A DNA stretch of 64,000 bases from the IMG/VR virus record IMGVR_UViG_3300049218_000083, positions 69,861-133,860 of that record. The stretch is one strand, 5' to 3'. The translations under genes and the position numbers were made by a program. This DNA is from a virus. A model generated the notes under the pieces. That model saw only the letters and a list, made by a program, of their open reading frames with translations. It made no database searches and was not told the origin of the DNA. Numbering within the stretch: position 1 is the first letter of the stretch; each line of letters begins with the position of its first letter. Below are positions 1-64,000 of this stretch, piece by piece.

Positions 1-2033
1 AGGTAGAATCCTGGGTATTGGATCAAACCGTTCAAGAATATAGCATTTGCCTTTGCCAAACCGTTTCCATACGTGATAACATTGTTTGACACAGCTGTAT
101 TAATCGTAGCATTGATGACCTGATTATCAGACAATGTCATGACAAGGTTGGCGAACACATTAATGCCGCCACGGTAGTTGTACAGACGCAATACGTTAGT
201 GGTGCTGTTCAGGCTGTCCACGTATGCTGTGTACGTTGCAGAGTTAGCACTGGTTCCCTGATAGATGATGACGTCGTTGGCTGGAACCTGGTTCAGAGCC
301 AATGGGTTGATAGTGACGTCCTGAATACGCAAGCTGACATTTGGTGCAGCGATGTAGTCAAATCCACGGTTGACAAGGTTGAAATCAAGGATCTGACCAA
401 TTTGACTTACACCAAGAGTGACGTTAGCACCCTGGCCGAAACCATATGGCTTCAAGTTTGCTCCAGAGCCTGCTGACACATTGTGGCTGTTGGTGCTGTT
501 AGCGATGTACAAGCCAACATTTGGCAAGCCGATGTAACCAGCGCCACGGTTGGTGACGATGACTTGCGTGATGACCCCACCGACTGTGATGAAGTTGAAC
601 GCAGCACCATAGCCGATAGCTGTGTTTGTGTAGATCTTGTCAGTGGTATTTGAATATCCATTTCCGCCGTTCAGAACCTGAACAGCAGCAAACATGCCCA
701 AGTCATCGATGTTCTGGAATGTTTGGTTGGCAGTTGGGTCATCAGCCTCAATCAAAGCATTGGTCAAATCTGTGTAATATACGACTTCGGTTTGGATGCT
801 TGGAACCTTACCATATCCGCCACCACCCTGAATAACATTCATGGTCTTTATAGGCGCGAACTGAAGGTTGGCATATGTCAATGCCTGGCCAATCTGTGTG
901 TTAGCGTTTGTGTATGAGCAGTTCGTGAATCCCCACTGATTAGCTGCACCAGGAGAGCCAATTACGACGTTGGCGTGAAACTCAATACAGTCCGTGTTGA
1001 CGTTGACGAAGATTTCGTTGGCTGTGTCCAAAGATGAAACGATAGCCTGTGCACCAACACCGTTGTCACCAGGTGCGGCAACAAAGGTTACGATGGTGTT
1101 TGGGTTTTGGCGGTAGTCGTAACCGCCGAATACAACATTGATAGATGTCACAGAACCAGTCGTGACGTTTCCAACATAGGCGATAGCCTTCTGTGCGGAT
1201 GGATCGTTTGGCTCAAGACCGTTGGTCAATACGACTGGGTCACCAGTGACGTACAGCAAACCTTGGTTGTGTGGATCAATGATGATGTTAGACAGCGCAG
1301 CAATAATCTTTTCTTCAAAGATCAAAGCGTTGCCGGTAGCATCCGTGCCATAGTTGATGATCAAATTTTCAAGGTCATCGAATGGCTGTGTAACCTGGGA
1401 GACGTAAACTTCAACAATCTCAAATCCAAGGTTTGGATCCACGACCTTGTTGACAGATTCGATGACACACTGTGCACCAGAGTTTGAACCAACACCAATA
1501 CGCTGCACAAGCTCCTGTACAGGGAAGTTCAAGTTTTGGGTATCAAGTAGCAGACGCAATGCTTGTGGCTGCGTCCACTTACCGTCAGACAGCTTGAGGA
1601 TGTTGTTCTTTGGGAAGTAGATATCAGCTTGCTTGCCGTACAGAACCTGGAACAGAAACTGGATAGACTGCGGAGTTCCTTTCTGGATGTAGAACTGGCG
1701 CGCGATCTTTATCAGCTTACGTTCGTCGAGGACTACGTCGTTTGGGAAGTAAGGCAAGAAATCATTGATGAAATACTGAATGAAACTGTCGAGAGTGGTG
1801 TCGACGTCTTTGTAGTTCAAAAGGTTTTTGGCATTGTAGACTACGCTGCTGCCGTTTGGAGTTGGCAGAACCTGCTGTTCAAGGAACTCGTAGTATGCTT
1901 GCAAGAACGCAACGAATGCTGGTGATCCTTCGCGTACAAACTCAGGGAACTGTGTTGAGATGAATGTGCTAACAATTGGTGCTATGACATTCGCGTCAAA
2001 CGTGTTTTGGAATGGTGGAACCACTGTGCTCAT
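1..2033 (-). CDS. gp7: Baseplate wedge gp7-like protein (partial, runs off window start)
   Basis: ATG at 2033 overlaps gp6 stop (TAATG); N-term STQFPEFVREGSPAFVAFLQAYYEFLE; frame spot-checked open at the window edge (NGLAKANAIFLNGLIQYPGFY). Confidence 0.75.
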   Translation of the reverse strand, partial: MSTVVPPFQNTFDANVIAPIVSTFISTQFPEFVREGSPAFVAFLQAYYEFLEQQVLPTPNGSSVVYNAKNLLNYKDVDTTLDSFIQYFINDFLPYFPNDVVLDERKLIKIARQFYIQKGTPQSIQFLFQVLYGKQADIYFPKNNILKLSDGKWTQPQALRLLLDTQNLNFPVQELVQRIGVGSNSGAQCVIESVNKVVDPNLGFEIVEVYVSQVTQPFDDLENLIINYGTDATGNALIFEEKIIAALSNIIIDPHNQGLLYVTGDPVVLTNGLEPNDPSAQKAIAYVGNVTTGSVTSINVVFGGYDYRQNPNTIVTFVAAPGDNGVGAQAIVSSLDTANEIFVNVNTDCIEFHANVVIGSPGAANQWGFTNCSYTNANTQIGQALTYANLQFAPIKTMNVIQGGGGYGKVPSIQTEVVYYTDLTNALIEADDPTANQTFQNIDDLGMFAAVQVLNGGNGYSNTTDKIYTNTAIGYGAAFNFITVGGVITQVIVTNRGAGYIGLPNVGLYIANSTNSHNVSAGSGANLKPYGFGQGANVTLGVSQIGQILDFNLVNRGFDYIAAPNVSLRIQDVTINPLALNQVPANDVIIYQGTSANSATYTAYVDSLNSTTNVLRLYNYRGGINVFANLVMTLSDNQVINATINTAVSNNVITYGNGLAKANAIFLNGLIQYPGFY

Positions 2034-4102
2034 TAGTAACTGTTCTCATCGTTCAAGCTGACGGTCACTGCGTTCACGTCAGTTGGATCAAGAGTCAAGA
2101 TGATCTCGTTGTTGGAACCGAAGGTCAAATTCTGTGGTGGAACGAAGAAGCTGATCACGCCCAACTGATCGTTAACAGCGATTGGGGTGAAGTTGTTCAG
2201 AGTGATTACACCGTTAAGATAGTCGATCGTTCCTGCGTTTGGATTGATGATCGTTTTGTTGTTGTTCTGGTCGAAGTAGTAAGATCGTAGCACACCATAC
2301 TGGCCTTGTAGGACAGCGGTGAATTCAGCACCGATACCACCGCCACCATTAGCAGTCACGGTTGCTGTAGTGTATTCAGAACCTGCATTGTCAATGGTTA
2401 CAGAGTTGACAACACCATTCACAATCGTCGCGATAGCGTTTGCGCCTTGTCCATCACCTTCGATAATCAGTGCTGGAGCAGAAGTGTATCCAGAACCTGG
2501 AATCGTGATGAGAATATCATCCAAGCCAGAGTAGCTGTTTGGAGTTTCTTCGATGTATGTTGAACGCGCAGTTCCGCCGGCATCAAGGATGGTGAAGGTT
2601 GGAGATGTGTACAAGTGACGGTTTGCGGTTCCTGGCTGAATCTGACAACCAGTGTTCATGACATATGTCTGTGGTGCATTCAAAGCTGGAATCAACTTCT
2701 TCTGCAAGAACACATTGACGGTAGATGACAGGACTGAATTTTCAGAATCATCGACAGCACGTAACAAACGAGACTGACGGAATTCGCTGTTGAACGTGTT
2801 GAAGTTCAGAGCCGCATACTGCTGGACAGCATTGACAATGGTTGTAGTCAGCTGAGATGAAGTCAAAGTGGTTTGGGTTGAATCGTAGTCGACATCGAAT
2901 GACAAGTAGAGATAGTTGTAGTCGGCGTTGACAAATTCTGGAGTGACAGTCAAAATGCTGATTGGGCTGATGACATCCTGAATCAAAGCCTGTTGCTGTT
3001 GAACGGTTACACCGAAACCATTCTTTGGCTTGGCACTGATGTAAACCTTTCCGTAGACTGGTGGGTTTAGAGTTTCACCACCCCATACGGTAACAGCATC
3101 AAAATACGGATAGTTCTTGTTGATCAAAGCGATGTAGTCATTTACGGTGACAGCACGGTTTTGAGCAATGTAACTCTTTGGTGCTGAGAACTTGATGGAA
3201 GCAACGTCTTCAATTGGTGTACCACCGAAACTTGACTGAACAGTTGTCACGCTAGAAACAGATCCGGAAAGCAACTGGCTCTGCAAGGCAAAACCTTCAA
3301 GACCATTGGCCGCATCTGCACTGGTTGTGATGTATGAGATTACAACGATGTTACCATCCTGAAGAGTAGCACCGATAACCCCATCACCAAAATAGATGTT
3401 GTAAGAAGCATTCGCACCTTCTTCAACGAAGTAGACGTTTGCGTTAGCATCGATTGTGGTCAAATCTGTAGCAAGCGTGTATGTTTGCTTGCTTGTGTTA
3501 GTCTGAGATGTCTGTACGATAACCTCGAATGACTGCGTGTCAACGTTTGCATCTGCAATGTTGAACGTAGATGTTGGATTCGTAGAGCTATCCATGATGA
3601 AAGTCTTGACGACTGGTGATCCTTCAAGAATTTCTACGTTGTTGAAATTGAATGTGTTTCCAGCCACTGAAACGGTTGTATCGTCAATCGTTACGAAATT
3701 GTATGAAGAGCCGTCGAGAGCAGAAGATGAGAACTGGCTGAAACGTGGAAGAGTCAAGATTGACGTGTTGTCACTGTTGGCCCTTGTGATAGCAACATTC
3801 ACTGTTGCCTGTGAGGCGACTGCTGATCGTGGCGTGTAGCCCAATGCCTTAGCATGTGAAACAACGGTGCTACGAAGAACAGCTGTGTCAAGGAACATTT
3901 CATTAGCGACAAGATTAAGATAAATCGCGTTATAATGCGTATTATAGGCCAACAAATCAATCAAAACATTGAACGCACTTCCAGTGAAATCATAATCTTG
4001 AAACTGTTCTTGACTTTGTAGGAATGTAATGAGATTCTGCTTGATTGTGTCAAAGTCCAACGAAGTCAACATTAATTTAGATGTGTTAGCAGTGGTTCCC
4101 AT
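2033..4102 (-). CDS. gp6: Baseplate wedge subunit gp6
   Basis: LDFDTIKQNL..DYDFTGS..LLAYNTHYN; APKSYIAQNRAVTVNDY; WGGE..PPVYGKVYIS. Confidence 0.93.
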   Translation of the reverse strand: MGTTANTSKLMLTSLDFDTIKQNLITFLQSQEQFQDYDFTGSAFNVLIDLLAYNTHYNAIYLNLVANEMFLDTAVLRSTVVSHAKALGYTPRSAVASQATVNVAITRANSDNTSILTLPRFSQFSSSALDGSSYNFVTIDDTTVSVAGNTFNFNNVEILEGSPVVKTFIMDSSTNPTSTFNIADANVDTQSFEVIVQTSQTNTSKQTYTLATDLTTIDANANVYFVEEGANASYNIYFGDGVIGATLQDGNIVVISYITTSADAANGLEGFALQSQLLSGSVSSVTTVQSSFGGTPIEDVASIKFSAPKSYIAQNRAVTVNDYIALINKNYPYFDAVTVWGGETLNPPVYGKVYISAKPKNGFGVTVQQQQALIQDVISPISILTVTPEFVNADYNYLYLSFDVDYDSTQTTLTSSQLTTTIVNAVQQYAALNFNTFNSEFRQSRLLRAVDDSENSVLSSTVNVFLQKKLIPALNAPQTYVMNTGCQIQPGTANRHLYTSPTFTILDAGGTARSTYIEETPNSYSGLDDILITIPGSGYTSAPALIIEGDGQGANAIATIVNGVVNSVTIDNAGSEYTTATVTANGGGGIGAEFTAVLQGQYGVLRSYYFDQNNNKTIINPNAGTIDYLNGVITLNNFTPIAVNDQLGVISFFVPPQNLTFGSNNEIILTLDPTDVNAVTVSLNDENSY

Positions 4103-4590
4103 TATTCTTTACTCTTACAATTATCGAAGTGGTATCTCTTCATCACTGGACCTTTCCCTTGTTTGTCACAGTGTGGACAGCTTACCAAAGGATGTGGATG
4201 GTAATTTCCTCTGTTGCCTACACCATACTGATTTCCTTGATGGGATCGGCTAATCTTTTCATTTGCTTCCTTGGTTCTTGTCCAAGGACCTTTCTTGTTA
4301 ACGTATGGTCGACCTTTCAATTTAGCAGACATCTTTGCTCGGTATTCAGGAGTCTTCACATATGACATATCTCGATTCTTAATTCCCTCACGCAAAGCTA
4401 TCAGTCTTCCTTCTTCACCAGTAACTCGACCAGATAACATCTCCCAAGCCAATTCATCTTGCCATCTACCATGCTGCTCGAACAGCACACGATGAGCCTC
4501 AGCGTGTTGCTCTATAGTCAATTCCACAAGGTTAGATGGATCGTCGGATCCACCAGCATGCCTTGGGTTTATGTGATGTAAATGGTTCAA
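4102..4590 (-). CDS. HNH homing endonuclease-like protein
   Basis: HHINPRHAGGSDDPSNLVELTIEQHAEAH; C-terminal CPHC..RYHFDNCK. Confidence 0.8.
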   Translation of the reverse strand: MNHLHHINPRHAGGSDDPSNLVELTIEQHAEAHRVLFEQHGRWQDELAWEMLSGRVTGEEGRLIALREGIKNRDMSYVKTPEYRAKMSAKLKGRPYVNKKGPWTRTKEANEKISRSHQGNQYGVGNRGNYHPHPLVSCPHCDKQGKGPVMKRYHFDNCKSKE

Positions 4591-5000
4591 CGAAGCCTCT
4601 CAAGGAACACTTGTATCTGAATTGGAGTTTGTATGCCACCAGCTACAGAAAACACGATTGTCACCTGGTATCCGTCCAATTGCGTGGATGCCTGTACGAT
4701 GATGTTCAGGACTTCCGCGCGAGGTTCAAAGTTTTGAAGCACGTCACCGATTTCCTTGGACAACAAATTAGCTGTAACACCATCGACAAGTTCAAACAAC
4801 AGCTTGCGAACGTTGCCACCGATTTCTGGGTGGAATGGTCGTTCGTAGTGATTCGTGGACACCAGGTTAACGATGGACTGAACCACGCTGTTAACACCAG
4901 TCACTTTCAGCAAATCACCAGTGATTGGGTGTGCTTGAAAATCAATGTCAAAATCTGAATAAGTGCGTGTTTGTAGAGGTGTTGATAAATTATTTGCCAT
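4587..5000 (-). CDS. gp25: Baseplate wedge subunit gp25
   Basis: YSDFDIDF..HPITGDL..ERPFHPEIGG..FEPRAEV. Confidence 0.92.
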   Translation of the reverse strand: MANNLSTPLQTRTYSDFDIDFQAHPITGDLLKVTGVNSVVQSIVNLVSTNHYERPFHPEIGGNVRKLLFELVDGVTANLLSKEIGDVLQNFEPRAEVLNIIVQASTQLDGYQVTIVFSVAGGIQTPIQIQVFLERLR

Positions 5001-5498
5001 TTAGCAGAACCTCCCATTGTTGTCTTTGTTACTATTTAGACCTTTTGTTCTACCGAAATTCCAACCAGTTGGTAGTTGGCCATTCTTTTTCATGGTTTTA
5101 TCTGTTACACCATCAGTAATCCATCTGAATCCACCATGGTTATGATGAGCTGAACCACTCAATGGTTTTGGTGGATTGACATGAGTCCCAAGTTGTTTTC
5201 TTGTCTCGTATGCCTTTCTACCTGATTCTAATGTTGTCTTTGGTGGAATTTTCCCACCAACAGTCATGTTGTAGTTCCAAGGATGCTTTATGAATTCTTC
5301 CGTGACAATTTCAGCTTCCTTGGCATATGCCTCTTCAGCTGTTATGAAAGCTGTTATTCCATATTTCTTAACAGCTCTCTTTAGGTGTTTTCCGGAGCCA
5401 AAATATCCATCAAATTCGTATGGTTGTTCTTGTTCATGTACTCCGATGTACACTTTTCCTGTGGCAATATGAGTGGTGATGTAAACTATGTGGGGCAT
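5001..5498 (-). CDS. GIY-YIG (Seg-like) homing endonuclease, possibly internally deleted
   Basis: IVYITTHIATGKVYIGVH..GYFGSG..YNMTVGG; start re-assigned to MPHIVY. Confidence 0.75.
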   Translation of the reverse strand: MPHIVYITTHIATGKVYIGVHEQEQPYEFDGYFGSGKHLKRAVKKYGITAFITAEEAYAKEAEIVTEEFIKHPWNYNMTVGGKIPPKTTLESGRKAYETRKQLGTHVNPPKPLSGSAHHNHGGFRWITDGVTDKTMKKNGQLPTGWNFGRTKGLNSNKDNNGRFC

Positions 5499-5509
5499 TT
5501 CGTATTTTA

Positions 5510-7522
5510 TCAAGTTAGGAACAGAGCGCGCTCGTTGTTGCGACGAGTCGTAAGTCCTGGAAGCACCTCTCCGCCACCCTTGTTCCAAAGCAAGAATGCG
5601 TTGCCAGCCTTACACCACTGCTGCTGGTTGATGAACTTAAGAACGGAGCTCTTCTTCCAGTTGTTAGGACCGATGTTGTAGATCAGGCTCAAGCATGCGT
5701 CGATCATGTTCTGTGTCAATCCGACTGTTACAGTCTGTTGTAGGATTGGTAGGAACTCATTGTTCACTGCGTCGGTCAAGTATTCCTGTGCGGTTTCGCG
5801 ACTGATCAATTCACCGAGCGTGACTGGCTTGCCAATAGCGACGGCTGTAGTTCCATAGCCGATTGTAAGAGGCTCACCACCCGTTGCTGGGTCTGGGTAA
5901 GCAGTGACCATATTAGGAGACACAACCTTTGCAAAGCCTTCTGCTGACTGTATAAGTGCCAGACCATTTTGCGTGATAGCGAACTGAGACTGATTCGTAA
6001 TGAATGTCTTGGTAGACGCATCGTATGTGCAGTTGCTCGTATTGACGTTGGCCGTGTTGGCGTCTGGTGTGATAAGGTTGTTGTTCGCAACAGTGTTGTT
6101 AGCGCCAGGCACCAAGAACTGACGCTGAACGTATGCGACGCCAGTGACTGGGTCCAATTGAACCTCGGTGATGTCGAATGGAATTGGGACTTCTTCTGGT
6201 GGAGCCACGCCAGTGTTCTTCGTAAGCGCAGCCATGCCACCTGGGATACCAGCAGCTGCACCTGCCTGAGGTGAACCAGCACCACTGGCGGTTGGAGCAC
6301 CCTGATTAACACTGATCAATTCAGCGATTTGAACGGCACCACTGATTCCAACGGTTGCACCCGTCAACGCTGCCTGACCTGACGCAAGCAAGTTTACATC
6401 AGAACCTTGCGCGTTGAAATCACCACCAGCATTCATATTCAAATCACCACCAGAGCCGATGGTTGTTACACCAGAAGAAACATCAATGCTGTTCTGGCCA
6501 GTCACGAACACTTGATCACCGATCAACGTCGCGTCTTCATCTGCTGACAAATTGACGCTCTTGGCTTGAACATTGAACGAGCCACCAACAGAGAAATCAA
6601 CGTCACCAGCAACGTTGGCGGTCATCTTTCCACCACTCTCAAGGATTACGTCACCTTTGACCCTGATGTAAGCATCGGAGTCAACTGTGATAGCAACTCG
6701 GCCCATAACGTGGATGTTGTCATCACCCATGACGATCGTGTAACGACTTCGTGTGATCTTTTCAACTTTGGTTCCTGTGGGATACCATTCCATGAAAGAT
6801 CCGCTTCTGTGAGCAATATGGATACGTTCTGATCCAGGGGTATCATCATACTCAATGACGTGCCCTGATTCTGTGACTGTAGCGTTGTCATATGGATACT
6901 CCGGATTGTATGCAGGGTACGGTTCGGACCATCGATAATTATTTGCTGAGACCACATTCTTATCTAGATTGTTCTTACGAGCGGCAATCACAGTGTTCGC
7001 AAGATTTTGGTATCTTGCGACACCAGAAACGGTTGGTTGGTTGAGCTCGTCTGCGTTTGGATGACGCAAAGACTCAAGGACTGCTGGATCAGCAGTGTTA
7101 GCTTCGTTGATGACTATGCCAGAGCCATCAGTGTTGTATACTCTGGAGACTGGAACCTTTGGCGCGAGCGCAATAACTGACTCTGGACGAAGATCATGGA
7201 AACCTGATCCAACGTTTGGTGGGTTGCTTTCGATACCTGGAAGCACGCCGATAACCAAAGGCATTTGCTTGGACCCATCTAGCCATACACCGAAAACAAC
7301 TTCGGACTCTTTTGGTGTTGAGAAACTCTTGCCGTTCTCACCCTGGATTATCGGAGCCCACGGTAAGTCCGATGAAGGAATTTCAGCCAACGACGGATTA
7401 TGTACGCCATAGATACGCACCTGTACGCGACCCAACTCTAGAGGGTCTTGACGTGATTCTACGACTCCAGTAAAGAAACCCTGGAAGTCTTCACCTGAGA
7501 ACCACTTATTGATTGTTGCCAT
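5510..7522 (-). CDS. gp5: Baseplate hub/spike gp5-like protein with C-terminal lysozyme domain
   Basis: N-term DPLELGRVQVRIYG OB fold; TESGHVIEYDDTPGSERIHIAHRSG; C-term AEG..AYPDPATGGEPLTIGYG..GLTTRRNNERALF. Confidence 0.9.
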   Translation of the reverse strand: MATINKWFSGEDFQGFFTGVVESRQDPLELGRVQVRIYGVHNPSLAEIPSSDLPWAPIIQGENGKSFSTPKESEVVFGVWLDGSKQMPLVIGVLPGIESNPPNVGSGFHDLRPESVIALAPKVPVSRVYNTDGSGIVINEANTADPAVLESLRHPNADELNQPTVSGVARYQNLANTVIAARKNNLDKNVVSANNYRWSEPYPAYNPEYPYDNATVTESGHVIEYDDTPGSERIHIAHRSGSFMEWYPTGTKVEKITRSRYTIVMGDDNIHVMGRVAITVDSDAYIRVKGDVILESGGKMTANVAGDVDFSVGGSFNVQAKSVNLSADEDATLIGDQVFVTGQNSIDVSSGVTTIGSGGDLNMNAGGDFNAQGSDVNLLASGQAALTGATVGISGAVQIAELISVNQGAPTASGAGSPQAGAAAGIPGGMAALTKNTGVAPPEEVPIPFDITEVQLDPVTGVAYVQRQFLVPGANNTVANNNLITPDANTANVNTSNCTYDASTKTFITNQSQFAITQNGLALIQSAEGFAKVVSPNMVTAYPDPATGGEPLTIGYGTTAVAIGKPVTLGELISRETAQEYLTDAVNNEFLPILQQTVTVGLTQNMIDACLSLIYNIGPNNWKKSSVLKFINQQQWCKAGNAFLLWNKGGGEVLPGLTTRRNNERALFLT

Positions 7523-8823
7523 TATGATTTAACCACGGATTGCAAAGATGGAGAACTGCTTGCTGGTTGGTTGAACGCAGTTGACACGCTATCAGACAAC
7601 AACTCAACGATCGTTGTACTGATGTCAAGAATGAACTTGTGATGAACGCTACTGACCAAATAGTAACCAGTTCGCACTGGGTCATTGGCTGTTGTCTTGT
7701 TCTGAATCTGCATGACTGGAACATTCAAACCGACAACCATTCCAGCCTTCAGCTGAATGTCACCCGGAATTGATCCAACAACCTTGAAGGTATTTAACTG
7801 ACCCAAACGAGAGGCAGTTTGTGGCAACCACTTCTGAACATTTGCTGGGTTGAATGTTGGATCTGAATCCGCCGACAACGTGAATTTCAACATGTTGCCT
7901 TCGGTTTGGTATACAGACTGTCCAAGCCTGTTTTGCAGTTCATTGGATGGCAGATACTGATTCAGGATAGCATTGTTGGCCAATTGCTTGACGTTGAAAT
8001 TGACGGCAGTGTATTTGCGGTTGACAATATCGAAAGTCGCAAGGGTAGATGAGAACGCACCTGACCTGATTGCCTTCAGCATGTCGAAATCCTGAGTAAT
8101 GTTCAGGACAACGAACGTGTTACTGTTCTTGACCGGATCCTGTTCCAACGTAATGTTGTAGCTGTAAACCTGATAAACAGGTTGATTCAGCAATGACTCG
8201 TAAGACACAAAATTGTATCCGTCACGGTTTTCGAAGAACAAGAACAAATTCTTGTTGACTCCGTAGCCGCGAGGTGTCAACCATGAGATAGCTTCAAACG
8301 GAGCCATACGTGGAATGATCATGTCGAAGTTGCCAGATGTCTGTTCAACCTGATGAATCTTCTGAGAAGGAACTTTGAGTTTGTTTTTAAGAAGATCAGT
8401 AATCATCTGATCGATACGCAATCCTTTGTAAGACTTGCTGACCAGGTTTTGCGCTGACACCAGCAATTCTTCAGAACAAAAGTAAAGAGTGTAATTCTGC
8501 AATCCGTTAGAGCCAAGAGAGCGATCGCTGCACTTGTAGATTCGGAATGTCTTGATGATAGGGTTGTTCAGAGATGGCTTATCGATGTTGATTTGCAGGA
8601 ATTCATTGCCGTGCAATTTCAGGTTTGAAATCAAGTCCAACGCATCACCCATAACCAAACTACCTGTCATCACTGCCGTGAAAATGTCTTCGTAGAGGTT
8701 CAATTCAACCATCAAACCTCGAATGTCTGTGACTACACCGTCGCTGGTTACAAGCTGAAGAGTGTTCAACTTGTAGTCGGACGATGCTATCAAACCAGTG
8801 GTATCAGATGCTGTATTTGCCAT
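7522..8823 (-). CDS. Baseplate hub/tail protein (gp27-like)
   Basis: LNLYEDIFTAVMTG..FLFFENRDGYNFVS..IPGD..AGMVV..GYYLVSSVHH; located between gp53 and gp5. Confidence 0.65.
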   Translation of the reverse strand: MANTASDTTGLIASSDYKLNTLQLVTSDGVVTDIRGLMVELNLYEDIFTAVMTGSLVMGDALDLISNLKLHGNEFLQINIDKPSLNNPIIKTFRIYKCSDRSLGSNGLQNYTLYFCSEELLVSAQNLVSKSYKGLRIDQMITDLLKNKLKVPSQKIHQVEQTSGNFDMIIPRMAPFEAISWLTPRGYGVNKNLFLFFENRDGYNFVSYESLLNQPVYQVYSYNITLEQDPVKNSNTFVVLNITQDFDMLKAIRSGAFSSTLATFDIVNRKYTAVNFNVKQLANNAILNQYLPSNELQNRLGQSVYQTEGNMLKFTLSADSDPTFNPANVQKWLPQTASRLGQLNTFKVVGSIPGDIQLKAGMVVGLNVPVMQIQNKTTANDPVRTGYYLVSSVHHKFILDISTTIVELLSDSVSTAFNQPASSSPSLQSVVKS

Positions 8824-8837
8824 GACGAAGGTTTATT

Positions 8838-9512
8838 TTAAGAGCCTAGAAGTGACTGGAATTGCGCCTCAATCTGCGGAGCATATGCTGTGTCAATCAA
8901 GATGATCTCACGCTTTGCCTCGTTAATCGCCACCTGATTATCGTAGGCAGTGACTGCTGTCAAAGTCGTCACGGTTGTGACCAGCGCACCATCTGGAGTG
9001 ATGACGCTGTTATTAGACACGATGACGACTGGATTGTCGATTGTTGGTAGCGTTCTTGGGACCAGCTGATTGGTTGCGAAATTGTAAGTGTATGGTTCTG
9101 GAGTTACCGTTGCGCTGTAAGTTTTGGTATTTGCCACACCATTGATCACCGTTGTAACGGTTTCAGTTTGTTGGTAGACAGCGATCTGAGATTGAGCGTT
9201 TGCTTCGCTTCCGTACGCAGCGATGATGTTGTTAGAGAACGCGTCGTTGTTCAAAACAAAATCAAAGTATGGGTCGATTGCCATGTTCGCAAAAATGACC
9301 ATCCAGTGACGGAGCGGATCACCATAATACTTGAACGCGATACTCTCGATGGTATCTCCATCCTGCATAGCATATTTGTAATACACCAATGAGTTCTGCA
9401 GAACTGAACTGAGAACGTTGACACGCGTGAAGATGTTCGTGAGCGTGTAGAATTCCTGGTTGTCGGGATCGAACGTGTAGTAGAGCGTTGGGAATTGTTC
9501 GAAGTACAGCAT
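8838..9512 (-). CDS. gp53: Baseplate wedge subunit gp53
   Basis: YFEQFP; DGDTIESIAFKYYGD..HWMVIFAN; INEAKREIIL. Confidence 0.88.
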   Translation of the reverse strand: MLYFEQFPTLYYTFDPDNQEFYTLTNIFTRVNVLSSVLQNSLVYYKYAMQDGDTIESIAFKYYGDPLRHWMVIFANMAIDPYFDFVLNNDAFSNNIIAAYGSEANAQSQIAVYQQTETVTTVINGVANTKTYSATVTPEPYTYNFATNQLVPRTLPTIDNPVVIVSNNSVITPDGALVTTVTTLTAVTAYDNQVAINEAKREIILIDTAYAPQIEAQFQSLLGS

Positions 9513-9808
9513 TATGCTACTTTCCTATTGCGATTACCTTTCATAGCTAGTGATTGCTTTCGTTTTTGTTCTTCAGTTACGACTTTACCTTTGTTGGCTC
9601 GACTTTGCGTCAAACGAATTGCCTCTTCGTGACTTATCATTCTAGCCAACCCTTTCCAGGCAATCTCATCTTGCCACAATCCATGTTGTTCAAATAATAC
9701 ACGGTGCGCTTCTGCATGCTCTTCGACAGTAAATTCGATGAGATTAGATGGATCATCTGTTCCGCCCATGTGTTCAGGGATGATATGATGCATATGCTTA
9801 GTAGCCAT
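9512..9808 (-). CDS. Short HNH endonuclease-like protein (paralog of 4102-4590)
   Basis: HHIIPEHMGGTDDPSNLIEFTVEEHAEAHRVLFEQHG; start overlaps gp48 stop. Confidence 0.75.
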   Translation of the reverse strand: MATKHMHHIIPEHMGGTDDPSNLIEFTVEEHAEAHRVLFEQHGLWQDEIAWKGLARMISHEEAIRLTQSRANKGKVVTEEQKRKQSLAMKGNRNRKVA

Positions 9809-10958
9809 ATTTGTCAATTAACTCCCGAGTTATTACAGCCATTTCCTGGAATGTCAACTGCACATCGATGCGCAATGGAGATCCGTCGTTGAATGTTGTC
9901 CAAGAACCAGCGCCAGCATAGTTCACGTTGATGTTCGTCAAAGCGCAAGTGGAAATACGAGCGATGCTCTGGTTCTCAGCCTGCATGAAGTAGAATGAGA
10001 TGTCGAACTGCGCTGGTGGAATGAAGTAACGACCACCTGCTTCACTGCTGACTTCTGGAGCCGCAAATGACTTGAAAGTCTTGATGATGTTAGCGATTGC
10101 AACAGACTCTTGCTGGGATCGAGGAATGAAATGGAAGTCAAACTGGAACTGACGATTCTCGGTTTGCTTGAACAACATTTCAACGTGAGGGTTGACAGCT
10201 GCACCGATTGACTTCAATGTCAAATCAGTGAAACCTGGACCAACACCACCGGAAGCTGACAACAGATCCGCGCCAAGTTCACCAGACTGCGCTGCGTTGA
10301 AGCTCTTGTTTGGGTTATGCGTGAAAAGGTTGTTGCTCAGAGTAGATGCCAAATCCTTTGCGATCTTTTTGTCATCATCGAAGCTGCCGCCGATTTGCGC
10401 ATACTTACCGATGTTTCCGCCGGCATCCGTTGCGCTTACTCCACCCCATGTATGCGTGTACTGTGTAGCAATCGTATCAGGCATGTAGATGGCGATGGAC
10501 TGTTTGATTCGTACAAGCTTCGGCTTGAGATTCAAGGTAGTCAACAGCGTGCCACCGAGCGCACCGCCAGCTGCTGCAACGGCTGCTGCCTTGCCTCCTG
10601 ACTGGATTGCTGTTACACCGCTAGTCAAGAGAATAGCACCACCGAGATTTTGTCCAGTCGTAACTGGTGCGTAGACTCCACCCTGAGACTGAAGCGTGTT
10701 GTAATTCTGAACAGACGCGATGTTAGCATTTGCCACAGCCTGGTTGCTGTTCTTGAGATACTTGGATGACTCAGGAAGGTTAATGTTGAAGACTACATAA
10801 TGAGGAACATCGTTTGTTCCAATGCCTTCAAGCGGATAACGAAGCTGCTGTAGAGAGTATGGATCCTTTGACAATGCGGCTGTTGGTCCCACACCTGTTT
10901 GCTGAGAACCATCGGTTGGTGGTGAGACTGCTGTTACTGAATAGGGATTCTGTGGCAT
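9798..10958 (-). CDS. gp48: Baseplate tail-tube cap gp48
   Basis: LRYPL..HYVVF; AVNPHVEMLFKQTENRQFQFDFHFIPRSQQES; CALTNINVNY. Confidence 0.88.
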   Translation of the reverse strand: MPQNPYSVTAVSPPTDGSQQTGVGPTAALSKDPYSLQQLRYPLEGIGTNDVPHYVVFNINLPESSKYLKNSNQAVANANIASVQNYNTLQSQGGVYAPVTTGQNLGGAILLTSGVTAIQSGGKAAAVAAAGGALGGTLLTTLNLKPKLVRIKQSIAIYMPDTIATQYTHTWGGVSATDAGGNIGKYAQIGGSFDDDKKIAKDLASTLSNNLFTHNPNKSFNAAQSGELGADLLSASGGVGPGFTDLTLKSIGAAVNPHVEMLFKQTENRQFQFDFHFIPRSQQESVAIANIIKTFKSFAAPEVSSEAGGRYFIPPAQFDISFYFMQAENQSIARISTCALTNINVNYAGAGSWTTFNDGSPLRIDVQLTFQEMAVITRELIDKYGY

Positions 10959-10997
10959 GGATACATACAGGATAGTGTAATAGGGAATATTTAGTCC

Positions 10998-11846
10998 ATG
11001 TCTGAAGCCTTACATTCATTGTTCGTATCACCCAAGAATCCTTGTAATTTTGACCATGTATTGAAACGTGGGCAATATCAGAACATAAAGAAATTAGATG
11101 TCGACACTCTCGAATTGGCTGGATTGATTTCAACAGAATTGAAAACAACCACTTCGTTGGCCTTAACAGTTATTCGTAACAACCGATGCCAACGATGTTT
11201 GACTTGTAACAAATTGTTCGTTGATATAACAAAGTCGACATGTAGCAATCGATGCAGCGTAATCAAACAACGAAAAGAATTGAAAGCTGATCCAATAAGG
11301 CTAAAGATCTTTAGCAACAATCTTCATGAAATCGTGACAAATCATTGGGCATCGTTAGATGATGAACAATTCAAGAAAAGAGCAAAGATGGGTGGATATG
11401 TGAAAACATTAAAAGGATTCTACGAACCAAAAAATCCAAGCAAGTATCGCGGTGATGTTAAATCTATCGTGTATAGAAGCAGTTGGGAGCGTCGCTTCAT
11501 GGTTGTTTGTGATGAAACACCTGAAATCGTTGGCTGGTCATCTGAAGAACTCATCATTCCATATCGCGATCCATCAAAAGATAACACGATTCATCGCTAC
11601 TTCCCCGACTTCGTCATTCATGTAAAGCAACCAAACGGCATCGAGAAACGAGTCGTCGAGATCAAGCCATACAAAGAAACCCAGATGCCTGTAAAGAAGA
11701 AGCGAGTCACCAAGGCATACATGGAGTCAGTCTACACCTATGTAAGGAACCAAGCCAAGTGGGAGGCTGCGCGAGCTTACTGCGCGTCTCAGGGAATGAA
11801 GTTCGTGGTGCTAACCGAAAATGAGTTGTTTCCAAAACCGCGATAA
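10998..11846 (+). CDS. gp4: Head completion nuclease gp4 with ~130-aa Cys-rich N-terminal extension
   Basis: PKNPSKYRGD..VYRSSWERRFM..HRYFPDF..VEIKP..NQAKWEAA. Confidence 0.85.
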   Translation: MSEALHSLFVSPKNPCNFDHVLKRGQYQNIKKLDVDTLELAGLISTELKTTTSLALTVIRNNRCQRCLTCNKLFVDITKSTCSNRCSVIKQRKELKADPIRLKIFSNNLHEIVTNHWASLDDEQFKKRAKMGGYVKTLKGFYEPKNPSKYRGDVKSIVYRSSWERRFMVVCDETPEIVGWSSEELIIPYRDPSKDNTIHRYFPDFVIHVKQPNGIEKRVVEIKPYKETQMPVKKKRVTKAYMESVYTYVRNQAKWEAARAYCASQGMKFVVLTENELFPKPR

Positions 11847-11853
11847 ATAGTGG

Positions 11854-12375
11854 ATGGCAACCTCTAAGAAGAAACCCTCCGTCAATAATGCTCGCGAATC
11901 AGTTCGTTGGTACACGCGCATTATCAAGAACCTGAATATGAAAGAGATCCGCAAGGAAGGCATTGGTGATGTCGTCAGCGGTCCTCATATGGGTAAGATG
12001 TGCTGTTTCTATTACGACCCGAAACTGAAGCGTGAACTTCCTTACTACGATCGTTTCCCATTGGTCATCCCTCTTGATCCAAAGCCTGATGGTTTCCTTG
12101 GATTGAACCTGCATTATCTTCCACCGGCTGCACGTCAAGTATTGTTTGAACAGCTGTTCGCAGTTCGTGCTCGTAGGGACTTGACCCAAGAGAACCAAAT
12201 TCTTATGACGTATGCTGTGCTTAAGCATACCACCAAATTCCCAGGCTGGAAGGATTGCATCAAGCGATACCTTGCCAACCACTATCGTTCCAAGATTATC
12301 GAGATCGACCCAATGTCATGGAAACTTTGCGTCGCTCTACCAACAAGTCAATTCCAGAAAGGTTCACCATACTAA
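11854..12375 (+). CDS. gp2: DNA end protector gp2
   Basis: YDPKLKRELPYYDRFPLV..FLGLNLHYLPP. Confidence 0.9.
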   Translation: MATSKKKPSVNNARESVRWYTRIIKNLNMKEIRKEGIGDVVSGPHMGKMCCFYYDPKLKRELPYYDRFPLVIPLDPKPDGFLGLNLHYLPPAARQVLFEQLFAVRARRDLTQENQILMTYAVLKHTTKFPGWKDCIKRYLANHYRSKIIEIDPMSWKLCVALPTSQFQKGSPY

Positions 12376-12377
12376 TC

Positions 12378-13238
12378 ATGGCATTCCTGTTCAAAGCCTT
12401 CGGCGCAAATATCGACCTTGAAAACAACGGGAATGCTTCTATTAAGATTCCTGGGTTGCCAGGCATCACCTTGTTGAGTGGCAATGGTCCAAGTGTAAAC
12501 AAGTCATTCAGTATCAACAACTTCACGCAAAATCTTAACAGACACAACGAAACAGCACGTACAGACAAGTTTGACGTGTCCATGATTCCTCCAGCGTCTG
12601 TTGCCTCTTACATCGGTATGTCACCAGCTGATATGATGAAAGGATTGTCACTTCAGTGCGAAGTGTCTGAATTGCCTTCTCGTGATATTCAGATGACCGA
12701 GTACATGACCCACGCATTCATCCGTCGTGTTCCTCATCAGAACCAATATGGCACAGCGAACTTCACGTTCATCTGCACTGGTGACTTGTGGGAAAAGAGA
12801 ATGTTCGATGCTTGGTTGGATTTGATGGTTCCGGTTCAGACTGGTCTTGTCAACTATCCGGTCGACGCTAACGGACAGCGCATGTACGAAACCGACATCA
12901 TCTGTAACCAGTATGATTCCATGGGCACGTTGATTTACGCAGCAACATTGATAGACGCTGTACCAACCAACATGGGCCCATTGAACCAGTCCTGGGACAA
13001 TGATTCCATCCACCGTCTAAGCATGACTTTCATGTTCCGTAAGTGGACAACGATCGACACGTCATTCGCTACATCTACAACGTTTGCTGGTTCAAACCCA
13101 GGCATCCTACCTTCAGCTGTCAGCGGTATCGTAAGCACGGTTGCTCAGGCTGCTACACAGGTGCAGGATGCTCGTGCTATCATTTCTGGCGGAGTGCCAA
13201 TTAACAGTGCGTTGAATGCTATCAAGAACAACATATAA
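12378..13238 (+). CDS. gp54: Baseplate tail-tube initiator gp54-like
   Basis: LQCEVSELPSR; EKRMFDAWLD; FMFRKW; start re-assigned to MAFLFK. Confidence 0.75.
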   Translation: MAFLFKAFGANIDLENNGNASIKIPGLPGITLLSGNGPSVNKSFSINNFTQNLNRHNETARTDKFDVSMIPPASVASYIGMSPADMMKGLSLQCEVSELPSRDIQMTEYMTHAFIRRVPHQNQYGTANFTFICTGDLWEKRMFDAWLDLMVPVQTGLVNYPVDANGQRMYETDIICNQYDSMGTLIYAATLIDAVPTNMGPLNQSWDNDSIHRLSMTFMFRKWTTIDTSFATSTTFAGSNPGILPSAVSGIVSTVAQAATQVQDARAIISGGVPINSALNAIKNNI

Positions 13239-13253
13239 GCAAGGTGAATAATT

Positions 13254-14009
13254 ATGAAACTGCCTCAAATCTCACTTCCCACTTACGAAGTGAAGCTCCT
13301 ATCTAAGAAGGATCCAGTAAAGATCCGTCCGTTCACGGTTCGTGAAGAGAAGCTCATGCTCATGGCTGTCGAAGCCAAGGATCTAGAGTCAACGGTTAAT
13401 GCTCTCAAGCAAATCATCAGCAACTGCGTGATCGGTGAGTTTGACGTTGAAGAAATGCCAATGATCGACATGGAAATCATGTTCCTCAACCTTCGAGCTC
13501 GTTCTGTTGGTGAAATCGGCACCCAATTCTACAAGTGCAAAAACGAAGTAACAATCAATCCTCCACCAAACCCAGACAAGACAACCACGAAAGAGTGCGG
13601 CATGTTGTTGGAAATTCCAATCAACTTCCTTGAAGTGCCTATCGTAAACAAGGACACAGAGACGAACATCAAGTTCACGGATGAGATCGGCGTCAAACTC
13701 AAGTTCCCATCCTTCTCTCTGATCCGCAAGCTTACCAAGGCCAACCCAGAAAAGGATGACATGGAATTGATCATTGCGACTAACTGCCTCGATATGATCT
13801 ATGACAAGGATACAGTCTACCATGCAAAGGATTGTACGCAAGTCGAACTGGAAGAATTCATCCTTGGTCTTCGAACAGAAGACTATGACAAGATCAAGGA
13901 ATTCTGCAACAAGGTCCCAAAGACCCAACTGATCTCCAAGAAGCAGTGTAAGAAGTGTGGATATGAACACACCTTCACGCTGGAGGGTATCGAAGATTTT
14001 TTCGTGTAG
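13254..14009 (+). CDS. gp26: Baseplate hub assembly chaperone gp26
   Basis: KIRPFTVREEKLMLMA; LNLRARSVGE; C-term CKKCGYEHTFTLEGIEDFF. Confidence 0.9.
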   Translation: MKLPQISLPTYEVKLLSKKDPVKIRPFTVREEKLMLMAVEAKDLESTVNALKQIISNCVIGEFDVEEMPMIDMEIMFLNLRARSVGEIGTQFYKCKNEVTINPPPNPDKTTTKECGMLLEIPINFLEVPIVNKDTETNIKFTDEIGVKLKFPSFSLIRKLTKANPEKDDMELIIATNCLDMIYDKDTVYHAKDCTQVELEEFILGLRTEDYDKIKEFCNKVPKTQLISKKQCKKCGYEHTFTLEGIEDFFV

Positions 14010-14221
14010 GATTTTGTCATGATTCGCTAGAGGCTCAGTTTCGACTGAACCATAGCTTGCTGTATCATCAGAAAATTGATTTCCGAATGTTTGATGATAT
14101 GATTCCTTGGGAGCGTGATGTTCATATCGCTATGATCATCAAGAACGTCGAAGAGGACAATGAGAAAGAGAAGCTGAAGCAACAAGAACGAAGAGCGCGT
14201 AGGGCAGCTGGTAGACGATAA
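13997..14221 (+). CDS. gp51: gp51 baseplate hub assembly catalyst frame; no suitable own start, probably reached by -1 frameshift from gp26
   Basis: Manual translation: CHDSLEAQFRLNHSLLYHQK..MIPWERDVHIAM; in -1 frame from T TTT TTC at 13997-14003; stop overlaps next ATG. Confidence 0.75.
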   Translation, partial: FFRVGFCHDSLEAQFRLNHSLLYHQKIDFRMFDDMIPWERDVHIAMIIKNVEEDNEKEKLKQQERRARRAAGRR

Positions 14222-16071
14222 TGGCAATTAAAAAACCAACAGTAATGACACAACAATCTGGACCTTCTAATCCAGACGCGAAGTTGACAACACCATCTGG
14301 TATGTCAATCAACGAAATCGCATTGCTGTTGAAAAGTCAGGACCCAACCATCAAGTTTTCTGACGCCAAGAAGAAAGCGCAAGAACTCAAGGATGCTGAA
14401 AGCACTGCCAAGTATGGACGAGGTTGTGAGCTCGGTAACAAAATCATCGGCGGTGTAATCGGTAAGAAGCTGGCAGCCAAAGTCACCAAAGCATTCACAC
14501 CGAAAGACAAGATCAAAGAAGCCAAGTCAACGTTGAAGGATTTCAGCGAAAAGCAAATGGCTGAGCAGATGAAACCACAGCTTGAGATGCAGAAAATCAA
14601 AGTGGATCTTCAAACCATCCTTGGTAAGCTTGACACTCTCAGCAGCGAAATCAAAGAACTCAAGACCAGTTCCGAGAAGGTTGCTGCCGCACCTGTAACA
14701 GCACCAACAGCCAGCCCAGCATACGCAGCCAAGGTTGTGCCAATGAAGGCTGAAAAGAGCGATGACGAACTTGACCTTGAGAAGATCATCAAGAAACAGT
14801 TCCCTGACTTCAAGAAGGCTGATATTGACAAGTTGGTTGCGTCAACCAAGCATCTCGAGACGTTGGAAGCCAAGGCATTGGCTGTTCTTCAGGCTCGTGG
14901 TCGTGCTGAAAAGATTCCTAAACCTCAAGTCGCGCCGCAGGTAGCCAAAGTCCAGGCTGATATGAAGCAGGAGAATGAGGATCGTCGAACTGCTGAAATG
15001 AAAAAGCAGAACGAACAGAACAAAACGACTGAGAAGCCAACGGTTGAACAGGTCAAGCCTGCACCAGCTACTCCGCCACCTCCTCCAAAGGTTGAAGAAG
15101 TTAAGCCACCAACACCGGCTGTTGCTGCTAAGTCAGCTGACACGGATGAAGATCAGAAAGAAGCTCGTGAGATCCTCAACGCTCAGAAAGAAGAGAAGGC
15201 TCGCAAGGAGCAAGAGAAGCGTGAAGAGGCTATCGAAAAGACTCTGGAAGATATCAAGAAAAAGCTGGCCGACAACGGTATCGCTGACTTGATTGCTATG
15301 GCTTTGGGTGCTTTGGGATCCAAGCTGTTCAAGCTGATTGGCAAAGGCATGTGGACATTGGTCAAACTGGCTGGTAAGGCTGCTTGGGAGTCAGTCAAGC
15401 TTGCTTGGAAGGGTGCTAAAGCATTGTTCAGCAGCCTCAAGAATCTCTTGAAGGGTGGAGAGAAAGCCGGAGCCAAGGCTGGTGAAAAGGCTGCTGAGAA
15501 AGCTGCCGTCAAGGGTGGTGAGAAGGCTCTCGAGAAAGCTGGTGAGAAAGTTGGTGCTGAAGAAGCAGCTAAACTCGGCGGCAAAACCTTGGCGAAGTCA
15601 TTCCTGAAGAAGATTCCTTTGATTGGTGCGGTTGCTGGTTTGGCATTCGCTGCTTCCGATTTGCTTGAAGGCGACACGGTTGGTGCCGGTTTGGATGCCG
15701 CATCCGGACTTGTGTCTATCATCCCTGGCGTCGGTACAGCTGCATCCATTGCGTTGGACGCAACCAAGGCTGCACGTGACTTTGGTGTAATCGGTGACAA
15801 GGCTGGAACCATGTCGGCGAAGTCTGACAAGGCTGACGCTCTCGCGAAGGCTAATGAAGACAAGGATGAGATTCCAGACATGGACGATGATAGTGATGGT
15901 CCAAGTCAGCCTGTAGTTGTACACCAAGACAACCGCAAAACGATTGTAGCAGGCGGTGGTGATTCAGGCTCTACCATAATCAAGGTGCGCAACGATGAGC
16001 CTTCAGTCGCTGGCTTGACCGCATCCCTGTTTGACCATCCTGTGTCATACGGTGCCGTCTATCGTATGTAA
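14221..16071 (+). CDS. Tape-measure/baseplate hub gp29-like protein
   Basis: Ala/Lys/Glu-rich helical protein; KKIPLIGAVAGLAFA..GDTVGAGLDAASG; AGEKAAEK repeats; follows gp26/51. Confidence 0.6.
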   Translation: MAIKKPTVMTQQSGPSNPDAKLTTPSGMSINEIALLLKSQDPTIKFSDAKKKAQELKDAESTAKYGRGCELGNKIIGGVIGKKLAAKVTKAFTPKDKIKEAKSTLKDFSEKQMAEQMKPQLEMQKIKVDLQTILGKLDTLSSEIKELKTSSEKVAAAPVTAPTASPAYAAKVVPMKAEKSDDELDLEKIIKKQFPDFKKADIDKLVASTKHLETLEAKALAVLQARGRAEKIPKPQVAPQVAKVQADMKQENEDRRTAEMKKQNEQNKTTEKPTVEQVKPAPATPPPPPKVEEVKPPTPAVAAKSADTDEDQKEAREILNAQKEEKARKEQEKREEAIEKTLEDIKKKLADNGIADLIAMALGALGSKLFKLIGKGMWTLVKLAGKAAWESVKLAWKGAKALFSSLKNLLKGGEKAGAKAGEKAAEKAAVKGGEKALEKAGEKVGAEEAAKLGGKTLAKSFLKKIPLIGAVAGLAFAASDLLEGDTVGAGLDAASGLVSIIPGVGTAASIALDATKAARDFGVIGDKAGTMSAKSDKADALAKANEDKDEIPDMDDDSDGPSQPVVVHQDNRKTIVAGGGDSGSTIIKVRNDEPSVAGLTASLFDHPVSYGAVYRM

Positions 16072-16075
16072 ATGA

Positions 16076-16096
16076 AGACCCTCACAAGGAGGGTCT
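16076..16096. terminator. Hairpin between convergent transcription units
   Basis: AGACCCTC-acaag-GAGGGTCT perfect 8-bp stem. Confidence 0.55.
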
Positions 16097-16190
16097 CACT
16101 TGCCAGCGTTAGGTGGATTTTACTTTCCGCGCAGTTCGCAACCACCGTGTCGCATCCAATTGCAAGGCCAGCTGGCGCTCCCGGATACGA

Positions 16191-17141
16191 TTACTCGTCG
16201 TCGTCGGCAAGACCATTGAACATGTTCAACATCTTGTCGTCATCGTCCTCATCACCACCGGCAGCGACTGGAGTCTCTTCCCAAGGAGGAGTCTGCTCAG
16301 CCTCGACTGGCTTTGCCTTCACCGGACCAGAGTTGACTGGCTTGCTGCCGTCCAACCCGATGACCTTGTGGAACTTCGCTTCCAACTCTTCATAGCTCTT
16401 GAACTGGTCAGGAGCCTTCAGAGCCTTCAACGAATAGGCTGAACGCCAGATCTTTTCGATCTTCTCATCGCTGTCCGCAATCGGCGTTCCCTTCGCTGGG
16501 TTTTCAGCCGTCGCCAAACCTTCGAAAGAAGAGGTATCGTAGTTGCGATATCCCTCGACCTTACGAATACGAAGACGGAAGTTGTGTCCCTTCCAGAAAT
16601 CGAACACTGGAACCTTCACCAGCGTGATATCTTCCAAAGCTGCTGCCTTGATTTCTTCTTCGGTTGGCTTGATGCAAACACGAATCTTGTCGAAAATCTT
16701 CTTGCCATAACTGTACAGGAAGATCTTGCCTTCGTTGTCTGGATTGCCTGGGTCCTTAATAACCAGAATGTTTGACGTGTAACTCAAACGACGCTTCTGC
16801 TTACGAACAATCTTCTTGTTCTCTTCGACGCCAGTCTTCCAAAGCTTGCTGTTGTACTCAGCGACTGGGTCCTTCAAACCCAAAGTCGTCAAGCTGTTTT
16901 CGATGTACCAGCCGCCAGGACCTTCAAATCCATGGCTGAAAAGCTGTACCCATGGTAGACCATCTTCACCGTCTACTTCTGGGGTGTCCAAGAAACGAAT
17001 GACTGCAGAACCGTTGCCAGCCTTATCGACAGTTGGCTTCCAGTATCGGTCATCGCCCTTGTTTTGTTTGTTGGTTTGCTCGAGAGCTTTGGTTAGCTTG
17101 TCGAGGGAAGAGTTCTTCTTCAATGCTGCGAAACTTGACAT
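16191..17141 (-). CDS. gp32: Single-stranded DNA-binding protein gp32
   Basis: DDRYWKPTVDKAGNGSAVIRFL; WYIENSLTT; GKKIFDK; acidic tail. Confidence 0.95.
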   Translation of the reverse strand: MSSFAALKKNSSLDKLTKALEQTNKQNKGDDRYWKPTVDKAGNGSAVIRFLDTPEVDGEDGLPWVQLFSHGFEGPGGWYIENSLTTLGLKDPVAEYNSKLWKTGVEENKKIVRKQKRRLSYTSNILVIKDPGNPDNEGKIFLYSYGKKIFDKIRVCIKPTEEEIKAAALEDITLVKVPVFDFWKGHNFRLRIRKVEGYRNYDTSSFEGLATAENPAKGTPIADSDEKIEKIWRSAYSLKALKAPDQFKSYEELEAKFHKVIGLDGSKPVNSGPVKAKPVEAEQTPPWEETPVAAGGDEDDDDKMLNMFNGLADDDE

Positions 17142-17211
17142 GTATTTCTCCGTGTAAGTGTATGATTTTGTTAGTGTATTGCAGTTTTGTCCACTTAGCG
17201 CATAATGTATT

Positions 17212-17517
17212 CTATTTAGAAAATTCCCTGCGAGAATCCGACCAAACCGGCAACAATTTTACCGTGTAATTGAGTTCTTTCGCTACCACTGTTCGGCGCT
17301 GTGAACGACGAAAAATAGCACGAGAACGCTCAAGATTTCGCTCTCTCCAACGACGCTGACGTTCTGCCAGCACCAATCGGTACTCAGGATTCTCCCGCAG
17401 CTTCTTCGTGAGCCATTCTTTTCTCTTGATGGCTGCTGGAGATGGCGGACGAACCTCACCTATGCGAGGTCGTCCACGTTGATACCCTGTGTTCCAGATC
17501 TGGAGTTTCTTACTCAT
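17212..17517 (-). CDS. Small basic hypothetical protein
   Basis: Arg-rich ORF; start overlaps upstream ATPase stop. Confidence 0.5.
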   Translation of the reverse strand: MSKKLQIWNTGYQRGRPRIGEVRPPSPAAIKRKEWLTKKLRENPEYRLVLAERQRRWRERNLERSRAIFRRSQRRTVVAKELNYTVKLLPVWSDSRREFSK

Positions 17518-18502
17518 CGCTCTCACTTCCTGTGAATCCAAACGTTCCACCACTCTGGTCCGAAGAGACCTTTGAGGTGTTCATCTTCTGCATGCGCTTC
17601 AGCGTGCTCTCGAGGCTGTTTCCCAAGCACTCGACAGAGATAATGATCTCACGGATATGTGCGATAGACATACCACGCGAACCTTCGACCCAAGCCTGCA
17701 GTTCTTCACCGATCACCAGCTGCGGGTCGACCAAGCCAACCTTCTCAGCCAAGCCACGAGGCTGAGACGCCAAACGAGGCACCTTCGCAGCGATGTACTG
17801 GGCGCGAGCCGCATCGGTTGGCATACCGATCTTGATGATTTCGTCAAACCGCGAAGGGCGATTCACGAGACGCTTATCCAGACGCTCCGGATAGTTGGTA
17901 GTGGCAACGAAAACCACGTTGTCGATCTGCAACTCGCCGTCAAGCAACGCGAGCATCTGGGATTCACCCTTACGCTCAACGATGGCATCGATATCTTCGA
18001 TCATGACAACGACCGGACGCTTCGGCTCGATCAAACGCAGCACGCGCAAGCCTTCCGCTGTGAACGCTGGGTCGGTCAAGTAGACCGAGATGCCACCTTG
18101 GTCAACGATCTGTTGACTGAGCTGTTGGCACAGGACCGTCTTACCAGAACCTGGAGGACCCCACAGCATGATACCACGCTTCCACAGAAAGCCATGCTCG
18201 CGGAACTTGGGCTCGCAGGTCCAGAAGTGTCCGATGGACGCCAGAACCTTCTCAGCCTTGGAATCGGGAAGAACCATCAGCTTGTCCAGGTTGATTTCTT
18301 TCTTCGTGAAGAAAATACCCTTGATGTCACTGTAGTTCACAATGTACTGCCCAGGAGGCAGTGACTTCTCGGTGGTCGAACATGGAATGTAGGAATCGCC
18401 ACCACTCACAGCCCACATTTGAGAGCCGTCGTACAACGAATTGAATTTCTTCTCTTCTTCGTCGTCAACAGCTTCGGGTCGTGCTTTCAAGGAATTAGGC
18501 AT
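17510..18502 (-). CDS. AAA+ ATPase (single module)
   Basis: Walker A GPPGSGKT, Walker B VMIEDID, TTNYPERLD, RPSRFD. Confidence 0.88.
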   Translation of the reverse strand: MPNSLKARPEAVDDEEEKKFNSLYDGSQMWAVSGGDSYIPCSTTEKSLPPGQYIVNYSDIKGIFFTKKEINLDKLMVLPDSKAEKVLASIGHFWTCEPKFREHGFLWKRGIMLWGPPGSGKTVLCQQLSQQIVDQGGISVYLTDPAFTAEGLRVLRLIEPKRPVVVMIEDIDAIVERKGESQMLALLDGELQIDNVVFVATTNYPERLDKRLVNRPSRFDEIIKIGMPTDAARAQYIAAKVPRLASQPRGLAEKVGLVDPQLVIGEELQAWVEGSRGMSIAHIREIIISVECLGNSLESTLKRMQKMNTSKVSSDQSGGTFGFTGSESDE

Positions 18503-19080
18503 TGTAAGTTCTCCGGTATGAATTGCTTGAAGGAATCATCTACTGGTTCATGTTGAAAATAAAATGGAAGGAACTTGATCAGCTTCTTGTATTTCTGATC
18601 CCAGAGAAAGTTCCCGGTCAAATTCGTATTTATTACATCAATGATATTTGTAAATCGGTCGAGGATAAACAGTGATGCGTAATGTAAATCGCCTTGGTTC
18701 AGTTTCTCGAAGATCTTTGGTTCTTCAAATGTCCGGATCTTCACCATGTCGAGCCTGAAATTCAATTCGCGCTGCTTGCCGTAGTTGCGCCACTCGTATG
18801 GCCACTGGCCAGCTTCTGTTTCATACGTCTTGGAGTTGACCCACTTCTCTTGTCTGTAAAACAACCAAGATGTGAGATATGCGAACTCATTAGGATTCCA
18901 CGAAGCATATTCACGGGCAAGCTTGTGATAGGAATACTTATCACGTCGCCTATCAAACGCTTCCTCAGTGTAGCTAGTTCCTCCGGAGTACTTTTGGAAG
19001 TCATACGAAGTCGTGTAGTGAAGGAAGACGGCATGATAAATTTGGAAGATTGCAAACGGTTTCATTTCTGTGGTGATCAT
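18487..19080 (-). CDS. gp59: Helicase loader gp59-like
   Basis: LHYTTSYDFQKYSG..FDRRRDKYSYHKLA; adjacent to gp33/gp32. Confidence 0.8.
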   Translation of the reverse strand: MITTEMKPFAIFQIYHAVFLHYTTSYDFQKYSGGTSYTEEAFDRRRDKYSYHKLAREYASWNPNEFAYLTSWLFYRQEKWVNSKTYETEAGQWPYEWRNYGKQRELNFRLDMVKIRTFEEPKIFEKLNQGDLHYASLFILDRFTNIIDVINTNLTGNFLWDQKYKKLIKFLPFYFQHEPVDDSFKQFIPENLQCLIP

Positions 19081-19298
19081 ACTGGCAGAGTGGACTCTTT
19101 GGTTAGATAGCGAAGTTCGCGTGCTTCAAATTCAATCTTCGCTTTCAATGTTGGGGCAATCAATGTTCCAGCAATTTCAACTTCGAGTCCAGTCCTGGAA
19201 CAATGCTCTGTGATTGCTTCGATATGACTGATGCCCATGGCGATAGCCATTTCTTCTATGAGCAATGAAAAACTGTTTTTTTCTTCCTTAGTTGGCAT
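19077..19298 (-). CDS. gp33: Late transcription coactivator gp33
   Basis: FSLLIEE..IEAITEHC..LKAKIEFEARELRYL. Confidence 0.85.
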   Translation of the reverse strand: MPTKEEKNSFSLLIEEMAIAMGISHIEAITEHCSRTGLEVEIAGTLIAPTLKAKIEFEARELRYLTKESTLPV

Positions 19299-19542
19299 GG
19301 CGTATACTCTTACAATTATTAAAGTGGTATCGGGTCATATTACTCGACACACCAAACGCACTGCAGTGCGGACAGGTCGTAATCTTTCTTACTACTGGCA
19401 TTCCTGTTCTTGTACATGACATCTTTCGTTTTGTTTCTTCAGACATTGGACCACGAGGACGCTCTAAGCATGGTTCAGTGAATACAAGGTGACGTTGCCT
19501 TTCATCTTTGCTCAGCTTCATGTATTCTTCAATTTGAATCAT
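19288..19542 (-). pseudogene. Collapsed homing endonuclease remnant
   Basis: HEG-like N-term (IEEYMKLSKDERQRHL..PCLER), NUMOD3-like MSEETKRKMS, C-term CPHC..RYHFNNCK; no catalytic core. Confidence 0.55.
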
Positions 19543-20597
19543 GATCCAAATACGTTATTGAGTTGATTGTTTACACGAATGAATTTCGGCTCAATAGCCA
19601 AATCTGTGAGTTTACTGACACCCTGATACGCACATGAAGAACGCAAGCCACCCAGTATTTCGTAGATGGTGTTTCGTACAGGACCACGGTATGGAACCAG
19701 CACTTCTTTGCCTTCGCTGGCTCGATACTCTGCGACTCCACCGTTGTGTTTCTCTTGAGCGATCTTTGATGCCATGCCGTAGAACTTTCGATACTCTGGT
19801 CCGCCAAGCTTCATGGATGTACCAGCGACCTCGCCACCACCCTCATCATGGCCTGCAAGCATACCACCAAGCATCACATAGTCAGCTCCGGCAGCAAATG
19901 CTTTTGCTACGTCACCAGGAGTCGTACAGCCTCCGTCAGCAACTATCTTCGGAGAGCGTAAACCTTTGGGGTTGCGGGTGCCGTAGTGCCCGAAGAGTTT
20001 GGCTGCGCTGACGCATTCCAACACTGCGCTGAACTGTGGATAACCAACACCAGTTAGTTTGCGCGTTGTGCAGACTGAACCAGGACCGATTCCAACCTTG
20101 ACAATATCCGCTCCAGCGTTGGCCAGGTGAAACACGCCATCTTCAGTGACAACGTTCCCAGCCATAACCCAAACACCATGCTTCTTGACTTCGCTTATGA
20201 AGTCAGCTGCTTGCTTGGTGTAACCATTTGCTACATCAACACAAAACATTGGAAGGTTGCCTTCGTAGGCAGTTATGAACTTAAGGAACTTTGCGTAATC
20301 TGCATCGTTGGCACCCATCGAGTAGATGGCGTGAGAATTCATCATCGGCAAACTGAAGAAGTCGAGCAACTGTTCGAGGGTGTAATGCTTGTGCACGGCT
20401 GTCAGCATTCCAAGCTTCGCGAGCTCAATAGCCATCTCGAAGGTCCCGACTCCATCCATGTTAGCTGCGATAATTGGAAGGATGCCTTCCTGATTGCGTA
20501 GAATGACTTCGCCGCGTGAATTTGGACCTTCAGAATTACACTGGGGCAACATCATCACGTCCCCATAGTCCAACTTCACATCTTTTTCGATATGCAT
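19539..20597 (-). CDS. guaC: GMP reductase
   Basis: VDVANGY; AGNVVT; KVGIGPGSVCTTR; FYGMAS; YRASEGK. Confidence 0.93.
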   Translation of the reverse strand: MHIEKDVKLDYGDVMMLPQCNSEGPNSRGEVILRNQEGILPIIAANMDGVGTFEMAIELAKLGMLTAVHKHYTLEQLLDFFSLPMMNSHAIYSMGANDADYAKFLKFITAYEGNLPMFCVDVANGYTKQAADFISEVKKHGVWVMAGNVVTEDGVFHLANAGADIVKVGIGPGSVCTTRKLTGVGYPQFSAVLECVSAAKLFGHYGTRNPKGLRSPKIVADGGCTTPGDVAKAFAAGADYVMLGGMLAGHDEGGGEVAGTSMKLGGPEYRKFYGMASKIAQEKHNGGVAEYRASEGKEVLVPYRGPVRNTIYEILGGLRSSCAYQGVSKLTDLAIEPKFIRVNNQLNNVFGS

Positions 20598-20851
20598 TGC
20601 ATCGCTTCCCGAATCTCGGAATATTCCACTTCGCCAATCAATTCTACGTCGTTATCGGTCTCGATCCATAGCCTAGCACCGCAGGGAAGCGGATTGTCTG
20701 GGCTGTATACCATCTTGCTGGGACCGCTGAAGTGAACTTCGCGGCAGTATCGAGACTTACTTCCTTCCTGTACCCTGCACGGTGCTAGAGTCGTGCCGTG
20801 CTTCTTGTTGAACCGAATCAGATTGACGTTCACGTGGACCAGTCGTTTCAT
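20576..20851 (-). CDS. Conserved phage hypothetical protein
   Basis: VYSPDNPLPCGARLWIETD; overlaps guaC start. Confidence 0.65.
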   Translation of the reverse strand: MKRLVHVNVNLIRFNKKHGTTLAPCRVQEGSKSRYCREVHFSGPSKMVYSPDNPLPCGARLWIETDNDVELIGEVEYSEIREAMQCISKKM

Positions 20852-21041
20852 CTAGCTTGCCCCAAACTGAGTCTAAGAACTCAATTCTACTTCGTAAGCA
20901 AGATGAACAGGGTCTGCACTCGCAGTATGGAGCCGAAAGGCTCTTTGCCTTATGTTCTTTGTGCAGTTTCTTACACGGTTCCGAATGAATCGGACCATAC
21001 GACGGCAGACCCTGCGCGCCGCATTCTGGACACTGGATCAC
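20757..21041 (-). CDS. Cys-rich hypothetical protein
   Basis: CPEC; start overlaps upstream stop, but 95-nt overlap with the next gene. Confidence 0.4.
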   Translation of the reverse strand: MIQCPECGAQGLPSYGPIHSEPCKKLHKEHKAKSLSAPYCECRPCSSCLRSRIEFLDSVWGKLDETTGPRERQSDSVQQEARHDSSTVQGTGRK

Positions 21042-21745
21042 GGTTCGCGATAAAAAGCGTGCTGGCCGATAGTAGCAACCAGATTCTCAGGCGTCGCCCA
21101 GTTGGGAGCCTTAATGTACACAGCGTGATACAGGAGCGCGTCAGCAACTTCATCACTCCGTTCATGCTTGTAGTAAACAGCTTTCGCCATGTCCATGATT
21201 CGGTGATACAAGGAAACTGCGGCGGCATGCCTGGGCTTACAGGTCCAGGAGAACATACAGACTATCTTGTTGCTTGCCTTAGCGACATGCCGTTCGTAAA
21301 CAACTCCGCAGACTGTTTTCGGATAGTCTCGGTTGTAGACACGATTCATCGTGACGGTAGCAACCGCCAGCTTCCCATCGTCAGGCTCGAACGCTGCCTC
21401 GTTGTAGATGTTGTCAGCCAGACACTTGACTTCGTTCTGGATAAAATTGATCTTGGCTTGCCTGTCAGCCTTCTTCTTGGCTTCTTCGGCTTCCTTCTTC
21501 AGAACCTCGGCGCGCTGCGCATCGATCCGGTCCTCATACTGCTTGAGCGACTCAGTCAATGCGGCAATCGTTGCGCGATCCTCGGTCTCTACCTTTAGGA
21601 GCTGCGCCTGGAGATCGACATTCTTTTTATCAGTCTGCTCGGAGTTGACGAAGAACGCCAACGCGAGGACTGCGAAGATCCATGCCCAGTTGAAACGCTT
21701 CGGCTCACGTTCCAGGTCAAAAAGCTTGTCGGATTGTAATCCCAT
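21038..21745 (-). CDS. Cell wall hydrolase, SleB/Hydrolase_2 family
   Basis: CLADNIYNEA..AVATVTMNRV..YPKTVCGVVY..FSW..IGQHAFY; N-terminal TM plus coiled coil. Confidence 0.88.
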   Translation of the reverse strand: MGLQSDKLFDLEREPKRFNWAWIFAVLALAFFVNSEQTDKKNVDLQAQLLKVETEDRATIAALTESLKQYEDRIDAQRAEVLKKEAEEAKKKADRQAKINFIQNEVKCLADNIYNEAAFEPDDGKLAVATVTMNRVYNRDYPKTVCGVVYERHVAKASNKIVCMFSWTCKPRHAAAVSLYHRIMDMAKAVYYKHERSDEVADALLYHAVYIKAPNWATPENLVATIGQHAFYREP

Positions 21746-21816
21746 AAGTCACCTCGTTCATGATAAAGCGATAACCAACGCTCGTAATTATGGGTGAGAC
21801 TAAGCTAGAACGAAAG

Positions 21817-22524
21817 TCATTCGTGCAGTTCTTCGTAGCGAATTCGCGCTATTATGTAAGCTTTCACCAGTGGTCCACGCACAATATCGTCGACACCCAT
21901 CTGGATGAAGTCAAACTGAGGCACCTGTTCGAGAATCGCTTTGAACTTGACGAAACCTGTCGTATCGTTCTTTTTTACAGTCAAGTCGTTCTGATAGAAA
22001 TCGCCGCAGAAAACTACTCGGCAGTTGTTGCCTATGCGGGTGATGATCGTGTTTAGTTCTTCGAACTTCATGTTCTGGAACTCATCGATAATTACGATAC
22101 AATTCTGGAATGTGTTACCACGCAAAAACGAAGTCGTGACGAACTCTACGATCCCTTCTTCCTTCAGCTTGTCATACGCATCAGCGCGTCCAAACAACTC
22201 TGTGAAGATGGCTGCATATGGTGGCTCGTAGATTGCTGCCTTCTCTTCAGCAGAACCTGGAAGGAAGCCGACGTCTCTAGATGGAACGGCTGATCGGACG
22301 ATCAGAATTTTCTTGTATGGTGATGTCACAGGAAGCATCTCCCTGAGACCAAGGAACAGACTCAGGAATGACTTACCAGTTCCTGGACAACCGTGCAAGA
22401 AGATGTATTTTCCATTGGCATATGACTCGAACAGCTTGTGTTGATTTGGTGTGAGCGGTTTGATCTCTTTTAGCGTAAGTCCCAACCTGCTGAATGCTGA
22501 TTGCTGCCTTTGCTTCTTAGCCAT
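21817..22524 (-). CDS. phoH: PhoH-family ATPase
   Basis: GCPGTGKS; GFLPG; SFLRGNTF; IIDEFQN; GDFYQND; DIVR. Confidence 0.93.
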   Translation of the reverse strand: MAKKQRQQSAFSRLGLTLKEIKPLTPNQHKLFESYANGKYIFLHGCPGTGKSFLSLFLGLREMLPVTSPYKKILIVRSAVPSRDVGFLPGSAEEKAAIYEPPYAAIFTELFGRADAYDKLKEEGIVEFVTTSFLRGNTFQNCIVIIDEFQNMKFEELNTIITRIGNNCRVVFCGDFYQNDLTVKKNDTTGFVKFKAILEQVPQFDFIQMGVDDIVRGPLVKAYIIARIRYEELHE

Positions 22525-22557
22525 TGAAAGTCTTCCTTTGTTGTTGCTGTGTTCACG

Positions 22558-23016
22558 TTAGTTCAATGTTCTTTTTGGAGACAAGTCATCTTCGGTGTAT
22601 TGAGCCTTCGCATCGTCGCAGTCATCTTCGACTAATGAGAGCTCGTCAGCCTCGAATGCGTTTATGTCTTCATCATGACCATCATACAAACCGATGTACG
22701 CTTCTGGATCTTCTTCGCCAGTAACGGTGTTGATACCAGTGTACAAAACAGAGAATGGGTGGACCTTAGCTTGGCAGTCTTCACAAAGGAATTCTTCGAT
22801 GAGGTTGTCGTATCCGTCATCGATAAGGATGCAGATACCTTCGTGGCCGGCATGAACGGCACACATTTTGGTTTTGTCGCGGGGATCAGGAATGAGAAGT
22901 GCTTTGGAACGGTTTTCCTGAGGCATCCATTCCAGTACTTGATTGAGAGCAGTGGTAAGGATAGTGACAACATCATCATGACTAAGGGAAGTCTTCTTGT
23001 CGTCGTCACTCACCAT
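22558..23016 (-). CDS. Acidic hypothetical protein
   Basis: ORF with AGGAG RBS; CEDC. Confidence 0.6.
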   Translation of the reverse strand: MVSDDDKKTSLSHDDVVTILTTALNQVLEWMPQENRSKALLIPDPRDKTKMCAVHAGHEGICILIDDGYDNLIEEFLCEDCQAKVHPFSVLYTGINTVTGEEDPEAYIGLYDGHDEDINAFEADELSLVEDDCDDAKAQYTEDDLSPKRTLN

Positions 23017-23035
23017 CGCTCTCCTGTTAGAAAAG

Positions 23036-23320
23036 AGTGGCAGCTTATGAGGAACCCGGAAAGCTGCCGAAACCTGGTGAGAAATTACGCTGCTAGGCGG
23101 AATTCCTCAGATGCATTTTCAGTTGCATTTATACTGTTTTGCTTCATTTAGATGGTCGAACCACCAAGACGATAGCTTGTCTGTTGCCTTTACTTTTATC
23201 TCTTCCCGTCGAAAACTATTTCGCCCCCGAAGGTCGCCTAGCAGGGCGATAGTGGTGGAGGCGTCGGTTTCGCAACCGAGTCCGCAAAGCATTATAGCAA
23301 AGGAATTACAACATTCTGTT
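23036..23320 (-). ncRNA. ssrA: Circularly permuted (two-piece) tmRNA
   Basis: T-arm plus CGCCTCC-A-CCA (ends 23253), 24-nt spacer hairpin, then GGGGGCG..TTCGAC (G1=23228); G3-U70; tag ATENASEEFRLAA* at 23126-23085 after ATAAAT; P2 pairing; 3' hairpin GGCAGCTT/AAGCTGCC. Confidence 0.92.
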
Positions 23321-23908
23321 CATTTTATTTAGAGATTCATATTCGGTTCTATAGAACTCTCTTCTTTCAATTTTATTTAGCCCCTCATCAAGATTTGTCA
23401 AAAGTCCACCATGAGCAACCAACCCAAATATGTCAATTAACTTTGATTCATAGGATAATGCGTCAAGTTCGGAAATGTCAGTTATAAGTTTTACAACTTT
23501 TACTTCTTCACCAAAAGCCTCAATTTTTAATTTTATTTTTCTATGGGTCTCATTTCTATTTAATTCGTAACATCTATTACCCATACCCTTTCCAATGTAA
23601 AATGGCATATGTGTCATACCAAGAGTTGCGCCAAATGTAGTTTGCCCAGCTCTACCAATAGCAATTTTTTTAGTTGTATCTAAATGAGCATAAACATAAT
23701 ATTCTTTATTCGGATCTAATTCCAAATTCGAATACACAGATTTTATATCTGTATCATAAATTTTTCTACAATTATCAATTATTTGTCTAACCTTTTCGTT
23801 TTTTGATGGTTTATTTGATATTTGGGCAAGTCGACCCTTGACCTTACCGTAGTGTTCAAGTAACTTGACTGGGTCATCCCAGTCAAGTATAAATGTCTTT
23901 TCGTTCAT
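23306..23908 (-). CDS. GIY-YIG (LEM3-like) endonuclease, very AT-rich
   Basis: YYVYAHLD..PFYIGKGMGNR..ALSYESKLIDIFG..LTN; 3' end overlaps tmRNA 5' end. Confidence 0.78.
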   Translation of the reverse strand: MNEKTFILDWDDPVKLLEHYGKVKGRLAQISNKPSKNEKVRQIIDNCRKIYDTDIKSVYSNLELDPNKEYYVYAHLDTTKKIAIGRAGQTTFGATLGMTHMPFYIGKGMGNRCYELNRNETHRKIKLKIEAFGEEVKVVKLITDISELDALSYESKLIDIFGLVAHGGLLTNLDEGLNKIERREFYRTEYESLNKMNRML

Positions 23909-24555
23909 TTGAACCTCAACTTTTTGTATGAAAGAAGACGTTTTCTCTTGCCCGCAGGGATCGGAGCAGTTGCAAACGCTGTCATCACATTGCCAATGTC
24001 CGGTTCATAAAACGGATAGGTCGTAACACCAAGTTCCTTACAGTCATTGAGAGCTACAGCCATCTCACTTAAATCATGAACTCCTATCACTGCGAAGTAA
24101 AGCTCATCAAAGAATGATTGACTGAGAGCACCACTACGATGACCCATCTTCGCAGCAGCATGTGATGCCTGAACCAGCTGATACTCAGGTGAGATATCCT
24201 GGCGAACGAAAATGTAAATGTAATGGCGGTCAGTTGGTGCTGGCTCGTATGACTTATACAGTTCCTTGAGAACTTCATGGAAACGCTTGCGCTCTTCCTC
24301 TGTCTCGCAGAATGTTTCAGTCGCCCACTGGGCTTCTCTGAGTGCAACCGCAACGGTGTCATATGGCAAACGACCGTTGTCAAGTTTCTTCTTTCTGGTG
24401 ATTGGACTGAATCCGGAACGGATGATTTGGTTGGCGACCTTTACTGCGTCGTCACCATACTCCATACCGATGCAGATAGCACGTTGAACAACATGCCATC
24501 GTTCGAGTTGCTTGGTCTTAGCCAAGTCTTTGAAAATTGCTCTAAAGTTCTTCAT
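23905..24555 (-). CDS. Peptidyl-tRNA hydrolase 2 (PTH2)-like domain protein with N-terminal extension
   Basis: YIFVRQDISPEYQLVQASHAA..FYEPDIGNVMTAFATAP. Confidence 0.75.
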   Translation of the reverse strand: MKNFRAIFKDLAKTKQLERWHVVQRAICIGMEYGDDAVKVANQIIRSGFSPITRKKKLDNGRLPYDTVAVALREAQWATETFCETEEERKRFHEVLKELYKSYEPAPTDRHYIYIFVRQDISPEYQLVQASHAAAKMGHRSGALSQSFFDELYFAVIGVHDLSEMAVALNDCKELGVTTYPFYEPDIGNVMTAFATAPIPAGKRKRLLSYKKLRFK

Positions 24556-24774
24556 TGAAATTCTCCATCTATTGATACTGAATGATAATCGTCTCAAGCA
24601 GTAGCAACGAGGAGGACCTCGCGCATAACAAAAGTTCTACGTGTCAGGAACCTAGATTTCGAATTCTTGTTTCATAATTATGTCCTTGGTGGAATATCGC
24701 CCCAACCAGTGGATGCATTTCCACCTGGAAGGATAGCGACCCAGCCGTCTTTTTCGAACCAAGTCTTGACCATG

Positions 24775-25128
24775 TTAGCTCTTCTTGTGGAACAAGCCAG
24801 AAATCTTGTTTTCGGTTTCATGAAGAAGCGCAAGAGCGTCAGCTTCAAGCTTCTTAGCTTCGTCTTCGACCTTGTCTACAAAGCTCTCAGCAGTGTTTGC
24901 AGCGGTCTTCTCGTCAGCCTTTACGGTTGATACGACGGTGTTGGCTTCAGCCTTCACATCGGTTTCAACTTTCGGCCAGTCCTTTTCGAACAGGGAGAAA
25001 ATTGCGCGACCTTCTTCATCGACCTTGCCAGTTGCCTTAGCAGCTGCTGGAAGCAAGTTGCCTTCGATTACAACGACGGCAGAACGATCGACCTTGTCAA
25101 GCTTTTGGATCAGTGTTACAAGACTCAT
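24775..25128 (-). CDS. Helical Ala/Lys/Glu-rich hypothetical protein
   Basis: ORF with GGAG RBS. Confidence 0.6.
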   Translation of the reverse strand: MSLVTLIQKLDKVDRSAVVVIEGNLLPAAAKATGKVDEEGRAIFSLFEKDWPKVETDVKAEANTVVSTVKADEKTAANTAESFVDKVEDEAKKLEADALALLHETENKISGLFHKKS

Positions 25129-25144
25129 ATTTCTCTCCAGGAAG

Positions 25145-25221
25145 TGGCGCGCGAGGCGGGCATCGAACCCGCAACCTTCAGTTTTAGAGACTGCGCTCTA
25201 GCCAAGTTGAGCTACACGCGC
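25145..25221 (-). tRNA. Amber suppressor tRNA (anticodon CUA), Trp-like body
   Basis: Loop CTCTAAA; TTCGA T-loop; G73; encoded CCA. Confidence 0.88.
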
Positions 25222-25236
25222 ATCGTTACTTCCTAT

Positions 25237-25734
25237 TTAGCCTTGCGGACCCTTCGGTGGAAGCTGACGGTGAGGAGCACCATGCTGTTCCATCGCACAA
25301 ACACCCATTCCTGCAACCTTCCGCATGATGTCCAGAGCCTTCGGCTTCGCAGTGTTGCTTGCTTCACGACTCAGGATATGCTTCGCTTCGTTGATGTAGT
25401 CTTCCATGTAAGTGAACCACTCTTCCAACGAATGCTTACCTTCCGTTTCGTATGCACGTTCGCTATCTAGCGCCGCATACACCTGGGCTCGGCTTGCTGT
25501 CATCACTGCGTTTCCACGCTTGCTGAATTGTGCTTCAGCCTGTGCCAACACTCCGGAATTGATCGAACCATAGTTCGAGAACCAGCTACCGACCACCAGT
25601 CCTTCATGACTGACTCGTACAGAAATCGTTCCGTTGTCGAGATTCTCTACCTTGACATCGGCACCAAGTCTGCCAACCTTTGCTGCGTCAAGCATGAAAG
25701 CCTTGACATCTGTATACTGTTTTGCGTTTGACAT
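25237..25734 (-). CDS. Hypothetical protein
   Basis: 165-aa ORF with helical C-terminal domain. Confidence 0.6.
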   Translation of the reverse strand: MSNAKQYTDVKAFMLDAAKVGRLGADVKVENLDNGTISVRVSHEGLVVGSWFSNYGSINSGVLAQAEAQFSKRGNAVMTASRAQVYAALDSERAYETEGKHSLEEWFTYMEDYINEAKHILSREASNTAKPKALDIMRKVAGMGVCAMEQHGAPHRQLPPKGPQG

Positions 25735-25735
25735 G

Positions 25736-26059
25736 TTACATTAACCCCAATCGTTGTTTCTCTTGTATCTCAGCTATCTTCGCCTGGATGTCAGCTTGAC
25801 GTTTCCGCTCAGCAATCACATGCTCCAATTTCTGAAACGCTTGTTCCTGAACTATTGCGGCCAGCAACGTGCTTTGGTCAACCAACGCAGTATGCCAAAC
25901 CCCAACTCCTCCACCGACCTCGTCCGAAATGTATTCTCGACAGCCTGTGGCTTCATCAACTTTCCAATAAAGAGTACAGCCATTGGGCAATCTTACTTCG
26001 CCTGTTGTGGGTGGCGGTGGAAAAGTATCACCCAATGGCTTGTACAAGTCTTCGATCAT
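25736..26059 (-). CDS. Hypothetical protein
   Basis: Start MIEDLYK coupled to upstream stop. Confidence 0.55.
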   Translation of the reverse strand: MIEDLYKPLGDTFPPPPTTGEVRLPNGCTLYWKVDEATGCREYISDEVGGGVGVWHTALVDQSTLLAAIVQEQAFQKLEHVIAERKRQADIQAKIAEIQEKQRLGLM

Positions 26060-26208
26060 TCTATCGGATCCTTGCTGTTCCAAAACACATTTTCCTGAAC
26101 GATCACACCTTCGTATCGACAATCAGCTCTATGTGATGCAATTTTCGTCCAAACGTACACATCACGTTTGAACGTGTCACCAATTGCTAGATCGCCGAAT
26201 GTCTTCAT
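26056..26208 (-). CDS. Small hypothetical protein (50 aa)
   Basis: MKTFGDLAIGDTF..; ATGA overlaps on both sides. Confidence 0.55.
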   Translation of the reverse strand: MKTFGDLAIGDTFKRDVYVWTKIASHRADCRYEGVIVQENVFWNSKDPIE

Positions 26209-26927
26209 TTCTTCTTTTCAGCCTTCTTTTTGGCTTCCTTCTCAGCGTTCAGTCGTTCCTGGAACGCAAGAGGGTCATCCATAAATTCCTGGAGACGCTG
26301 TTGGCCTTTGTATGACGGTTCAATGAACACGGCAGGCATTGGCGTTTCTTCAACAGCCATTATTATAACTGATTGCTGTGGCATTTCTCCAAATCTTTCC
26401 TGGTACATGCGAGAATAAATCGCAGTCTGTATCCAGTAAGTCGTAATCCATTCTTCCTGCTTCTCACGCGTGGACGTCTTCAAGTCAACCGTCGAAAAGA
26501 TCCGATCATAGTCAGCCATGATATCAGGCGTGCCAGCAAGTTTCAGTTCATCGCTGTAGATAGCCTTTTCCATCATACGGATGTTGTTCAGTTTCTCGAG
26601 CTCCGGCTTGATCTTCAGGAATAGAGCCTTGTTGAACAAATCTTCATTGAGCATCTTACGATAGCCGAGCTCATCGTTCATCAGATACTTCTCAGTCATC
26701 TTGTGAACATACGAGCCACGATCTGTAGCATGACGCGACTGACTAGCAGCTTTTGCTTCACCAATGCGCTTCTTCCACTTGACGAGGAAGGACTTGTCCC
26801 AGTGTCGACCGATGTACGTTGTTACGGACTCATACCGAGCACCCTCGGGAGTCAAATAGTGACGTACACCGTCTTCCGCCGTGTGAACTGACATCACAGG
26901 CGGAGTTACAAAACAATGATTAAACAT
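26205..26927 (-). CDS. PD-(D/E)XK RecB/Cas4-like exonuclease
   Basis: YESVTT; ATDRGSYVH; AGTPD..VDLKTS; QTAIY. Confidence 0.85.
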   Translation of the reverse strand: MFNHCFVTPPVMSVHTAEDGVRHYLTPEGARYESVTTYIGRHWDKSFLVKWKKRIGEAKAASQSRHATDRGSYVHKMTEKYLMNDELGYRKMLNEDLFNKALFLKIKPELEKLNNIRMMEKAIYSDELKLAGTPDIMADYDRIFSTVDLKTSTREKQEEWITTYWIQTAIYSRMYQERFGEMPQQSVIIMAVEETPMPAVFIEPSYKGQQRLQEFMDDPLAFQERLNAEKEAKKKAEKKK

Positions 26928-27172
26928 TAGAACAGTGGCTTCTTACAGGTTTCGATCAACGCGAGATGCGCAGGCTTGCCGATAATAGCAAGGATTTCTT
27001 TCTCAGACTTGTCGCGCAGAACCACGGTTCTTCCATCGTTGTACGTGATGAAAGCTTCGGTGACGATGCCACATTCAACAGTCACTCTGGCACTGACCAC
27101 TTCAGGTGTCGATTCAGCGGCAAATGTTGCGGTGGCGAGCAGCGCTGCGGCTGCAATCAATAGCTTCTTCAT
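26927..27172 (-). CDS. Small secreted hypothetical protein
   Basis: Signal peptide MKKLLIAAAALLATATFA. Confidence 0.6.
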   Translation of the reverse strand: MKKLLIAAAALLATATFAAESTPEVVSARVTVECGIVTEAFITYNDGRTVVLRDKSEKEILAIIGKPAHLALIETCKKPLF

Positions 27173-27180
27173 GGTGCCTC

Positions 27181-27342
27181 CTAGCGGATCTTCATTCTCT
27201 GTGCACCACGACCAGTGTTTTTGATTCGGCGTGGTTGCACTTTGGTTGCTGACTGTTGCTTCAGCATGTCGATGGTGATCTGGGTCTTCTTCTGACCCTT
27301 GACCATTGCTCTTTGTCTGTTGAACTGTTTGACGTTTGGCAT
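27181..27342 (-). CDS. Small basic hypothetical protein (53 aa)
   Basis: Manual translation MPNVKQFNRQR..; TAATG coupling. Confidence 0.5.
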   Translation of the reverse strand: MPNVKQFNRQRAMVKGQKKTQITIDMLKQQSATKVQPRRIKNTGRGAQRMKIR

Positions 27343-27740
27343 TAGCGTGCGAACTTCGTTTTCTTCATGTCACGAATCTTTTCAGCTGCCTTTCGGCCAG
27401 CCTTACGATGCTTGTCGACGACCTCGCGTGTGCGAATTTCCTTGATCGTCTTGTTCTTTCTGTAACGAGCCGCAAGAGGCGAAGAAGGATGAGCCTCGCC
27501 TATCTTAGCCAGCACTTCTTTGAACGTGTCTGGCTGGCGCGTCTCAACACCGCTGCCGAAGGTTTTGCCTTCGTAGGTCACAGCTGGCGCAGTGCCGATG
27601 TACCGTTCAAGCTGCGGATAGGCGGCAGCGAACTCATCGTACTCCGACATCTTAATGTTGACTTCGATGATGGTTCCAATCTCAAGAACGTTTCCATCCT
27701 TGTCCTTGAGATTACCGATGACCTTGAAATCGTACAGCAT
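27342..27740 (-). CDS. Conserved T4-like hypothetical protein (FmdB-like lineage)
   Basis: MSEYDEF..PQLERY..FKEVLAKIGEAHP. Confidence 0.6.
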   Translation of the reverse strand: MLYDFKVIGNLKDKDGNVLEIGTIIEVNIKMSEYDEFAAAYPQLERYIGTAPAVTYEGKTFGSGVETRQPDTFKEVLAKIGEAHPSSPLAARYRKNKTIKEIRTREVVDKHRKAGRKAAEKIRDMKKTKFAR

Positions 27741-27931
27741 TATTCGTCTCTCCAGATCGCGGTTTTGATCAGTCCGATTTGGAAGAACTGATTGTATTCC
27801 GCTTGTTGTTGTGGGTTGAGGCGATCCAGATACCAATTGTCACACAGGAACTGGTATGCCTCAACCTTGTCTTCGACTTTTGCTCCGGAGTTGATTTCAA
27901 CAACTCGGAGAGCCGTTTCGAGAAGAATCAT
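27740..27931 (-). CDS. Hypothetical protein
   Basis: 63-aa coupled ORF. Confidence 0.5.
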   Translation of the reverse strand: MILLETALRVVEINSGAKVEDKVEAYQFLCDNWYLDRLNPQQQAEYNQFFQIGLIKTAIWRDE

Positions 27932-27933
27932 GC

Positions 27934-28344
27934 TTATTCCTCGTAGCGAGTGCTTCCGCCACCGAAACCGCTGAGCGAAGAAATCGTGTCAGCCAGTTCG
28001 CGCTCAGAAACGACGTCAGTCTTGGCTACGTCCAAGTCGTCGGCGATCGTAGAAATTGCGGCGACGACATCCTTCTTCTTTTCAGTCTTAGGAGTAGAAC
28101 TCTTCGATCCCTTGCGAAATTCCGGGACGGTGATCTCGGACGCATTCACCAGCTTGTACGCGGTGACATTATTGCCGTCCTTGACCGACTCGAACTTGGC
28201 TTTGAACTTCTTGGTCAACTTGTGAATGTACACAGCGACCGAGGAAGTGCTAATATTCATCGCCGAAGCGATAGTGCCGACTTCAACAGCCGTGCCACTC
28301 TTCAGCAACTGGAACAACCGAAAATGACGTGTTTGCTTAACCAT
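27934..28344 (-). CDS. HTH DNA-binding protein
   Basis: LFQLLKSG..IASAMNISTSSVAVYIHKL. Confidence 0.65.
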   Translation of the reverse strand: MVKQTRHFRLFQLLKSGTAVEVGTIASAMNISTSSVAVYIHKLTKKFKAKFESVKDGNNVTAYKLVNASEITVPEFRKGSKSSTPKTEKKKDVVAAISTIADDLDVAKTDVVSERELADTISSLSGFGGGSTRYEE

Positions 28345-28382
28345 AAATGTACCTCTGTTTCAATAATACCTGTTTCAAATTG

Positions 28383-28898
28383 CTATCGCTGACTTTTGTC
28401 GATGCAGAATCTCGATGGCTTTTGCGCGTCTGCATCGGTCAGACCATTCATATGGTTAGTCTGCACGAAATTCTCTTTCTGGTCTGGACGCATATCTGAG
28501 TCATCGTCAAGAATAACATAACTCTTAATCTCGTCACCGAGTAGATCCATCCAACGCTTGATCTCATCGCCGCGTATGGACGACATCTCGAAACCATCGA
28601 CCATCTTACCTCGGGGAGTTTTGTCGATGACCTTGCTGGAAGCTAACTCGCCACCTGCAGTTTTGATGTAGCCACGAATCTCAGCCAAAGGATGCAGAAT
28701 TCTCCAGGTGGAACTGATCACGATCTCGACGTCAGGGTGAGCGACCATGATCTTCTCGAGATGGGCGACTGCTTCTGGATCGAATTCGGCTTCATCGCGC
28801 CACATGAAAGTCTTACCTTCTTCTTTCAGCTTCTGACGCTTCATGTACCACTTGGTACTATTCAGCACGCCATCGATGTCGAGGAACAAAACCTTCAT
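28383..28898 (-). CDS. HAD phosphatase, Swiss Army Knife RNA-repair-like domain
   Basis: LFLDIDGVLN; ISSTWR; RGDEI; YVILDDDSD. Confidence 0.82.
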   Translation of the reverse strand: MKVLFLDIDGVLNSTKWYMKRQKLKEEGKTFMWRDEAEFDPEAVAHLEKIMVAHPDVEIVISSTWRILHPLAEIRGYIKTAGGELASSKVIDKTPRGKMVDGFEMSSIRGDEIKRWMDLLGDEIKSYVILDDDSDMRPDQKENFVQTNHMNGLTDADAQKPSRFCIDKSQR

Positions 28899-29092
28899 GG
28901 GTACTTCCTCCGAATGTACTCTGCGACTTCTTCCTTCCCCATTGGCAACTCATTTGGTTGGATCCATTCGGCGAAGTCGTCGACGATCTGCCAACCAGCC
29001 AGGAAGTATCTCATCGCGCATGCCCAGAGCATTCCGAGCAGCATGAACGGCACGAAAATGATGTACAGAACGATAGCCAGAAAGTTCTTCAT
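28895..29092 (-). CDS. Small membrane protein
   Basis: Hydrophobic N-term. Confidence 0.55.
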   Translation of the reverse strand: MKNFLAIVLYIIFVPFMLLGMLWACAMRYFLAGWQIVDDFAEWIQPNELPMGKEEVAEYIRRKYP

Positions 29093-29685
29093 GCGTCCAC
29101 CTTTAGATTGTTGGCAAGCAACATCATGATGTCATAGGCGCAGTCATGTACTGGATCGTGCTTCTGAACGATGAACCGATTGAAGTTCGGGACATCACAG
29201 TATCCGCCTGAAGAGCCATCAACGATCAGGTCAACCGCTGTTCGAACGTCACGCCAGTTGGAGAAGGGAATGAGGATCTCCTGACCTGCGGAACGGCAAA
29301 GGCTGTCGAGCACGATACCATCGAGAGCACCACGTGCCCAGAACACGACGTCATCGTTCTTGCGTGTCTCTGGCTTCAGCTGGCAGTAAGTTCGCAGGGC
29401 ATTCAGGCCATCCACAGCCGAAACATCTGTAGGATAGACAGTCAAAGACTTGTCCTTGATGATCTGAGGACGCTTGCGCCACCATTCCATCGTTTCGGCG
29501 TCAACATGACGCTTGTAGACTTTGATCTGCTCTTCGACCTTGAACTTCACGAACACTGCGCGCTCGAGAAGATCCTGATAGTTTGGCTTTTCGTCGAGTT
29601 TGAACTCGATGGCAGCAACCGAAAGAACAACAGCGTTGCTCTCGATAGATGCGCACTCGATATCGACCATGTATTGACGTGTCAT
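29089..29685 (-). CDS. DEDDh 3'-5' exonuclease (DexA/Rv2179c-like)
   Basis: MVDIEC..FWARG..HDPVHDCAYD. Confidence 0.8.
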   Translation of the reverse strand: MTRQYMVDIECASIESNAVVLSVAAIEFKLDEKPNYQDLLERAVFVKFKVEEQIKVYKRHVDAETMEWWRKRPQIIKDKSLTVYPTDVSAVDGLNALRTYCQLKPETRKNDDVVFWARGALDGIVLDSLCRSAGQEILIPFSNWRDVRTAVDLIVDGSSGGYCDVPNFNRFIVQKHDPVHDCAYDIMMLLANNLKVDA

Positions 29686-30251
29686 TCTTCGTCCTTGCTG
29701 TGGTGTTGTCGGATCTCGAGTCGGTCCAAGTGACGCTTGATTTCATCCATCGGATACAGCCGATAGTCGCCATAACTAAAAGTCGGCGAGTCAACGCAGA
29801 CATTGGCGATGCGACCCTCGACGCCAGACAGCTTCTCATGGATGTGACCATGGAGATGATACGCACCACGAGCCATCTTGTTCCATTCCTGGATGGGATA
29901 GTGGAACAGAATCCAGTTGCCACCGGGAACCGTCAGTTCCTTGTATTCCTGAATCGTCGTGAACTTGTTGCGCAGCTTCTCGTCCTGACGAATCTCGCGG
30001 TCATGGTTGCCGTAGATCAAGTGCTTTTTGCCTGGCAGCTGATCCATGATCCGTTTGGCTTTGTCAGCCTTGCAGAAAAACCCATCACCCAGGATGAAGA
30101 CGTCATCTTCTGGAGTGACCTGTTCCTGCCACTTTTCAATCATCTTTCGGTCCATGACTTCGATGTTGGCATCGGGCCGAGTCGCAGGACAGAACCTGTG
30201 GATGTTGGTGTGGGAGAAATGATTGTCGGAAGTGAAGAAGATTTGACTCAT
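29682..30251 (-). CDS. Calcineurin-like metallophosphoesterase
   Basis: SDNHFSH; LGD; GNHD; FHYP; HGHIH. Confidence 0.88.
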   Translation of the reverse strand: MSQIFFTSDNHFSHTNIHRFCPATRPDANIEVMDRKMIEKWQEQVTPEDDVFILGDGFFCKADKAKRIMDQLPGKKHLIYGNHDREIRQDEKLRNKFTTIQEYKELTVPGGNWILFHYPIQEWNKMARGAYHLHGHIHEKLSGVEGRIANVCVDSPTFSYGDYRLYPMDEIKRHLDRLEIRQHHSKDEE

Positions 30252-30259
30252 AGGCTCAT

Positions 30260-30288
30260 AATATAAAATGTACCACGCAAAATGTAAA
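30260..30288 (-). promoter_or_regulatory. Sigma70-like promoter
   Basis: TTTACA-17 bp-TATATT upstream of the phosphoesterase gene. Confidence 0.55.
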
Positions 30289-30295
30289 GGCTATC

Positions 30296-30478
30296 TTAAA
30301 CCTCTTCTATCGTGATCTTGTGTCCAGCCCAAACGTAGACATCGGTGCTTTCTCCAGGAAGGAGTGATGCCAATGCCACACTCTCGATGTTGTTTGCGTC
30401 AGCACGCTTGACAATCACATTATGGTTGTCAGATGCAGTGTTGCTGGATTCATTGATAATCTTAACCTTGGTGGTCAT
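30296..30478 (-). CDS. Hypothetical protein
   Basis: 60-aa coupled ORF. Confidence 0.55.
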   Translation of the reverse strand: MTTKVKIINESSNTASDNHNVIVKRADANNIESVALASLLPGESTDVYVWAGHKITIEEV

Positions 30479-31485
30479 AGCGAGTTGATATCCTCATTTC
30501 TAGAACGCAAGTATACGTCAAACTCGCGCTTCAATTCTGGTTTGTGTGAAGCAAATTCAAGAACGCCAAAGCTGTTTTTGTGAAGATCAGTGTATGGATC
30601 AAACTGGTGCTTCAGGAACATATCCCAACGACCGACATACTGACGATCAGCCTTTCGACCATGCCAAAAGTGCTCGATGGTTCCTTGCATAAATCCAATT
30701 TCGTAATTGATAAACTTGACTGCACGATCTTTCCATGACTGGAGAGCGTGAAGGTAGTTAGGATGCGTTCCGCCTGGGTGAGAATACTCAACCTTGTTCA
30801 CCATAGCCAACGCCATGTGATGATCGCCAGATCCCATTCCACCCAACTCGAACAACCCACCGATCTTGTCTAGCGCACTTCTACGATACGCCCAGGCATA
30901 ACCAGTGTGAGGATATGTGTGAGGACCGCCATCGAACTTCCAGAACTTCTTTCCGTTTGGAACGACTGGGTGTCCATGAAGGAATTGCTTTGCGAATGAG
31001 CTATGGACATCCAAGTGCTCATCGTTTGGACCAAGATCATACGCAGTATCCCAAGGTTGGATGACTGGGTAAAGCTGAAGAGCATTCAACACGTCTTGAG
31101 CCCAGGTTGGCTTACGAAACGTCACATCCGCATCAGCGGTCATGATGTATTTTGCGTCATGTGGGAGACGTGAAATACCAATGTTCATCAGGTTTTCTTT
31201 GTTCCAAGCAAGTGTTTCAGCTTTTACACCGATGTGTGTTACACCAGGAGTTCCGGTACACTGGAATGGGCGATCACCGTTGACGCACTCGACTACAGTC
31301 AGATTGACACCCGCAGCGACCATGGCTGCTTCGAATGCTCTGTAGGTTGCGATACGACTTGCCCACAGAAGTGGGTTGTAGATGACTGTCACTACATGTA
31401 ACAGTTTTGGGTCCATTAGACCACTGCCACTGAATGAAATCGTACCGGGCACAGATTTCTTGACGCTGCCAGTATCGTATGACAT
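30475..31485 (-). CDS. Putative GT-A glycosyltransferase
   Basis: KENLMNIG..YIMTADAD (DxD); GSGDH; HFWHG. Confidence 0.6.
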   Translation of the reverse strand: MSYDTGSVKKSVPGTISFSGSGLMDPKLLHVVTVIYNPLLWASRIATYRAFEAAMVAAGVNLTVVECVNGDRPFQCTGTPGVTHIGVKAETLAWNKENLMNIGISRLPHDAKYIMTADADVTFRKPTWAQDVLNALQLYPVIQPWDTAYDLGPNDEHLDVHSSFAKQFLHGHPVVPNGKKFWKFDGGPHTYPHTGYAWAYRRSALDKIGGLFELGGMGSGDHHMALAMVNKVEYSHPGGTHPNYLHALQSWKDRAVKFINYEIGFMQGTIEHFWHGRKADRQYVGRWDMFLKHQFDPYTDLHKNSFGVLEFASHKPELKREFDVYLRSRNEDINSL

Positions 31486-31575
31486 TATGAACTCCGAGGG
31501 ATTATTTGCTTTCCTTCTATTTAGTTCATGTCAACGCGATGCTGTATTTACAGCATTATTTCTAAGAACGACGTT

Positions 31576-33075
31576 TCACCTACGAATGTTGGCACGAACC
31601 TCGCCAACCGTCCACTTCTTGTGGAACATACCATTACGCCAGACCACGGCAAGGTTGTCATGCTTGCTGAGAGCCGCCTGTCCAGCCTTGTCCAACTGGT
31701 CCTTGGCATGGAACGGTTCGATGTTACCGTCACCCAGAACCACGATGCGACCCTTGGCACTCTTCTTCACGCCACTGTCGGTCTTCGGATCCTTGAACAG
31801 CATATGCTCTTTCCCACCCACGACGGCTGCTGTAGCCTTCATTGCGAAACCATACGTGTCACGAGTGTTGTACTCGTAGAAGTATGAGCCGAGTCCCAAC
31901 ACCACGTTGGTGCTGGCGAATCCTTTCGCTTCCAATCGCTGGAAGATTTCCTGGGCTCGCTCGTAGGTGATGGAGTCACCGTAGATCGCACCGATATGGC
32001 TGTCGAGCACCTTGAAACCCTTCTCATTGACAGTTCCACCGAAGATGTCCCACAGAGCCTCGACAACACCCTTTTGGATCAAGGAGTCACGCAGTGGCAA
32101 TTCGTTCAGGTCCGGACGCGTGTATCGATGGTCACCACAAAGGATGTCGACCGGATCTCCACTGTCTGGGCGGATGACAGTCTTACCGTCACGCGCAAGG
32201 ATTTGGTCCTTCAGTCTGGGTAGGATGTGCCCGATGACGTGCCACAGGTCCCAGGTGTCGCTTACAATCGACACGATGCCTTGTGGGTACAGGCTGAGCA
32301 ACCGCGAGTAAGTCTCTTCCTCATCGGTCTCACCACCAGCGCACATGACCGAATGCTCAGTCGCTGGAACAGACATGCCGAGTAGTGGCTCATTGCCACC
32401 ATAGTAATACTTCTCGAGCAACTCGAGAGCCGGTAGAGTGTCGGTGCCGGTGAATGACAACAGGTGACCTGCTCCACTCATGGCCGCATCCTCAATGCCG
32501 CTCATGCCGCGGAATGAGAAGTCATGACCTTGCCAGTCGACAAAAGCCGGATCTCCAGTCACTCGGGCGAAGCGATCGAACATGGCACGCATACGATGAG
32601 CATGAGTCGCGCTGGTGCAACCTTTCCAGATCAGGTTGGAAAGCATGCTCTCGAAGTAGTTCGTGACCCAGGCGAAATCGCTATGGGTAGACTCGATGGT
32701 GAACATCGGAACACGAAGCGGAACACGCGTGCCTTCTGGCACAGCGCGGAACTCGAGAGGAACATAACCCAAATCATGCAGAGCAGCGATGTGGTCGACA
32801 CCAATGCTGTTCGGGCCGAAGTAGCCGTTCAAACGCTTCTGATACTTCTCGAGCACAGTCTGCTTGTGAGCATCGAAGAATGTCTCATTGGCCAACTCGA
32901 TGAAGTATGCCTGAAGAACATACTGCAGAATGAAGAACACGACGCTGTCAACACCCTGGATGCGCGAGTTGCGTGCGGTCCAGTTGGAATAGACGTTCTG
33001 TGTCTTGTTTGGATACTGTCGACGATGATCCAGCTTGTAGCCATCGGCCAGAGTGATGAAATCAAACTTGTGCAT
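31576..33075 (-). CDS. nadV: Nicotinamide phosphoribosyltransferase-like (Nampt/Namat)
   Basis: ADGYKLDH; HDFSFRG; ATEHSV; SDTWD; IRPDSGDP; YGDSIT; KKSAKG. Confidence 0.92.
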   Translation of the reverse strand: MHKFDFITLADGYKLDHRRQYPNKTQNVYSNWTARNSRIQGVDSVVFFILQYVLQAYFIELANETFFDAHKQTVLEKYQKRLNGYFGPNSIGVDHIAALHDLGYVPLEFRAVPEGTRVPLRVPMFTIESTHSDFAWVTNYFESMLSNLIWKGCTSATHAHRMRAMFDRFARVTGDPAFVDWQGHDFSFRGMSGIEDAAMSGAGHLLSFTGTDTLPALELLEKYYYGGNEPLLGMSVPATEHSVMCAGGETDEEETYSRLLSLYPQGIVSIVSDTWDLWHVIGHILPRLKDQILARDGKTVIRPDSGDPVDILCGDHRYTRPDLNELPLRDSLIQKGVVEALWDIFGGTVNEKGFKVLDSHIGAIYGDSITYERAQEIFQRLEAKGFASTNVVLGLGSYFYEYNTRDTYGFAMKATAAVVGGKEHMLFKDPKTDSGVKKSAKGRIVVLGDGNIEPFHAKDQLDKAGQAALSKHDNLAVVWRNGMFHKKWTVGEVRANIRR

Positions 33076-33078
33076 GAT

Positions 33079-33918
33079 TTAGAAATCCTCGGTAATGATC
33101 TTGTTGATGATCTGGTAAAGCGGAATCACTTGCAACCGTGGGTCATGGTACGGATTGGCTGGCAAGTGAGCGAAACTGTCTGTCGTATAGATAGAACTGA
33201 TCGTTTTGCTGATAGCATCTACACCTTTCGAGAAAATTCCGTGCGACACCCATAGCCATAGGTTGCTACTTCTGGCTGCGGGATCTTTCTCGAATTCCTG
33301 TGCCAAGAGATTAAAAGTCCCACCGCCATCACAAATATCGTCCACGATCAAATAGTTTCCTGGGCCAGGCAAAGCCGGCATGGAGAAACCAGTGAACTTT
33401 CCGGTGGCGAAGTCACGCTGTTTGTCGCACTGAATGACTTCCTTTATTGAACTCTTGGCCTCTGCGAAATTCCTTGCTCTTTCAACTGCACCATGATCAG
33501 GAGCGATCACGGTGAACTCTTTCTCAAAATTGAAACTCATGTCACTCGGCATGAAATTGTAGTCAACCAGACCCGAAGTCACTGGAGAGTGTGCATCGAA
33601 TGTGTAAATCTGGTCAGCCACCTGGTCAAACAACTCCATCATGATGTTAGCCGTGATTGGAGTCTGACCATCGCTGCGATCCTGACGAGCAGCTGGAAAA
33701 TATGGCACGAATAAAGAGGCGCGACCTTGTCGACGAACAGCATCGAGGACACAGATCGCAAGACCAATATCATTCCAGGTCCGTGGTTTCAGGAACAACA
33801 GTGCATTACCAAAGTCCTTTGGGATACGCGCATGCGGTTCACCGCCAGGGAAAAAGAAGGTCTCAATCCCAGTCGCCTTGTAGTTGTCACTGTCAATTAC
33901 TGTCACGGAGCCTTTCAT
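33079..33918 (-). CDS. prs: Ribose-phosphate pyrophosphokinase-like (Prs/Adps)
   Basis: FPGGEPH; PYFPAARQDR; APDHGA; IVDDICDGGGTF; SHGIFSKG. Confidence 0.88.
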   Translation of the reverse strand: MKGSVTVIDSDNYKATGIETFFFPGGEPHARIPKDFGNALLFLKPRTWNDIGLAICVLDAVRRQGRASLFVPYFPAARQDRSDGQTPITANIMMELFDQVADQIYTFDAHSPVTSGLVDYNFMPSDMSFNFEKEFTVIAPDHGAVERARNFAEAKSSIKEVIQCDKQRDFATGKFTGFSMPALPGPGNYLIVDDICDGGGTFNLLAQEFEKDPAARSSNLWLWVSHGIFSKGVDAISKTISSIYTTDSFAHLPANPYHDPRLQVIPLYQIINKIITEDF

Positions 33919-33949
33919 AATCTATCCTCAGTTACGTGCCAATATCTTA

Positions 33950-34534
33950 CTATGGTTTCTTCGTAATAACCCGATCGATCAAACCATACTGCTGAGCCTC
34001 GAGACTGGTCATGAAATTGTCCCGATCGCTGTCCTTCTCAACCTGTTCCGCTGGCTTGCCGGTATGGCTGCCCAGAATTTCATTCAGGCGAACCTTGGTC
34101 TTCTCAACATCGCGAGCATGGATCAGGATGTCCGATGCCTGACCATAGAACCCAGCGCTCGGCTGGTGAATCATGATCTTGGAGTTGGGAAGAGCGAACC
34201 GTTTGCCCTTGGCACCTGCCGCAAGCAACACTGCACCCATGGACGCAGCAACGCCAAGGCAGATAGTTGAGATCGGCGACCTGATGAACTGCATCGTGTC
34301 GTAGATGGCCATCCCGGAACTCACAGAGCCACCTGGTGAGTTGATGTAGAGGCAAATATCCTTGTCGTCGTTCTCATTCTCGAGATACAACAACTGGGCG
34401 ACGATGGAGTTGGCCACCATGTCATCGATGCCACCAGTCAGAAACACAACGCGCTCTTTCATCAGGCGCGAGTAAATGTCATAGCCACGTTCACCACGTG
34501 GACCAGACTCAACAACCATTGGGACAAGATTCAT
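33950..34534 (-). CDS. clpP: ATP-dependent Clp protease proteolytic subunit
   Basis: YDIYSRL; INSPGG; AASMG (Ser), IMIHQP (His), DRDNF (Asp). Confidence 0.95.
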
Positions 34535-34728
34535 ATTGCTTCCTCAGTAAGTGATGATTTGTATTGTACCTGACCAACAACCACTTGCGTTACAACAAGT
34601 GGTGCTGGCCTCGGGAGAACTGTGCAGGTGACGGTAAACTGAGCATGCGCTGTTTTGGCATGCGCGCAACCAATCAGAACGAGGCAGTTGATTGCGATGG
34701 AGCCGATGATGCAGAGAATCCACTTCAT
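34531..34728 (-). CDS. Small secreted/membrane hypothetical protein
   Basis: Hydrophobic N-term; coupled. Confidence 0.5.
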
Positions 34729-34901
34729 CGCGAAAAGATCTTCGGCTTGGTCATGAAGATGAGCAATATGACCCAGAAAGTGTCAAAGATCAATCCCCAC
34801 CAGTTGTGCTTGAAGAAGTCGTCAGCCATGAAGCCGATACAAATCCCAATCAGGATCAGTTGGATATCTCTATGCATGCTGTTCATTGTCTGTTCTGCCA
34901 T
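34725..34901 (-). CDS. Small two-TM membrane protein
   Basis: Manual translation ..IQLILIGICIGFMA..WWGLIFDTFWVILLIF. Confidence 0.45.
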   Translation of the reverse strand: MAEQTMNSMHRDIQLILIGICIGFMADDFFKHNWWGLIFDTFWVILLIFMTKPKIFSR

Positions 34902-35029
34902 TCACACTCAACGCGGCACCAAGAACCCTGCCAGTCAGCGCGACGACCATACTTTCGGTGCAGGATCTTCATGTCATCGAGGTTGTCAGCGGTGATGTAC
35001 GTCCAGATATCATGCCAGACGACTCCATA

Positions 35030-35719
35030 TCATTGATTTGCCCTCTTCATGTTCTTCATGGCGGTGAAGTCCGCCAGCGCAGCCTCGGCTATCTTCTCAT
35101 CAAACACCGGCAGGTCGTCGAACTTATCCTTGCCCCACGGGAGTCCGTAGTGTTCAGCGCAGTCAGGACCATAACCCATGGCCTTGGATTCCGGCGTCGA
35201 CAACTGGCGGGAGCAGAAGCAGCACTTGCTGAGCAGCTTGCCGTGCTCTGCAGCCATCTTGGCCGGATCCTCGTTGAACTTGGTGAGGAGGGTCAGCAGT
35301 TCCTGCTTCACTTCGACACCACGCTTGATGACAGTCACCGAACTGTCGAGGTTGATTCGGCCCATATAGCCACGGTTGTCAGTCACGAGGCTCAACGCAC
35401 CGGGATGCTTGGCGCGATCACTGGCGACGCTCATCTTGATCTCTTCGTTACCGAATTTGAGCAGCACCTTGGGAGCCTGGAGACCAGCCTTCTTAGCACG
35501 ACCCATGAGCGCGAAGATTTTGTCAAAGACAACCTTGGTCACGGTAGTGGTGCTGGGGATGCCCAGCGTCTGCTGAAGAAGCTTGGTGACCCACTCGGCT
35601 TGCTTGGCAGACGGCGGATTCGCGTAAGCGATACGACGAGCGAACTGAGCATCACAAGCGGCAACCAGCTCACTTTCTACGAGAGACTGGAGTTGGATTT
35701 GTTCATCACTGTAAGCCAT
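35030..35719 (-). CDS. Hypothetical protein with C-terminal Zn finger (DUF6011-like)
   Basis: CCFCSRQLSTPESKAMGYGPDCA. Confidence 0.7.
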   Translation of the reverse strand: MAYSDEQIQLQSLVESELVAACDAQFARRIAYANPPSAKQAEWVTKLLQQTLGIPSTTTVTKVVFDKIFALMGRAKKAGLQAPKVLLKFGNEEIKMSVASDRAKHPGALSLVTDNRGYMGRINLDSSVTVIKRGVEVKQELLTLLTKFNEDPAKMAAEHGKLLSKCCFCSRQLSTPESKAMGYGPDCAEHYGLPWGKDKFDDLPVFDEKIAEAALADFTAMKNMKRANQ

Positions 35720-35818
35720 TTTCTATCCTCGTTTCTTACTAACCACGCACCCATTGTACCGGCGCATGTTACGAAAAGAAAGACCACTCGTAGAGTTCTT
35801 GACCGAACTGTTAACTGG

Positions 35819-36022
35819 TTATCGCTTTTTCACCCTCGCTCCGTTGCGCCATACATATTCAGGCTTTGAATCCTCTTTCTTGACCTGTGGCTCGTCAAAT
35901 TCAGTCGCCATCTCGATGAAAATCTCTTCGTCTTTCATCGAACCTAGCTGCGCCATGGCGAGCGCTCTGTCCATCATGGATCGAATCTTGGCCGCCAGCT
36001 CCTTTGCCTTTTCTTCCAACAT
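35819..36022 (-). CDS. Hypothetical protein
   Basis: 67-aa coupled ORF. Confidence 0.55.
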   Translation of the reverse strand: MLEEKAKELAAKIRSMMDRALAMAQLGSMKDEEIFIEMATEFDEPQVKKEDSKPEYVWRNGARVKKR

Positions 36023-36918
36023 TACATGTCACTCCTGTCGCGGAAGCCCAAGTAGATGGGGAAACGCGGCGCATCCTTGTTTCCACCGTCGAAGAACTTG
36101 TACTTCACGATCTTACCAATCAGGTTCTTGCGGTCAGCCCACAGAGCCTTCCGGGTCGCGATGTCGAACCCAGAGCCGATATTGAACACGGCACCACCCT
36201 CGCAGTTCTTCACGATCAGCGCGCCGAGCATGTCCTGCGGGATCATGCCTTCTTTGTGTGACGAGCGCTCGGTATGGCCGAAAGCATCGGTGGTGGCCTG
36301 GTTGCCGTTTTTCAGCAACTCCTCGAAGCCAGTGATCTCAGCCTCGGCATCGCTGAAACGCTTCAGCTTGATCATCCCACCCTCGCTGGTCGTCGATCGA
36401 CCATGCTTGTAGGCACCGTTGACCGAGCGGCAAATCAAACCCTCGAACCCTTGACCCAGGCATTGGCGCTCATAGGTGTCCAGTTCGTTCTGGGTCGAGA
36501 TCATGGTCTGTTCGACCAACACGCCAGGATACGGAAGAGCACCGTCGCTCTGCAACTTGATGAGCGAAGCGACGCGCTGCTTGAAGCCAAGCGTCTTCTG
36601 GTTCAGGTTGTCGAAAATCCAGTACTGGAAGTCCGGCTCGCCGTCCTCGGACATGACCGCCGACATCGTCACGCGGTAGAAGTCCGGCGCTCCCGGATCA
36701 CCAACACCCAACTCACCGTCGAAGCCATCGAACTTCCCAGTGCCAAGCAGCTTCTGCACATGGCGATTCGGAATCGGTTTCCAGTTGCGGCTCATCGCGA
36801 TACCACCAACGACGATACAGCGGATTCCGTCCAGCTTCGGTGAAGCGATCAGCGGGAACTTGAAGGTATCCGGTGCCTTGGCGGCCAGCATCGGTTTGAT
36901 TGCAGCAGGAAGGCTCAT
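36022..36918 (-). CDS. ATP-dependent DNA ligase
   Basis: KPMLA; PKLDGIR; FDGEL; GFEGLI; KLKRF; RFPIYLGFRD; start MSLPAA. Confidence 0.92.
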   Translation of the reverse strand: MSLPAAIKPMLAAKAPDTFKFPLIASPKLDGIRCIVVGGIAMSRNWKPIPNRHVQKLLGTGKFDGFDGELGVGDPGAPDFYRVTMSAVMSEDGEPDFQYWIFDNLNQKTLGFKQRVASLIKLQSDGALPYPGVLVEQTMISTQNELDTYERQCLGQGFEGLICRSVNGAYKHGRSTTSEGGMIKLKRFSDAEAEITGFEELLKNGNQATTDAFGHTERSSHKEGMIPQDMLGALIVKNCEGGAVFNIGSGFDIATRKALWADRKNLIGKIVKYKFFDGGNKDAPRFPIYLGFRDRSDM

Positions 36919-37115
36919 TTCATCTCCTTGGCTTCGCCACCATGGCGAGTTGCGTAATCTTTGGCGCGCTGCTCGGTAATGCCGAACATACGCTGGGACA
37001 TGTGGGGTCCGATCCACTGCCAGTTTGTCGGAGCCGACTGCATCGAGGCGGCAATCTGGCGGAATCCATCAAGAGTCACTTCATTCATCACGAATCTCCT
37101 GTTACCTGAGACCAA
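36915..37115 (-). CDS. Hypothetical protein
   Basis: 66-aa ORF. Confidence 0.5.
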   Translation of the reverse strand: MVSGNRRFVMNEVTLDGFRQIAASMQSAPTNWQWIGPHMSQRMFGITEQRAKDYATRHGGEAKEMK

Positions 37116-37162
37116 CTCTACGCGGACTCGGCGACTAAAGAAAGAGGCGCAGTTATCGTTTC
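37113..37162. repeat. 50-bp dispersed repeat, copy 1
   Basis: ~42/50 identical to 38350-38399. Confidence 0.85.
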
Positions 37163-37573
37163 AGGGATCGGCCAAATGTATGGCAAATCTGGCGACTCAG
37201 TCCAGCCGAATGTGGAGTAATGCTCGGGAAACTTCCGTAGAAGATTGCTACGATGAGATGCGTGGAAAGCCTCGTCACCGATCCAGCTTGGGAGCCGGTA
37301 TTCGACCGGCAACGCGATGTTCTCGAAGATCGGCAGTTGGGTGTCCTTGTAGCCGCGACGAATCCACTCGCGACACATGACCATCCCATACTCACACAGT
37401 GCGCGAGAGTGGCCACGCCACATCTTTGCTGCAGGGTGCTGGGACCATCCGTTAGAAGTGCCGAGCGTCACGCGCAGCAGTTGCATGGTCTCGATGCGTT
37501 GCTTCCCAAGTCGCCGGTAGTCGAGACACTCGGCTGACTTTTGGAAGTCAGAATACGGAAGGAACGTCTGCAT
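37118..37573 (-). CDS. Pyrimidine-dimer DNA glycosylase-like (DenV/MSMEG_6728-like)
   Basis: MQTFLPY..LDYRRLGKQRIET..HPAAKMWRG..HASHRSNLLRK. Confidence 0.82.
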   Translation of the reverse strand: MQTFLPYSDFQKSAECLDYRRLGKQRIETMQLLRVTLGTSNGWSQHPAAKMWRGHSRALCEYGMVMCREWIRRGYKDTQLPIFENIALPVEYRLPSWIGDEAFHASHRSNLLRKFPEHYSTFGWTESPDLPYIWPIPETITAPLSLVAESA

Positions 37574-37775
37574 CTTCGCCGTCCGAACCATCCAGTTCAT
37601 CCTCGAAGCGCACGTCGCACTTCTCACCCCAGATTTGGCCGAAGGCTCGCTTCAGCTGCTCTGTTATGACGGCGCGATCATTGGTGTCCATTTCGCTGAC
37701 ATCCATGTCAACCACCGCGTCCTGGCCAGGAATTCCGACCGACCAGTCACCTGTCGTTTGGACGTAGATTTTCAT
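37548..37775 (-). CDS. Acidic hypothetical protein
   Basis: GDWSVGIPG; 75 aa. Confidence 0.55.
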   Translation of the reverse strand: MKIYVQTTGDWSVGIPGQDAVVDMDVSEMDTNDRAVITEQLKRAFGQIWGEKCDVRFEDELDGSDGEDADVPSVF

Positions 37776-38200
37776 GAGCGATCCGCCGGAGTCAGGAACG
37801 CGTCGAGGATGTTACCACCGACAGGCTTCTCACCGAAGTACTGGGCGACCTGGTCGGCATTCATGCGAAACATCTTGCCGTTACCGTCTTTCACCGCGCA
37901 CTTGGAGCGACCAGTGAAACCCTCGAAGGTGAAATTGCCGTGGCGAGGAGTGCTGAAGGTTTTGCCGAGATGAGCCTCGGTCAAACCGAACTTCCAACCG
38001 TTCCGCTTCAGATTGAAGAGAAGCTTCGGATCGACACCTCCAGTTTCGGCAGAGTCACCGAACTGCGCCGATAGCTTAAAGGTCGTCGGGTTGTAGCGGA
38101 TAGAAGTCGGACTGAGCGTCAAACCGTGAGCCTTCGCTATAAGCTGAAGAGCCTCGGTGATGTCCTTGTGGATCGCTTTAACTTTCGCTTCGGTCAACAT
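37772..38200 (-). CDS. Hypothetical protein
   Basis: 142-aa ORF. Confidence 0.6.
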   Translation of the reverse strand: MLTEAKVKAIHKDITEALQLIAKAHGLTLSPTSIRYNPTTFKLSAQFGDSAETGGVDPKLLFNLKRNGWKFGLTEAHLGKTFSTPRHGNFTFEGFTGRSKCAVKDGNGKMFRMNADQVAQYFGEKPVGGNILDAFLTPADRS

Positions 38201-38344
38201 TTAGATCTCCAGTTTGAGTTGACGCTTCAGCTTGGCGCGCACGAGTTTGGTAATGGTACGCTTCAAACCCTTCTTGACCTTGGAGTGGGTATTGCCCTTC
38301 CGGGTCAGAGTGGTATTCAGCTTCTTGTGAGATATCTTGTCCAT
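38201..38344 (-). CDS. Small very basic protein (47 aa)
   Basis: Manual translation MDKISHKKLNTT..KLEI. Confidence 0.5.
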   Translation of the reverse strand: MDKISHKKLNTTLTRKGNTHSKVKKGLKRTITKLVRAKLKRQLKLEI

Positions 38345-38349
38345 ACCAG

Positions 38350-38399
38350 CAACTCTACGCGAAGTCGCCGACTAACGAAAGAGGAACAGTTATCGTTTC
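38350..38399. repeat. 50-bp dispersed repeat, copy 2
   Basis: See 37113-37162. Confidence 0.85.
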
Positions 38400-38767
38400 T
38401 ACCAGGCAATCTGGAATGAATCGAGATTCAGGTCGGGAAGATTGGACTTGCCGTGGAAATGACGAACGACTTCTTCACGGTGTTCCTTGTGTACTCGATT
38501 CAGCATGTGGTCCTCGGATTTGAACCAGAACGAGTCTCCATTGTAAGTGGCCCAAACATCGATGCCATATCGATGGACGTATGGACAAAGTGACATTTCA
38601 CCAATTGCTGCTTTACCGTTCTTCTCATTGATGAACACAACGATGTTGAATCTGAATCCGGACTGGAAAACTTTGATCTCACGTTTTTTGAGGACCGTAG
38701 CAATTCTCTTGGCATCCTCTAGACTCACATGACCCAAACCACCGGGACCATTATATGGTTGAACCAT
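38399..38767 (-). CDS. Hypothetical protein
   Basis: Start MVQPY via TGATG coupling. Confidence 0.55.
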   Translation of the reverse strand: MVQPYNGPGGLGHVSLEDAKRIATVLKKREIKVFQSGFRFNIVVFINEKNGKAAIGEMSLCPYVHRYGIDVWATYNGDSFWFKSEDHMLNRVHKEHREEVVRHFHGKSNLPDLNLDSFQIAW

Positions 38768-39255
38768 CAGCTGACCGTCCTTGGACACTGCCAAATATCT
38801 CGATAAATGATACCCTTCATCTGAGGGAACCCAGCGTTTGGTACAAAGTTGATTTTCAGCTTTGCCAACTTGCCAGCTGGAATACCATGAACAGATTCGA
38901 ACTCGTTTGTGCAATGAACGATTTCAACCTGGAAACCCTCATGTTGTGCAGCCTCGACATAGTCTCGGATCGACGCCCAACGCGCCAGCACACCAATGAG
39001 CACGACAGAGTTGCCGTTTGATAGTTCGGTGTAGATGCCGTCTTCAACCTTCTGAATTGCTTTCAGCCAACGTTCCTCAGTCCAGATGTAAGTGCCATCC
39101 GGCTCGGTCATGAACATATCGGTCTCGAAATACTTGATCCCAAGGTCCGTGGCAAGCTCACTCCCATACGTGGTCTTGCCAGATCCTGGAAGTCCGCGCA
39201 CGATGTAAAACACCTTGGGTTTTGGGAACAAGATTTTGGAAAGCCACTTGAACAT
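38767..39255 (-). CDS. P-loop kinase (AAA_33 / polynucleotide-kinase-like)
   Basis: IVRGLPGSGKTT; ETDMF; GFQVEIV; SVHGIP. Confidence 0.78.
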   Translation of the reverse strand: MFKWLSKILFPKPKVFYIVRGLPGSGKTTYGSELATDLGIKYFETDMFMTEPDGTYIWTEERWLKAIQKVEDGIYTELSNGNSVVLIGVLARWASIRDYVEAAQHEGFQVEIVHCTNEFESVHGIPAGKLAKLKINFVPNAGFPQMKGIIYRDIWQCPRTVS

Positions 39256-39582
39256 TTACTTCACCTGGACGTTCATCGCTGACGTTTTGTTCTGGGTCAC
39301 AAATCCGACATTGCCTTTGGTCACATGAATGACTGTGGCTGTCTTCCAATGAAGTTTGGTCACGTTGGAGCTGCTACCATTCAACGGAACTCCAAATACC
39401 AACTCAACTCGATCGTTCTTTTTGAGTCCCAGGCTTTCGTCAAGGTGAATCAAGCAGCCACCAATGCTGACGTTGACAACCTTACCGACCTGGCGTTTCT
39501 CACCAATTTTGCACAGGACAAAAATCCGTCCAACAGGTAGAAACCGTTGGTTGAGTCTTTTCTCTTCGCCCGAATAAGTCAT
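39256..39582 (-). CDS. PilZ-domain protein
   Basis: RLNQR (RxxxR) and NVSIGG (D/NxSxxG); ORF-track 5' extension is occupied by tRNA-Thr. Confidence 0.78.
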   Translation of the reverse strand: MTYSGEEKRLNQRFLPVGRIFVLCKIGEKRQVGKVVNVSIGGCLIHLDESLGLKKNDRVELVFGVPLNGSSSNVTKLHWKTATVIHVTKGNVGFVTQNKTSAMNVQVK

Positions 39583-39656
39583 GGAGCTCCCTTGCGGAAT
39601 CGAACCGCATTCTCTCGTGTACGAAACGAGTACATCGCCAGCAATGCTTAGGGAGC
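39582..39656 (-). tRNA. tRNA-Thr(CGT)
   Basis: Loop TTCGTAC; cloverleaf with CCA. Confidence 0.9.
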
Positions 39657-40190
39657 GTTGCTCAATTGAACCTTCAATGTCAAAGGGTAGATCTTGTTGA
39701 GCTGAAGGCTGGTCTTTCGAGTGTAAGGAATCTTTACCCAATGATAGTCAGACTTCAACTGTTTTTCGATCGCTTCGTATTTAGCGCACTCATCGACATA
39801 GCGAGTTTGCTCAGCTGCGTTCTTGGCATCAGCATCCGGATCTCCAGGACCATGGGTCCGAGTGATATAATCCCAAATGCCAGTTTTGCTGTACCACTGA
39901 CGCGTTGGATACTTGTGGCCCAACTTCTGCATCGTGTTGTAATCCCACTCTTTGCCAGTCACCTTGTGGACAAACACGCGGCGATACAGTTGCTGTTCAA
40001 CGCAAACAGAAATTTCCTGCGGACGATCCTTGGTTGCTTCCCGGACAATACGATATCCGAGATAGATACCCTTCGCTGCGTATGCGCTGCCTGTACACTT
40101 GGTCACAGACAAGATCGGATCGCCTGGATTGATCACGTCACCATGATCATTGGTGAACGGATTTTTCAAAATCGGTTTTAGTTTCGCCAC
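39648..40190 (-). CDS. Hypothetical protein (N-term similar to 41237-41638)
   Basis: TND.G..INPGD..VT..KGIYLG. Confidence 0.6.
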   Translation of the reverse strand: MAKLKPILKNPFTNDHGDVINPGDPILSVTKCTGSAYAAKGIYLGYRIVREATKDRPQEISVCVEQQLYRRVFVHKVTGKEWDYNTMQKLGHKYPTRQWYSKTGIWDYITRTHGPGDPDADAKNAAEQTRYVDECAKYEAIEKQLKSDYHWVKIPYTRKTSLQLNKIYPLTLKVQLSNAP

Positions 40191-40219
40191 GTCATTCTCC
40201 TCTTACAAGTCAAAATCGG

Positions 40220-40467
40220 CACTATCCCTATAGCCAGGTTTCTGTCTGTGTTGAGCCTATCCCAACACTCATCCATCATTCGCCTCAGGCTTTCGCCTGG
40301 TCACCAATTGTGACTGCCGCAACCCGACCTCATAGGGTGAAGCTTCCCTCGGTCTGTTAGCGTTGCTGGCCACGTTGCTAGTGCTAACGACTTTCGTCTC
40401 CTAACAGCTTCGAGCCAGTCCTGAACTTCCTCTAGGGTTTCCGCCCCAGCGATGGATCGGGATAGTG
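40220..40467 (-). ncRNA. rnpB: RNase P RNA, compact form
   Basis: P1 CACTATCCC/GGGATAGTG; CR-I GAGGAAGTTCAGG; CR-V ACAGAAACCTGGCT; P4 AG(U)UCAGG:CCUGGCU; P2 ATCCATCG/TGATGGAT; P19 GTGTTGGG/CTCAACAC. Confidence 0.88.
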
Positions 40468-40472
40468 AAACC

Positions 40473-40838
40473 TTAAACTTTCTTGGCCTTTTGAACTGCT
40501 TTCTTCGCAGCTTCAATTCTAGCGCGTTCTTTCTTAACCACCTTCTCCATCTCGAGTATCTTGGCCTTTGCTTGAAGCATGATCTCGATGGCCTTGTCGA
40601 TCTTCTCGAGTTTCATCTCGGAGTCGGAGTCGTATTCTTCGAAGTCCCAAGTGATCACGCGATTGCAATCACCAAGACTCATGGTGAAGTCAACGTTGAT
40701 GTAATCCTTGTCTGGCGAATCAGCCTTGCTGACATAGACGTGCGCTTTGTAGCGAATGAAGCTGCCGGTGTCGAGTGGATCGATAAAGTCTCCACCAGTG
40801 ACACGGATCAGGTCATCGCGATTCTTTTTCTTCGGCAT
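40473..40838 (-). CDS. Hypothetical protein
   Basis: 121 aa, coiled-coil C-term. Confidence 0.6.
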   Translation of the reverse strand: MPKKKNRDDLIRVTGGDFIDPLDTGSFIRYKAHVYVSKADSPDKDYINVDFTMSLGDCNRVITWDFEEYDSDSEMKLEKIDKAIEIMLQAKAKILEMEKVVKKERARIEAAKKAVQKAKKV

Positions 40839-41214
40839 CTACTTCTCCATCTGGTAAAACTGCGTCCTTGGGAACTTCTTTCCAAAGACCATCATCTTTG
40901 ACTTCCACTTTGATTTGTCGCATCTGGCGCGCAACATTGTCCTGGATCACTGCCTCGGTGCCGTTGCGTCGCATGATTTCCATCTTGTGCCACACCTTGA
41001 ATTTATCAGTGTTGCACATACGTTCAAAGGCAGTGCTGCGGTTTTGGCGCTGTACTCTAGAGTCTTCTGCATACCCATGGGCACCACTGGCTCGGTGGGT
41101 ACAGTGAACCGCTGAGTTCGTCTTATTCTTCTTCTGACCACCATTGCCGGTGCCGCGAGTGTAGGACCAATCGCAGTCGGCAGCGGTAACAGAGAAGAGT
41201 AACTCGCGAGCCAT
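40813..41214 (-). CDS. Class I release-factor-like GGQ peptidyl-tRNA hydrolase domain protein
   Basis: RGTGNGGQKKNKTNSAVHCTH..SRVQRQNR..A. Confidence 0.88.
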   Translation of the reverse strand: MARELLFSVTAADCDWSYTRGTGNGGQKKNKTNSAVHCTHRASGAHGYAEDSRVQRQNRSTAFERMCNTDKFKVWHKMEIMRRNGTEAVIQDNVARQMRQIKVEVKDDGLWKEVPKDAVLPDGEVDAEEKESR

Positions 41215-41236
41215 TATGGATTCAATCGATTCTGCA

Positions 41237-41638
41237 TTAACTTGATGGCGTCAGCCGGTTGCGACGAAACAGCAATGTTATATCGTCCTTGTCAACTCGA
41301 AAGATTTTCTTGTTGACGAATGCACGATTTCCGTCGTAACCAGTCTCAACACGCTTGCGAACAACGTCAGGAGCCGTATTCCACCAATCCTTAAGCACTT
41401 TTCCAGTCGCTGCGTCCTCGAAGTGGATCTTCTTCTTGCGAACTTGCAAACGAACTGACGTGGTCTTGTTTGTAGTTGTGTTCACAAGAATGCCAAGGAA
41501 CTTACCCTTGGTGATTTTAATGCCACTCTTGGCTGAAGTTACAGCAATCACTTCTTGACCAGGTTGAATGGTCTGATTGATTTCGTTGGTGTAAGCAACT
41601 GCGAGAAACTTGGGACGCTTGTAATTCCGCTTGCTCAT
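41237..41638 (-). CDS. Basic hypothetical protein
   Basis: TNEINQTIQPGQEVIAVT..KGKFLG. Confidence 0.6.
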   Translation of the reverse strand: MSKRNYKRPKFLAVAYTNEINQTIQPGQEVIAVTSAKSGIKITKGKFLGILVNTTTNKTTSVRLQVRKKKIHFEDAATGKVLKDWWNTAPDVVRKRVETGYDGNRAFVNKKIFRVDKDDITLLFRRNRLTPSS

Positions 41639-41720
41639 AATGTATATCCTTGACGATATCTATCGAAGTAAACGTGGTTGTCCTTGACGATATCTTTGAT
41701 GTCGGATGAGAGGAACAAGA

Positions 41721-42005
41721 TTAGACATCCTTCCGGTTGGCTGGACGAGGCAACGGGACACCACGGCGAGTGATGTAGTCCTGAGCAAGTTTGTCCTGCT
41801 CAGCCTTGAGCAGTCTTTCGATCGTTCGCCGCTGGATGCACTTGTCGCACATACACTCTGGCTTGTGGATGTCTAATGCTTGACTCATTTCACGAACTCT
41901 CTTGATATACGCAGGAGGACAATTTAGAAACGCTAGATACAAGTCTAAATTGTTTCCTCGTAAAAGAAACGTCAAATTTCGACGTTCCATCATGACAAAT
42001 GACAT
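41721..42005 (-). CDS. Hypothetical protein (start uncertain)
   Basis: CMCDKC; lies downstream of tRNA-Ser. Confidence 0.45.
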   Translation of the reverse strand: MSFVMMERRNLTFLLRGNNLDLYLAFLNCPPAYIKRVREMSQALDIHKPECMCDKCIQRRTIERLLKAEQDKLAQDYITRRGVPLPRPANRKDV

Positions 42006-42019
42006 GTGCAATTTTAATC

Positions 42020-42107
42020 TGGCGGAGAGCAGAGGAATCGAACCCCAACCCATTACTGAGTCCCTTTCTTTAGCAAAGAAGCGTGAGCCCAGCCCACGTT
42101 ACTCTCC
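42020..42107 (-). tRNA. tRNA-Ser(GCT)
   Basis: Loop TTGCTAA; long variable arm; GCCA. Confidence 0.88.
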
Positions 42108-42470
42108 AGATCTCTTTCTGTTGTCTTGATTGACTTTCTTAGTGATGTCAATGAAGTCAGGATACATTTTCTTGAACGTTTTGACAGCGTCATGAATGTT
42201 ACCAGCATACCACTCGGAGTTCTTTCCAGTTCCTGAACCTTTGAATGGCAACCATGCGTTGTGCATAGCCTTCTCAACTTCCTTGTGGTCTTCCATTTCT
42301 GCGACCAAAAGAACTTCGGCTGTCATGCCCGGAAACACTTTGTAGCGGTTCAGGGATTTCTTCAATTCCAACAAGTCACGGCTGGTCTTATCGACTCTGC
42401 CGAGCTTAAAGAAGGTCTTCCGTCCTGGATGTTTGATGATGTAAATTGAACCACTGGTTTTCTTCATCAT
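42099..42470 (-). CDS. GIY-YIG / T5orf172-like protein
   Basis: GSIYII..FKLGR..VEKAMH..SEWY. Confidence 0.65.
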   Translation of the reverse strand: MMKKTSGSIYIIKHPGRKTFFKLGRVDKTSRDLLELKKSLNRYKVFPGMTAEVLLVAEMEDHKEVEKAMHNAWLPFKGSGTGKNSEWYAGNIHDAVKTFKKMYPDFIDITKKVNQDNRKRSGE

Positions 42471-42512
42471 CGAACCTCTTTATTCTTAGCTCGACAGAGT
42501 CTCATTTAGACT

Positions 42513-43100
42513 CTAGTGCTTATTATACGCTGGATTCTTCCAGACTCGGCTGTTCTTAGGAATCGTTGCAAGCAAGTAGTCCATTTGATCAGCCAGCACT
42601 TTCCGGTTCTTCAACAGCAACTTCTCCTGAAGAGATGGTGCGTATGGAACGTAAAGAAGATGCATTCCTGCTTCCTCTGGAGTCCTGTCAGCCTTACCAT
42701 GGTTGCATGACTTACATGCAGTTACCGTGTTTGTCCAGAAGTGCCTTCCACCACGAGACTTTGGGTGCACGTGGTCGATGGTCAAGTGGTGATCCTTGAA
42801 CTGGATTCCACAGTAAGCGCAAAGATGTGCGTCACGAGCGTACAGAATGTCACGCTCTGCGTACACGGTTTCACGAGTGTAGAAATCGTTGCCGAATACA
42901 GGACCAGTAACCATGATGATGCTTGACACTGTGACGACAGAAACATCGCCGTCGCCGTTCTTTCCGCCTGTATAGGTCTTGATTGGGGAACCAAGATCAC
43001 ACACGACTTTGTCACGAGCGTAGTAGCAACATCCAGTTTCTATGTCAGTCCAGTCACGTGGGTTGCCAGATTTGTCAACAATCAATACATCGAGAGACAT
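42513..43100 (-). CDS. HNH endonuclease (McrA-like)
   Basis: RDAHLCAYCG..TIDHVHPKSRGG..WTNTVTACKSCN. Confidence 0.9.
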   Translation of the reverse strand: MSLDVLIVDKSGNPRDWTDIETGCCYYARDKVVCDLGSPIKTYTGGKNGDGDVSVVTVSSIIMVTGPVFGNDFYTRETVYAERDILYARDAHLCAYCGIQFKDHHLTIDHVHPKSRGGRHFWTNTVTACKSCNHGKADRTPEEAGMHLLYVPYAPSLQEKLLLKNRKVLADQMDYLLATIPKNSRVWKNPAYNKH

Positions 43101-43145
43101 GGTAATCTCCTCTTTATCAACAACATAATGTATTTAGCACGAAAC

Positions 43146-43220
43146 TGGAGTGGTCGACAGGATTCGAACCTGCATAGGACAGTTTTGCAGACTGCCGCGT
43201 GACCTTTCCGCCACGACCAC
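43146..43220 (-). tRNA. tRNA-Cys(GCA)
   Basis: Loop CTGCAAA; TCCA. Confidence 0.9.
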
Positions 43221-43228
43221 GTTGACTC

Positions 43229-43555
43229 TTAGCGCGCCAGGATCAGATTTTGATTTGGCACATCAATCTTGCGCTTGCCAAACATACGTTCATGGTGAAC
43301 GATAACCTGATCATCAGGCTTGGCAATGAATACGATCTTGTCCAGGAACAGAGGGACGGCACCGTCAACCAATGTTGCCCACGGAAGGAAACCTACACCG
43401 ATTTTGACTTGACCTGTCTTAGGATCCGGTTCGCCTGGCTGCGGAACAATCATCACAGCTTCGTCAACCTCGACAATAGTCTCGCTGACATTCAGGACGC
43501 GGCAAAGAAGCTCTTCGCCAGAAACCAACTTCACAATCTTTACATCGTCACTCAT
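43229..43555 (-). CDS. Conserved T4-like hypothetical protein (Sm-like)
   Basis: VKIVKLVSGEEL; FLPW. Confidence 0.65.
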   Translation of the reverse strand: MSDDVKIVKLVSGEELLCRVLNVSETIVEVDEAVMIVPQPGEPDPKTGQVKIGVGFLPWATLVDGAVPLFLDKIVFIAKPDDQVIVHHERMFGKRKIDVPNQNLILAR

Positions 43556-43564
43556 GATATCCCC

Positions 43565-43726
43565 TTAAAATTTGAACCTGACCTGTAACGGCATTCGCTT
43601 GTCACAGTGAAGATGGACATTATGCTTATCATCGACCGCGCGTTCGCACAGGACAAAAACATTTTCTCTGGTGATTGCACAACCAGAGAAAATGAGCAGT
43701 ATGACCAACAAAACTATGTTGCGCAT
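43565..43726 (-). CDS. Small putative lipoprotein
   Basis: Lipobox FSGC. Confidence 0.5.
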   Translation of the reverse strand: MRNIVLLVILLIFSGCAITRENVFVLCERAVDDKHNVHLHCDKRMPLQVRFKF

Positions 43727-43761
43727 ACAATTATGATAACCTGGAATTGACGATGGGGAAA

Positions 43762-43837
43762 TGGAGCGGATGATGGGACTCGAACCCACGACGTTTTCCT
43801 TGGCAAGGAAATGCAATTGCCGCTATGCGACATCCGC
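43762..43837 (-). tRNA. tRNA-Gly(GCC)
   Basis: Loop TTGCCAA. Confidence 0.92.
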
Positions 43838-43845
43838 GAAAGGAG

Positions 43846-43990
43846 TGCCCGAAGTGGGATTCGAACCCACAGTAAGCGTCGTGCATCACCTTTTCGGTTG
43901 CATCGACCTATACAAAGATACATTAATGCTGACTCGGACATTCGCACAATGCGAACCCATGTTGCGTTTTGCCTGTTTCGCCATTCGGGC
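43846..43990 (-). ncRNA. 145-nt tRNA-like RNA with large insertion
   Basis: Leu-like acceptor GCCCGAA/TTCGGGC, D-arm and T-arm; no standard anticodon arm; no CCA. Confidence 0.7.
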
Positions 43991-44021
43991 AGAGTGGTTG
44001 CGCGAAACATCTTTGTAAACC

Positions 44022-44096
44022 TGGTGCTCTCACTGAGAATCGAACTCAGATCCCGTCCTTACCAAAGACGTATCTTGACCATTGGACGATAAGAGC
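44022..44096 (-). tRNA. tRNA-Thr(GGT)
   Basis: Loop TTGGTAA. Confidence 0.9.
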
Positions 44097-44100
44097 GAAC

Positions 44101-44173
44101 TGGTGGTTCATGAAGGAATCGAACCTTCGTATTGCCATGTCAAAGCAACGTATTCCCGCTATACGAATGAACC
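44101..44173 (-). tRNA. tRNA-Val(GAC)
   Basis: Loop TTGACAT. Confidence 0.88.
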
Positions 44174-44180
44174 AAAATCT

Positions 44181-44363
44181 TTAGTGAATTCCTAGCGCAT
44201 GTAAATATGGCAGGAACTGTATTACCAACCAAACCACTAAAGCAGCAATGGCTACGCAGTTCAGGATATCCTTGAACGTTTGCTGGATTGGCGCTTTGTT
44301 TGCTAGATATAGCAAAATTCCAGCGAAGAAAATTACTGCAAGAATTGGTAGAATCGCGATCAT
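44181..44363 (-). CDS. Small two-TM membrane protein
   Basis: MIAILPILAVIFFAGILLYL.. Confidence 0.55.
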   Translation of the reverse strand: MIAILPILAVIFFAGILLYLANKAPIQQTFKDILNCVAIAALVVWLVIQFLPYLHALGIH

Positions 44364-44397
44364 AGTTTGTGTCTCAACATTATGTTTATCGAACAAT

Positions 44398-44474
44398 TGG
44401 TACCTCAGATGGGAGTCGAACCCACAGAAACTCATTTTTGAGACGAGTATGTTTGCCAATTACATCACTGAGGC
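44398..44474 (-). tRNA. tRNA-Leu(CAA), short variable arm
   Basis: Loop CTCAAAA. Confidence 0.87.
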
Positions 44475-44497
44475 ATAGGTCAATATGTATCCAAAGC

Positions 44498-44583
44498 TGG
44501 CGGGAAGCTGACGAATCGAACGCCAACCGTTTCCAGTCGATCTGCTTTCTAGACAGTCTTGAGCCCAGCCCAAATAACTTCCC
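44498..44583 (-). tRNA. tRNA-Ser(AGA), A34
   Basis: Loop CTAGAAA; long arm; G73. Confidence 0.85.
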
Positions 44584-44587
44584 AATA

Positions 44588-44664
44588 TGGTGCCTCGTGC
44601 GAGATTCGAACTCGCAAAATTCTGGGTTTAAGTCAGACACGTTTGCCAATTACGTCAACAAGGC
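44588..44664 (-). tRNA. tRNA-Leu(TAA), short variable arm
   Basis: Loop CTTAAAC. Confidence 0.85.
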
Positions 44665-44671
44665 GAATCGA

Positions 44672-44767
44672 TGGTACTCCATACAGGAATTGAACCTGCC
44701 CGTTGCAGCCAGTCCGGCCACTCTCGCGTGCTTATAAAACACACCCGCACGACCAGTGCTATGGAGC
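44672..44767 (-). tRNA. tRNA-Ile(TAT)-like with long variable arm
   Basis: Loop TTTATAA; 96 nt; ACCA. Confidence 0.7.
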
Positions 44768-44784
44768 ATATTATACTCTAAACT

Positions 44785-44870
44785 TGGCGGAAAGTACAGG
44801 AATCGAACCTGAACCCTTTAGAGTCAATCTGTTTAGCAAACAGTTGCAGACCCAGTCTACATTACTTTCC
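44785..44870 (-). tRNA. tRNA-Ser(GCT), second copy
   Basis: Loop TTGCTAA; long arm. Confidence 0.88.
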
Positions 44871-44875
44871 AAATT

Positions 44876-44926
44876 TGGCGGATGGTGAAGTATAAGGCAG
44901 TTGTTTTACCGCTAAACTATAGGACC
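44876..44926 (-). pseudogene. Chimeric truncated tRNA
   Basis: 5' half of one tRNA (GGTCCTA..CTTATA) joined to a Ser-type 3' end (CACCATCCGCCA). Confidence 0.65.
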
Positions 44927-44931
44927 AAAAC

Positions 44932-45017
44932 TGGCGGAAGAATGACGAATCGAACGCCACCAGTTTCCCGGCAATCCGCTTTCAAGGCGGTTCCCATCCC
45001 AGATGAGTTATTCTTCC
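44932..45017 (-). tRNA. tRNA-Ser(TGA)
   Basis: Loop CTTGAAA; long arm. Confidence 0.9.
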
Positions 45018-45019
45018 AA

Positions 45020-45299
45020 ATTCTTTGTTCTGAAATTGCGCGTCCTGGTTCTAATCATGTGACAGTTAGAACAACGTATAACACATTTTTGCAATTTCGA
45101 CTTTAATCTTTTTTAGGCTGGAATACATCATGGAGCCAACCGTCTTGACTTTGGTTGTTTCATTGACATGATCAAATTCTAGCGCATGTGCATTGGCTTT
45201 GTAACCGCAGTCAACGCATCCTTTCATTCGCTTGTACCGACCAATGATTGCTCTGGTACGTGCGGCTCTAATTTTACTTACGCTTGGATTGGTGCCCAT
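45020..45299 (-). pseudogene. Frameshifted HNH endonuclease
   Basis: CVDCG..LEFDH..EIAK, then CVIRCSNCH in another frame after an A5 run near 45088. Confidence 0.7.
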
Positions 45300-45310
45300 G
45301 GGAGTATAGC

Positions 45311-45385
45311 TGGTGTTCCTAGAGGGAATCGAACCCTCGTCGAGATCTTGAGAGGATCTCATCCTGGCCGCTAGAAGATAGGAAC
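45311..45385 (-). tRNA. tRNA-Glu(CTC)
   Basis: Loop CTCTCAA. Confidence 0.9.
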
Positions 45386-45390
45386 ATAAC

Positions 45391-45466
45391 TGGGGCGATC
45401 GACGAGATTCGAACTCGCGCTGACTCTTTCACAGAGAGTGGTGCTTACCGCTACACTACGAACGCC
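45391..45466 (-). tRNA. tRNA-His(GTG)
   Basis: Loop CTGTGAA; G-1, C73. Confidence 0.9.
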
Positions 45467-45472
45467 ATAAAC

Positions 45473-45546
45473 TGGTTCCTCGAGATGGGGTCGAACCACC
45501 GTTAACGATTTCAGAGACCGTTGTCCTGCCATTAGACGATCGAGGA
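45473..45546 (-). tRNA. tRNA-Gln(CTG)
   Basis: Loop CTCTGAA. Confidence 0.88.
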
Positions 45547-45604
45547 ATAAACTGGAGCGCGCCAGAGTGTTTGGCTCTGTAAAGTCGCGAGCAGCGCGCA
45601 TAAA

Positions 45605-45680
45605 TGGTCGGAGTGGTGGGATTCGAACCCACGACCTCTCAGTTCCAAGCCGAGTCGTCTGGCCACTGACTTACACTCCG
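45605..45680 (-). tRNA. tRNA-Pro(TGG)
   Basis: Loop CTTGGAA; C1-G72. Confidence 0.88.
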
Positions 45681-45688
45681 ATAAACTT

Positions 45689-45772
45689 TGGTGCCCTCGA
45701 TAGGAGTCGAACCTACACGTCTTTCGACACTGGCTTCTTAGACCAGCATGGCTGCCGTTACATCACAAGGGC
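45689..45772 (-). tRNA. tRNA-Leu(AAG), A34
   Basis: Loop CTAAGAA; long arm; A73. Confidence 0.87.
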
Positions 45773-45777
45773 AAATC

Positions 45778-45854
45778 TGGACCCGCCAATAGGATTCGAA
45801 CCTACAACCATCCGCTTCGTAGGCGGAAGCTCTATCCAGTTGAGCTATGGCGAG
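45778..45854 (-). tRNA. tRNA-Arg(ACG)
   Basis: Loop CTACGAA. Confidence 0.9.
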
Positions 45855-45888
45855 AATATTGTGGTAATGCTAGCTTGTTTACCATAGA

Positions 45889-45964
45889 TGGCACCCTCGA
45901 TAGGAGTCGAACCTACGCGATCTTCGTTCGAAGCGAAGTCCCCGAATTCCCTCGGGTCGAAGGC
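45889..45964 (-). tRNA. tRNA-Arg(TCG)
   Basis: Loop CTTCGAA. Confidence 0.85.
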
Positions 45965-45969
45965 ATAAT

Positions 45970-46046
45970 TGGTAGCGAGTGGCAGGATTCGAACCTGCGT
46001 TCTTCAGCTTATGAGACTGACGAGATGGCCTCTTCTCCACACCGCA
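45970..46046 (-). tRNA. tRNA-Met(CAT), initiator-like 1:72 mismatch
   Basis: Loop CTCATAA; T1:T72; lacks the three G-C anticodon pairs. Confidence 0.8.
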
Positions 46047-46054
46047 TAATCGTG

Positions 46055-46375
46055 ATAGTGTTTGTGTTAGATTTTCGAGAAGTTGTCAAGCTTCTATCTT
46101 TCCCAGCACCTCTAGTTGTTCAGGTTCACTTGACTCCGCAGGATGGCCGTCCTGCCTCAACATCAAGGAGAGTCTTTCACTCTCAGCACCGTCGCCTTCT
46201 GACTTTATGTGTCTACCGACTGTGCAGCGATCCCAGGCTGTTTCCATATCTGACCTGGTACTTTCTACCCTTACTCTAAATGCCGTCTACTCAAATATTG
46301 CGTATGGACTTTCGCAACTGCCTTTCCGCCGAAGGACGCGTCTTATCAGCCACAAAAACCCAACACAAACACTAC
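46055..46375 (-). ncRNA. ~320-nt structured ncRNA candidate
   Basis: 23-bp closing helix whose four non-WC pairs are all G-U on the minus strand; several internal hairpins; no ORF. Confidence 0.7.
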
Positions 46376-46383
46376 AAACAAAC

Positions 46384-46458
46384 TGGTGGTGATACTGAGA
46401 ATCGAACTCAGGTTAATGGCTTATGAGACCACTGTCTTTGCCGCTGGACGATATCACC
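46384..46458 (-). tRNA. tRNA-Met/Ile2(CAT)
   Basis: Loop CTCATAA. Confidence 0.87.
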
Positions 46459-46463
46459 GAAAT

Positions 46464-46539
46464 TGGTCGAACTGGTTGGAGTCGAACCAACTCATCTGGG
46501 GTTTCAAGCCAGCGCTAAATCCACATCAGCTACAGTTCC
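46464..46539 (-). tRNA. tRNA-Phe(GAA)
   Basis: Loop TTGAAAC; 1:72 and 31:39 mismatches. Confidence 0.75.
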
Positions 46540-46697
46540 AAAATCGCTGGTTTTGAAATTGTTCCAGCAAACAAGCATGTCAGGGTAGACTCGGACATTA
46601 ACCCTTTTTCTTACGCATCTTTCCGGATTCAAAGTCCGGCGATAACGATCAGCATTCCCGCTCTCCACGAGCAGGCGCATGAGGACATGACATAATA

Positions 46698-46774
46698 TGG
46701 TACTCGTGACAGGAGTTGAACCTGCAACATTCTGGTTCTAAGCCAGACGCGTCTGCCAATTGCGCCACACGAGC
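46698..46774 (-). tRNA. tRNA-Leu(TAG), short variable arm
   Basis: Loop CTTAGAA. Confidence 0.88.
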
Positions 46775-46951
46775 ATAAGAGAAAAGAAGGACGCCGATGT
46801 CACGATTTGCGCGGACTAGGAGGTTATGAAGCTCCGTACTGCTAAAGACGACGTCCTCTGCTATAGTCAACCGGAGTTGCTGTAGCCTACCATCTCAGCC
46901 AAGGCACTTGTCAAAGCGATCAAATCATCAACATCAATCATACTTGTAATT

Positions 46952-47027
46952 TGGAACACCGAGTAGGCATCGAACCTACATTCTCCTAGTTCAAAGCCAG
47001 GCGTCCTACCAATTAGACGATCAGTGT
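46952..47027 (-). tRNA. tRNA-Gln(TTG)
   Basis: Loop CTTTGAA. Confidence 0.87.
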
Positions 47028-47033
47028 ATAATC

Positions 47034-47110
47034 TGGCGCAACCGACGGGATTCGAACCCGCACCGTCTCCCGTGACAGGGGAGAGACCTAGCCAGTTGGT
47101 CTACGGTTGC
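47034..47110 (-). tRNA. tRNA-Asp(GTC)
   Basis: Loop CTGTCAC; G73. Confidence 0.9.
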
Positions 47111-47117
47111 ATAAATT

Positions 47118-47195
47118 TGGTGGGCCGCCAGGGATTCGAACCCTGAGTCTCGGTGCTTAAAAGGCAGGTGATTTTTCCAGTTAATCTAGCAGCCC
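47118..47195 (-). tRNA. tRNA-Lys(TTT)
   Basis: Loop CTTTTAA; weak anticodon stem. Confidence 0.83.
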
Positions 47196-47201
47196 AAATT
47201 T

Positions 47202-47276
47202 TGGTAGGTCTAGAAGGATTCGAACCCTCGTTTTCCGCTAATCAGGCAGACGTCCTTGCCTCTGGACGATAGACCC
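47202..47276 (-). tRNA. tRNA-Ile(GAT)
   Basis: Loop CTGATTA. Confidence 0.87.
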
Positions 47277-47283
47277 ATAATCT

Positions 47284-47442
47284 TTACTTGGTGGACAACG
47301 CTGTAATCAGCGCCAACAAGTTTTCGTATCTTCTACCAGCGCTGTCAAGATAGTAGGTGACCATCTTGCCATTGACTTTCTGTCTGCAGCGCGTGATATT
47401 GTGACCATCGACAACGATTTGTTTCTTCTGCACAAATTCCAT
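47284..47442 (-). CDS. Small hypothetical protein (52 aa) in tRNA array
   Basis: GGAG RBS; MEFVQKKQIVVDGHNITR.. Confidence 0.5.
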   Translation of the reverse strand: MEFVQKKQIVVDGHNITRCRQKVNGKMVTYYLDSAGRRYENLLALITALSTK

Positions 47443-47501
47443 AATGGTCTCCGATTCTTTTTGGCTACAGTCTTTCTACTTGACAATGCTTGCATTTCAT
47501 A

Positions 47502-47577
47502 TGGTGGGTCCGCAGGGATTCGAACCCTGATCTCGCTGGTTAAGAGCCAGATATAATAGCCGTTATACGACGAACCC
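47502..47577 (-). tRNA. tRNA-Lys(CTT)
   Basis: Loop CTCTTAA. Confidence 0.9.
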
Positions 47578-47583
47578 GAAACT

Positions 47584-47659
47584 TGGTGCCCTTGACAGGA
47601 GTCGAACCTGCAACCTGCGGGATAGGAATCCGCTGCTCTTTCCATTGAGCTACAAAGGC
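47584..47659 (-). tRNA. tRNA-Arg(CCT)
   Basis: Loop TTCCTAT. Confidence 0.88.
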
Positions 47660-47702
47660 ATGGAGTGCAAGGAGGAATACACCTCACGATGCACATAGAA
47701 AT

Positions 47703-47779
47703 TGGTACAGCCGACCGGAGTCGAACCGGCATTGCACAGGGTGAAAACCTGGGTTCCTAAGCCATTAGAAGACGGCTGC
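47703..47779 (-). tRNA. tRNA-Glu(TTC)
   Basis: Loop TTTTCAC. Confidence 0.9.
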
Positions 47780-47790
47780 ATAGACGAAAT

Positions 47791-47865
47791 TGGAGCTCCC
47801 ACTCAGAATCGAACTGAGTTCTCAGGATTACAAAACCAGCGCATCGCCACGTATGCTTTGGGAGC
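47791..47865 (-). tRNA. tRNA-Thr(TGT)
   Basis: Loop TTTGTAA. Confidence 0.85.
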
Positions 47866-47871
47866 AGAAAT

Positions 47872-47947
47872 TGGAGCGGACGACCAGACTCGAACTGGCA
47901 TGACTCTGATTTGGAAGACCAGGGCACAACCTTTATACCACATCCGC
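47872..47947 (-). tRNA. tRNA-Gly(TCC)
   Basis: Loop CTTCCAA; TCCA. Confidence 0.9.
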
Positions 47948-47982
47948 GAAAACAAGTGAAATGCGTGCGATCGCACGCAGTC

Positions 47983-48108
47983 TTAGACCTTCTCGGTGCT
48001 ACCGATCAGGTCATCGGTGCCTTTATCTTGGCGACCGAATGTAGGAGAAATAGACAGTGATATCGTTTGTTCAAAATGCTTACTATCGCATTGAGTAACG
48101 ATACCCAT
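47983..48108 (-). CDS. Small hypothetical protein (41 aa)
   Basis: AGGAG RBS then MGIVTQCD.. Confidence 0.35.
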   Translation of the reverse strand: MGIVTQCDSKHFEQTISLSISPTFGRQDKGTDDLIGSTEKV

Positions 48109-48141
48109 GATTGTCTCCTAAGTTAATGAAGTGAAAGAAAT

Positions 48142-48219
48142 TGGTCGGGGTTAAGGGATTCGAACTCTTGACCTTCTGCGCCCAAGGCAGACGCTCTAAC
48201 CAGACTGAGCTAAACCCCG
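48142..48219 (-). tRNA. tRNA-Pro(TGG), second copy
   Basis: Loop CTTGGGC. Confidence 0.9.
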
Positions 48220-48226
48220 AAGAAAC

Positions 48227-48313
48227 TGGTGCATTGTGATGGATTCGAACCACCGTTGCCCATAGGACGGCTGATTTACAGTCAGCTTGTTTAAACCACT
48301 CACACAACAATGC
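48227..48313 (-). tRNA. tRNA-Tyr(GTA)
   Basis: Loop CTGTAAA; long arm. Confidence 0.9.
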
Positions 48314-48321
48314 AGAAACTT

Positions 48322-48397
48322 TGGTGCCCTTGGTAGGAATCGAACCCACACCGAATCGGGTAGAAGCCGAACGCATTATCCGTTTTGCTACAAGGGC
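48322..48397 (-). tRNA. tRNA-Arg(TCT)
   Basis: Loop CTTCTAC. Confidence 0.88.
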
Positions 48398-48410
48398 AGG
48401 GAAATTAAAT

Positions 48411-48519
48411 CGGTTCCATAGACAGGGATCAAACCTGCAAATTCTTCAGCAGGACACTTGGCTGCAATACACAAGTGGAAGTCCTCTGCCCAAGACACCG
48501 TACCGTTTGTTACCATGAA
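48411..48519 (-). ncRNA. tRNA-like RNA with extended anticodon arm
   Basis: Acceptor TTCATGG/CTATGGA; T-arm GCAGG-TTTGATC-CCTGT; CACTTG/CAAGTG stem; ends ACCG. Confidence 0.6.
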
Positions 48520-48538
48520 ATACATAACCAAATTTAAC

Positions 48539-48613
48539 TGGCGGGATGCGAGGGATTCGAACCCCCATAACTAGTTTTGGAGTCTAGAGTCCTAGCCATT
48601 GGACGAGCAACCC
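48539..48613 (-). tRNA. tRNA-Trp(CCA)
   Basis: Loop CTCCAAA; G73. Confidence 0.83.
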
Positions 48614-48942
48614 AATTTTGCTTTACCTCTTTTCTTCAGATGAACATGGCCTTTCTGAAAGAGGTTGACTTTACGAGCAGCGCGAAGGTTGCAACGCAAA
48701 TGTGAAAATGATATGTTGTTCATATCCCAGAACAACTCCGTCGGTGTCGCAGTATCTTGCCAAGCAATTTTATGCTCTAAGCTCAACTGACCGAACTTGA
48801 TTTTCTCACCACAATGAAAGCACACATCGAAACCTGCTTTCTGCGCGAGATCGAATATAACCATGTTCCATAACTTTCTAGAAGCTGCATGAAAGCTCAT
48901 ACCGAGCTGCGCAGATTTCTTCTTGAAAGTGCTGGTTCCCAT
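48592..48942 (-). CDS. HNH endonuclease in tRNA array
   Basis: CFHCGE..LSLEHKIAW..NNISFSHLRCN; overlaps tRNA-Trp 5' end. Confidence 0.75.
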   Translation of the reverse strand: MGTSTFKKKSAQLGMSFHAASRKLWNMVIFDLAQKAGFDVCFHCGEKIKFGQLSLEHKIAWQDTATPTELFWDMNNISFSHLRCNLRAARKVNLFQKGHVHLKKRGKAKLGCSSNG

Positions 48943-48960
48943 GATGTATCCTCTGTAAAT

Positions 48961-49034
48961 TGGTGGGATTGATGGGAGTTAAACCACGTGACCTCTCACC
49001 GTTAAGTGAGCGCTCTACACTGAGCTACAACCCC
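48961..49034 (-). tRNA. Degenerate tRNA-Val-like (AAC?)
   Basis: 6-nt loop TTAACG; irregular T-arm. Confidence 0.5.
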
Positions 49035-49075
49035 GAAGCGACGGTTCTCTGCTCTAGTACCGACAACACGTAATT

Positions 49076-49154
49076 TGGTGGACCGCCAGGGATTCGAACC
49101 CTGCTAGTTTCCTCGGTGCAAGCGAGGTGAACACCCCAAGCATTCCCGCAGCCC
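49076..49154 (-). tRNA. tRNA-Ala(TGC)
   Basis: Loop CTTGCAC; G3-U70. Confidence 0.88.
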
Positions 49155-49159
49155 AAAAC

Positions 49160-49234
49160 TGGTAGTCCGTGACGGGATTGAACCGCCGACCCTCTCCGTG
49201 TAAAGGAGACGCTCTCCCGCTGAGCTAACGGACC
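49160..49234 (-). tRNA. tRNA-Val(TAC)
   Basis: Loop TTTACAC. Confidence 0.92.
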
Positions 49235-49314
49235 ATGGGATAGAATTGGCAGAGTCGTCTGGTAATCGGCGCGACCCGATACCCTGGCTTGCAACCAGAC
49301 GACTCTACCATTTT

Positions 49315-49390
49315 TGGCTCCGTGTGCAGGATTCGAACCTACGAATACTCCGTTAACAGCGGAGGCTATTACCACTCTAGTCAACACGGA
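49315..49390 (-). tRNA. tRNA-Asn(GTT)
   Basis: Loop CTGTTAA; T1-A72, G73. Confidence 0.9.
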
Positions 49391-49399
49391 AGAAACTTT

Positions 49400-49760
49400 C
49401 CTTTCTTTTATGCTGTGTATTTTGGTTAAGAAAACGATACAGCACTGCGTAGTGTACGCATACCAGAATCAGGTGGCGAAGGCAGCCAAGACAAGACAAA
49501 AACATTGCTGGTTTGATGGGATCCAGCGCCCAATAGCAAATGGGTCCTGCTTGCGGCAAGACCCTTAATCTTGTTCCAGCGGTTCGTGTTTACGAGTAAC
49601 CGCGTGCTGGGTCCGGTGAGAACGTCACCGAAAGTTGCGTGGGAGAATCCGGGAAGCATTCTTCCTAACAGCTAGAATTAGCTGACAGGTACTTCATGCG
49701 GTGCTTCTACCACCCCAAATCATCAGCGCGGATTTCTCCGCGAGTAGAACAATCATGAGT
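49400..49760 (-). ncRNA. ~360-nt structured ncRNA candidate at head of tRNA array
   Basis: At least 6 hairpins plus long-range pairing 49702-49714 with 49472-49484; no credible ORF. Confidence 0.6.
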
Positions 49761-49784
49761 TAGCAAGACTGTAATTACTAGAAA

Positions 49785-49818
49785 TATTTAGCTTGATGTT
49801 ACCATTCAGTGTATTTAG
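49785..49818 (-). promoter_or_regulatory. Two T4-late-like CTAAATA motifs upstream of the ncRNA/tRNA array
   Basis: tatttag at 49785-49791 and 49812-49818. Confidence 0.5.
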
Positions 49819-49824
49819 GAAATT

Positions 49825-50075
49825 CAAGTTCCTGAAATTAAACAGGATTTAGTTTCTAGGATCTTTCTACCCTTAAATGCACCAGCTTTCATGTTACACT
49901 TGAAGTGGGAGAACGCTATGTTGTTCAAAATCCCAGAACAATTCAGGATTTCTGCGCCATGGAATCTTCTGTTCACATTGGAAACACACGTCTTTTCCAG
50001 TCTGTTTTACCAGCATGAACAGTATCATCTTTCTCAGTTTAGCCTGAGCCTTCGACATAGACATGCCAAGATAGA
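49825..50075 (-). pseudogene. Degenerate HNH paralog of 48592-48942
   Basis: KLRKMILF..CFQCEQKI..ELFWD, then NNIAFSHFKCN in shifted frame; central EH motif deleted. Confidence 0.65.
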
Positions 50076-50104
50076 TTTCACATTTACGTTGTGGAACGAA
50101 TTGC

Positions 50105-50293
50105 TCAATTATCAAGAAACTCATCATCACCCAACAGGTCTTCAACTCGATGACGATTAAACCGTTCACGCTTGTAAGGCTCTCGAGATACAACCTCACC
50201 ACGCTCACGCACAGTTTTCTTCTTTCCACCGGATCGATTTTGTCGACCAGGCTTCTGATAATCGTCAGAGTTAGTGTTTCGTTGGTCCGCCAT
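50105..50293 (-). CDS. Hypothetical protein
   Basis: 62-aa ORF, start uncertain. Confidence 0.5.
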   Translation of the reverse strand: MADQRNTNSDDYQKPGRQNRSGGKKKTVRERGEVVSREPYKRERFNRHRVEDLLGDDEFLDN

Positions 50294-50495
50294 TTCTCAT
50301 CATTTCATCGGCTTCCGCCTGCATGAATCCAAGTAGAAATATTCGGAACCGCTGCTCAGACAAAGATTCAAACTGGTCAGGCTTGATCCAAGCACGCGAC
50401 TCACCAACGTAGACCGCATACATCTTTGCCGCCTCGTCAAACATGACGTAGGAGCCAACACTTTCTGCGATCTGTTTCGCAACACTCAATTCCAT
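50271..50495 (-). CDS. Hypothetical protein
   Basis: MELSVAKQIAES..; start estimated. Confidence 0.5.
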   Translation of the reverse strand: MELSVAKQIAESVGSYVMFDEAAKMYAVYVGESRAWIKPDQFESLSEQRFRIFLLGFMQAEADEMMRNGGPTKH

Positions 50496-50515
50496 GGATG
50501 TAATTATACGTGATG

Positions 50516-51028
50516 TTAGATCGTTTGCGTACCAGCTGCTGGCAACTGAGCGCAAATCATTGATTCAAGCTGGAATGCTACACTCTTTGGTGGTATCTGA
50601 TTGAACTGCTTATCCGGTGAAGCAAGTACATCGATGACGCTCATATGCTCACCAATGAAGGTTTCGCTGATACCCTTGACCGTATGCTCGACACAGTTTA
50701 TCTGGGTCTTGCTGACGATCATATACAGTTCCTTGTCCTTGTACATGTCACCTTCTGGCGCGATGAACACAGCAAGAAAAGTTGCTACCGGACCATCCGT
50801 GTCAACGCTGTCGACGTCGATTGCAACGGCATCACCCATTGAGTCGATACCGAAAACTTTGAGATGATCACCCGTTTGAGGAACGACTGCTTCAACTGCT
50901 GGTCTGACTGGACCAACAGGAGTATTTTGAACAGCTACAGGTTTTGGTGCTGCATGCTTGATGGCTAGAAATCCAAGGGCAAGTAAAGGAATCATCACAA
51001 GACCAATCCAGACACGAGTGCTCAACAT
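50516..51028 (-). CDS. Membrane-anchored/periplasmic hypothetical protein
   Basis: N-terminal TM, Pro-rich linker, beta-rich domain. Confidence 0.6.
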   Translation of the reverse strand: MLSTRVWIGLVMIPLLALGFLAIKHAAPKPVAVQNTPVGPVRPAVEAVVPQTGDHLKVFGIDSMGDAVAIDVDSVDTDGPVATFLAVFIAPEGDMYKDKELYMIVSKTQINCVEHTVKGISETFIGEHMSVIDVLASPDKQFNQIPPKSVAFQLESMICAQLPAAGTQTI

Positions 51029-51063
51029 TTCCTACTCCAAACTGAATGACCATTTGTATATAG

Positions 51064-51459
51064 TCATCGGCGATTCTTGTATCTGGCTGTTAGCTTCTTT
51101 ACATTGGCGTCGATAACCGTCTGCGGATCAATGCCGTGGCGATCACAAATGATCATCCAATAATACAACACGTCCCCAAGTTCCTTCACAAGCTTCTTCT
51201 TATTGACCTTCGTGATATCCTTCTTGTCGCGCACAGCCTTCTTCAACAGCTCCTGCACTTCACCAACCTCACCGCTGAGTCCCATCCCCATGATGTAGTC
51301 GTCACGGTCGCCGTATGCTTTCTTCTCACCATTCCAGATGGAAGCGCACCATGCTTTGTACTGAGCCATGTTCATGCTGGCTGCGTTTTGTACAAGAGGA
51401 AGTTGCCATTCGATCAATTTCTTACGAGTGGCTATGTCTGTTTTCTTTTTGCTGCTCAT
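51064..51459 (-). CDS. MazG-like NTP pyrophosphohydrolase
   Basis: GLSGEVGEVQELLKK..KELGDVLYY. Confidence 0.85.
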   Translation of the reverse strand: MSSKKKTDIATRKKLIEWQLPLVQNAASMNMAQYKAWCASIWNGEKKAYGDRDDYIMGMGLSGEVGEVQELLKKAVRDKKDITKVNKKKLVKELGDVLYYWMIICDRHGIDPQTVIDANVKKLTARYKNRR

Positions 51460-51716
51460 GATTTCTTGTGTGTCATGTAACGGTTGAGTTTCTCGATCTT
51501 TCGCTCGGCTTGCTGCATCAGTGCGTCTTCCTGGAAGAGGTCCGGATGCTCGGTGATCAACATTTTCACGACGCCCATGATGTCACCGACTTCATTCTGG
51601 AGATCGTATTCATTGTTACGGTTGTCACCGAAACGCTGAATCTTGGTTACACACTTGATGACTTCCGAGCATTCTTCAGCAAGGCAAACCAACAGTTCTT
51701 CTTTTCGGTCTTTCAC
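51456..51716 (-). CDS. MazG-like protein (second)
   Basis: LAEECSEV..KIQRFG..LQNEVGDI. Confidence 0.72.
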   Translation of the reverse strand: MKDRKEELLVCLAEECSEVIKCVTKIQRFGDNRNNEYDLQNEVGDIMGVVKMLITEHPDLFQEDALMQQAERKIEKLNRYMTHKKS

Positions 51717-52243
51717 TGGTCGTGAACCTCTACTGGGTCAAGGGGAGCACCATACGCTTTGACTGGCTTCTGAGGAACCTGCTTCTTCAGGTCTTCGTTC
51801 TCGACGCGCTGTAAAGCGATAGCATAGTTGAGCTGGTTCTGATACACTTGAGCCTGAGCCAACTGACTCTTCAGTTTGCGGTTCTCATCACGAAGCGCAA
51901 CTAGCTCGTCAGCATCCTTCATCGACTGGAGAAGATCATTGTAGCCAACAACAAGGCATCGTGTATAGTATGCCTGATATGCGGCCACTGGGCTGATGTT
52001 TTCAGCATAGATTTGACGGCGAATCAACGTCACTGGAAACGTCTGAACCGTCGGTTGGGAGATGTATTGGACCAGATCTGTCTCAGTTATGCCGGACACC
52101 TTCAGCGTCGCAATAGACCGTGCAAAGCTGGCCACCTGATTACACTGCTGGTAGATGACTTCGTTGGTATCATCATGGATCGGTGGGGTTGCGACAGCAA
52201 CCCCACCGACCAACAGCGCTGCAAGAATTAGCAGTGCTTTCAT
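51713..52243 (-). CDS. Secreted hypothetical protein
   Basis: Signal peptide; coiled coil. Confidence 0.6.
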   Translation of the reverse strand: MKALLILAALLVGGVAVATPPIHDDTNEVIYQQCNQVASFARSIATLKVSGITETDLVQYISQPTVQTFPVTLIRRQIYAENISPVAAYQAYYTRCLVVGYNDLLQSMKDADELVALRDENRKLKSQLAQAQVYQNQLNYAIALQRVENEDLKKQVPQKPVKAYGAPLDPVEVHDQ

Positions 52244-52244
52244 G

Positions 52245-53297
52245 TTACTTGCTCACGACCTTGGTAGTGATACGATCTTCCAGGAGGCGCAACTCAGCAT
52301 GCGTTACAGCGTCCGGAGGAGTCGGAGCAGGAGCGACCTCGACAACTGGAGCGACCAGTGGCGGGCACTCTGCGCCAGCTTCTTTCATGGCTTCACGAAT
52401 CAACGCACCTTCCTTGTCCAAGGTAGCGCGGATACACGCAGCACGCTGCTGGTTCAATTCCAACAGGAGGTGAGTCTGTTTGATCAGGTCGCAACCTTTG
52501 TCACGAACAGTCTTACCAAACGTGATACCCAGGATTTGAGTCTGACCACCAGCTGAGATCGAACCGAGGCAGGTGTCCATACCAGAAGTGAGCGACGCAG
52601 AGTATGCAGTGCTTACAGGTGCTCGGTACGTTTTCGCAGCTTCGTAGGTGACGTCAGTGGTGTTTCCGTTACCGTTGCCGGATCCGTTTCCATTGGCGGT
52701 TGCGCTGGAAGTAGAGGCTCCTGTGGAGACGTTTCCGACTGTCGCGGCACCACCAGCGACGCCACTAACAGAAGAAGTAGACCCAACAGTATTTTGAACA
52801 GCGCCACTAGCAATAGAAGCACTAGAAGTGCCGCCAGTGACAACATTGCTATTCTGTACAGCACCCCTTGAAATCGACGCATTGCCGCCTGCTCCACCCT
52901 GACCACCCTGGCCGCCAGCACCACCTGAGACGGTGTTGTTATTGGTCACCGCACCTTTGGCAATAGAGGCTGAAGATGTCGAGGTTTGGTTGCCCGAATT
53001 ATTTATGGCTTGCCCCTGGGTGTTTGTGCTGTTATTTGTAGCACTCCCTCCAGTCGCATTGCCGCCAGTTGCTGTGGCAGTACCACCAGTCGCATTGGAC
53101 GATGCACCAGCGCCAGCGGACACGCTGCCGTTGATACCATTCACAGTGTTGTTGGTAGTGTTGTAAACATTGTTCGTGGTATTGTCAATCCACTGATTGT
53201 TTTTACACGAACAGTTCGGCGGAGGCGAACCGCTACACGCCAGTGCTGCTTGCGCAAGGAGTGCGGAAGCTGCGATAAGACCAGTCAGAAATTTCAT
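52245..53297 (-). CDS. Secreted Gly/Asn/Thr/Ala-rich low-complexity protein
   Basis: Signal peptide; paired Cys; C-terminal Cys-rich domain. Confidence 0.7.
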   Translation of the reverse strand: MKFLTGLIAASALLAQAALACSGSPPPNCSCKNNQWIDNTTNNVYNTTNNTVNGINGSVSAGAGASSNATGGTATATGGNATGGSATNNSTNTQGQAINNSGNQTSTSSASIAKGAVTNNNTVSGGAGGQGGQGGAGGNASISRGAVQNSNVVTGGTSSASIASGAVQNTVGSTSSVSGVAGGAATVGNVSTGASTSSATANGNGSGNGNGNTTDVTYEAAKTYRAPVSTAYSASLTSGMDTCLGSISAGGQTQILGITFGKTVRDKGCDLIKQTHLLLELNQQRAACIRATLDKEGALIREAMKEAGAECPPLVAPVVEVAPAPTPPDAVTHAELRLLEDRITTKVVSK

Positions 53298-53356
53298 AAT
53301 GTCTCCATGGTAAAGTTAGAAATTCAAGTCACTCGACAATCTTACTCGTAATCATC

Positions 53357-53680
53357 TCAGGCATAAATGGTGTATAGGACGTGCGTAGAATATATCAGGT
53401 TAAGCACCATCAAGAAATTCGCGAACGCAATCATTCGACCGGCAAAGATCGCGTCCTTCACTAGAGTTATCCTGATCATCACCAACGCTGTGAACAGGAA
53501 GAAAAACAGTTTGACGTAGAAAAGGTTGACTGGATTCTCCCCAATGAAGTATGCCATGATGGGATTCAATTCCTGTCCACCCTTGACCTTCACGATGATC
53601 CATGTAAAGAAACTATCCAGGCTGTTTACTAGGATCGCTATCCAAAACTGGAGCCACATGAATGTTACCGACGTCATAAC
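53357..53680 (-). CDS. DUF5658-like membrane protein
   Basis: NSLDSFFT..GGQELNPIM; start approximate. Confidence 0.6.
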   Translation of the reverse strand, partial: VMTSVTFMWLQFWIAILVNSLDSFFTWIIVKVKGGQELNPIMAYFIGENPVNLFYVKLFFFLFTALVMIRITLVKDAIFAGRMIAFANFLMVLNLIYSTHVLYTIYA

Positions 53681-53864
53681 GAATTCCTTTACAGATAGGA
53701 CCACAAAGAACGCCACGAGAAGTCAGTGGCTTGTCACCTGGTAGCCAGTACCTGGATGCTGGAATCCAGTGTAGGCCATACGGTTCAGAATCAACATCGG
53801 CACCGCAACCCACACATTTCCAGGTCGCGCGATTTGCTGTCACAATTGGAAAGCTTACTTCCAA
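53613..53864 (-). CDS. Cys-containing hypothetical protein
   Basis: CVGC..CGPIC. Confidence 0.4.
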   Translation of the reverse strand: MEVSFPIVTANRATWKCVGCGADVDSEPYGLHWIPASRYWLPGDKPLTSRGVLCGPICKGIRYDVGNIHVAPVLDSDPSKQPG

Positions 53865-54379
53865 AGCGATTCAACCTTTTGGAGATACATGTAATAGAGA
53901 CCTTCAGACAATCCATAGGCTTCAATTTCCCATGGAGAGTTGAAGTATTCCCAGTCCATGGTCTTGCTCGTAGGAAGTGAGTAAAGCTTGCCTTCAAAAC
54001 GACTGTGAGTACCGTTGCTGTAGTCAAACAGCTGGTTGGTCAGATACTGCTTCACATGCACCATCTCGTGTGCAAGGAGCTTCAAGACGGTTTTGTAGGC
54101 AGTTAGAGTGTTCTCTGTCAACTTGTTGACAGATTTGTTATCGATCTTCACGGTGAACAGCTTCTTGCCGTTCAATTTGCCGTCGTAAGTCATCCAGGCT
54201 CCTGCCTCAGCCATCTCTTCGCGTTCGTCCTCTGGGAGGTCGTTACGATCGATGATACGAATACGAATGTTGGCATTCGCTATGACGCTGGGCTTGACGA
54301 ATCGCTCAAGAGCAAACTGGCAGAACTCGCGAATCAATTCACGAGCATCACGAAGTGGGACTCCATACACGATTAGCAT
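53855..54379 (-). CDS. Zn-metallopeptidase-like (HExxH) protein
   Basis: LAHEMVHVKQY..PWEIEAY. Confidence 0.8.
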   Translation of the reverse strand: MLIVYGVPLRDARELIREFCQFALERFVKPSVIANANIRIRIIDRNDLPEDEREEMAEAGAWMTYDGKLNGKKLFTVKIDNKSVNKLTENTLTAYKTVLKLLAHEMVHVKQYLTNQLFDYSNGTHSRFEGKLYSLPTSKTMDWEYFNSPWEIEAYGLSEGLYYMYLQKVESLWK

Positions 54380-54421
54380 TAGAGTTTTCCTCGGAAGGGT
54401 GGATAACTCTATTTAACCCTG

Positions 54422-54718
54422 TCATCCCAACAGCATGACTTTGCTAGGGTTATATTCGAATCCACCAATCTTAACCGATTTGATGGATTCCACGCGGAAG
54501 GAACGCCACGCGGACTTCTCGAGATCCCATACAGAGATAGTCGCCGAATCGGCTTCGATCACTGGCTGTGCACCTTTACCTTTGAATTCGCCTTCGAAGA
54601 ATTCTTCCTGAAGGGTTGCGATCATCCTGCGCTCGGTGCCATCGACCTTCGTAAACAAGATTTCGACTTTACCGTTCTGCAACAGGTTGCGGAGCTGGGC
54701 TGGGTTGATTGTAGACAT
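54422..54718 (-). CDS. WYL-like/SH3 conserved phage protein
   Basis: FTKVDGTERRM..VWDLEKSAWRSFR. Confidence 0.75.
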   Translation of the reverse strand: MSTINPAQLRNLLQNGKVEILFTKVDGTERRMIATLQEEFFEGEFKGKGAQPVIEADSATISVWDLEKSAWRSFRVESIKSVKIGGFEYNPSKVMLLG

Positions 54719-54768
54719 GGAATCTCCGAAGTAAGAAGGAATGTCATTGAGACTTTAAGTATGCGGTG

Positions 54769-55314
54769 TTACGTCGTAACAGTAAAGCCGAATTGTGCGA
54801 TGTAATAGGAGTCGATGATATCTGAGATCGGAGATCCAAGCTTCGCTTTCTCCCACATGGTAAGCCTCAATGATACGTCCTTTTTCCAAGCTTCATACAT
54901 CTGTTCTTTCTTGGCATTGCCTTTGCCAGTGGCGAACTTCTTGATGACGCTTGGTGGAATGACTGTGATGGGATGACCACGTTTCCACAGCTTGTATTTC
55001 ATCAGGCCAGTATTCTCAGCGATGTGAAACACTCTACCCTTGGAACCGAATGAGTAGTCTTCAATAAAAACTGGCGTGTTGGATGGTACGTTGAGAAGGA
55101 ACAACTTCTCGATGAAGAACTCCGAAATGTTTTCGTATCGCTCTTCTGGAGTTTTCCATTCCTTGTGAAATGAACCTTTGATCAGGTTATCGAAGAACGA
55201 ACCTTGATCTTTCTTGGTATCGGTTAGATAGTGGAATGATGCGTTGGCTAGTCCAGGACCAGACGCAACGCACATACAGGGACATGATAAAGAGAAGTCA
55301 AATCCGAGCAACAT
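54769..55314 (-). CDS. RuvC-like Holliday junction resolvase
   Basis: GFDFS; IEDYSF; KKFATGKGNAKKEQM; DIIDSY. Confidence 0.82.
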   Translation of the reverse strand: MLLGFDFSLSCPCMCVASGPGLANASFHYLTDTKKDQGSFFDNLIKGSFHKEWKTPEERYENISEFFIEKLFLLNVPSNTPVFIEDYSFGSKGRVFHIAENTGLMKYKLWKRGHPITVIPPSVIKKFATGKGNAKKEQMYEAWKKDVSLRLTMWEKAKLGSPISDIIDSYYIAQFGFTVTT

Positions 55315-55352
55315 AATACAACCACCTTTGTTCAGTGGCTGTATATAGGTGC

Positions 55353-55556
55353 TTAGTAATTGTCTTCTCGATCCTCGTCAGCTTCCTCTTCGTCATCCTC
55401 GCGGTCATCTTCCTCGACCTCTACCGCGAATCCACAGAATGGGCAGTACTGTGGCAATGGATTGCTGACAGCATGCTTCGCCCACTTGACGGTTGACTCT
55501 GAATCGCAAGACTCACAAATTAGCGTGAGCGTTTCTTTGCTTTCTCGTTTAGCCAT
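55353..55556 (-). CDS. Zn-ribbon protein with acidic tail
   Basis: CESC..CPFCG. Confidence 0.6.
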   Translation of the reverse strand: MAKRESKETLTLICESCDSESTVKWAKHAVSNPLPQYCPFCGFAVEVEEDDREDDEEEADEDREDNY

Positions 55557-55680
55557 GAATCGGTTCCTTTACTCCATTGAAGTTTGCTGATTTCAACAAC
55601 AGTGTATTCCACTTCAAGAATTCTTGGTGCAGTCGTGATTCCTACTGCGTTAAGAATTCCTGTTGCGTTTATTGTTTCTC

Positions 55681-57579
55681 TTAGAGTTCGCATACCCCGG
55701 AGCTACAAGCCAAGTTTTGGGCACCGATGGTGTTGTCGTCTTCTTCTCTGAAGGCAGTCCAGTCGATACTTCCTTTAGATGCTGCGACCAGTTCCTTGTA
55801 TTTTTCTTCGGTGACTTCTTCATATGGTGCCTGACGGTATGAACCAGTATCACGAGGCAGGAAGCTTACTCCTGACAGGCGGTCTATGTGTCTGTAAACC
55901 CAAGCACCGACTTCCATCCATTCATCGTCACCAACATACACAGTGATAGAAGGCTTATGTTCGCACCAGTTGTCCTGGAATACCAACCAGTGTTCCAACT
56001 GATGAAGAGCGCTCACGTCCTTTACCAAACGTGAACCTTCCGGTGCTTTCATTGGGAATGAAAACACCCAATTGCTCTTGTTGTAGAAATCTTCTTCAGC
56101 CTTGTATCCTTTCTCCATCATGTAAGTCGCGAGTGGATCGGTCTTAGCCAAACGAACACGTCGTATGTAGTATTGTGCATATCTTGGATGAATACCAGAT
56201 GCGGCATCTGTCAACTGTGAAACTGTACCTGATGGCTTGACGCACGTGATAGCAGCTGAATGTTCGATGCCAAGAATATCAGCAAACTCAACGTTGGTGT
56301 CTACAGCCTTTTGCCGAAGTGTACGCAGCAGCTCTCCACCCCAAACACTGTTGTCATCGTCACCCAATCCGTTCAAATGTGGATTGTCCATAATGCCGGT
56401 CAAACTGACGCCCAACAAACGCTCTTCCTCAGTGTTCTTTTTCCACTTCTTGTTGATGTAGCGGAAATCTGAGACTGTGCTCTGGATAGTTCCCAGGATA
56501 GCAGCCAAACGAACTTTTCTTAAAAGATCTTCTGGCCTATCGTTTGCACGAACAACAACCTCAGACAGATTGCAGAACTGATATGGACGTAGGATGATTT
56601 CAGAACATGGGTTGGTTCCATAGTCGATCTCAGGATCACGGCGACCAAACTGTGACGCAATCAACTGCGATGCCTTACGTGAGAAAATACCACGCTCGCC
56701 GGAATGACTCTTCAACAATGCCAACCACTCTGACATGAATGTTTCCATGTCTGGCTTGACTTCGTACACCGCGCTGATGTTGGCAAGGGCACGCTGTCCG
56801 TTGTCGAGCCACCAGTTGCCAGACTTCGCCTGACGCATCTTATCATCGTTCAAGTCGGTAAGGCTAATCAATGCTGAACGGCGAACACCGCCAGACACAA
56901 TGACGTCTGCAACCTTACACACTACGTCATGACACTCGAGAGGACTTAGCTTTCTTCCTCGTGCTTTGTTGAATACTGTGACTGTGAACTTGAGCAAGTC
57001 GACCAATGGCTCTGGTCCTGAAGCTCGTCCACCGAATGTCTTGAGTCTTGCTCCTGCTGGACGCAACTGGCTGACATCGTATTTCGCAATCTTTCCAGAA
57101 TACAGGAGTGATACGAACTCACGGAATCCAGATGCCCAGCCAAGTTTGGAGTCCTTAAAGATAATGGTGGTATCGGTTTCGTGAAGCTCATCTGGCACCT
57201 CAGGAAGCTTGTTGGTGTAACGTGATTCGACGCTGAATCCTACTCCGCAACCGCAGCTGAGCAAGTACATAATTTCGTCAAATGATTTTGGATTGTCGAT
57301 TGGAAGATAAGAGCAATTGTATCCTGCGACATTGTCCTTGTCGAGCGCTGGACCAGCGGTCATCAAAGAACGCATGGATGGCATGACTTCCAAGTTCAGA
57401 ATTGCTGAACGAAGTTCATCCCAAGGAATCTTGCGGGACTTGATTCGTCCTTTGAAAAAGTCGATGTATCGGTCTACGGTTTCTTCCCAAGTTTCTCTTC
57501 GACCCAGATCGTCACGGAAGCGAGCATAGTGTCCTACATGGATGAAAGCTTGATAGATTGTCGGCAACTCAACACTCAT
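55681..57579 (-). CDS. nrdJ: Class II (B12-dependent) ribonucleotide reductase
   Basis: RRETWEETVDR; SGGVRRSA; TNPCSEI..FCNL; KPSGTVSQ..ASGIHP; C-term CSSGVC. Confidence 0.92.
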   Translation of the reverse strand: MSVELPTIYQAFIHVGHYARFRDDLGRRETWEETVDRYIDFFKGRIKSRKIPWDELRSAILNLEVMPSMRSLMTAGPALDKDNVAGYNCSYLPIDNPKSFDEIMYLLSCGCGVGFSVESRYTNKLPEVPDELHETDTTIIFKDSKLGWASGFREFVSLLYSGKIAKYDVSQLRPAGARLKTFGGRASGPEPLVDLLKFTVTVFNKARGRKLSPLECHDVVCKVADVIVSGGVRRSALISLTDLNDDKMRQAKSGNWWLDNGQRALANISAVYEVKPDMETFMSEWLALLKSHSGERGIFSRKASQLIASQFGRRDPEIDYGTNPCSEIILRPYQFCNLSEVVVRANDRPEDLLRKVRLAAILGTIQSTVSDFRYINKKWKKNTEEERLLGVSLTGIMDNPHLNGLGDDDNSVWGGELLRTLRQKAVDTNVEFADILGIEHSAAITCVKPSGTVSQLTDAASGIHPRYAQYYIRRVRLAKTDPLATYMMEKGYKAEEDFYNKSNWVFSFPMKAPEGSRLVKDVSALHQLEHWLVFQDNWCEHKPSITVYVGDDEWMEVGAWVYRHIDRLSGVSFLPRDTGSYRQAPYEEVTEEKYKELVAASKGSIDWTAFREEDDNTIGAQNLACSSGVCEL

Positions 57580-58030
57580 TAAAATCTCCCTGGAACAAAG
57601 CCTTCAGGTATCTCACCTGGCTTGACTCTTTTATTTGTAATACCATTATTGACCCATAATCTACCAACACAATTTTTATTTCCTTTTGCTTTCTCGCTTA
57701 AGAGCTTGCAAACTTCTGGACGAATTGGTTGGACAGACATCACATTAAATGTTGGCTTCAATTCTTTCAAAAGGACTTGCTCATATTCACGAGCTTCCTT
57801 TCTTGATAAATTTCTACCTAAACTTTCACCCATTGTTCTGGAGTGAACCCATCATTTAACAAACCTGTAATCCAATTTCTGTGCTCTACGTTTCCATGGC
57901 TTGTTGGTGAGCACACAAATGCTCTACCGCCAGATCCCATTCCGACATACATTGTTTCGCCACTTATTGGTTCAATGTGAGCGTACACATAAAATTTGGA
58001 GAATAGTAATTTGAGACATCGACGTGTCAT
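57579..58030 (-). pseudogene. Frameshifted GIY-YIG endonuclease
   Basis: YVYAHIEP..YVGMGSGGRA..WVKV* continues as LGRNLSRKEAREYE in the -1 frame at ~57820. Confidence 0.7.
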
Positions 58031-58086
58031 GATAGATTCTTTTTAGTTAGGGATGTATGTAGTGAACGGGAATTTTACGATGTATC

Positions 58087-58299
58087 TTACTGATTCTCAA
58101 CCCAGAACTTTCCACATACACCACAGCTACAATGTCTGTAGTATTTGGTTGGTTCAGCATATCCATCATCAGAATGATTTGTAATACCTACCATCTCTTT
58201 TGGGTGGCTGCATTCTTCTTGTATTTTTGTAAGTTCTTCGCCAGCACGCTTTATAGCATACTTTGCGTCTTGGGCTCGTTCAAACAGTGACTTTGTCAT
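58087..58299 (-). CDS. Hypothetical Zn-binding protein
   Basis: CSHP..CSCGVCGK. Confidence 0.55.
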   Translation of the reverse strand: MTKSLFERAQDAKYAIKRAGEELTKIQEECSHPKEMVGITNHSDDGYAEPTKYYRHCSCGVCGKFWVENQ

Positions 58300-58993
58300 T
58301 TCGTATCTCATCAAAAGCTGCAATGGTGACTGGGACAATTGGTGTAATCAGTTTCTTCATAGCCTGGGCATAGACACGAACTTCATGTTGAGCATGGTCG
58401 TGGTCACGTAGAACCGTGAAGTTGTTAAGAAGGTTGTGTAAATTTACAGTAGCGAACATCTTGGAATACATCGCTACAGGCAACACAATACGCGCCAACT
58501 CCCGAGGAGTACCTTCTTTCAACAATCTTAGATAGGTCCTGTACGATCGTGTAATGCTTGCGTACATCTGGGTTTGGATCCACTGCGCTTTTGGATGCTG
58601 CTCTTTAGTGCGCTGCTGTTTGTTTGCAACACTCTGAGTCGTAATTTGATCTAGATCTGGAATATAGAATCCCATATCCAGTTCGGTGTAACGAGCGCTC
58701 ACTTCATTGTATGACCAAGTACGATGACGATGCCATTGGCGATACACGAAAATTGGAGCCTTGACTTCAAACGTGAATGTAACAGACTCGAATGGTGAAG
58801 TGTGATGATTCTTCATTAAGTAATGAACCAGCTTGGCGTCCTTACCAACAGCTTCTCCAGTTTCTGGTTCGCGCCAGTCTGCATCGTAAGATACTCGTGC
58901 TGAACGAACCACAGAAAGATCATCACCCATGTGATCAACCAAGCGGACATATCCGCCGTTGAGAACATCGATTTGTAAATTATTATCTCTCAT
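58280..58993 (-). CDS. thyX: Flavin-dependent thymidylate synthase
   Basis: ARVSY; HTSPFE; RQWHRHRTWSYNEVSARY; ELARIVLP. Confidence 0.95.
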   Translation of the reverse strand: MRDNNLQIDVLNGGYVRLVDHMGDDLSVVRSARVSYDADWREPETGEAVGKDAKLVHYLMKNHHTSPFESVTFTFEVKAPIFVYRQWHRHRTWSYNEVSARYTELDMGFYIPDLDQITTQSVANKQQRTKEQHPKAQWIQTQMYASITRSYRTYLRLLKEGTPRELARIVLPVAMYSKMFATVNLHNLLNNFTVLRDHDHAQHEVRVYAQAMKKLITPIVPVTIAAFDEIRNDKVTV

Positions 58994-59138
58994 CTTTATC
59001 CTTATTATCTAGCAAATATTCTGGAATGTATGGGCAATTATATGCTGCAACTACCCAACCACATTTCTTGCAGGTTGCTACACCTACACCAGATTGTGGA
59101 TGCGCCCAAACAGCGGTGCCTCCGCAATCACACTTCAT
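58983..59138 (-). CDS. Small Zn-finger protein (51 aa)
   Basis: Manual translation MKCDCGG..CKKCG; TAATG coupling. Confidence 0.55.
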   Translation of the reverse strand: MKCDCGGTAVWAHPQSGVGVATCKKCGWVVAAYNCPYIPEYLLDNKDKDER

Positions 59139-60175
59139 TAGCTCTTTCTCCAACTGGTAAGACGCAACTGAGCCTCCAACCCCGATACTGTATTTTCATC
59201 AATGATACGTCGTATTTCTTCTGCTGTTAAACCAGCAAGAATAGCTTCGTTGATATCTTTCCCTGGGAATGATTCAGGAAATAAACATACATCCCAACCA
59301 TCGTCAATTGCTTTACGAATGGTCTTACAGATTTCACGATTCCGTGGTTCGTTATCAAATACAAGGATTGGACTGATACCCAAAGTATCCAACAACCACT
59401 CAGCAGTTCCCGCCAGGTTACTATCTCCAGACGCAATAGCATTTGGAAGAAACATAGCATCGAACTGACCTTCGAGCAAATATACAGGATGATCTTTTGG
59501 CTTAAGTCTGTGAAGGTTGAACACCTTACGCGACTCACTAACTTTAACTGTGATGTATCGAAACTTTGCATCTGCACCAAACGAACGACCAGTGACGTTG
59601 GTCACCTCACCTTGGAAGTTGGTATAGAACACAACGATGCGTGGATCATTTTCAATCAGATTCTGTTTGCCGTGATTTGGCCACATATGATCAAGGAACT
59701 TCTTGTAGTCCTCAGCATAGTAAATCTCAGACCAGTATTCTCTTGGGATTTTTCGATTCTCGATGTACTTGCGCGCATAGTGATCTTCATGGAGACTCTC
59801 GATCGATGGAATCGAAACATCACGATGACCAATTAACTTCGAGTCGATTGGTTCAGGTTCAGGTTCAGCAGTCTTGGTTTCTTCTTTTGGTTTTTGGTCC
59901 TTGAATCTTTCCATGATGTATTCCTTGTACTGCGCTGGATCAAGGAATTTCAGAAAGTGAGTGAAATTTGTGGATATGTTACAATTCCAACACTTGTAAC
60001 CATATCCGTTGTACTCTTGCGCTTTGAAAATGTAGCCGCGAGCCTTCAACATGTTGCGTTTCGAGTCGCCACAGAACGGGCAACGAAAACGATATAGATC
60101 CGGGGCAGTTTCTTTGAATTGTTGGAGCCGCGCAGAGATCAATAACAAATATTTGCGGTCAAGGTAGATCGACAT
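59138..60175 (-). CDS. gp61: DNA primase gp61
   Basis: FRCPFCGDS..CWNC; EGQFDAMF; FDNEPRN; KDINE. Confidence 0.95.
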   Translation of the reverse strand: MSIYLDRKYLLLISARLQQFKETAPDLYRFRCPFCGDSKRNMLKARGYIFKAQEYNGYGYKCWNCNISTNFTHFLKFLDPAQYKEYIMERFKDQKPKEETKTAEPEPEPIDSKLIGHRDVSIPSIESLHEDHYARKYIENRKIPREYWSEIYYAEDYKKFLDHMWPNHGKQNLIENDPRIVVFYTNFQGEVTNVTGRSFGADAKFRYITVKVSESRKVFNLHRLKPKDHPVYLLEGQFDAMFLPNAIASGDSNLAGTAEWLLDTLGISPILVFDNEPRNREICKTIRKAIDDGWDVCLFPESFPGKDINEAILAGLTAEEIRRIIDENTVSGLEAQLRLTSWRKS

Positions 60176-60199
60176 ACCCCAATCATAACCTGAAATGGC

Positions 60200-60655
60200 T
60201 TAATTGAAAAGTGCTGTAATCAATCCCCACTTGTGTGTAATGACAGCTGCCATTACGACTGCACCAATGGACAGGTATTTCCAGTTCTCAACGATAGTTT
60301 TGAAGAAGCCGATCTTTGGATCTTCCTTGCTCTCTTTCTTCTCGACGCCATCGACAGCCGCAGTAGTGACAAGATTGATGTGAGTGATGAGATCTTTCTT
60401 CAGATCATCCAATCGTTCCATGGTGCGTGCTTCGTGTTCATCAAGCTGTTCCTTGATGTCTTCGTTCAGCTTTTCCTGATTCTTGAACTTCTCGTCATGA
60501 ACCTTGATGGCGCTGTTGTTTACATCCGTGACATCGACATAGCGTTCCAACGCAACCTGCATCTTTTCCAGCATTTTGGTATGCTGGTCAGAATCACGCT
60601 TCAGAAGTTCAACACTAATTTCTAGCTCGTGGATTCTTTCAAGATCCTGTGACAT
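60200..60655 (-). CDS. Coiled-coil protein with C-terminal TM
   Basis: Heptad pattern; hydrophobic C-term. Confidence 0.6.
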   Translation of the reverse strand: MSQDLERIHELEISVELLKRDSDQHTKMLEKMQVALERYVDVTDVNNSAIKVHDEKFKNQEKLNEDIKEQLDEHEARTMERLDDLKKDLITHINLVTTAAVDGVEKKESKEDPKIGFFKTIVENWKYLSIGAVVMAAVITHKWGLITALFN

Positions 60656-60827
60656 CTTTACTCTCTGCTGGCGCAGCGACTGGCGCTGGCTTCTTGATGG
60701 TTTGAAGTGGCGGAAGTGGAGCCATCAAGGTTGCAGGAGCATCAGGAAAAACATACTGAGGAACAAGCTTGGTGTTGACGCATCCAGTTAACAAAAGAAT
60801 GGAAGCAATTAAGATTTTGACGTTCAT
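60639..60827 (-). CDS. Pro-rich lipoprotein, o-spanin (Rz1)-like
   Basis: Lipobox LTGC; PDAPATLMAPLPPL. Confidence 0.6.
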   Translation of the reverse strand: MNVKILIASILLLTGCVNTKLVPQYVFPDAPATLMAPLPPLQTIKKPAPVAAPAESKDVTGS

Positions 60828-60830
60828 GGG

Positions 60831-61148
60831 TTATGTTCCACTCGTATTTGTTGTTTGGCTCGATGTAGTTACGACTCGACTTGATGTTGTTATTGCTTGA
60901 TTGTCACCAGGCACATCTTGTTCTGTCGTTTCCTTGATCTTGATAGAAGCACCACCACCAGCCAAGATACCGCCAAATGCGATACCGAAGTTGATCATGT
61001 TGAATGTAGATGGAGCCAAGATGGTTGTATAGATGACCAATCCAAAGAAGATCAGCGTACCTATCACCCACAGGATTCGTGCTGTATCGAAAGACGTGCC
61101 GTCCTTCTCAGTCGAAATATCCTTCAAGACTCTCGAAAACAACATCAT
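60831..61148 (-). CDS. Two-TM protein, holin candidate
   Basis: Two hydrophobic helices; next to putative endolysin. Confidence 0.45.
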   Translation of the reverse strand: MMLFSRVLKDISTEKDGTSFDTARILWVIGTLIFFGLVIYTTILAPSTFNMINFGIAFGGILAGGGASIKIKETTEQDVPGDNQAITTSSRVVTTSSQTTNTSGT

Positions 61149-61150
61149 GA

Positions 61151-61633
61151 TTATTCACCAAGAACATACTTTTTGTATTTAGCAACGAACTCATCGTGCG
61201 TAGCTGCACCTGCTGGCGTGTTGTACCACTTCTTGTAATATGCCCAGATTTGCTCAATATCATTGGCAGGAGGCACAGCACCAGGCTTACGAAGGTAATG
61301 GACGCGTGCCATACAAATAGCATACTGATCGTTGTTGATCATGTCGTCGACAGTTCCCTGACGACCACCGTTGTAATTCTTAATTTGAAATGCAAGAGTT
61401 GCATGATACTGGAGATAATTCGTCCAGATGTCATTGAAATCTTCACCTTCCATCTGGAAGATTCCACGTGCTGGCCCACCGCCACCTTGTGTACGGTAGA
61501 CACCGAAATTGCTTTCGTTTGCACAGGTCGCCAACAGAAGTTCTTCAACGTCTGGTGTCCAGAGTGAAAGTGGCTTCAGAGTTGCTTCGATATTTGCTCG
61601 GAGTGCTTTTGGATCTAGTGGTTGTCCGCTCAT
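61151..61633 (-). CDS. Lysozyme-like superfamily protein, endolysin candidate
   Basis: ANES..GPARGIFQME..ARVHYLR..YYKKWYNT. Confidence 0.6.
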   Translation of the reverse strand: MSGQPLDPKALRANIEATLKPLSLWTPDVEELLLATCANESNFGVYRTQGGGGPARGIFQMEGEDFNDIWTNYLQYHATLAFQIKNYNGGRQGTVDDMINNDQYAICMARVHYLRKPGAVPPANDIEQIWAYYKKWYNTPAGAATHDEFVAKYKKYVLGE

Positions 61634-62172
61634 TCTGGCCTCTTTCGACGCGCATAGTTGTCGGCAACCTTGTGCTTGATCTTCTGGTCCAAACGCTTGC
61701 GACGCTTGTCCTTCTCCATAGCATAGTTGGTGGTTGGGTCTGTGATAGATGGAACAGCTGCGCCAGAGCCAACACTCATAGCAACGTTTTCTTTGATCGC
61801 TGGCTTCTTAGTTGCCTTGTCTGCCATGTGTGAGAAGTAGTCATTAGAGACTGGCTTCTTGTGGTGTGTCAAATCAGGACGAAGCATTTTCATACGAGCA
61901 GTTTGACTGAGACGCATGTTTGCGGTTGCTTCGCTTTCCTTGCCTTCCCCAAGACCATGACTTGTTGGGCCAGTATGGGATGCCTTAGCCGTCGTTGCTG
62001 TTCTGGAACTCATTGGACGCGTGACAAGCTTTTGCTTGCCAATGCCAGCTACACCACCAATGGTTGGTCCACCTGGTTGGGTTTGCTGTTGCTTCTGCTT
62101 ACCAGATACAGCGTTGTTCTTAGAAACAACACTTTTGACTGTATCTATGGTCGTTCTTGTATTCGCGTTCAT
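61630..62172 (-). CDS. Basic low-complexity hypothetical protein
   Basis: 180-aa ORF. Confidence 0.6.
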   Translation of the reverse strand: MNANTRTTIDTVKSVVSKNNAVSGKQKQQQTQPGGPTIGGVAGIGKQKLVTRPMSSRTATTAKASHTGPTSHGLGEGKESEATANMRLSQTARMKMLRPDLTHHKKPVSNDYFSHMADKATKKPAIKENVAMSVGSGAAVPSITDPTTNYAMEKDKRRKRLDQKIKHKVADNYARRKRPE

Positions 62173-62558
62173 TTCAATGCTCTCAATGCTTCGATTGCCT
62201 GTTCGTCCATCTGGATTTCATCTGTAAATATCGTCTTCCCCTTTACCATCTGAATTTGAACTGGCAACACGTTCAAATACAAAAGGAAAGGTTTGATCAC
62301 CTTCCAGTCTTTCTCTTCTAACCTCAGCCACAGCAACCGAGTCGCTGAACTGATCCCAAAAACGTTCACGAAGATGATCAGGTGGTTCAACAACAACCGA
62401 TCTTTCAAAATTCCTGTCGAGTAATACTTCGAGAGGAGCCTCTTGATGTACAGAATCCTATTCAGGTCTTCTTCGAACTCTGACTGCACAGCTGATGGTC
62501 TAGCATAAACTTTCGCAGCAAACAACACATAATTGTCATCGTTCAAATCTGTAATCAT
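62169..62558 (-). CDS. Conserved T4-like hypothetical protein
   Basis: EFEEDLNRILYIKRLL..RLLLNHLII..NVFG. Confidence 0.75.
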   Translation of the reverse strand: MITDLNDDNYVLFAAKVYARPSAVQSEFEEDLNRILYIKRLLSKYYSTGILKDRLLLNHLIIFVNVFGISSATRLLWLRLEEKDWKVIKPFLLYLNVLPVQIQMVKGKTIFTDEIQMDEQAIEALRALK

Positions 62559-62570
62559 ATAGGTTTTCAA

Positions 62571-63035
62571 TTATTCTGAAGAGCCACCAGCATCATTTTC
62601 TGCATGACGGATTTTCGTCAAATATGAAGTCTGGTCAGGAGTGTCTGTATCAGGATAGTCAGCTGGATCAATGCTCACCAAAAATTCCAGTTCCTCTTGA
62701 TCAACGACCTGCGCATAACACTCATAATGACCTTGATCATTGCGATTAACAATGATGTAAATGTAAGCATCAGTTTGATCGCCGCGTTCATCTTCGATTG
62801 GGTAGACGTATTCGCCTTCTACTTCAACCGGATCCTGGACATCGATTGACAGTGGAACTGGGTCAAGTCCATCAAGTTCCATCATCGGCAATACGATACC
62901 ATGAAGATCAAGTACAGCGCGAACAGCCGTGATGAATATCGTTGGTGATGTGAATGGCTTGAGAGTGATTTGATCCAAGAGATCATTCGCTCTACCAATG
63001 TCAACTACAGAATCGAAGCTTACCGGCTCAGTCAT
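62571..63035 (-). CDS. Acidic hypothetical protein
   Basis: Start MTEPV coupled to upstream stop. Confidence 0.55.
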   Translation of the reverse strand: MTEPVSFDSVVDIGRANDLLDQITLKPFTSPTIFITAVRAVLDLHGIVLPMMELDGLDPVPLSIDVQDPVEVEGEYVYPIEDERGDQTDAYIYIIVNRNDQGHYECYAQVVDQEELEFLVSIDPADYPDTDTPDQTSYLTKIRHAENDAGGSSE

Positions 63036-63550
63036 TTCTTGTATCCCAATTCCTTCAGTCTCTTGATCGTAGTCTTGGCATCCTTGTGGAATATACCAAT
63101 ACCACCTTTCCTCGTCCATTCATCGATATTCTGTTGCTTATCATCGATCAGAATATTCGGTTCTTTTGTGTCACTATTTATGGCAAATTTCTGCTTGTCT
63201 TTACGCTCCACAATATGGATCCTATCGCTAGGAATCATCACATGCGCGCGAAGCCAATTCTTCTTGCCAATAACCGCAACACTCCTCGCTTCTTTGCTCC
63301 ACATTGGGTACGCAGACAGAATCGAAGGATTCCAATATTTGATGTAACCCCAGTATGTATTGAAGTCAGGCATCGGTTCCAATGCCGTCCAAAACTCTAC
63401 CGTGTCACACGCTTCAGCATACTTCTTGTTTCTCGGACCCTGTGCCATGTTCGAAAACGCAGCACTCTCAATATTCATTCCAATTTTTTCTGACGCAGCC
63501 TTGCTGAAATTGCAAGTCACGCCATCCATGTCTGAAAATATCATATACAA
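63032..63550 (-). CDS. HAD 5'(3')-deoxyribonucleotidase-like
   Basis: DMDGV; FWTALEPMP; LIDD..NIDEW..GGIGIFH. Confidence 0.85.
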   Translation of the reverse strand: MYMIFSDMDGVTCNFSKAASEKIGMNIESAAFSNMAQGPRNKKYAEACDTVEFWTALEPMPDFNTYWGYIKYWNPSILSAYPMWSKEARSVAVIGKKNWLRAHVMIPSDRIHIVERKDKQKFAINSDTKEPNILIDDKQQNIDEWTRKGGIGIFHKDAKTTIKRLKELGYKK

Positions 63551-63684
63551 CTCCTGGCGTGCTTTTCCAAGTTTCCAGTATTCTGGAGAACACGCTTACA
63601 CTTTACACATGACCAAGATATCTTAGCTGGGTTATTTGCCACTCCACCTGTTACATGCTTAGGAATTATGTGATGTACATGCAT
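63541..63684 (-). pseudogene. Collapsed HNH remnant
   Basis: MHVHHIIPKHVTGG joined to CVKC..KHARSC. Confidence 0.5.
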
Positions 63685-64000
63685 TACTTCGGTTTGTCTC
63701 CACTTGGAGTCGTCTTGTTCCAATCCTTTGTCTGGATACCAAGCATCGGCTGGATATCAATAGCATGTGCAGGTTTTCCTGTTGCTGTTCGACCCTTTTG
63801 ATTGCCTAGATACTTGCGCTTGACAGTTGATACTCTACCTGTATTTCCGCCAGTCGTTGTTGGTGACTTAAATTTCTTGACTTCGTTATCGCCGTCGACT
63901 TTACCTTTCTGACCAACCTGAACTTCTTCAGCGACTAAAACGTATCCGTGTGTTTCAAAGATAGGATAAAGGTCTTCAAATGACGAAATAACGCTTTCGT
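63684..64000 (-). CDS. Hypothetical protein (partial, C-terminal end only)
   Basis: Open frame from window end to TAA at 63684. Confidence 0.55.
   Translation of the reverse strand, partial: ESVISSFEDLYPIFETHGYVLVAEEVQVGQKGKVDGDNEVKKFKSPTTTGGNTGRVSTVKRKYLGNQKGRTATGKPAHAIDIQPMLGIQTKDWNKTTPSGDKPK

Follow-up and report, generated by a model that had tools for sequence, protein, structure and literature searches.

A tRNA with an amber anticodon and probable tRNA-Trp ancestry occupies a conserved slot in a T4-like phage and its relatives

We found that a T4-like phage whose DNA is present in moss metagenomes carries an isolated tRNA gene with the anticodon CUA, and that related phages keep a stop-reading tRNA as well, most of them at the same spot. 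We consider it probable that this gene encodes a functional, late-expressed amber suppressor which descends from a tRNA-Trp and is charged by the host; more tentatively, we propose that it may help to maintain translation. The stretch of DNA analyzed here, referred to as the window, comprises 64,000 nucleotides and belongs to one contig of 166,743 bp, of which it covers bases 69861-133860. The GC content of the contig is 47.7%, and the record is rated 98% complete. The genome is that of a T4-like myovirus, with genes for baseplate wedge and hub proteins, a major head protein, portal, sheath, and tail fibres, and it also encodes Nampt and ribonucleotide reductase.

ARAGORN called a 77-nt tRNA at positions 25145-25221 on the minus strand. 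Its anticodon, CUA, is at 25185-25187 and appears as TAG in the plus-strand letters; the discriminator base is G73, and the CCA end is encoded. The Rfam tRNA family RF00005 matched the same segment with 49.6 bits, clearly exceeding the gathering score of 29 (E 1.3e-7 in the window and 8.2e-10 locally), a score in the lower part of the range of this genome's tRNAs (42.8-66.6 bits), and homologues in the same slot of other phages agree with the call. These results confirm the complete cloverleaf with the loop CU-CUA-AA, G73, and encoded CCA that a first-pass annotation of this DNA had described. The cloverleaf consists of a 7-bp acceptor stem, a normal D arm with GG in its loop, a 7-nt anticodon loop (C-U-CUA-A-A, which has U33 and a purine at position 37), a 5-nt variable loop, and a T arm with TTCGATG. 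A U6.U67 mismatch is the single flaw in the acceptor stem. The anticodon arm is non-canonical in that nucleotide 26 is absent (a gap at the model position) and positions 27 and 43 form a G27.A43 mismatch instead of a pair; together with U6.U67, these features could lower the activity of the tRNA. ARAGORN labels the gene tRNA-Pyl. The body of tRNA-Pyl is atypical, with a D loop without G18G19 and a T loop without TTCGA. We rejected this label since the tRNA has GG in its D loop and TTCGATG in its T arm, and the name thus follows from the anticodon alone.

The first-pass annotation had pointed out that the case for a suppressor would fall if reads showed CCA at 25185-25187. Contigs from two other moss samples (X2, record 3, and X4, record 5) span the anticodon and are identical to our sequence at these three positions, so CUA is not the assembly error of one data set. 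RNA contigs from a moss metatranscriptome cover 24524-24969, which contains downstream genes; the tRNA lies outside the covered part. According to ARAGORN, the window contains 37 tRNA genes, every one of which lies on the minus strand. The nearest to the suppressor is Thr-CGU at 39582, 14.4 kb away, which bears out the isolation of about 14 kb noted earlier, and the main tRNA array begins at 43146. The separate, ordinary tRNA-Trp(CCA) that had been placed near 48539 is indeed a member of this array (48539-48613, minus strand, ARAGORN).

We asked from which isotype the suppressor tRNA descended. The anticodon loop alone cannot settle this, since the tRNAs for Trp(CCA), Gln(CUG), Lys(CUU), and Glu(CUC) that the phage encodes all have loops that differ from it by a single base. 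There is no paralogue among the genome's 38 other tRNAs, and the suppressor agrees with the phage's own tRNA-Trp at 56 of 77 positions, no better than with several other tRNAs. To test the origin without the bias of a seed, we used the full-length tRNA as the query of a blastn search in 50,697 phage records. The best seven matches were annotated tRNA-Trp genes of Caulobacter jumbo phages, with 89.1% identity over nucleotides 5-67 (E 7e-13); among these records the tRNA-Trp genes of phages RB23, C1, C2, J4, and BL47 (Bertelyvirus) are thus the nearest. In RB23, the one tRNA-Trp match to which it was applied, ARAGORN confirmed the anticodon CCA. Outside the acceptor stem, 53 of 59 core positions are identical between the suppressor and the RB23 tRNA-Trp, compared to 42 for the phage's own tRNA-Trp, and G73 is shared. 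Compared with the RB23 gene, the suppressor carries U in place of C35, is one base shorter at position 26/27, and differs by a compensated change of one pair in the anticodon stem. The acceptor stem also differs: the Caulobacter phage tRNAs have the acceptor strand AGGGGUG, along with the anticodon CCA, nucleotide 26, and a U27-A43 pair. Furthermore, the Caulobacter phage genes are ordinary members of tRNA arrays, whereas the suppressor is isolated. These comparisons support the earlier suggestion that the suppressor tRNA is likely derived from a tRNA-Trp; in our reading, its ancestor was a tRNA-Trp of the proteobacterial type.

The next blastn match was an unannotated CUA tRNA in a 595-kb uncultured phage (LR756511.1; L225 295-368), with 84.5% identity over 69 nt. 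Assigning an isotype by the shared 5' acceptor strand was set aside; its phage matches were mixed and its bacterial matches mostly Arg and Ile, and we did not use such sets for identity since the pattern itself had selected them. Exact-pattern scans of IMG/VR for the anticodon and T arm returned nothing, and when the T arm and acceptor together served as the pattern, the sole match was a chance one in a high-GC coding region.

The phage genome contains no synthetase of the TrpRS/TyrRS class or of the GlnRS/GluRS class, so a host synthetase would have to charge the suppressor. The natural point of comparison is Su7 (supU) of E. coli, which is a tRNA-Trp with its anticodon changed from CCA to CUA, a laboratory mutant of a host gene that is charged mostly with Gln. 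Both have G73 and a body of the Trp type, and in both the loop CU-CCA-AA is altered only in that C35 has become U. The phage tRNA differs in being natural and conserved, in its acceptor pairs G1-C72 and C2-G71, and in its missing nucleotide 26. G73 is the major determinant of recognition by TrpRS, while the acceptor pairs A1-U72, G2-C71, and G3-C70 are minor determinants for the E. coli enzyme. The suppressor, with G1-C72, C2-G71, and G3-C70, agrees with this set only at the third pair. By analogy with Su7, the amino acid would likely be Trp, Gln, or both.

We next considered whether the tRNA is conserved in other phages. Relatives were found through the 117-aa protein encoded downstream of the tRNA and the protein that follows it, which gave syntenic contigs with 50-70% protein identity. 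A CUA tRNA lies in the same slot in L207, L210 (the same as contig L213), L212, L214, L216, L218, and L219, and a UCA (opal-reading) tRNA lies there in L208 (9909-9983) and L209 (582-656), which have the same sequence. L217 has no tRNA in the 8.8 kb examined; all other relatives examined have a slot tRNA. The order of the slot is conserved as well: a TAAATA-like motif, the stop-reading tRNA, the 117-aa gene (in most), and a gene for a protein with a Pth2 fold. CTAAATA or ATAAATA lies 10-13 nt before most slot tRNAs, with TAAATA-like motifs in L207, L208, L210, L212, L214, and L219, and within approximately 20 nt after most slot tRNAs, the homologue of the 117-aa gene begins with its RBS and ATG. 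Directly after the slot tRNA, L216 has a HicB-like gene and L218 a 56-aa ORF. In L207, L218, and L219, a tmRNA gene lies at the corresponding position.

Five distinct slot tRNAs were registered by hand and their stems compared. Pairing is intact in 99 of 105 stem cells, and 11 of the 21 stem positions have changed on both sides. The tRNA fold is therefore under selection, with stems preserved by compensatory changes, and in every case the anticodon can still pair with a stop codon. Nine homologues, including the one in the cultured Stenotrophomonas phage DLP6 and that of L207, have a stop-complementary anticodon (CUA in eight, UCA in one), and all keep U33 and A37. Furthermore, L212 (CUA) and L208 (UCA) share one tRNA body, so the type of reader in this slot has changed between amber and opal. 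The absence of nucleotide 26 with a 27.43 mismatch is common to L207 and L219, and is therefore a trait of the lineage. Given that the fold, the slot, and the stop-complementary anticodon are all conserved, our data suggest that decoding of a stop codon is the selected function. The designation of the tRNA as an amber suppressor, put forward from the window alone, fits both its CUA anticodon and the conservation of this anticodon in relatives, and since these relatives, one of them cultured, also keep a stop-reading tRNA, most at the same spot, the tRNA probably matters to the phage.

The slot tRNA of L207, a 177.5-kb relative (9907-9983), has an anticodon loop of 8 nt (A-C-U-CUA-A-A), for which ARAGORN names no anticodon. 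Such a loop might reflect a sequencing error or a defect, or it might mark a four-base decoder.

The cultured homologue is the tRNA-Sup-CTA of Stenotrophomonas phage vB_SmaS-DLP_6 (KU682439.2, AAY80_195). This related phage is T4-like as well, and its genome of 168 kb contains about 30 tRNAs along with a permuted tmRNA. The bodies of the two suppressors are homologous, sharing the acceptor strand GCGCGAU, G73, the loop CUCUAAA, and a similar T arm, and a conserved intergenic element of about 100 nt follows the suppressor in both genomes. In DLP6, by contrast, the suppressor stands at the end of the tRNA array and lacks the 117-aa gene, and the ORF after it has no BLASTP similarity to the Pth2-like protein. 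The paper on DLP6 makes no mention of a suppressor (PMC5349666).

The first-pass annotation had placed the tRNA behind a late-like promoter. The motif CTAAATA lies at 25240-25234 (25234-25240 on the minus strand), 12 nt upstream of the 5' end of the tRNA, and shares bases with the TAA that ends the upstream ORF. Genome-wide, there are 26 copies of CTAAATA on the coding (minus) strand compared to 2 on the other strand, mostly 27-40 nt before start codons, and copies precede the genes for head scaffold (start 6807), tail sheath (17486), and a baseplate wedge protein (69155). The genome also encodes a homologue (E 1.3e-35) of the protein annotated in DLP6 as a late-transcription sigma factor. Given the strand bias, the positions before structural genes, and this homologue, it is reasonable to regard the motif as a late promoter of the T4 type, and the earlier description holds. 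The motif is not special to the suppressor tRNA, as the tmRNA (two copies, at 23332 and 23380) and the main tRNA array (two copies) share it. We found no terminator-like site on the tRNA strand within 22500-26500. Since, furthermore, the 117-aa ORF (24775-25128, minus strand) starts 17 nt after the tRNA with the RBS GGAGAG, the tRNA probably forms part of an mRNA leader and is probably co-transcribed with this ORF.

The 117-aa protein, the conserved partner of the slot tRNA, has no Pfam or PHROG family, and its structure model is of low confidence (pLDDT 56). One source applies the name RaiA to a relative of this protein, which we did not adopt given this low pLDDT. Downstream, at approximately 24556-24660 on the minus strand, alignment revealed the conserved intergenic element of about 100 nt, which contains a hairpin and lies upstream of the Pth2-like gene. 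This element is also found in L207, L208, L210, L212, and DLP6 (L223 9900-10007), and it matches no Rfam family at gathering score. The gene that follows (23905-24555, minus strand) encodes a 216-aa protein, the AlphaFold model of which has a pLDDT of 92.9. The top 14 PDB matches of this model in Foldseek are peptidyl-tRNA hydrolases or look-alike proteins from structural genomics (3erj, 1q7s, 1xty, and others), with E values down to 3.3e-5 and TM scores by target of 0.70-0.75 for the top 13. Sequence searches of this family gave no Pfam match and no PDB match, so the identification comes from fold comparison; the model indicates that the C-terminal approximately 110 residues have the fold of peptidyl-tRNA hydrolase 2 (Pth2). 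At the downstream end of the module lies a permuted tmRNA gene (23036-23357, minus strand; Rfam tmRNA_permuted, 100.7 bits).

Based on these data, we propose the following course of events. Late in infection, transcription would start at the CTAAATA T4-type promoter, read with the phage's gp55-like factor. The suppressor tRNA would lead a small conserved unit composed of the tRNA, the 117-aa protein, the Pth2-fold hydrolase, and the tmRNA. The short 5' leader would be trimmed by RNase P, while the 3' CCA is already encoded, and a host synthetase would charge the tRNA. The charged tRNA may then compete with release factor 1 at UAG, leading to partial read-through late in infection. As part of a translation-maintenance kit, it might allow ribosomes to get past a stop codon when the matching release factor is in short supply or inactivated at that stage. 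We prefer a role in translation maintenance because the neighbours include a Pth2-like protein and a tmRNA and because the slot holds a reader of UAG or of UGA; from these two observations we infer that the benefit may be the bypass of a release factor. UAG and UGA each depend on a single release factor.

We examined how the phage itself uses TAG. In a greedy ORF set that covers 91% of the genome, 112 ORFs end in TAA, 94 in TGA, and 33 (14%) in TAG. About 19 of the TAG-ending genes are credible genome-wide, and roughly ten of them are real ORFs of the window, in line with the count of about ten that had been given for it. TAG terminates the genes for a DnaB-like helicase, a ClpP-like protease, and an HNH endonuclease. 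Reading through TAG in all frames, we found no long coding frame interrupted by TAG in this 98%-complete genome, which extends to the whole phage what had been noted for the window. Frames that appeared to be interrupted were antisense shadows, noise in the tRNA array, or same-frame neighbours with their own start sites. The phage uses the standard genetic code. L207 and L208 likewise use both TAG and TGA as ordinary stops, and the stop codons of orthologues vary freely among the relatives and do not track the type of anticodon in the slot.

TAG is unevenly distributed, ending none of the 51 ORFs of the structural blocks compared to 19 of 140 elsewhere (p = 0.002). We considered this scarcity as a sign of avoidance of a late suppressor and dropped it as evidence. 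DLP6 has the same bias (1 of 38 structural genes compared to 16 of 95 elsewhere) and is no clean control, as it also has a suppressor, and a preference for TAA in highly expressed genes explains the bias equally well. A gp26-like gene (in the region 13990-14230 of the window) ends in TAG (14007-14009), as it does in L208. Read-through of this TAG into the gp51-like frame was ruled out, as that frame is at -1.

The best surviving alternative, which we nevertheless regard as unlikely, is programmed read-through, in which the suppressor would produce minor long isoforms of one or a few specific UAG-ending phage proteins late in infection. The A1 protein of Q-beta is a product of this type, made by read-through of UGA. 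The credible TAG-ending genes offer potential targets, among them a gene for an HPD-motif membrane protein (G000 40505-40912) that lies in frame with the next gene at a distance of 12 codons, and others with extensions of 23-43 codons. However, the gene after the HPD-motif gene has its own RBS and GTG start, and in-frame extensions after TAG are no longer than those after the other stops (medians of 15 codons after TAG, 12 after TAA, and 14 after TGA). The 117-aa gene itself seemed a candidate, as its homologue ends in TAG in L212, which has a CUA tRNA, and in TGA in L208 (101 aa), which has a UCA tRNA, but it ends in TAA in the other four CUA phages compared. The free exchange of stops among orthologues described above also argues against specific targets, and the same in-silico test applied to the TAG stops of phage XacN1 gave no target (PMC5852040). 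The HPD-motif protein mentioned above, encoded in the region G000:C1:40139-40912 outside the window, is a 135-aa, TAG-ending protein with an N-terminal hydrophobic segment and a J-domain-like HPD motif.

A role without decoding is less probable still. Here the tRNA would act as a processing signal by which RNase P or another RNase releases the mRNA behind it, or as a decoy for a host anticodon nuclease, and its anticodon would be incidental. The position of the tRNA against the RBS of the next gene, the lack of a terminator-like site on its strand within 22500-26500, and its atypical anticodon arm would suit such a role. A pure processing signal would not constrain the three anticodon bases, however, and nine homologues with diverged stems keep a stop-complementary anticodon together with U33 and A37, which makes it unlikely.

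Recoding of TAG at an early or partial stage, on the way to genetic code 15 and with late or lysis genes that contain TAG in frame, had been one of the options raised for this tRNA, and we found it unsupported and consider it highly improbable. Suppressors do accompany recoding in numerous phages, and standard-code relatives of recoded phages can gain them first (10.1101/2021.08.26.457843); TAG is also absent from the 51 structural-block ORFs. This scarcity is equally present in DLP6, though, and TAG ends conserved genes while interrupting none of the long ORFs. Precursors of recoded phages are low in GC and depleted of TAG (10.1101/2021.08.26.457843), whereas TAG makes up 14% of stops here at a GC content of 47.7%. 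Furthermore, diverged standard-code relatives have kept the slot, which therefore represents a stable state and not a transition. With the standard code in use, recoding is not what the tRNA is for.

A pseudogene, formed by duplication of a tRNA-Trp and carrying a C35-to-U change by chance, might be suggested by U6.U67, G27.A43, the missing nucleotide 26, and an Rfam score in the genome's lower range. This reading is similarly improbable, as L207 and L219 share the missing nucleotide and the 27.43 mismatch (not a sign of recent decay), compensatory changes have kept all four stems, and the slot, promoter-like motif, and stop-type anticodon are conserved.

A functional suppressor with a role in translation maintenance, which we favor over these alternatives, would not be the first natural suppressor in a phage. 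Natural suppressors occur, unexplained, in the standard-code, tRNA-rich phages XacN1 (PMC5852040), phage G (PMC12484599), and phiKp24 (PMC8386662); with DLP6, they recur across large phages of this kind. In XacN1, a 385-kb jumbo phage of Xanthomonas, the CUA suppressors lie in the terminal repeats within a tRNA cluster (PMC5852040). By its description, XacN1 resembles our phage in its amber suppressors, its wealth of tRNAs, and its standard code. Phages that use code 15 (crAss-like and Lak phages) also encode a CUA tRNA, which is thought to act late and to be charged by a host synthetase (10.1101/2021.08.26.457843). In contrast to those phages, we found no in-frame TAG here, and TAG ends about 19 genes.

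What is new here compared to the known suppressors is a conserved module together with a cultured relative. The occurrence of one slot with a late-like motif and hydrolase and tmRNA neighbours across phages of 50-70% identity indicates that the gene is no accident. More speculatively, and with considerable doubt, the slot may be a clade-wide, late stop-reading position within a translation-rescue module, serving as an infection-stage backup for termination or as a counter-defence. If so, it would bypass whichever of the stops with a single release factor is bottlenecked or attacked, a use of natural suppressors so far undescribed. The purpose of the suppressor can be tested at the bench since DLP6, which carries the homologue, is cultured on Stenotrophomonas maltophilia.

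We made several further observations in the vicinity of the suppressor and among the other genes of the window. The ORF upstream of the tRNA (165 aa; 25237-25734, minus strand) matches a widespread phage protein family of approximately 90 aa with its C-terminal half, and may be a fusion or may have been called too long. The homologues of approximately 90 aa sit in unrelated, non-syntenic phages and were of no help, and a neighbour of the PD-(D/E)XK type has no close relative in IMG/VR. Elsewhere in the window, a protein with a GGQ RF-1 domain is encoded, which also fits our favored reading. Rfam matched three tRNAs that are absent from the ARAGORN list (45974-46045, 47794-47865, and 48964-49034, minus strand; 42.8-51.2 bits). 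Bacterial tRNA-Leu normally has a long extra arm. We found that three tRNAs with the Leu anticodons CAA, UAA, and UAG (44398-44474, 44588-44664, and 46698-46774, respectively, all on the minus strand) are 77 nt long with a variable loop of 5 nt, and that a fourth tRNA with a Leu anticodon (AAG, 84 nt) does carry the long extra arm.

Follow-up and report, generated by a model that had tools for sequence, protein, structure and literature searches.

The DNA analysed here (the window, a stretch of 64,000 nt) corresponds to bases 69861–133860 of a 166,743-bp IMG/VR record (GC, 47.7%). The source genome is that of a T4-like myovirus encoding a gp20-type portal, a tail sheath, baseplate wedge proteins, and a gp43-type DNA polymerase, and its portal protein shares only ~50% identity with those of the nearest cultured relatives. 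Among sequencing runs, the locus was found only in moss-metagenome DNA runs, and the runs listed included none of RNA. A 248-nt RNA element is located at 40467–40220 on the minus strand and is flanked by two ORFs: the stop codon of the upstream ORF (40473–40838) lies 5 nt before the element, and the GTG start codon of the downstream ORF (39648–40190) lies 29 nt after it. The 180-aa protein encoded downstream is an orphan in a set of 5.8 billion proteins. The element folds with a minimum free energy of −95.9 kcal/mol (z = −3.6 compared with shuffled sequences), and a promoter/terminator scan revealed nothing specific to it. Unlike many of the relatives described below, the RNA of the window is placed between protein-coding genes and not between tRNA genes.

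Several other features were identified near the element. One gene upstream, at 40813–41214 (minus strand), a 133-aa protein is encoded whose sole domain is RF-1 (GGQ; PF00472, 2.8e-13); its homologues were detected by tblastn in >200 records, nearly all of them mycobacteriophages and many of ~153–161 kb, in which they are annotated as ‘RF-1 peptide chain release factor’. At 39256–39741 (minus strand), the window encodes a stand-alone PilZ-domain protein (PF07238, 7.7e-6), and the 5′ part of its gene overlaps tRNA-Thr(CGU) at 39582–39656. A protein with a T5orf172 domain (PF10544, 1.6e-5), which is typically found in phage genes of the mobile or homing-endonuclease-like kind, is encoded at 42099–42470 (minus strand), between the tRNA array and the RNA element.

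The structural parts of the element are as follows.

40220–40467, minus strand: the whole RNase P-like RNA, from the 5′ end to the 3′ end of P1 (248 nt; the match of covariance model R1, described below, spans 40215–40474)
40459–40467, minus strand: P1 5′ strand CACUAUCCC, forming 9 bp with GGGAUAGUG at 40220–40228
40450–40457, minus strand: P2 5′ strand AUCCAUCG, pairing with UGAUGGAU at 40271–40278
40432–40449, minus strand: P3 hairpin CUGGGG-CGGAAA-CCCUAG
40420–40431, minus strand: J3/4 and P4 5′ strand (CR-I) AGGAAGUUCAGG with a bulged U, in which GAGGAAGUUC is invariant in 25/25 family members
40414–40418, minus strand: P5 5′ strand CUGGC, pairing with GCCAG at 40366–40370
40406–40411, minus strand: 5′ strand of the P6 pseudoknot, GAAGCU, pairing with AGCUUC at 40339–40344 in the P16/17 loop
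40377–40405, minus strand: reduced specificity domain, a P7-like stem GUUAG/CUAGC around the hairpin GAC-GAAA-GUC (40389–40398)
40363–40365, minus strand: J5/15 CAA, directly after the P5 3′ strand
40318–40362, minus strand: P15 (CGC/GCG), L15 (UAACA / GGGUU), P16 (GACC/GGUC), and P17 (GGG/CCC)
40286–40314, minus strand: two accessory hairpins found in larger members only, GUCAC-AAUUG-GUGAC and the P18-like CAGGC-GAAA-GCCUG
40278–40285, minus strand: J18/2 (CR-IV) AGGCGAAU
40248–40268, minus strand: hairpin at the P19 position, GUGUUGGG-AUAGG-CUCAACAC
40232–40247, minus strand: J2/4 and P4 3′ strand (CR-V) AGACAGAAA-CCUGGCU, in which ACAGAA is aligned with E. coli A347–A352

The earlier note had described an intergenic, minus-strand element of 248 nt with the catalytic core of RNase P RNA, and every motif that it quoted was found at the position it gave, including CR-I (GAGGAAGUUCAGG, 40432–40420, minus strand), CR-V (ACAGAAACCUGGCU, 40245–40232, minus strand), and the CR-IV-like segment (AGGCGAAU, 40285–40278). 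The 9-bp P1, P2, and P3 that it listed are all present in the window and all covary in the family. The P4 that it had built from CR-I and CR-V, AG[U]UCAGG / CCUGGCU, consists of 7 bp and a bulged U and maps onto P4 of E. coli. Its description of a reduced specificity domain (S-domain) also holds, since in the window no more than 43 nt (40371–40413) lie inside P5, but neither of the two pairings that it assigned to this domain (CTCG/CGAG and CTGTTAG/CTAACAG) is conserved: the segment CUAACAG is not an S-domain strand but belongs to J5/15–P15–L15, and CGAG sits in P16. Similarly, a hairpin is present at the P19 position as proposed, but it is an insertion private to the window member, shared by none of the other 20 sequences in the alignment, and is not a feature of the family.

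The earlier note had named the lack of a covariance-model hit as part of the grounds for rejecting the RNase P identity, and cmsearch with the Rfam models gave no RNase P match on the window. No RNase P family was found in the window at the gathering score or in the 501-nt element region at E ≤ 10 with lax filters, and neither RF00010 nor RF00373 matched anywhere in the whole source genome; RF00010 likewise gave no match in five genomes that carry related RNAs. Because this direct test on the window was negative, comparative evidence was sought from relatives. A blastn search of the element against INPHARED phages and 15 related IMG/VR records yielded no real match, no related locus was found with either flanking protein, and an exact three-block pattern derived from the window RNA had 0 matches in IMG/VR. 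Relatives were instead reached through the portal protein, which led to related IMG/VR records, the two longest of which were taken in full and scanned for motifs. One of these, a 116-kb record (G001) with 77% identity in the portal protein, contains a syntenic RNA upstream of a homologue of the downstream ORF of the window. The two ORF products share only 31% amino-acid identity; the two RNAs retain long identical blocks, and their differences in helices are compensatory.

Further copies were obtained from IMG/VR and JGI metagenomes with a 15-base pattern common to the two RNAs and with a composite pattern, and another was added later by blastn. The pattern GCCAGCAANNNNAACAGA occurs at 118 loci in IMG/VR, 0 of which are R1 family members, and the composite pattern had 0 matches in GTDB genome contigs, which therefore provided no host clue. 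In total, 24 further distinct homologues were identified, giving 25 sequences with the window and an overall size range of 197–293 nt. Members of 197–285 nt are found in two complete 160–170-kb phage genomes with terminal repeats (G017 and G018) and in shorter contigs. Members of ~280–290 nt, located directly between tRNA genes, are found in jumbo phages with genomes of 277–465 kb (G021–G024); these jumbo copies (L110 in G021, L135 in G022, L173 in G023, and L108/L312 in G024) are ~285 nt long, have ACAGGA in CR-V and extra hairpins, and occur with 25–58 tRNAs. The copy added by blastn is from a cultured phage, Stenotrophomonas phage vB_SmaS-DLP_6 (DLP6; KU682439.2:105770–106022, equivalent to L326:3956–4208, plus strand; R1, 162.5 bits). 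It occupies an unannotated gap between the CDS AAY80_165 and tRNA-Arg(CCG), 3 nt upstream of the latter. In the DLP6 paper, 30 tRNAs are listed and RNase P goes unmentioned (PMC5349666). On one contig with a family RNA (L175, 3517–3585, minus strand), a sub-threshold match to the fluoride riboswitch was also seen (26 bits compared with a gathering score of 34, E = 0.005).

A covariance model of 208 positions (R1) was constructed from 11 relatives, with the window sequence left out. In the source genome, R1 gave a sole match at 40215–40474 (minus strand; 90.9 bits, E = 1.9e-23) that covers model positions 1–208 of 208, and a search of other phage loci totalling 1.74 Mb gave 0 false positives. 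Among the 25 sequences, the window copy diverges most and has the lowest R1 score (the others, 137–222 bits); by this match, it is a clear member of the phage RNA family. In the structure generated automatically by RNAalifold for R1, P3 is missing and CR-I includes a hairpin that is probably spurious (86% paired, little covariation); P3, P4, and P6 were therefore counted by a separate script.

Covariation supports P1–P4, P6, P7, P15, and P16. In the alignment of 25 sequences derived from the covariance model, standard pairs occupy 93.0% of cells (75.9% in shuffles), and double-sided changes were found in 30/50 pairs. The covariation score of 0.458 was reached by 0/500 shuffles (0.150 when shuffled), and slid partners scored ≤0.08. 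A second count was made on a MAFFT alignment of 21 sequences, from which the three private hairpins of the window were cut out for alignability. Here, 59 pairs including P4 and P6 gave 1138/1230 canonical cells and double changes in 37/59, compared with 925 ± 9 canonical cells in shuffles and 28–43% pairing with slid partners. In this alignment, compensatory double changes occur in 8/10 columns of P1, and 6/7 columns of P2 covary with canonical pairing in 147/147 cells. The terminal G–U pair of P2 is invariant and is the counterpart of E. coli G19/U335. P3 is paired in 99% of cells with covariation in 4/5 columns, P4 is canonical in 98% with two covarying columns (AU/GC and GC/CG), and the P7 stem is paired in 94–98% with one covarying column; P15 and P16 covary strongly. 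P5 is invariant in 25/25 sequences, and hence shows no covariation.

P6 is formed by 6–8 nt immediately after the P5 5′ strand, which pair (6–8 bp) with the loop of the P16/17 hairpin. Double changes were found in 7/8 of its columns, with variants such as GCAAGGA/UCCUUGC, GCGGAAA/UUUCCGC, GUUGAAAC/GUUUCAAC, and GAACCGU/ACGGUUC; the window has GAAGCU/AGCUUC, a pairing taken from the sequence itself because the alignment shifts its register by 1 nt. The bulged U of P4, ACAG(A/G)A in J2/4, and CAA in J5/15 are invariant across the 25 divergent members, GGGU in L15 is invariant or nearly so, and the consensus of J18/2, AGAUGAAU, carried by most members, is identical to E. coli A328–U335. These data establish that the fold is under purifying selection. 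P5 encloses ~40–85 nt across the family, and in place of the S-domain there is a conserved module of small size (GGAG-hairpin-ACCACCGUGAU), for which no alignment to the S-domain positions of Rfam was obtained. The interval between P15 and J18/2 is empty in 7/11 A3 sequences, and the smallest members (~200 nt) lack both accessory hairpins and the P19-position hairpin. The accessory GAAA-loop hairpin lies directly 5′ of J18/2, in the same place as P18 of E. coli.

Several relatives were aligned over the full length of Rfam RNase P models. RF00373 matched L104 (51.8 bits, E = 1.3e-11, or 6e-14 on 341 nt), L115 (46.6 bits, E = 5.5e-10), and L149 (40.8 bits, E = 3.8e-8), and RF00010 matched L310 (42.2 bits, E = 1.1e-10); RF02357 gave a weak match to L129 (22.9 bits, E = 0.84). 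No Rfam RNase P match at E ≤ 1 was obtained for the DLP6 copy or for two jumbo copies (L313 and L322). All of these scores are far below the gathering scores (84 bits for RF00373 and 100 bits for RF00010), and in the case of the archaeal RF00373 (40.8–51.8 bits in the relatives) only the shared catalytic core was matched. The alignments are in register at P1, P2, P3, GAGGAA-GU, P5, GCAA, P15, the GGGU of L15, AGAnGAAU, and ACAGAA-CC-GGCU-A. The window segment GAGGAAGUUC is aligned to the Rfam consensus GAGGAAAGUCC, P5 and the following GCAA are aligned to the same parts of RF00010 and RF00373, and GGGU(U) of L15 is aligned to GGGUa of RF00010 and to E. coli G291–U294. The S-domain positions are skipped: RF00010 has 160 model positions inside P5, and the aligned phage RNA has 54 nt. 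P6 and P15–L15(GGU)–P16 together mark the family as bacterial type A. Thus, the RNase P identity proposed for the element is supported through its homologous family members and not by a direct match of the window, and homology between the family and type-A RNase P RNA in the catalytic domain is almost certain.

The source genome contains 39 tRNA genes, 37 of which are in the window (ARAGORN; the earlier note had counted 41), and a permuted tmRNA (ARAGORN, Rfam), which that note had also placed in the window. The tmRNA is located at 23085–23313 (minus strand; RF04321, 100.7 bits). An alphaproteobacterial tmRNA model also matches it, which is a weak host clue. CCA is encoded in 37/39 of the tRNA genes of the genome. 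In RNase P, the GGU of L15 pairs with the 3′-CCA of the tRNA, and the encoded CCA fits the L15 sequence of the element. A tRNA gene with the anticodon CUA (amber-suppressor type, labelled ‘Pyl’ by ARAGORN) is located at 25145–25221 (minus strand), outside the main tRNA array. A tRNA-Ile(UAU) that is unusually long (92–96 nt) is common to the window phage (44672–44767, minus strand), its relative G001 (L097, 7425–7519), and DLP6 (L326, 2924–3015), which suggests that it carries a conserved insertion or intron.

The presence of the RNA is associated with large tRNA arrays. The search covered 23 related or carrier records. Nine carry the RNA and contain 39, 37, 41, 25, 58, 53, 52, and 25 tRNAs, with 9 on a 37-kb fragment, and the 14 related records that do not carry it contain 0–14 tRNAs; two of these 14 are genomes that are complete or nearly so, with 5 and 3 tRNAs. 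Most members lie in or beside tRNA arrays, and the RNA adjoins tRNAs in the jumbo phages, in L149, and in DLP6. R1 gave no match in S-CRM01, KVP40, or Melnitz; as S-CRM01 and KVP40 are tRNA-rich T4-like phages with no detectable copy, the RNA is not required for a large tRNA array. A search for RnpA (PF00825) was negative in the source genome and in five carrier genomes that are complete or nearly so (≥90%), whereas the same search was positive in 10/10 bacterial control genomes. The absence of rnpA that had been reported for the window thus extends to the whole genome.

Considering the homology, the conservation of the fold, and the co-occurrence with large tRNA arrays, the element is likely to be a working phage RNase P RNA that borrows the RnpA of the host and matures the phage's own tRNAs. 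We infer catalysis, the protein partner, the substrates, and the formation of the RNA ends as follows. The element would be a miniaturised, phage-encoded RNase P RNA gene of bacterial type A origin, whose catalytic domain is retained in full (P1–P5, P6, J5/15, P15/L15, P16/17, J18/2, and J2/4) and whose S-domain is reduced to a short stem and a hairpin. The RNA may be co-transcribed with the neighbouring minus-strand genes and then excised from the transcript. Since the phage has no rnpA of its own, the RNA would bind host RnpA and cleave the 5′ leaders of ~39 phage pre-tRNAs. The permuted tmRNA is a possible further substrate. The phage would thereby gain its own processing capacity for its big tRNA array.

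The altered P4, the almost absent S-domain, and the precedent of an inactive viral RNA from camelpox count against a working enzyme and leave room for other readings. The S-domain normally reads the T-loop of the tRNA, and its near loss, together with a P4 in which one pair is lost and another is now a U–G wobble, would suit an RNase P-derived but non-catalytic decoy or sponge that binds host RnpA or pre-tRNAs and redirects or inhibits host RNase P. Such a decoy would agree with the solid homology to RNase P RNA and with the lack of a phage rnpA, which means that any protein bound would be that of the host. The camelpox RNase P-like RNA is inactive in vitro (PMC3001073). However, the invariant positions of the family are tied to substrate binding and chemistry and not to protein binding alone, and placement in or with large tRNA arrays fits processing better than inhibition of the host, so that we regard a decoy as unlikely. 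An active ribozyme with changed specificity, acting on polycistronic phage mRNAs, on the precursor of the permuted tmRNA, or on RNAs of the host, would account for the replacement of the S-domain by a short conserved module that is unaligned to Rfam, for the location of the window RNA between protein-coding genes, and for the presence in the genome of a permuted tmRNA that needs processing. Nevertheless, the GGGU of L15 and the CCA-encoding tRNAs point to canonical tRNA substrates, as does the location of most members in or beside tRNA arrays. Moreover, RNase P RNAs with a reduced S-domain, natural or engineered (e.g. Pyrobaculum type T), still cleave pre-tRNA, and a change of specificity is accordingly also improbable.

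That the element resembles RNase P RNA by chance, or is an unrelated structured RNA of the phage or the leader of an mRNA, might be argued from the lack of a direct Rfam match in the window and from a 71-codon ORF (40301–40516, minus strand) that overlaps the element. The ORF was rejected as a coding gene because it is not conserved in the relatives, whose changes preserve base pairs. The full-length Rfam RNase P alignments of the relatives (E = 1e-8 to 1e-11), the R1 match, and the compensatory changes, at a score that no shuffle reached, effectively refute a chance resemblance, which we consider extremely improbable. Returning to a working phage RNase P RNA, a more elaborate form of it is conceivable but rather doubtful, i.e. 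an orthogonal enzyme that, with its minimal S-domain, might act protein-free, or else might capture host RnpA and thereby favour the CCA-encoding tRNAs of the phage while the host enzyme is starved. If this were true, the RNA would be a takeover or counter-defence device, e.g. against tRNA-targeting defences, and would do more than supply extra capacity.

RNase P RNA is among the few universal ribozymes and is treated as a cellular or organellar gene. If the element is a working RNase P RNA, viruses can carry their own ribozyme for tRNA 5′ processing together with tRNA arrays, and the family would be a natural source of ‘minimal RNase P’ designs of ~200–250 nt with a stub S-domain that bear on the needs of substrate recognition and RnpA assembly. 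It would also account for a stretch left unannotated in the genomes of tRNA-rich phages. Because the whole family falls below the Rfam thresholds, these RNAs will be missed by annotation pipelines. The presence of a member in the cultured phage DLP6 makes the idea directly testable.

The family is apparently undescribed, as full-text searches of the literature turned up no publication in which a phage-encoded RNase P RNA is described. For comparison with type A (RF00010; M1 RNA), the E. coli rnpB sequence was fetched and mapped nucleotide by nucleotide. P1–P5, the P6 pseudoknot, P15–P17, J18/2 (AGAUGAAU), and ACAGAA of J2/4 are in the same order and register in the phage RNAs. P4 of the phage RNAs corresponds to A67–G74 / C353–U359 with the U69 bulge retained, CAA of J5/15 corresponds to the A248 region, and the 3′ side of L15, GGGU(U), corresponds to G291–U294. 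In contrast to E. coli, the phage P4 lacks the A66:U360 pair at its proximal end and has a U–G wobble in place of C70:G357; relative to A65–G74, CR-I has one A fewer and U in place of C70. The phage RNAs are also smaller (197–293 nt; 248 nt in the window, in agreement with the earlier note, compared with 377 nt in E. coli), the P18-like GNRA hairpin is optional, and recognisable P8–P14 and CR-II/III are absent, so that they do not have the full specificity domain of type A. They score far under the Rfam gathering threshold, and their carriers have no rnpA.

Pyrobaculum type T (RF02357) is a natural, archaeal mini RNase P RNA of ~200 nt in which the catalytic domain is kept and most of the specificity domain is gone. 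The phage RNAs resemble it in their miniature size and reduced S-domain, but type T functions with archaeal proteins, whereas the phage RNAs have the bacterial type-A P6, the L15 GGU–CCA loop, and a small S-domain stub. Other small RNase P RNAs, e.g. that of Mycoplasma fermentans (~276 nt) and those of the mitochondrial RPM1 type, have peripheral helices reduced around a conserved P4 core. These RNAs serve as the sole enzyme of a cell or organelle, whereas the phage RNA would be an extra copy in host cells that already possess RNase P. Among viruses, the camelpox/orthopoxvirus RNA has an RNase P-like secondary structure and showed no cleavage of pre-tRNA in vitro (PMC3001073). That RNA, however, is from a virus without a tRNA array, whereas the phage family retains the nucleotides of the catalytic core and occurs with 25–58 tRNA genes. 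Theta (HDV-like) ribozymes are also phage-encoded, are located in tRNA arrays, and have a proposed role in tRNA maturation (PMC10879173). These are small, self-cleaving ribozymes that act in cis on tRNA 3′ trailers, whereas the RNA described here has a different fold and would be a trans-acting, multiple-turnover 5′ endonuclease.

Follow-up and report, generated by a model that had tools for sequence, protein, structure and literature searches.

What is a 145-nt RNA gene that has the acceptor, D and T arms of a tRNA and no anticodon arm, and what could it do inside the tRNA array of a phage? The element occupies positions 43846-43990, on the minus strand, of the window, by which we mean the whole 64,000-nt stretch of DNA analyzed here. 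The virus record from which the window comes (IMGVR_UViG_3300049218_000083) is 166.7 kb long and rated 98% complete, and the phage carries T4-type genes for a gp5-like lysozyme, gp32, RNR and NAPRTase. Stable tRNA-like RNAs of phage tRNA clusters go back to the species 1 and species 2 RNAs of T4, described in the 1970s, and we know of none with an assigned function. A sequence-only reading had described the element as a tRNA-shaped RNA with a structured insert, likened it to the T4 RNAs and proposed that it could be a decoy. Here we examine its frame, its insert, its relatives and the explanations that could account for them.

Genomic setting

The tRNA array comprises at least 37 tRNA genes on the minus strand, at about 43.1-49.4 kb of the window, and the element lies near its 3' end. 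It starts 31 nt after tRNA-Thr(GGU) (44022-44096, minus strand) and stops 8 nt before tRNA-Gly(GCC) (43762-43837, minus strand), the two genes that mark the syntenic slot. The leader (43991-44021) runs from the CCA of tRNA-Thr(GGU) to the element, and the trailer, CUCCUUUC, fills 43838-43845, both on the minus strand. Positions in the RNA (p) are obtained as 43991 minus the window coordinate. On the 3' side of the element and tRNA-Gly there follow a 108-aa ORF, tRNA-Cys and an HNH endonuclease gene. A promoter and terminator scan of 43100-44500 found nothing within the element, and the ORFs that overlap it are without family or coding support. In one metatranscriptome run of moss, 100%-identical contigs were present at 43971-44150, which spans the leader, and at 44134-44358 only; they cover just the first 20 nt of the element, and are unable to show its ends, its level or the absence of the remainder.

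Other RNA genes of this phage are recorded here in their own right. A permuted tmRNA is found at 23036-23357, away from the element. A tRNA that ARAGORN labels Pyl, with anticodon CUA (25145-25221, minus strand), is amber-suppressor-like and is kept in relatives (L007 4593-4664 and L018 4339-4409; L numbers denote the fetched loci). At 44672-44767 (minus strand) there is a 96-nt tRNA with anticodon UAU, a long variable arm, a 6-bp anticodon stem and an encoded CCA, which is also called in L016, L017, L030, L033, L044, L059 and L202-L205; a type II tRNA body with an Ile (AUA) anticodon is unusual. The tRNA-Leu genes at 44398-44474, 44588-44664 and 46698-46774 (minus strand) are 77 nt each and are without the long variable arm that is usual for bacterial tRNA-Leu, and a fourth, tRNA-Leu(AAG), is 84 nt long and has one.

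A tRNA-Leu frame without an anticodon arm

The frame of the element is as the sequence-only reading had it, with a perfect 7-bp acceptor stem, a Leu-type D arm and a canonical T arm, all of which we find on the minus strand of 43846-43990. In the acceptor stem GCCCGAA (p 1-7, 43984-43990) pairs with UUCGGGC (p 138-144) at 7/7 positions, and the 3' strand is followed by the discriminator A145 (43846-43853 with the strand). U8 and G9 are present. The D arm (43964-43981) has a 3-bp stem, GCG/CGC, and a 12-nt loop, AAACAGGCAAAA, that contains G18 and G19. The T arm, GUGGG-UUCGAAU-CCCAC (p 121-137, 43854-43870), is paired at 5/5 positions and its loop is of the UUCRANY form. These are the features of a tRNA, and the 3-bp D stem, the long D loop, A73 and the closeness of tRNA-Leu genes are those of the tRNA-Leu lineage, as regards the frame only.

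The decoding part of a tRNA is absent. No 7-nt loop on a 5-bp stem occurs in the 87 nt that separate the D arm from the variable-loop position, and an anticodon arm of this form, with U33, is found neither in the element nor in its two homologs, described below. The element is unable to read codons. ARAGORN in its default run does not call it, and a search of 4227 Rfam families at E up to 10 returns only a weak tRNA match (RF00005, 17.9 bits, E 0.48), which is partial (43846-43939) and below the gathering threshold of 29 bits. The reading was also correct that CCA is not encoded: the trailer CUCCUUUC stands in its place before tRNA-Gly, whereas 37/37 tRNAs that ARAGORN calls in the window encode CCA.

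Two other identities were considered and rejected. The element is not a tmRNA, since it has a D stem and no tmRNA match, and the tmRNA of the phage is elsewhere. It is also not a group I intron, for which it had already been judged too short; the insert is about 87 nt, compared with the 200 nt or so or more that a P3-P8 core needs, and there is no Rfam intron match at E up to 10.

The fold of the insert

Folded with the loop module enforced, the RNA is a five-arm cloverleaf, made of the acceptor, the D arm, a long arm (p 29-79), a second hairpin (p 84-113) and the T arm. The energy of this fold, -46.5 kcal/mol, is nearly the same as the -47.5 kcal/mol of the single-sequence minimum free energy (MFE) structure. 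The long arm (43912-43962) is irregular, stands in the anticodon-arm position and has no 7-nt anticodon loop. It carries the conserved loop GAAUGUCCGAGUCA (p 48-61, 43930-43943), in which lie the 12-mer AAUGUCCGAGUC (43931-43942) and the hexaloop GUCCGA (43934-43939), and the stem of this module is p 44-47/62-65. The second hairpin (43878-43907), in the variable-arm position, has 11 bp and a GAAAA loop.

The insert pairing proposed from the sequence was partly right. Its GUCG.UGCA-ACC-GAAAA-GGU..UGCA-CGAC hairpin is the second hairpin of our fold, and 10-11-bp hairpins occupy the equivalent place in the homologs L202 and L035. Its other two helices, an AGUCAGC/GCUUACU closing helix and a UUCGCA/UGCGAA hairpin, can be drawn in the element, and the latter is part of the MFE structure, but neither can be drawn in either homolog and both compete with the shared long arm. 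The UUCGCA/UGCGAA hairpin is excluded because the loop-module stem occupies p 44-47/62-65. With 2/3 of its helices undrawable in the homologs, the pairing as a whole is not supported; the tRNA-shaped frame around it stands.

The single-sequence fold is modest (z = -2.27; 4/200 shuffles fold equally well); it is covariation that carries weight. Conservation is poor in the inner part of the long arm, which in the window copy has a competing hairpin of equal energy. The 3' strand of the long arm contains AUUAAUG (p 64-70), which, to judge by its letters, may be left over from a UAA anticodon loop.

Homologs in the same slot and covariation of the frame

A covariance model (R2) built from the single sequence of the element and its module-enforced structure was run over all fetched loci, with L206 and L207, which have a different gene context, left out. 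It matched L202:9088-9230 (45.1 bits, E 7e-12) and L035:1755-1894 (26.1 bits). Both homologs sit between the tRNA-Thr(GGU) and tRNA-Gly(GCC) of their own phage contigs. The three framed sequences are about 58-61% identical in pairwise comparison, and the acceptor (7 pairs), D (3) and T (5) helices are nonetheless paired in 45/45 cells. Changes on both sides of a pair that keep the pairing are seen in 8/15 frame pairs, namely 5/7 in the acceptor and 3/5 in the T arm, and the D arm hardly varies in sequence. The observed values are reached in 0/500 shuffles, and pairing in slid registers is at most 51%. Covariation across homologs, one of the checks that the sequence-only reading had called for, speaks for the frame.

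The insert is shared in outline. Each of the three homologs has a 47-55-nt arm with an outer stem of 6-7 bp (the equivalents of the long arm are 32-78 in L035 and 28-82 in L202), and in each it is tipped by a GUCYGA hexaloop (GUCCGA, GUCUGA and GUCCGA), the closing pair of which changes from U-G to C-G. The second hairpin has 10-11 bp in all three framed copies, and its sequences are unrelated. The unconstrained MFE structure of L202 is the five-arm fold except for a shifted D stem, and the constrained fold of L035 is within 0.8 kcal/mol of its own MFE. The discriminator is A in 3/3 framed copies, and CCA is encoded in 1/3, that of L202. We propose a family of framed GUCYGA-loop RNAs, with a tRNA-Leu frame, an arm of about 50 nt capped by GUCYGA, a second hairpin of 10-11 bp and a place in the Thr(GGU)/Gly(GCC) slot; the window copy, L202:9088-9230 and L035:1755-1894 have all of these features.

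Many relatives do without the element. In L004/L010, L006/L031 and L028 the tRNA-Thr and tRNA-Gly genes are 6 nt apart and the slot is empty, so the element is dispensable or often lost; further relatives have different junctions at this place. R2 found no additional framed copy in the whole records behind L044, L059, L051, L006 and L053. Exact and gapped DNA patterns of the insert, the 5' half and the whole frame had 0 matches in IMG/VR, and the matches there of the 3' T-arm plus acceptor pattern were ordinary 76-nt tRNAs in unrelated contigs only. BLAST of 43700-44200 against GenBank phages gave tRNA-Gly matches only. BLAST of the element against related-phage contigs, fetched via the neighboring HNH gene, gave no full-length match, and a search for relatives through MazG found none. 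The collection scans used exact patterns or one neighboring protein, and the family counts, three framed copies and about a dozen free hairpins, are limited to these.

The conserved loop on free-standing hairpins

What the BLAST of the element against the related-phage contigs did pick up is an exact word of 12-16 nt with AAUGUCCGAGUC. In this phage clade AAUGUCCGAGUC is also found in the loop of at least 12 hairpins that stand free, have covarying stems and lie in tRNA-operon spacers and 3' of gene 32. They are on the transcribed strand in all cases, that is, the strand of the neighboring tRNA genes or of gene 32, and several come directly 3' of a tRNA end. The genome of the window has 2 copies of the word, both in the tRNA array and on the tRNA strand; the second motif hairpin, AGGGU-UAAUGUCCGAGUCU-ACCCU (46582-46605, minus strand), is in the spacer between tRNA-Leu(UAG) and tRNA-Phe. 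There are 2 copies each in L009, L030 and L059 and 1 each in L044/L051, L202 and L203, and the word is also found in L039/L068 and L045/L053, which are fragments of relatives by tblastx. The copies of L030, L044, L059, L202 and L203 are in tRNA clusters.

In the copies examined, the word is always in the loop and the sequence of the closing stem varies from copy to copy. Four hairpins with an invariant 12-mer covary at 5/5 stem pairs and are 95% paired, compared with 46% or less in slid controls. The hairpins of L039/L068 and L045/L053 have stems of 9-11 bp. Two motif hairpins are found where the gene 32 unit has its convergent end, a place at which the phage of the window has an ordinary hairpin (about 16075-16105). 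With its fixed loop on changing stems, the motif is a hairpin module of the clade at the RNA level, and the loop is constrained in sequence.

Candidates for further copies and for the meaning of the loop were screened. A 16-mer pattern had 45 matches in IMG/VR, of which only L039/L068, L045/L053, L059 and L044/L051 were accepted; most of the rest were without a closing stem or were repeated coding sequence, and they were dropped. L035:5684-5697 is not the motif, as it lies inside the RNase P-like RNA of that phage, where our copy has another sequence in the alignment. The 9-mer CGAUGCAAC, 3' of the motif in the element and in one L009 copy, is probably due to chance, with 5 occurrences in the genome and absence from the other copies examined. 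A regular-expression match to the frame at L059:8823-9005 is a false positive made of tRNA-Met, spacer and tRNA-Trp, and the motif hairpin in that spacer is real. Mimicry of a T loop by the motif (G-UCCGAGU-C) is weakened by the GUCUGA variant of L202, which has U at the equivalent of C56. The complement of the loop was not found on transcribed strands elsewhere in the genome.

Part of the motif also occurs in tRNA genes. A 10-mer of it, UGUCCGAGUC, is identical to positions 8-17, the 5' half of the D arm, of a tRNA-Ser(AGA) (L204 4962-5053, plus strand), and 3/53 tRNA-Ser genes in the fetched loci carry UGUCCGAG at positions 8-17. By this resemblance the motif loop may be descended from, or a mimic of, the D arm of a type II tRNA. 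Given the match of UGUCCGAGUC to tRNA-Ser, it could also be a recombination relic of tRNA genes.

Variants of the hairpin and odd tRNA-like sequences were seen in the same clusters. At L030 1115-1140 (plus strand) CCGAGU is tandemly duplicated in the loop of a motif hairpin (UAAUGUCCGAGUCCGAGUCU) closed by CCCC/GGGG. A conserved non-coding block of about 120 nt lies 3' of gene 32 in L039 (7650-7790, minus strand) and L045 (1978-2108, minus strand); it contains GGAUGGAGC, CCUGAUCA, UAUGAGUA, AAAGCGU and GAAGUC, its end is formed by the 9-11-bp hairpin that carries the motif loop, and Rfam has no match to it. Within the window, a second tRNA-like element at 46548-46690 (minus strand), between tRNA-Leu(UAG) and tRNA-Phe, has a 6-bp acceptor-like stem, a long first arm, a canonical anticodon arm CCGGA-CUUUGAA-UCCGG (anticodon UUG) and the AAUGUCCGAGUC hairpin in the slot of the T arm. 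The matching place in L044 holds a tRNA-like sequence that has a normal T arm and the motif hairpin after it. In L044 (about 8068-8140, minus strand), an uncalled tRNA-like sequence has the anticodon loop CUUUAAA (UUA, ochre-suppressor-like), a normal T arm and no CCA, with a motif hairpin directly after it. At L009 435-547 (plus strand) a tRNA-like sequence with anticodon AUG has a D-loop insert of about 40 nt, and is another tRNA of the clade with an inserted hairpin.

The 108-aa ORF downstream of the element (43229-43555, minus strand) matches phrog_527 (E 6e-13) and has a weak match to Pfam Sm_like (E 3e-4, below the cut-off). A word-indexed protein search with it matched nothing but itself, and L030 has a syntenic counterpart of 106 aa. 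Its product is a possible candidate for an RNA-binding protein, on a check for the ORF in some of the motif-bearing contigs.

Origin of the frame

The best non-self matches of R2 are tRNA-Leu genes, including the tRNA-Leu of T4, and it is to those of the clade and of T4 that the frame is closest. A scan of prokaryotes (one genome per species) for the first 15 nt of the element together with its 3' acceptor strand, spaced as in a normal tRNA, gave at least 120 matches. Among the matches listed, the 12 commonest sequence variants, nearly all are tRNA-Leu(UAA) genes; by record titles most matches are from Pseudomonas, with some from Nevskiales, Xanthomonadales and betaproteobacterial MAGs. The 3' acceptor strand of the element and its first 15-21 nt recur in bacterial tRNA-Leu(UAA) genes, and the best among the matches listed is identical to it at 21/21 of the first nucleotides. 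Judged by these matches, the frame is of tRNA-Leu lineage.

Discussion

The covariation argues that the element is a conserved and structured RNA and no broken tRNA, with the acceptor, the Leu-type D arm, the T arm and the discriminator A kept by selection. The comparison of homologs likewise shows that a loop motif used across the clade tips the arm that replaces the anticodon arm. We suggest, with somewhat better than even confidence, that it is a functional non-decoding RNA derived from tRNA-Leu, in which the frame is a scaffold for processing and stability and the loop binds a shared partner. From its position, the element would be co-transcribed with the tRNA operon of the phage, which is about 6 kb long. 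The frame would let RNase P form the 5' end and 3' trimming release the RNA from the operon transcript, and would give it the stability of a tRNA, as in engineered "tRNA scaffolds", which yield processed, stable chimeric RNAs in E. coli (PMC3753655, PMC3401473). The working part would be the GUCYGA loop within AAUGUCCGAGUC, a putative sequence-specific site for a shared protein or RNA partner, and the framed version would present this site on a stable, tRNA-shaped carrier. As 2/3 copies have no encoded CCA, the element probably needs no aminoacylation.

Four other explanations have to be weighed against this one. The element could be a decoy or sponge, a tRNA-Leu body without an anticodon that titrates a tRNA-targeting defense nuclease or toxin, in particular one that binds type II tRNAs. 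Phage tRNAs have been discussed as decoys or as supplements (PMC13096335; for PARIS, PMC11464382; for retrons, PMC11555353), and there are defenses with cleavage sites in the variable loop of type II tRNAs, as Septu and retron-Eco7 cut tRNA-Tyr, a type II tRNA, at this place (PMC13096335). The conserved Leu-type frame and large variable-arm hairpin would suit such a decoy. So would the 5' half of the frame, which is identical to that of bacterial tRNA-Leu(UAA) of Pseudomonas, Nevskiales and betaproteobacterial MAGs, so that mimicry of a host tRNA is possible. However, most characterized tRNA-targeting defenses cut the anticodon loop, which the element lacks; the sequence of the variable-arm hairpin is not conserved, no defense or anti-defense gene is linked to the element, and many relatives are without it. 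The conserved loop that it has in common with the free hairpins would also have no role, and we regard the decoy as unlikely. A decaying tRNA-Leu pseudogene, in which a spacer hairpin module and extra sequence recombined into the anticodon region and which has no function of its own, would be consistent with the empty slot of several relatives, the missing CCA of 2/3 copies, the possible UAA anticodon-loop relic at p 64-70 and the other odd tRNA-like remnants of these clusters, such as 46548-46690 and the L009 sequence (435-547) with its D-loop insert. Against this, three lineages about 40% diverged keep every acceptor, D and T pair, with 8 double changes, and keep the two extra arms and the hexaloop as well. 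Decay would hardly have left 8 compensated pairs and three extra features in place at such divergence, and we consider it distinctly unlikely.

The element could also be an RNA that accepts leucine without decoding, charged by LeuRS after CCA addition, for a non-ribosomal use or as a sink for LeuRS or EF-Tu. The LeuRS of E. coli does not read the anticodon, and tRNA-Leu identity lies in A73 and tertiary elements of the D arm; the discriminator A and the almost invariant Leu-type D arm of 3/3 copies, and the CCA encoded by the L202 copy, are in line with charging. Two copies are without CCA, however, in a window where 37/37 tRNAs encode it, and no enzyme that would use such a substrate was seen nearby; the idea is entirely inferential and we hold it to be quite improbable. 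Finally, the element could be an intron-containing tRNA that is cut and re-ligated into a normal one, for example by the Pnk/Rnl-type enzymes of the clade. Genes for an RNA ligase and a kinase are indeed near the cluster in relatives, and ARAGORN, when introns are allowed, calls a tRNA-Gly(UCC) with a 52-nt intron. This model is forced, as its anticodon stem is mismatched and its anticodon is that of a tRNA-Gly, on the frame of a tRNA-Leu. By our reading of the sequence there is no single segment whose removal would leave a 7-nt loop on a 5-bp stem, and an anticodon arm of this kind is not shared by the homologs. A group I intron would have to be far longer than the insert, to which Rfam has no match. 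No credible spliced tRNA was found, and splicing is extremely improbable.

Among known RNAs, T4 rnaC (species 1 RNA), the role of which is unknown (PMC3014915, PMC9697503), is by its plan the closest in kind, and the element falls outside the rnaC family. Both are encoded on the tRNA strand in the tRNA cluster of a T4-type phage and are of similar size (139 nt for rnaC and 145 nt for the element), and both have paired ends, a canonical T arm (GGGUUCGAAUCCC in rnaC) and two long hairpins in place of the anticodon arm. The likeness that had been noted to the stable RNAs of the T4 cluster holds for the plan, not for homology. There is no detectable homology, as R2 run over the T4 region (L008) misses rnaC and matches only the tRNA-Leu at 4374-4457, and no motif in common with rnaC was seen. 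By our reading of its sequence and fold, rnaC also has no regular D arm, a 3' end that pairs best internally and no GUCYGA loop. It is absent from Rfam.

The acceptor, D arm, T arm and discriminator A of the element are homologous to those of tRNA-Leu, both of T4-type phages and of the bacterial type II (UAA) kind. Unlike these, it has no anticodon stem-loop and is 145 nt long instead of 77-87 nt, its window copy has no CCA, and its variable-arm hairpin is two to three times the normal tRNA-Leu length. Engineered tRNA scaffolds, following the approach of Ponchon and Dardel, also have a structured RNA in place of the anticodon arm; there the insert is a foreign RNA, and the frame gives correct processing in vivo and stability (PMC3753655, PMC3401473). 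They are artificial, whereas the element would be a natural and conserved case, in which processing is only inferred. The bacterial Y RNA-like YrlA, some copies of which are phage-encoded, is likewise a non-coding RNA with a tRNA-like domain and a separate helix, which in YrlA binds protein (PMC4201824). YrlA differs in that the two ends of the RNA are within the Ro-binding stem and a loop closes the acceptor-like helix. The element has no Rfam match to it, and no Ro-type gene is among the ORFs examined.

The element is unusually readable for an RNA of this kind, with a plain tRNA-Leu frame, an invariant loop that is reused elsewhere and covariation from three diverged copies. An unexplained RNA can thus be turned into a testable proposal, in which the loop is the binder and the tRNA frame the carrier. 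If so, it would be a natural counterpart of the engineered tRNA scaffold, of interest to RNA engineers. If instead it were a decoy for tRNA-directed immunity, it would represent a new class of phage counter-defense. A more speculative extension, to which we give a small probability, is that the element is a natural tRNA-scaffold adaptor. Its tRNA-Leu body would engage the tRNA machinery or a defense that targets type II tRNAs, with RNase P, the CCA enzyme, LeuRS, EF-Tu or a Septu- or retron-type nuclease as candidates, and its loop would recruit a phage partner. By coupling or blocking both, it would act as a tRNA-mimic regulator or an anti-defense RNA, and with the free loop hairpins the phage would label its own transcripts for this partner.

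Follow-up and report, generated by a model that had tools for sequence, protein, structure and literature searches.

An expressed insert with a 23-bp end helix in the tRNA array of an uncultured phage: a possible small-ORF transcript

The window analysed here is a stretch of 64,000 nucleotides from an IMG/VR virus record of 166.7 kb, which has an estimated completeness of 98% and contains a T4-type major capsid gene. The DNA runs in which the stretch occurs are moss metagenomes. The minus strand carries about 35-40 tRNA genes in the interval from about 43.1 to 49.4 kb of the window, and at the gathering scores of Rfam 15 the only matches in the window are tRNAs and a tmRNA. Three of the tRNAs (45974-46045, 47794-47865 and 48964-49034, all on the minus strand) were matched by Rfam and missed by ARAGORN. 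The spacer between tRNA-Val and tRNA-Asn (49244-49313) is a hairpin with 20-nt arms, 90% complementary, and a 30-nt loop. The tmRNA is of the permuted, two-piece type and lies on the minus strand at 23085-23313, within 23036-23357 (RF04321, 100.7 bits); the cultured relative DLP6 likewise has a permuted tmRNA, there adjoining its tRNA array. A tRNA of the amber suppressor type (CTA anticodon), called tRNA-Pyl by ARAGORN, was found at 25145-25221 on the minus strand, and the annotation of DLP6 includes a tRNA-Sup-CTA too. Four small HNH homing-endonuclease-like ORFs (45066-45362, 48592-48942, 49894-50229 and 42513-43100, all on the minus strand) are located within the array or at its edge; the one at 45066-45362 has a 73%-identical copy on the JGI contig L127, with the same order of His, Glu, HNH and Ser. 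Small ORFs occur inside the tRNA arrays of the phage studied and of related phages.

The subject of this work is an inter-tRNA insert of 338 nt (46046-46383, minus strand). It extends from the encoded CCA of a tRNA-Met (CAT anticodon; 46384-46458, minus strand), which lies directly upstream, to the 5' end of the next tRNA, a CAT-anticodon tRNA with no encoded CCA (45974-46045), which lies directly downstream. The latter may serve in initiation or may be a tRNA-Ile of the lysidine type; it resembles the second Met-type tRNA of the relative G001. Positions in the RNA are counted downward from window position 46383 on the minus strand, position n corresponding to 46383-n+1. Two further short NCBI metagenome contigs contain the identical insert.

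The two ends of the insert can pair with each other over 23 contiguous base pairs. The 5' arm of this end helix (positions 9-31; 46353-46375, minus strand) is rich in G and U, the 3' arm (positions 307-329; 46055-46077, minus strand) is rich in A and C, and four of the pairs are G-U on the minus strand, the corresponding plus-strand positions being A-C mismatches. Against the 23 bp observed, 3000 dinucleotide shuffles gave an end-to-end helix of at most 17 bp, and 3000 shuffles confined to the two ends gave one of at most 19 bp; 20 bp or more was never obtained. No other long-range inverted repeat in the tRNA array is as good as the end helix, whose arm sequence has no further copy in the 166.7-kb genome. 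An earlier note on this DNA, made from the letters alone, had described the ends as a 23-bp helix with four non-Watson-Crick pairs, each a G-U pair on the minus strand, and had taken these as a sign of selection at the level of RNA; folding and the shuffles confirmed the helix, and the strand-specific G-U pairs fit such selection.

The insert is expressed. Eleven metatranscriptome runs from moss or plant samples, which carry six study codes and may represent fewer real campaigns, contain 43-80% of the sampled words of the insert. In the same runs the corresponding value for the 1201-nt surrounding stretch was 10-18%, equal in the absolute number of words, thus these runs hold the insert and essentially nothing else from there. 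Contigs were compared for four runs, the RNA runs X10, X11 and X17 and the DNA run X2. In X10 the contig matches 46065-46352 with 0 differences, then continues into Illumina adapter directly after 46352, indicating that many library inserts ended there and that the RNA has a fixed terminus at position 32/33, one or two bases beyond the last pair of the helix. The X11 contig, from a different study, covers 46134-46351 and stops at the same place as that of X10, and a contig of X17 matches 46155-46342 exactly. The RNA species defined by these contigs is ~287 nt long (about 290 nt), extends from position 32/33 to ~319 (46065-46352, minus strand), lacks the 5' arm of the end helix and retains the inner half of the 3' arm, to 46065. 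The contigs are strand-blind and the 3' end is not firm; the stop of the X10 contig at ~46065, together with the similar extent of the X17 variant contig described below, gives a weak hint that it is near position 319.

In X10 and X11 the depth was zero in all 30 bins of flanking sequence (tRNAs and spacers), while one contig of the DNA run X2 spans 46028-46439; gaps in the coverage of the RNA runs are evidence of absence only where X2 bridges them. Since X10 and X11 have no flank depth where X2 bridges the flanks, carry-over of DNA does not explain the signal. We estimate from the depths that the segment is more than 100-fold commoner in RNA than the share of phage DNA predicts for an average segment. 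No promoter-like site was found upstream of the RNA 5' end, so the end arises by processing, and an internal promoter as its origin was rejected. Because the RNA that accumulates lacks the 5' arm and has at least the inner half of its 3' counterpart, the helix exists transiently, as a processing structure, and the mature fold does not include it. The insert is transcribed, processed and accumulates. Three results of this work are firm: the end helix exists, the insert is expressed, and its RNA is trimmed at the base of the helix.

The prediction that this is an unassigned, discrete minus-strand RNA within the tRNA array was borne out: the RNA runs contain the insert, and it matches no Rfam family. 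A cmscan of the insert yielded only noise at E up to 10. The large ornate RNAs GOLLD (RF01998) and ROOL (RF03087), which had been brought up for comparison, gave no cmscan match, either in the window at the gathering score or in the region at E up to 10. Both occur near phage tRNA islands, and one example of GOLLD was first found downstream of a Met-tRNA (PMC12286853). The insert shares with them the location beside phage tRNA genes and, with that GOLLD, the position downstream of a Met-tRNA, but it is much smaller, its interior is thermodynamically unremarkable, and it has no covariation-supported ornate fold. RNase P RNA was rejected: no match was found at E up to 10 in the region, nor a match to RF00010 in the genome at E 0.001, and the motif order is wrong, the strings GAAAGUCC and GUAAGGGU..GAAAG being, as we take it, not collinear with the type A order and presumably lacking a P4 3' partner. 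A retron msr-msd RNA was rejected as well, there being no match to reverse transcriptase (RVT_1) in the 98%-complete genome. Judged by such comparisons, the insert belongs to no described RNA family.

Folding of the interior gave a less striking picture than the end helix. The whole insert had a folding z-score of -2.7 to -3.0 relative to shuffles, whereas the z-score was 0.04 for the interior alone (positions 31-307) and +0.54 for the trimmed form (positions 33-338); the score of the whole insert is almost entirely due to the end helix. The four internal hairpins named in the earlier note are all present. Three of them, GCAGGA/UCCUGC (46138-46155), GAGAGU/ACUCUC with a GAAAG loop (46168-46184) and CCAGGU/GCCUGG with a 14-nt loop (46233-46258), have pair probabilities of 0.97-0.99 in the minimum-energy fold, and the fourth, UUGCG/CGCAA with the loop AAAGUCCAUA (46298-46317), appears in the fold of the trimmed form. 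There is also a bulged hairpin at positions 159-198 (46186-46225), the 5' half of which is within the best-conserved block common to the insert and its variant. All five are on the minus strand. The idea of an ornate structured RNA was not supported, as the interior folds no better than shuffles and the variant does not support the fold. Two other RNA candidates of the same phage, at 49400-49760 and 40220-40467 (minus strand), had z-scores of -3.57 and -4.07.

The hairpin at 46233-46258, whose loop contains an ATG to which we return below, also carries a string that had been noticed for its resemblance to domain IV of the signal recognition particle (SRP) 4.5S RNA. The string, at 46236-46259 on the minus strand, is real and unique: the window has a single occurrence of it, where 0 would be expected by chance, and the insert and E. 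coli ffs share, in the same order, the 11-nt run UACCAGGUCAG, then GGAA, then CAGCC. The resemblance failed the tests of covariance model and architecture. Neither the 511-nt region nor the whole genome contains a match to the bacterial small SRP RNA (RF00169, gathering score 40 bits) at E up to 10, in a search whose control was positive in 13 of 14 genomes. SRP domain IV has a GNRA tetraloop on a short stem, a symmetric loop, an asymmetric loop with an unpaired ACCA, and sits at the tip of a long helix. Alignment and folding showed that the 3' side of the SRP-like element is 4 nt short of E. coli ffs, which prevents formation of both the tetraloop stem and the symmetric loop; ACCA, unpaired in 4.5S RNA, is partly paired in the insert, and there is no long helix 5. 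In the expressed X17 variant CAGCC is replaced by CGGCU, so that the motif is not kept; the phage encodes no Ffh M domain (SRP_SPB); and a motif scan of IMG/VR found no copy of the string in a phage tRNA array. That the hairpin imitates 4.5S domain IV and binds host Ffh, making the insert an SRP RNA mimic, is in our opinion very improbable, despite the ordered similarity to ffs.

Relatives of the insert proved to be scarce. By blastn no homolog was found among 50,697 phage records. The capsid protein led to 74 IMG/VR contigs, and BLAST together with R1, a single-sequence covariance model made from the insert (155-nt core), detected no homolog in 45 capsid-derived IMG/VR records, DLP6, T4 and four contigs to which the neighbouring HNH protein had led. 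The closest long relative, G001 (76% capsid identity, 39 tRNA matches), has a different gene order and no counterpart of the insert, and none was found in the relative G006. Scans for sequence patterns in IMG/VR, in JGI metagenomes and in GTDB genomes gave chance matches in coding sequences only. An antisense frame of 123 residues, used as a bait for spurious ORF calls on homologous RNAs, had no match in the protein collection. Of the neighbouring proteins, one of 350 amino acids had no relative in IMG/VR and one of 108 amino acids had none in the protein collection. The only true relative that these homology searches turned up is a 272-nt RNA contig of X17; the insert is accordingly expressed in at least two versions but confined to a narrow lineage. 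Another RNA contig of X17 (46383-46420) contains the 3' part of the tRNA-Met in nearly identical form, and the 145 nt that come next do not resemble the insert; a related phage thus seems to carry a different cargo after the same tRNA.

The X17 variant is 85% identical to the insert over positions 107-209, and its flanks are homologous and more diverged: the upstream flank is 70% identical without indels, the downstream flank has indels. The conserved part is a core at positions 89-209 with perfect blocks of 12 and 17 nt, UUUGAGUAGACG and UGGGAUCGCUGCACAGU, surrounded by an indel-rich periphery.

In view of the HNH ORFs in the array, the insert might be the remnant of a decayed mobile insert without function, its inverted ends having by chance made a nuclease-resistant processing intermediate. 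Four small homing-endonuclease ORFs in the same array, the absence of the insert from the matching place in relatives (where the gene order differs), its single copy, and an interior without a thermodynamic signal are all compatible with such a by-product. Nevertheless we consider it unlikely, since another sample has an expressed variant in which some blocks are perfectly conserved, the four mismatches of the helix are all G-U on the transcribed strand, no frame shows homology to an endonuclease or another protein, and no target-site duplication flanks the arms. Two related candidates were rejected. A MITE-like element would not be expected in a single copy, and the flanking sequences GTTTGTTT and CACGATTAT form no direct repeat; a decayed protein gene was discarded because no PHROG or Pfam match was obtained in any frame.

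A stronger rival is suggested by phage T4. It has been known for about fifty years that T4-type phages produce stable non-tRNA RNAs from their tRNA clusters; we know of no function established for them by anybody. In the T4 annotation rnaC (species 1, 139 nt) and rnaD (species 2, 119 nt) are in the tRNA cluster, beside the homing endonuclease gene segB. Like the insert, they are non-tRNA RNAs within or at the end of a T4-type tRNA cluster with a homing-endonuclease gene, and after co-transcription and processing they build up as stable RNAs. They differ in that they are less than half the size of the insert, that rnaC has a tRNA-like T-arm, which is absent from the insert, and that neither has a 23-bp end helix, whereas the insert has the end helix and a 53-codon ORF. 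R1 gave at most 5.4 bits in the T4 tRNA region, and the folds differ; the likeness is one of kind, not of descent.

The insert could accordingly be a non-coding stable RNA, a lineage-restricted counterpart of rnaC and rnaD excised in a similar way, whose ORF is a chance frame and which would work at the RNA level, e.g. as a ligand of a defence nuclease or of a host or phage factor of translation or RNA processing. We see this as a substantial possibility and place it second among the explanations. It would agree well with the selective accumulation of the insert relative to the other operon spacers and its fixed 5' end (accumulation above 100-fold is more typical of stable non-coding RNAs), with the strand-specific G-U pairs, which point to selection on RNA, with the conserved core in an indel-rich periphery, and with the annotation of two stable RNAs in the same kind of place in T4; the phage also has a tmRNA. 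What speaks against it is that the interior is no more stable than shuffles and that no Rfam family matches. Moreover, no homolog was found in G001, DLP6 or T4. A bolder version, in which the ~290-nt species represents a new class of stable regulatory phage RNA whose conserved core and SRP-like hairpin divert a host factor of translation, targeting or RNA processing, seems to us quite unlikely; if true, such an RNA would complement the tRNA set and the tmRNA of the phage.

If the insert is a message, its coding part would be the central ORF. This sense ORF consists of 53 codons and a stop (46086-46247, minus strand), starts with the ATG at RNA position 137, is a gene call in the source records, and would encode an acidic orphan peptide (P0007). 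Of the 15 differences between the insert and the X17 variant, the six that are listed are substitutions (positions 145, 148, 166, 172, 175 and 177). Five of these six fall in third codon positions of the ORF and four are synonymous; with 5 of 14 third positions changed versus 1 of 27 others, the hypergeometric p is ~0.013, a value that rests on six sites and one variant. The length difference just past position 209 is net 3 nt, which keeps the frame. When the same six changes are compared with the predicted fold, three are in loops, two convert G-C to G-U, and one breaks a pair unless it is compensated elsewhere. That five of six are in loops or change G-C to G-U within predicted stems could be cited for a non-coding RNA, but the calculated probability of such a structure-neutral share is roughly 0.4, i.e. 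about chance, unlike that of the third-position bias. The only statistically notable comparative signal would thus favour a small coding region.

Other properties of the ORF argue against coding and are what one would expect of a chance frame in a non-coding RNA. We estimate that a sense ORF of this length is expected ~0.4 times per random 338-nt sequence. The frame of the variant reaches a stop ~9 codons past position 209 and has ~33 codons compared with 53, therefore the C-terminal half of the ORF is not conserved. Although the frame has the best codon-usage score of the three, the score is ambiguous: -0.002, where real in-frame windows score 0.31 +/- 0.19 and off-frame windows -0.25 +/- 0.16. 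The peptide is an orphan. A phmmer search of 1.84 billion representatives returned only the peptide itself and a repeat artefact, the match of P0008 being rejected as a single weak match repeated in an adhesin, and the ESM Atlas provided no lead. AlphaFold2 predicts a nearly structureless, disordered chain with one 4-residue helix and little else (pLDDT 62, pTM 0.15). The ribosome-binding signal is weak, as the sole Shine-Dalgarno-like element, an AGG, is hidden in a stem, that of the hairpin with the ATG in its loop.

Weighing these observations, we tentatively favour, without granting it an even chance, the explanation that the insert is a small-ORF transcript freed from the tRNA operon by a processing stem. 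According to this explanation the insert would be a lineage-specific module of the long tRNA operon of the phage, and its strand, its position and the missing promoter suggest that it is transcribed together with the tRNAs. As the tRNAs on either side mature, both ends of the insert would become free, the G/U-rich 5' end and the A/C-rich 3' end would pair, and the 23-bp helix would serve as the processing stem, at which host RNase III and/or RNase E probably cut. From established knowledge of operon processing we infer the most plausible division of labour: RNase III would cut the 23-bp stem and RNase E the U-rich 5' arm, and RNase P together with 3' trimming would act at the tRNA borders. The 5' arm is removed exactly at the helix base, as the adapter junction shows, and the ~290-nt species then accumulates, as is seen in the RNA runs, far above its operon neighbours. 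The payload of the excised RNA would most likely be a compact message for the 53-residue acidic peptide, with the ATG at 46247. With this ATG in a hairpin loop, weak or regulated translation would be expected. That the peptide acts against the host or its defences is only a guess, suggested by the example of other small acidic phage proteins.

It is useful to compare the proposed stem with known ones. In bacterial rRNA operons and in the early transcripts of phage T7 processing stems are substrates of RNase III. The similarity is that the flanks of the unit pair over about two helical turns and that the unit is cut there from a polycistronic precursor. However, the ends of the RNA, at the helix base on the 5' side (position 32/33) and about the middle of the arm on the 3' side (~319), do not correspond to a simple 2-nt stagger and so do not fit one staggered cut by RNase III. 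The 98%-complete genome of the phage encodes no RNase III either; the RNase III proposed here is that of the host.

In comparison with the stable RNAs of T4-type phages, the insert is an unrelated and larger case, from an uncultured soil or moss phage and with direct evidence of expression in the environment and an evident signal for processing; the new feature is the helix of two turns that brackets the unit. Should the RNA be non-coding, the few phage RNAs known from the vicinity of tRNA islands gain a new family; should it be a message, tRNA operons can deliver transcripts for small proteins by means of a dedicated excision stem. Either way, the 23-bp stem offers a testable handle on the release of non-tRNA cargo from phage tRNA operons. 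Among the tRNA arrays of relatives, which were examined for inserts bracketed by stems, no recurring design emerged. In G006 a 25-nt inverted repeat, 84% complementary (L107, 3643-3667 and 4308-4332), brackets 640 nt containing the tRNAs for Arg and His.
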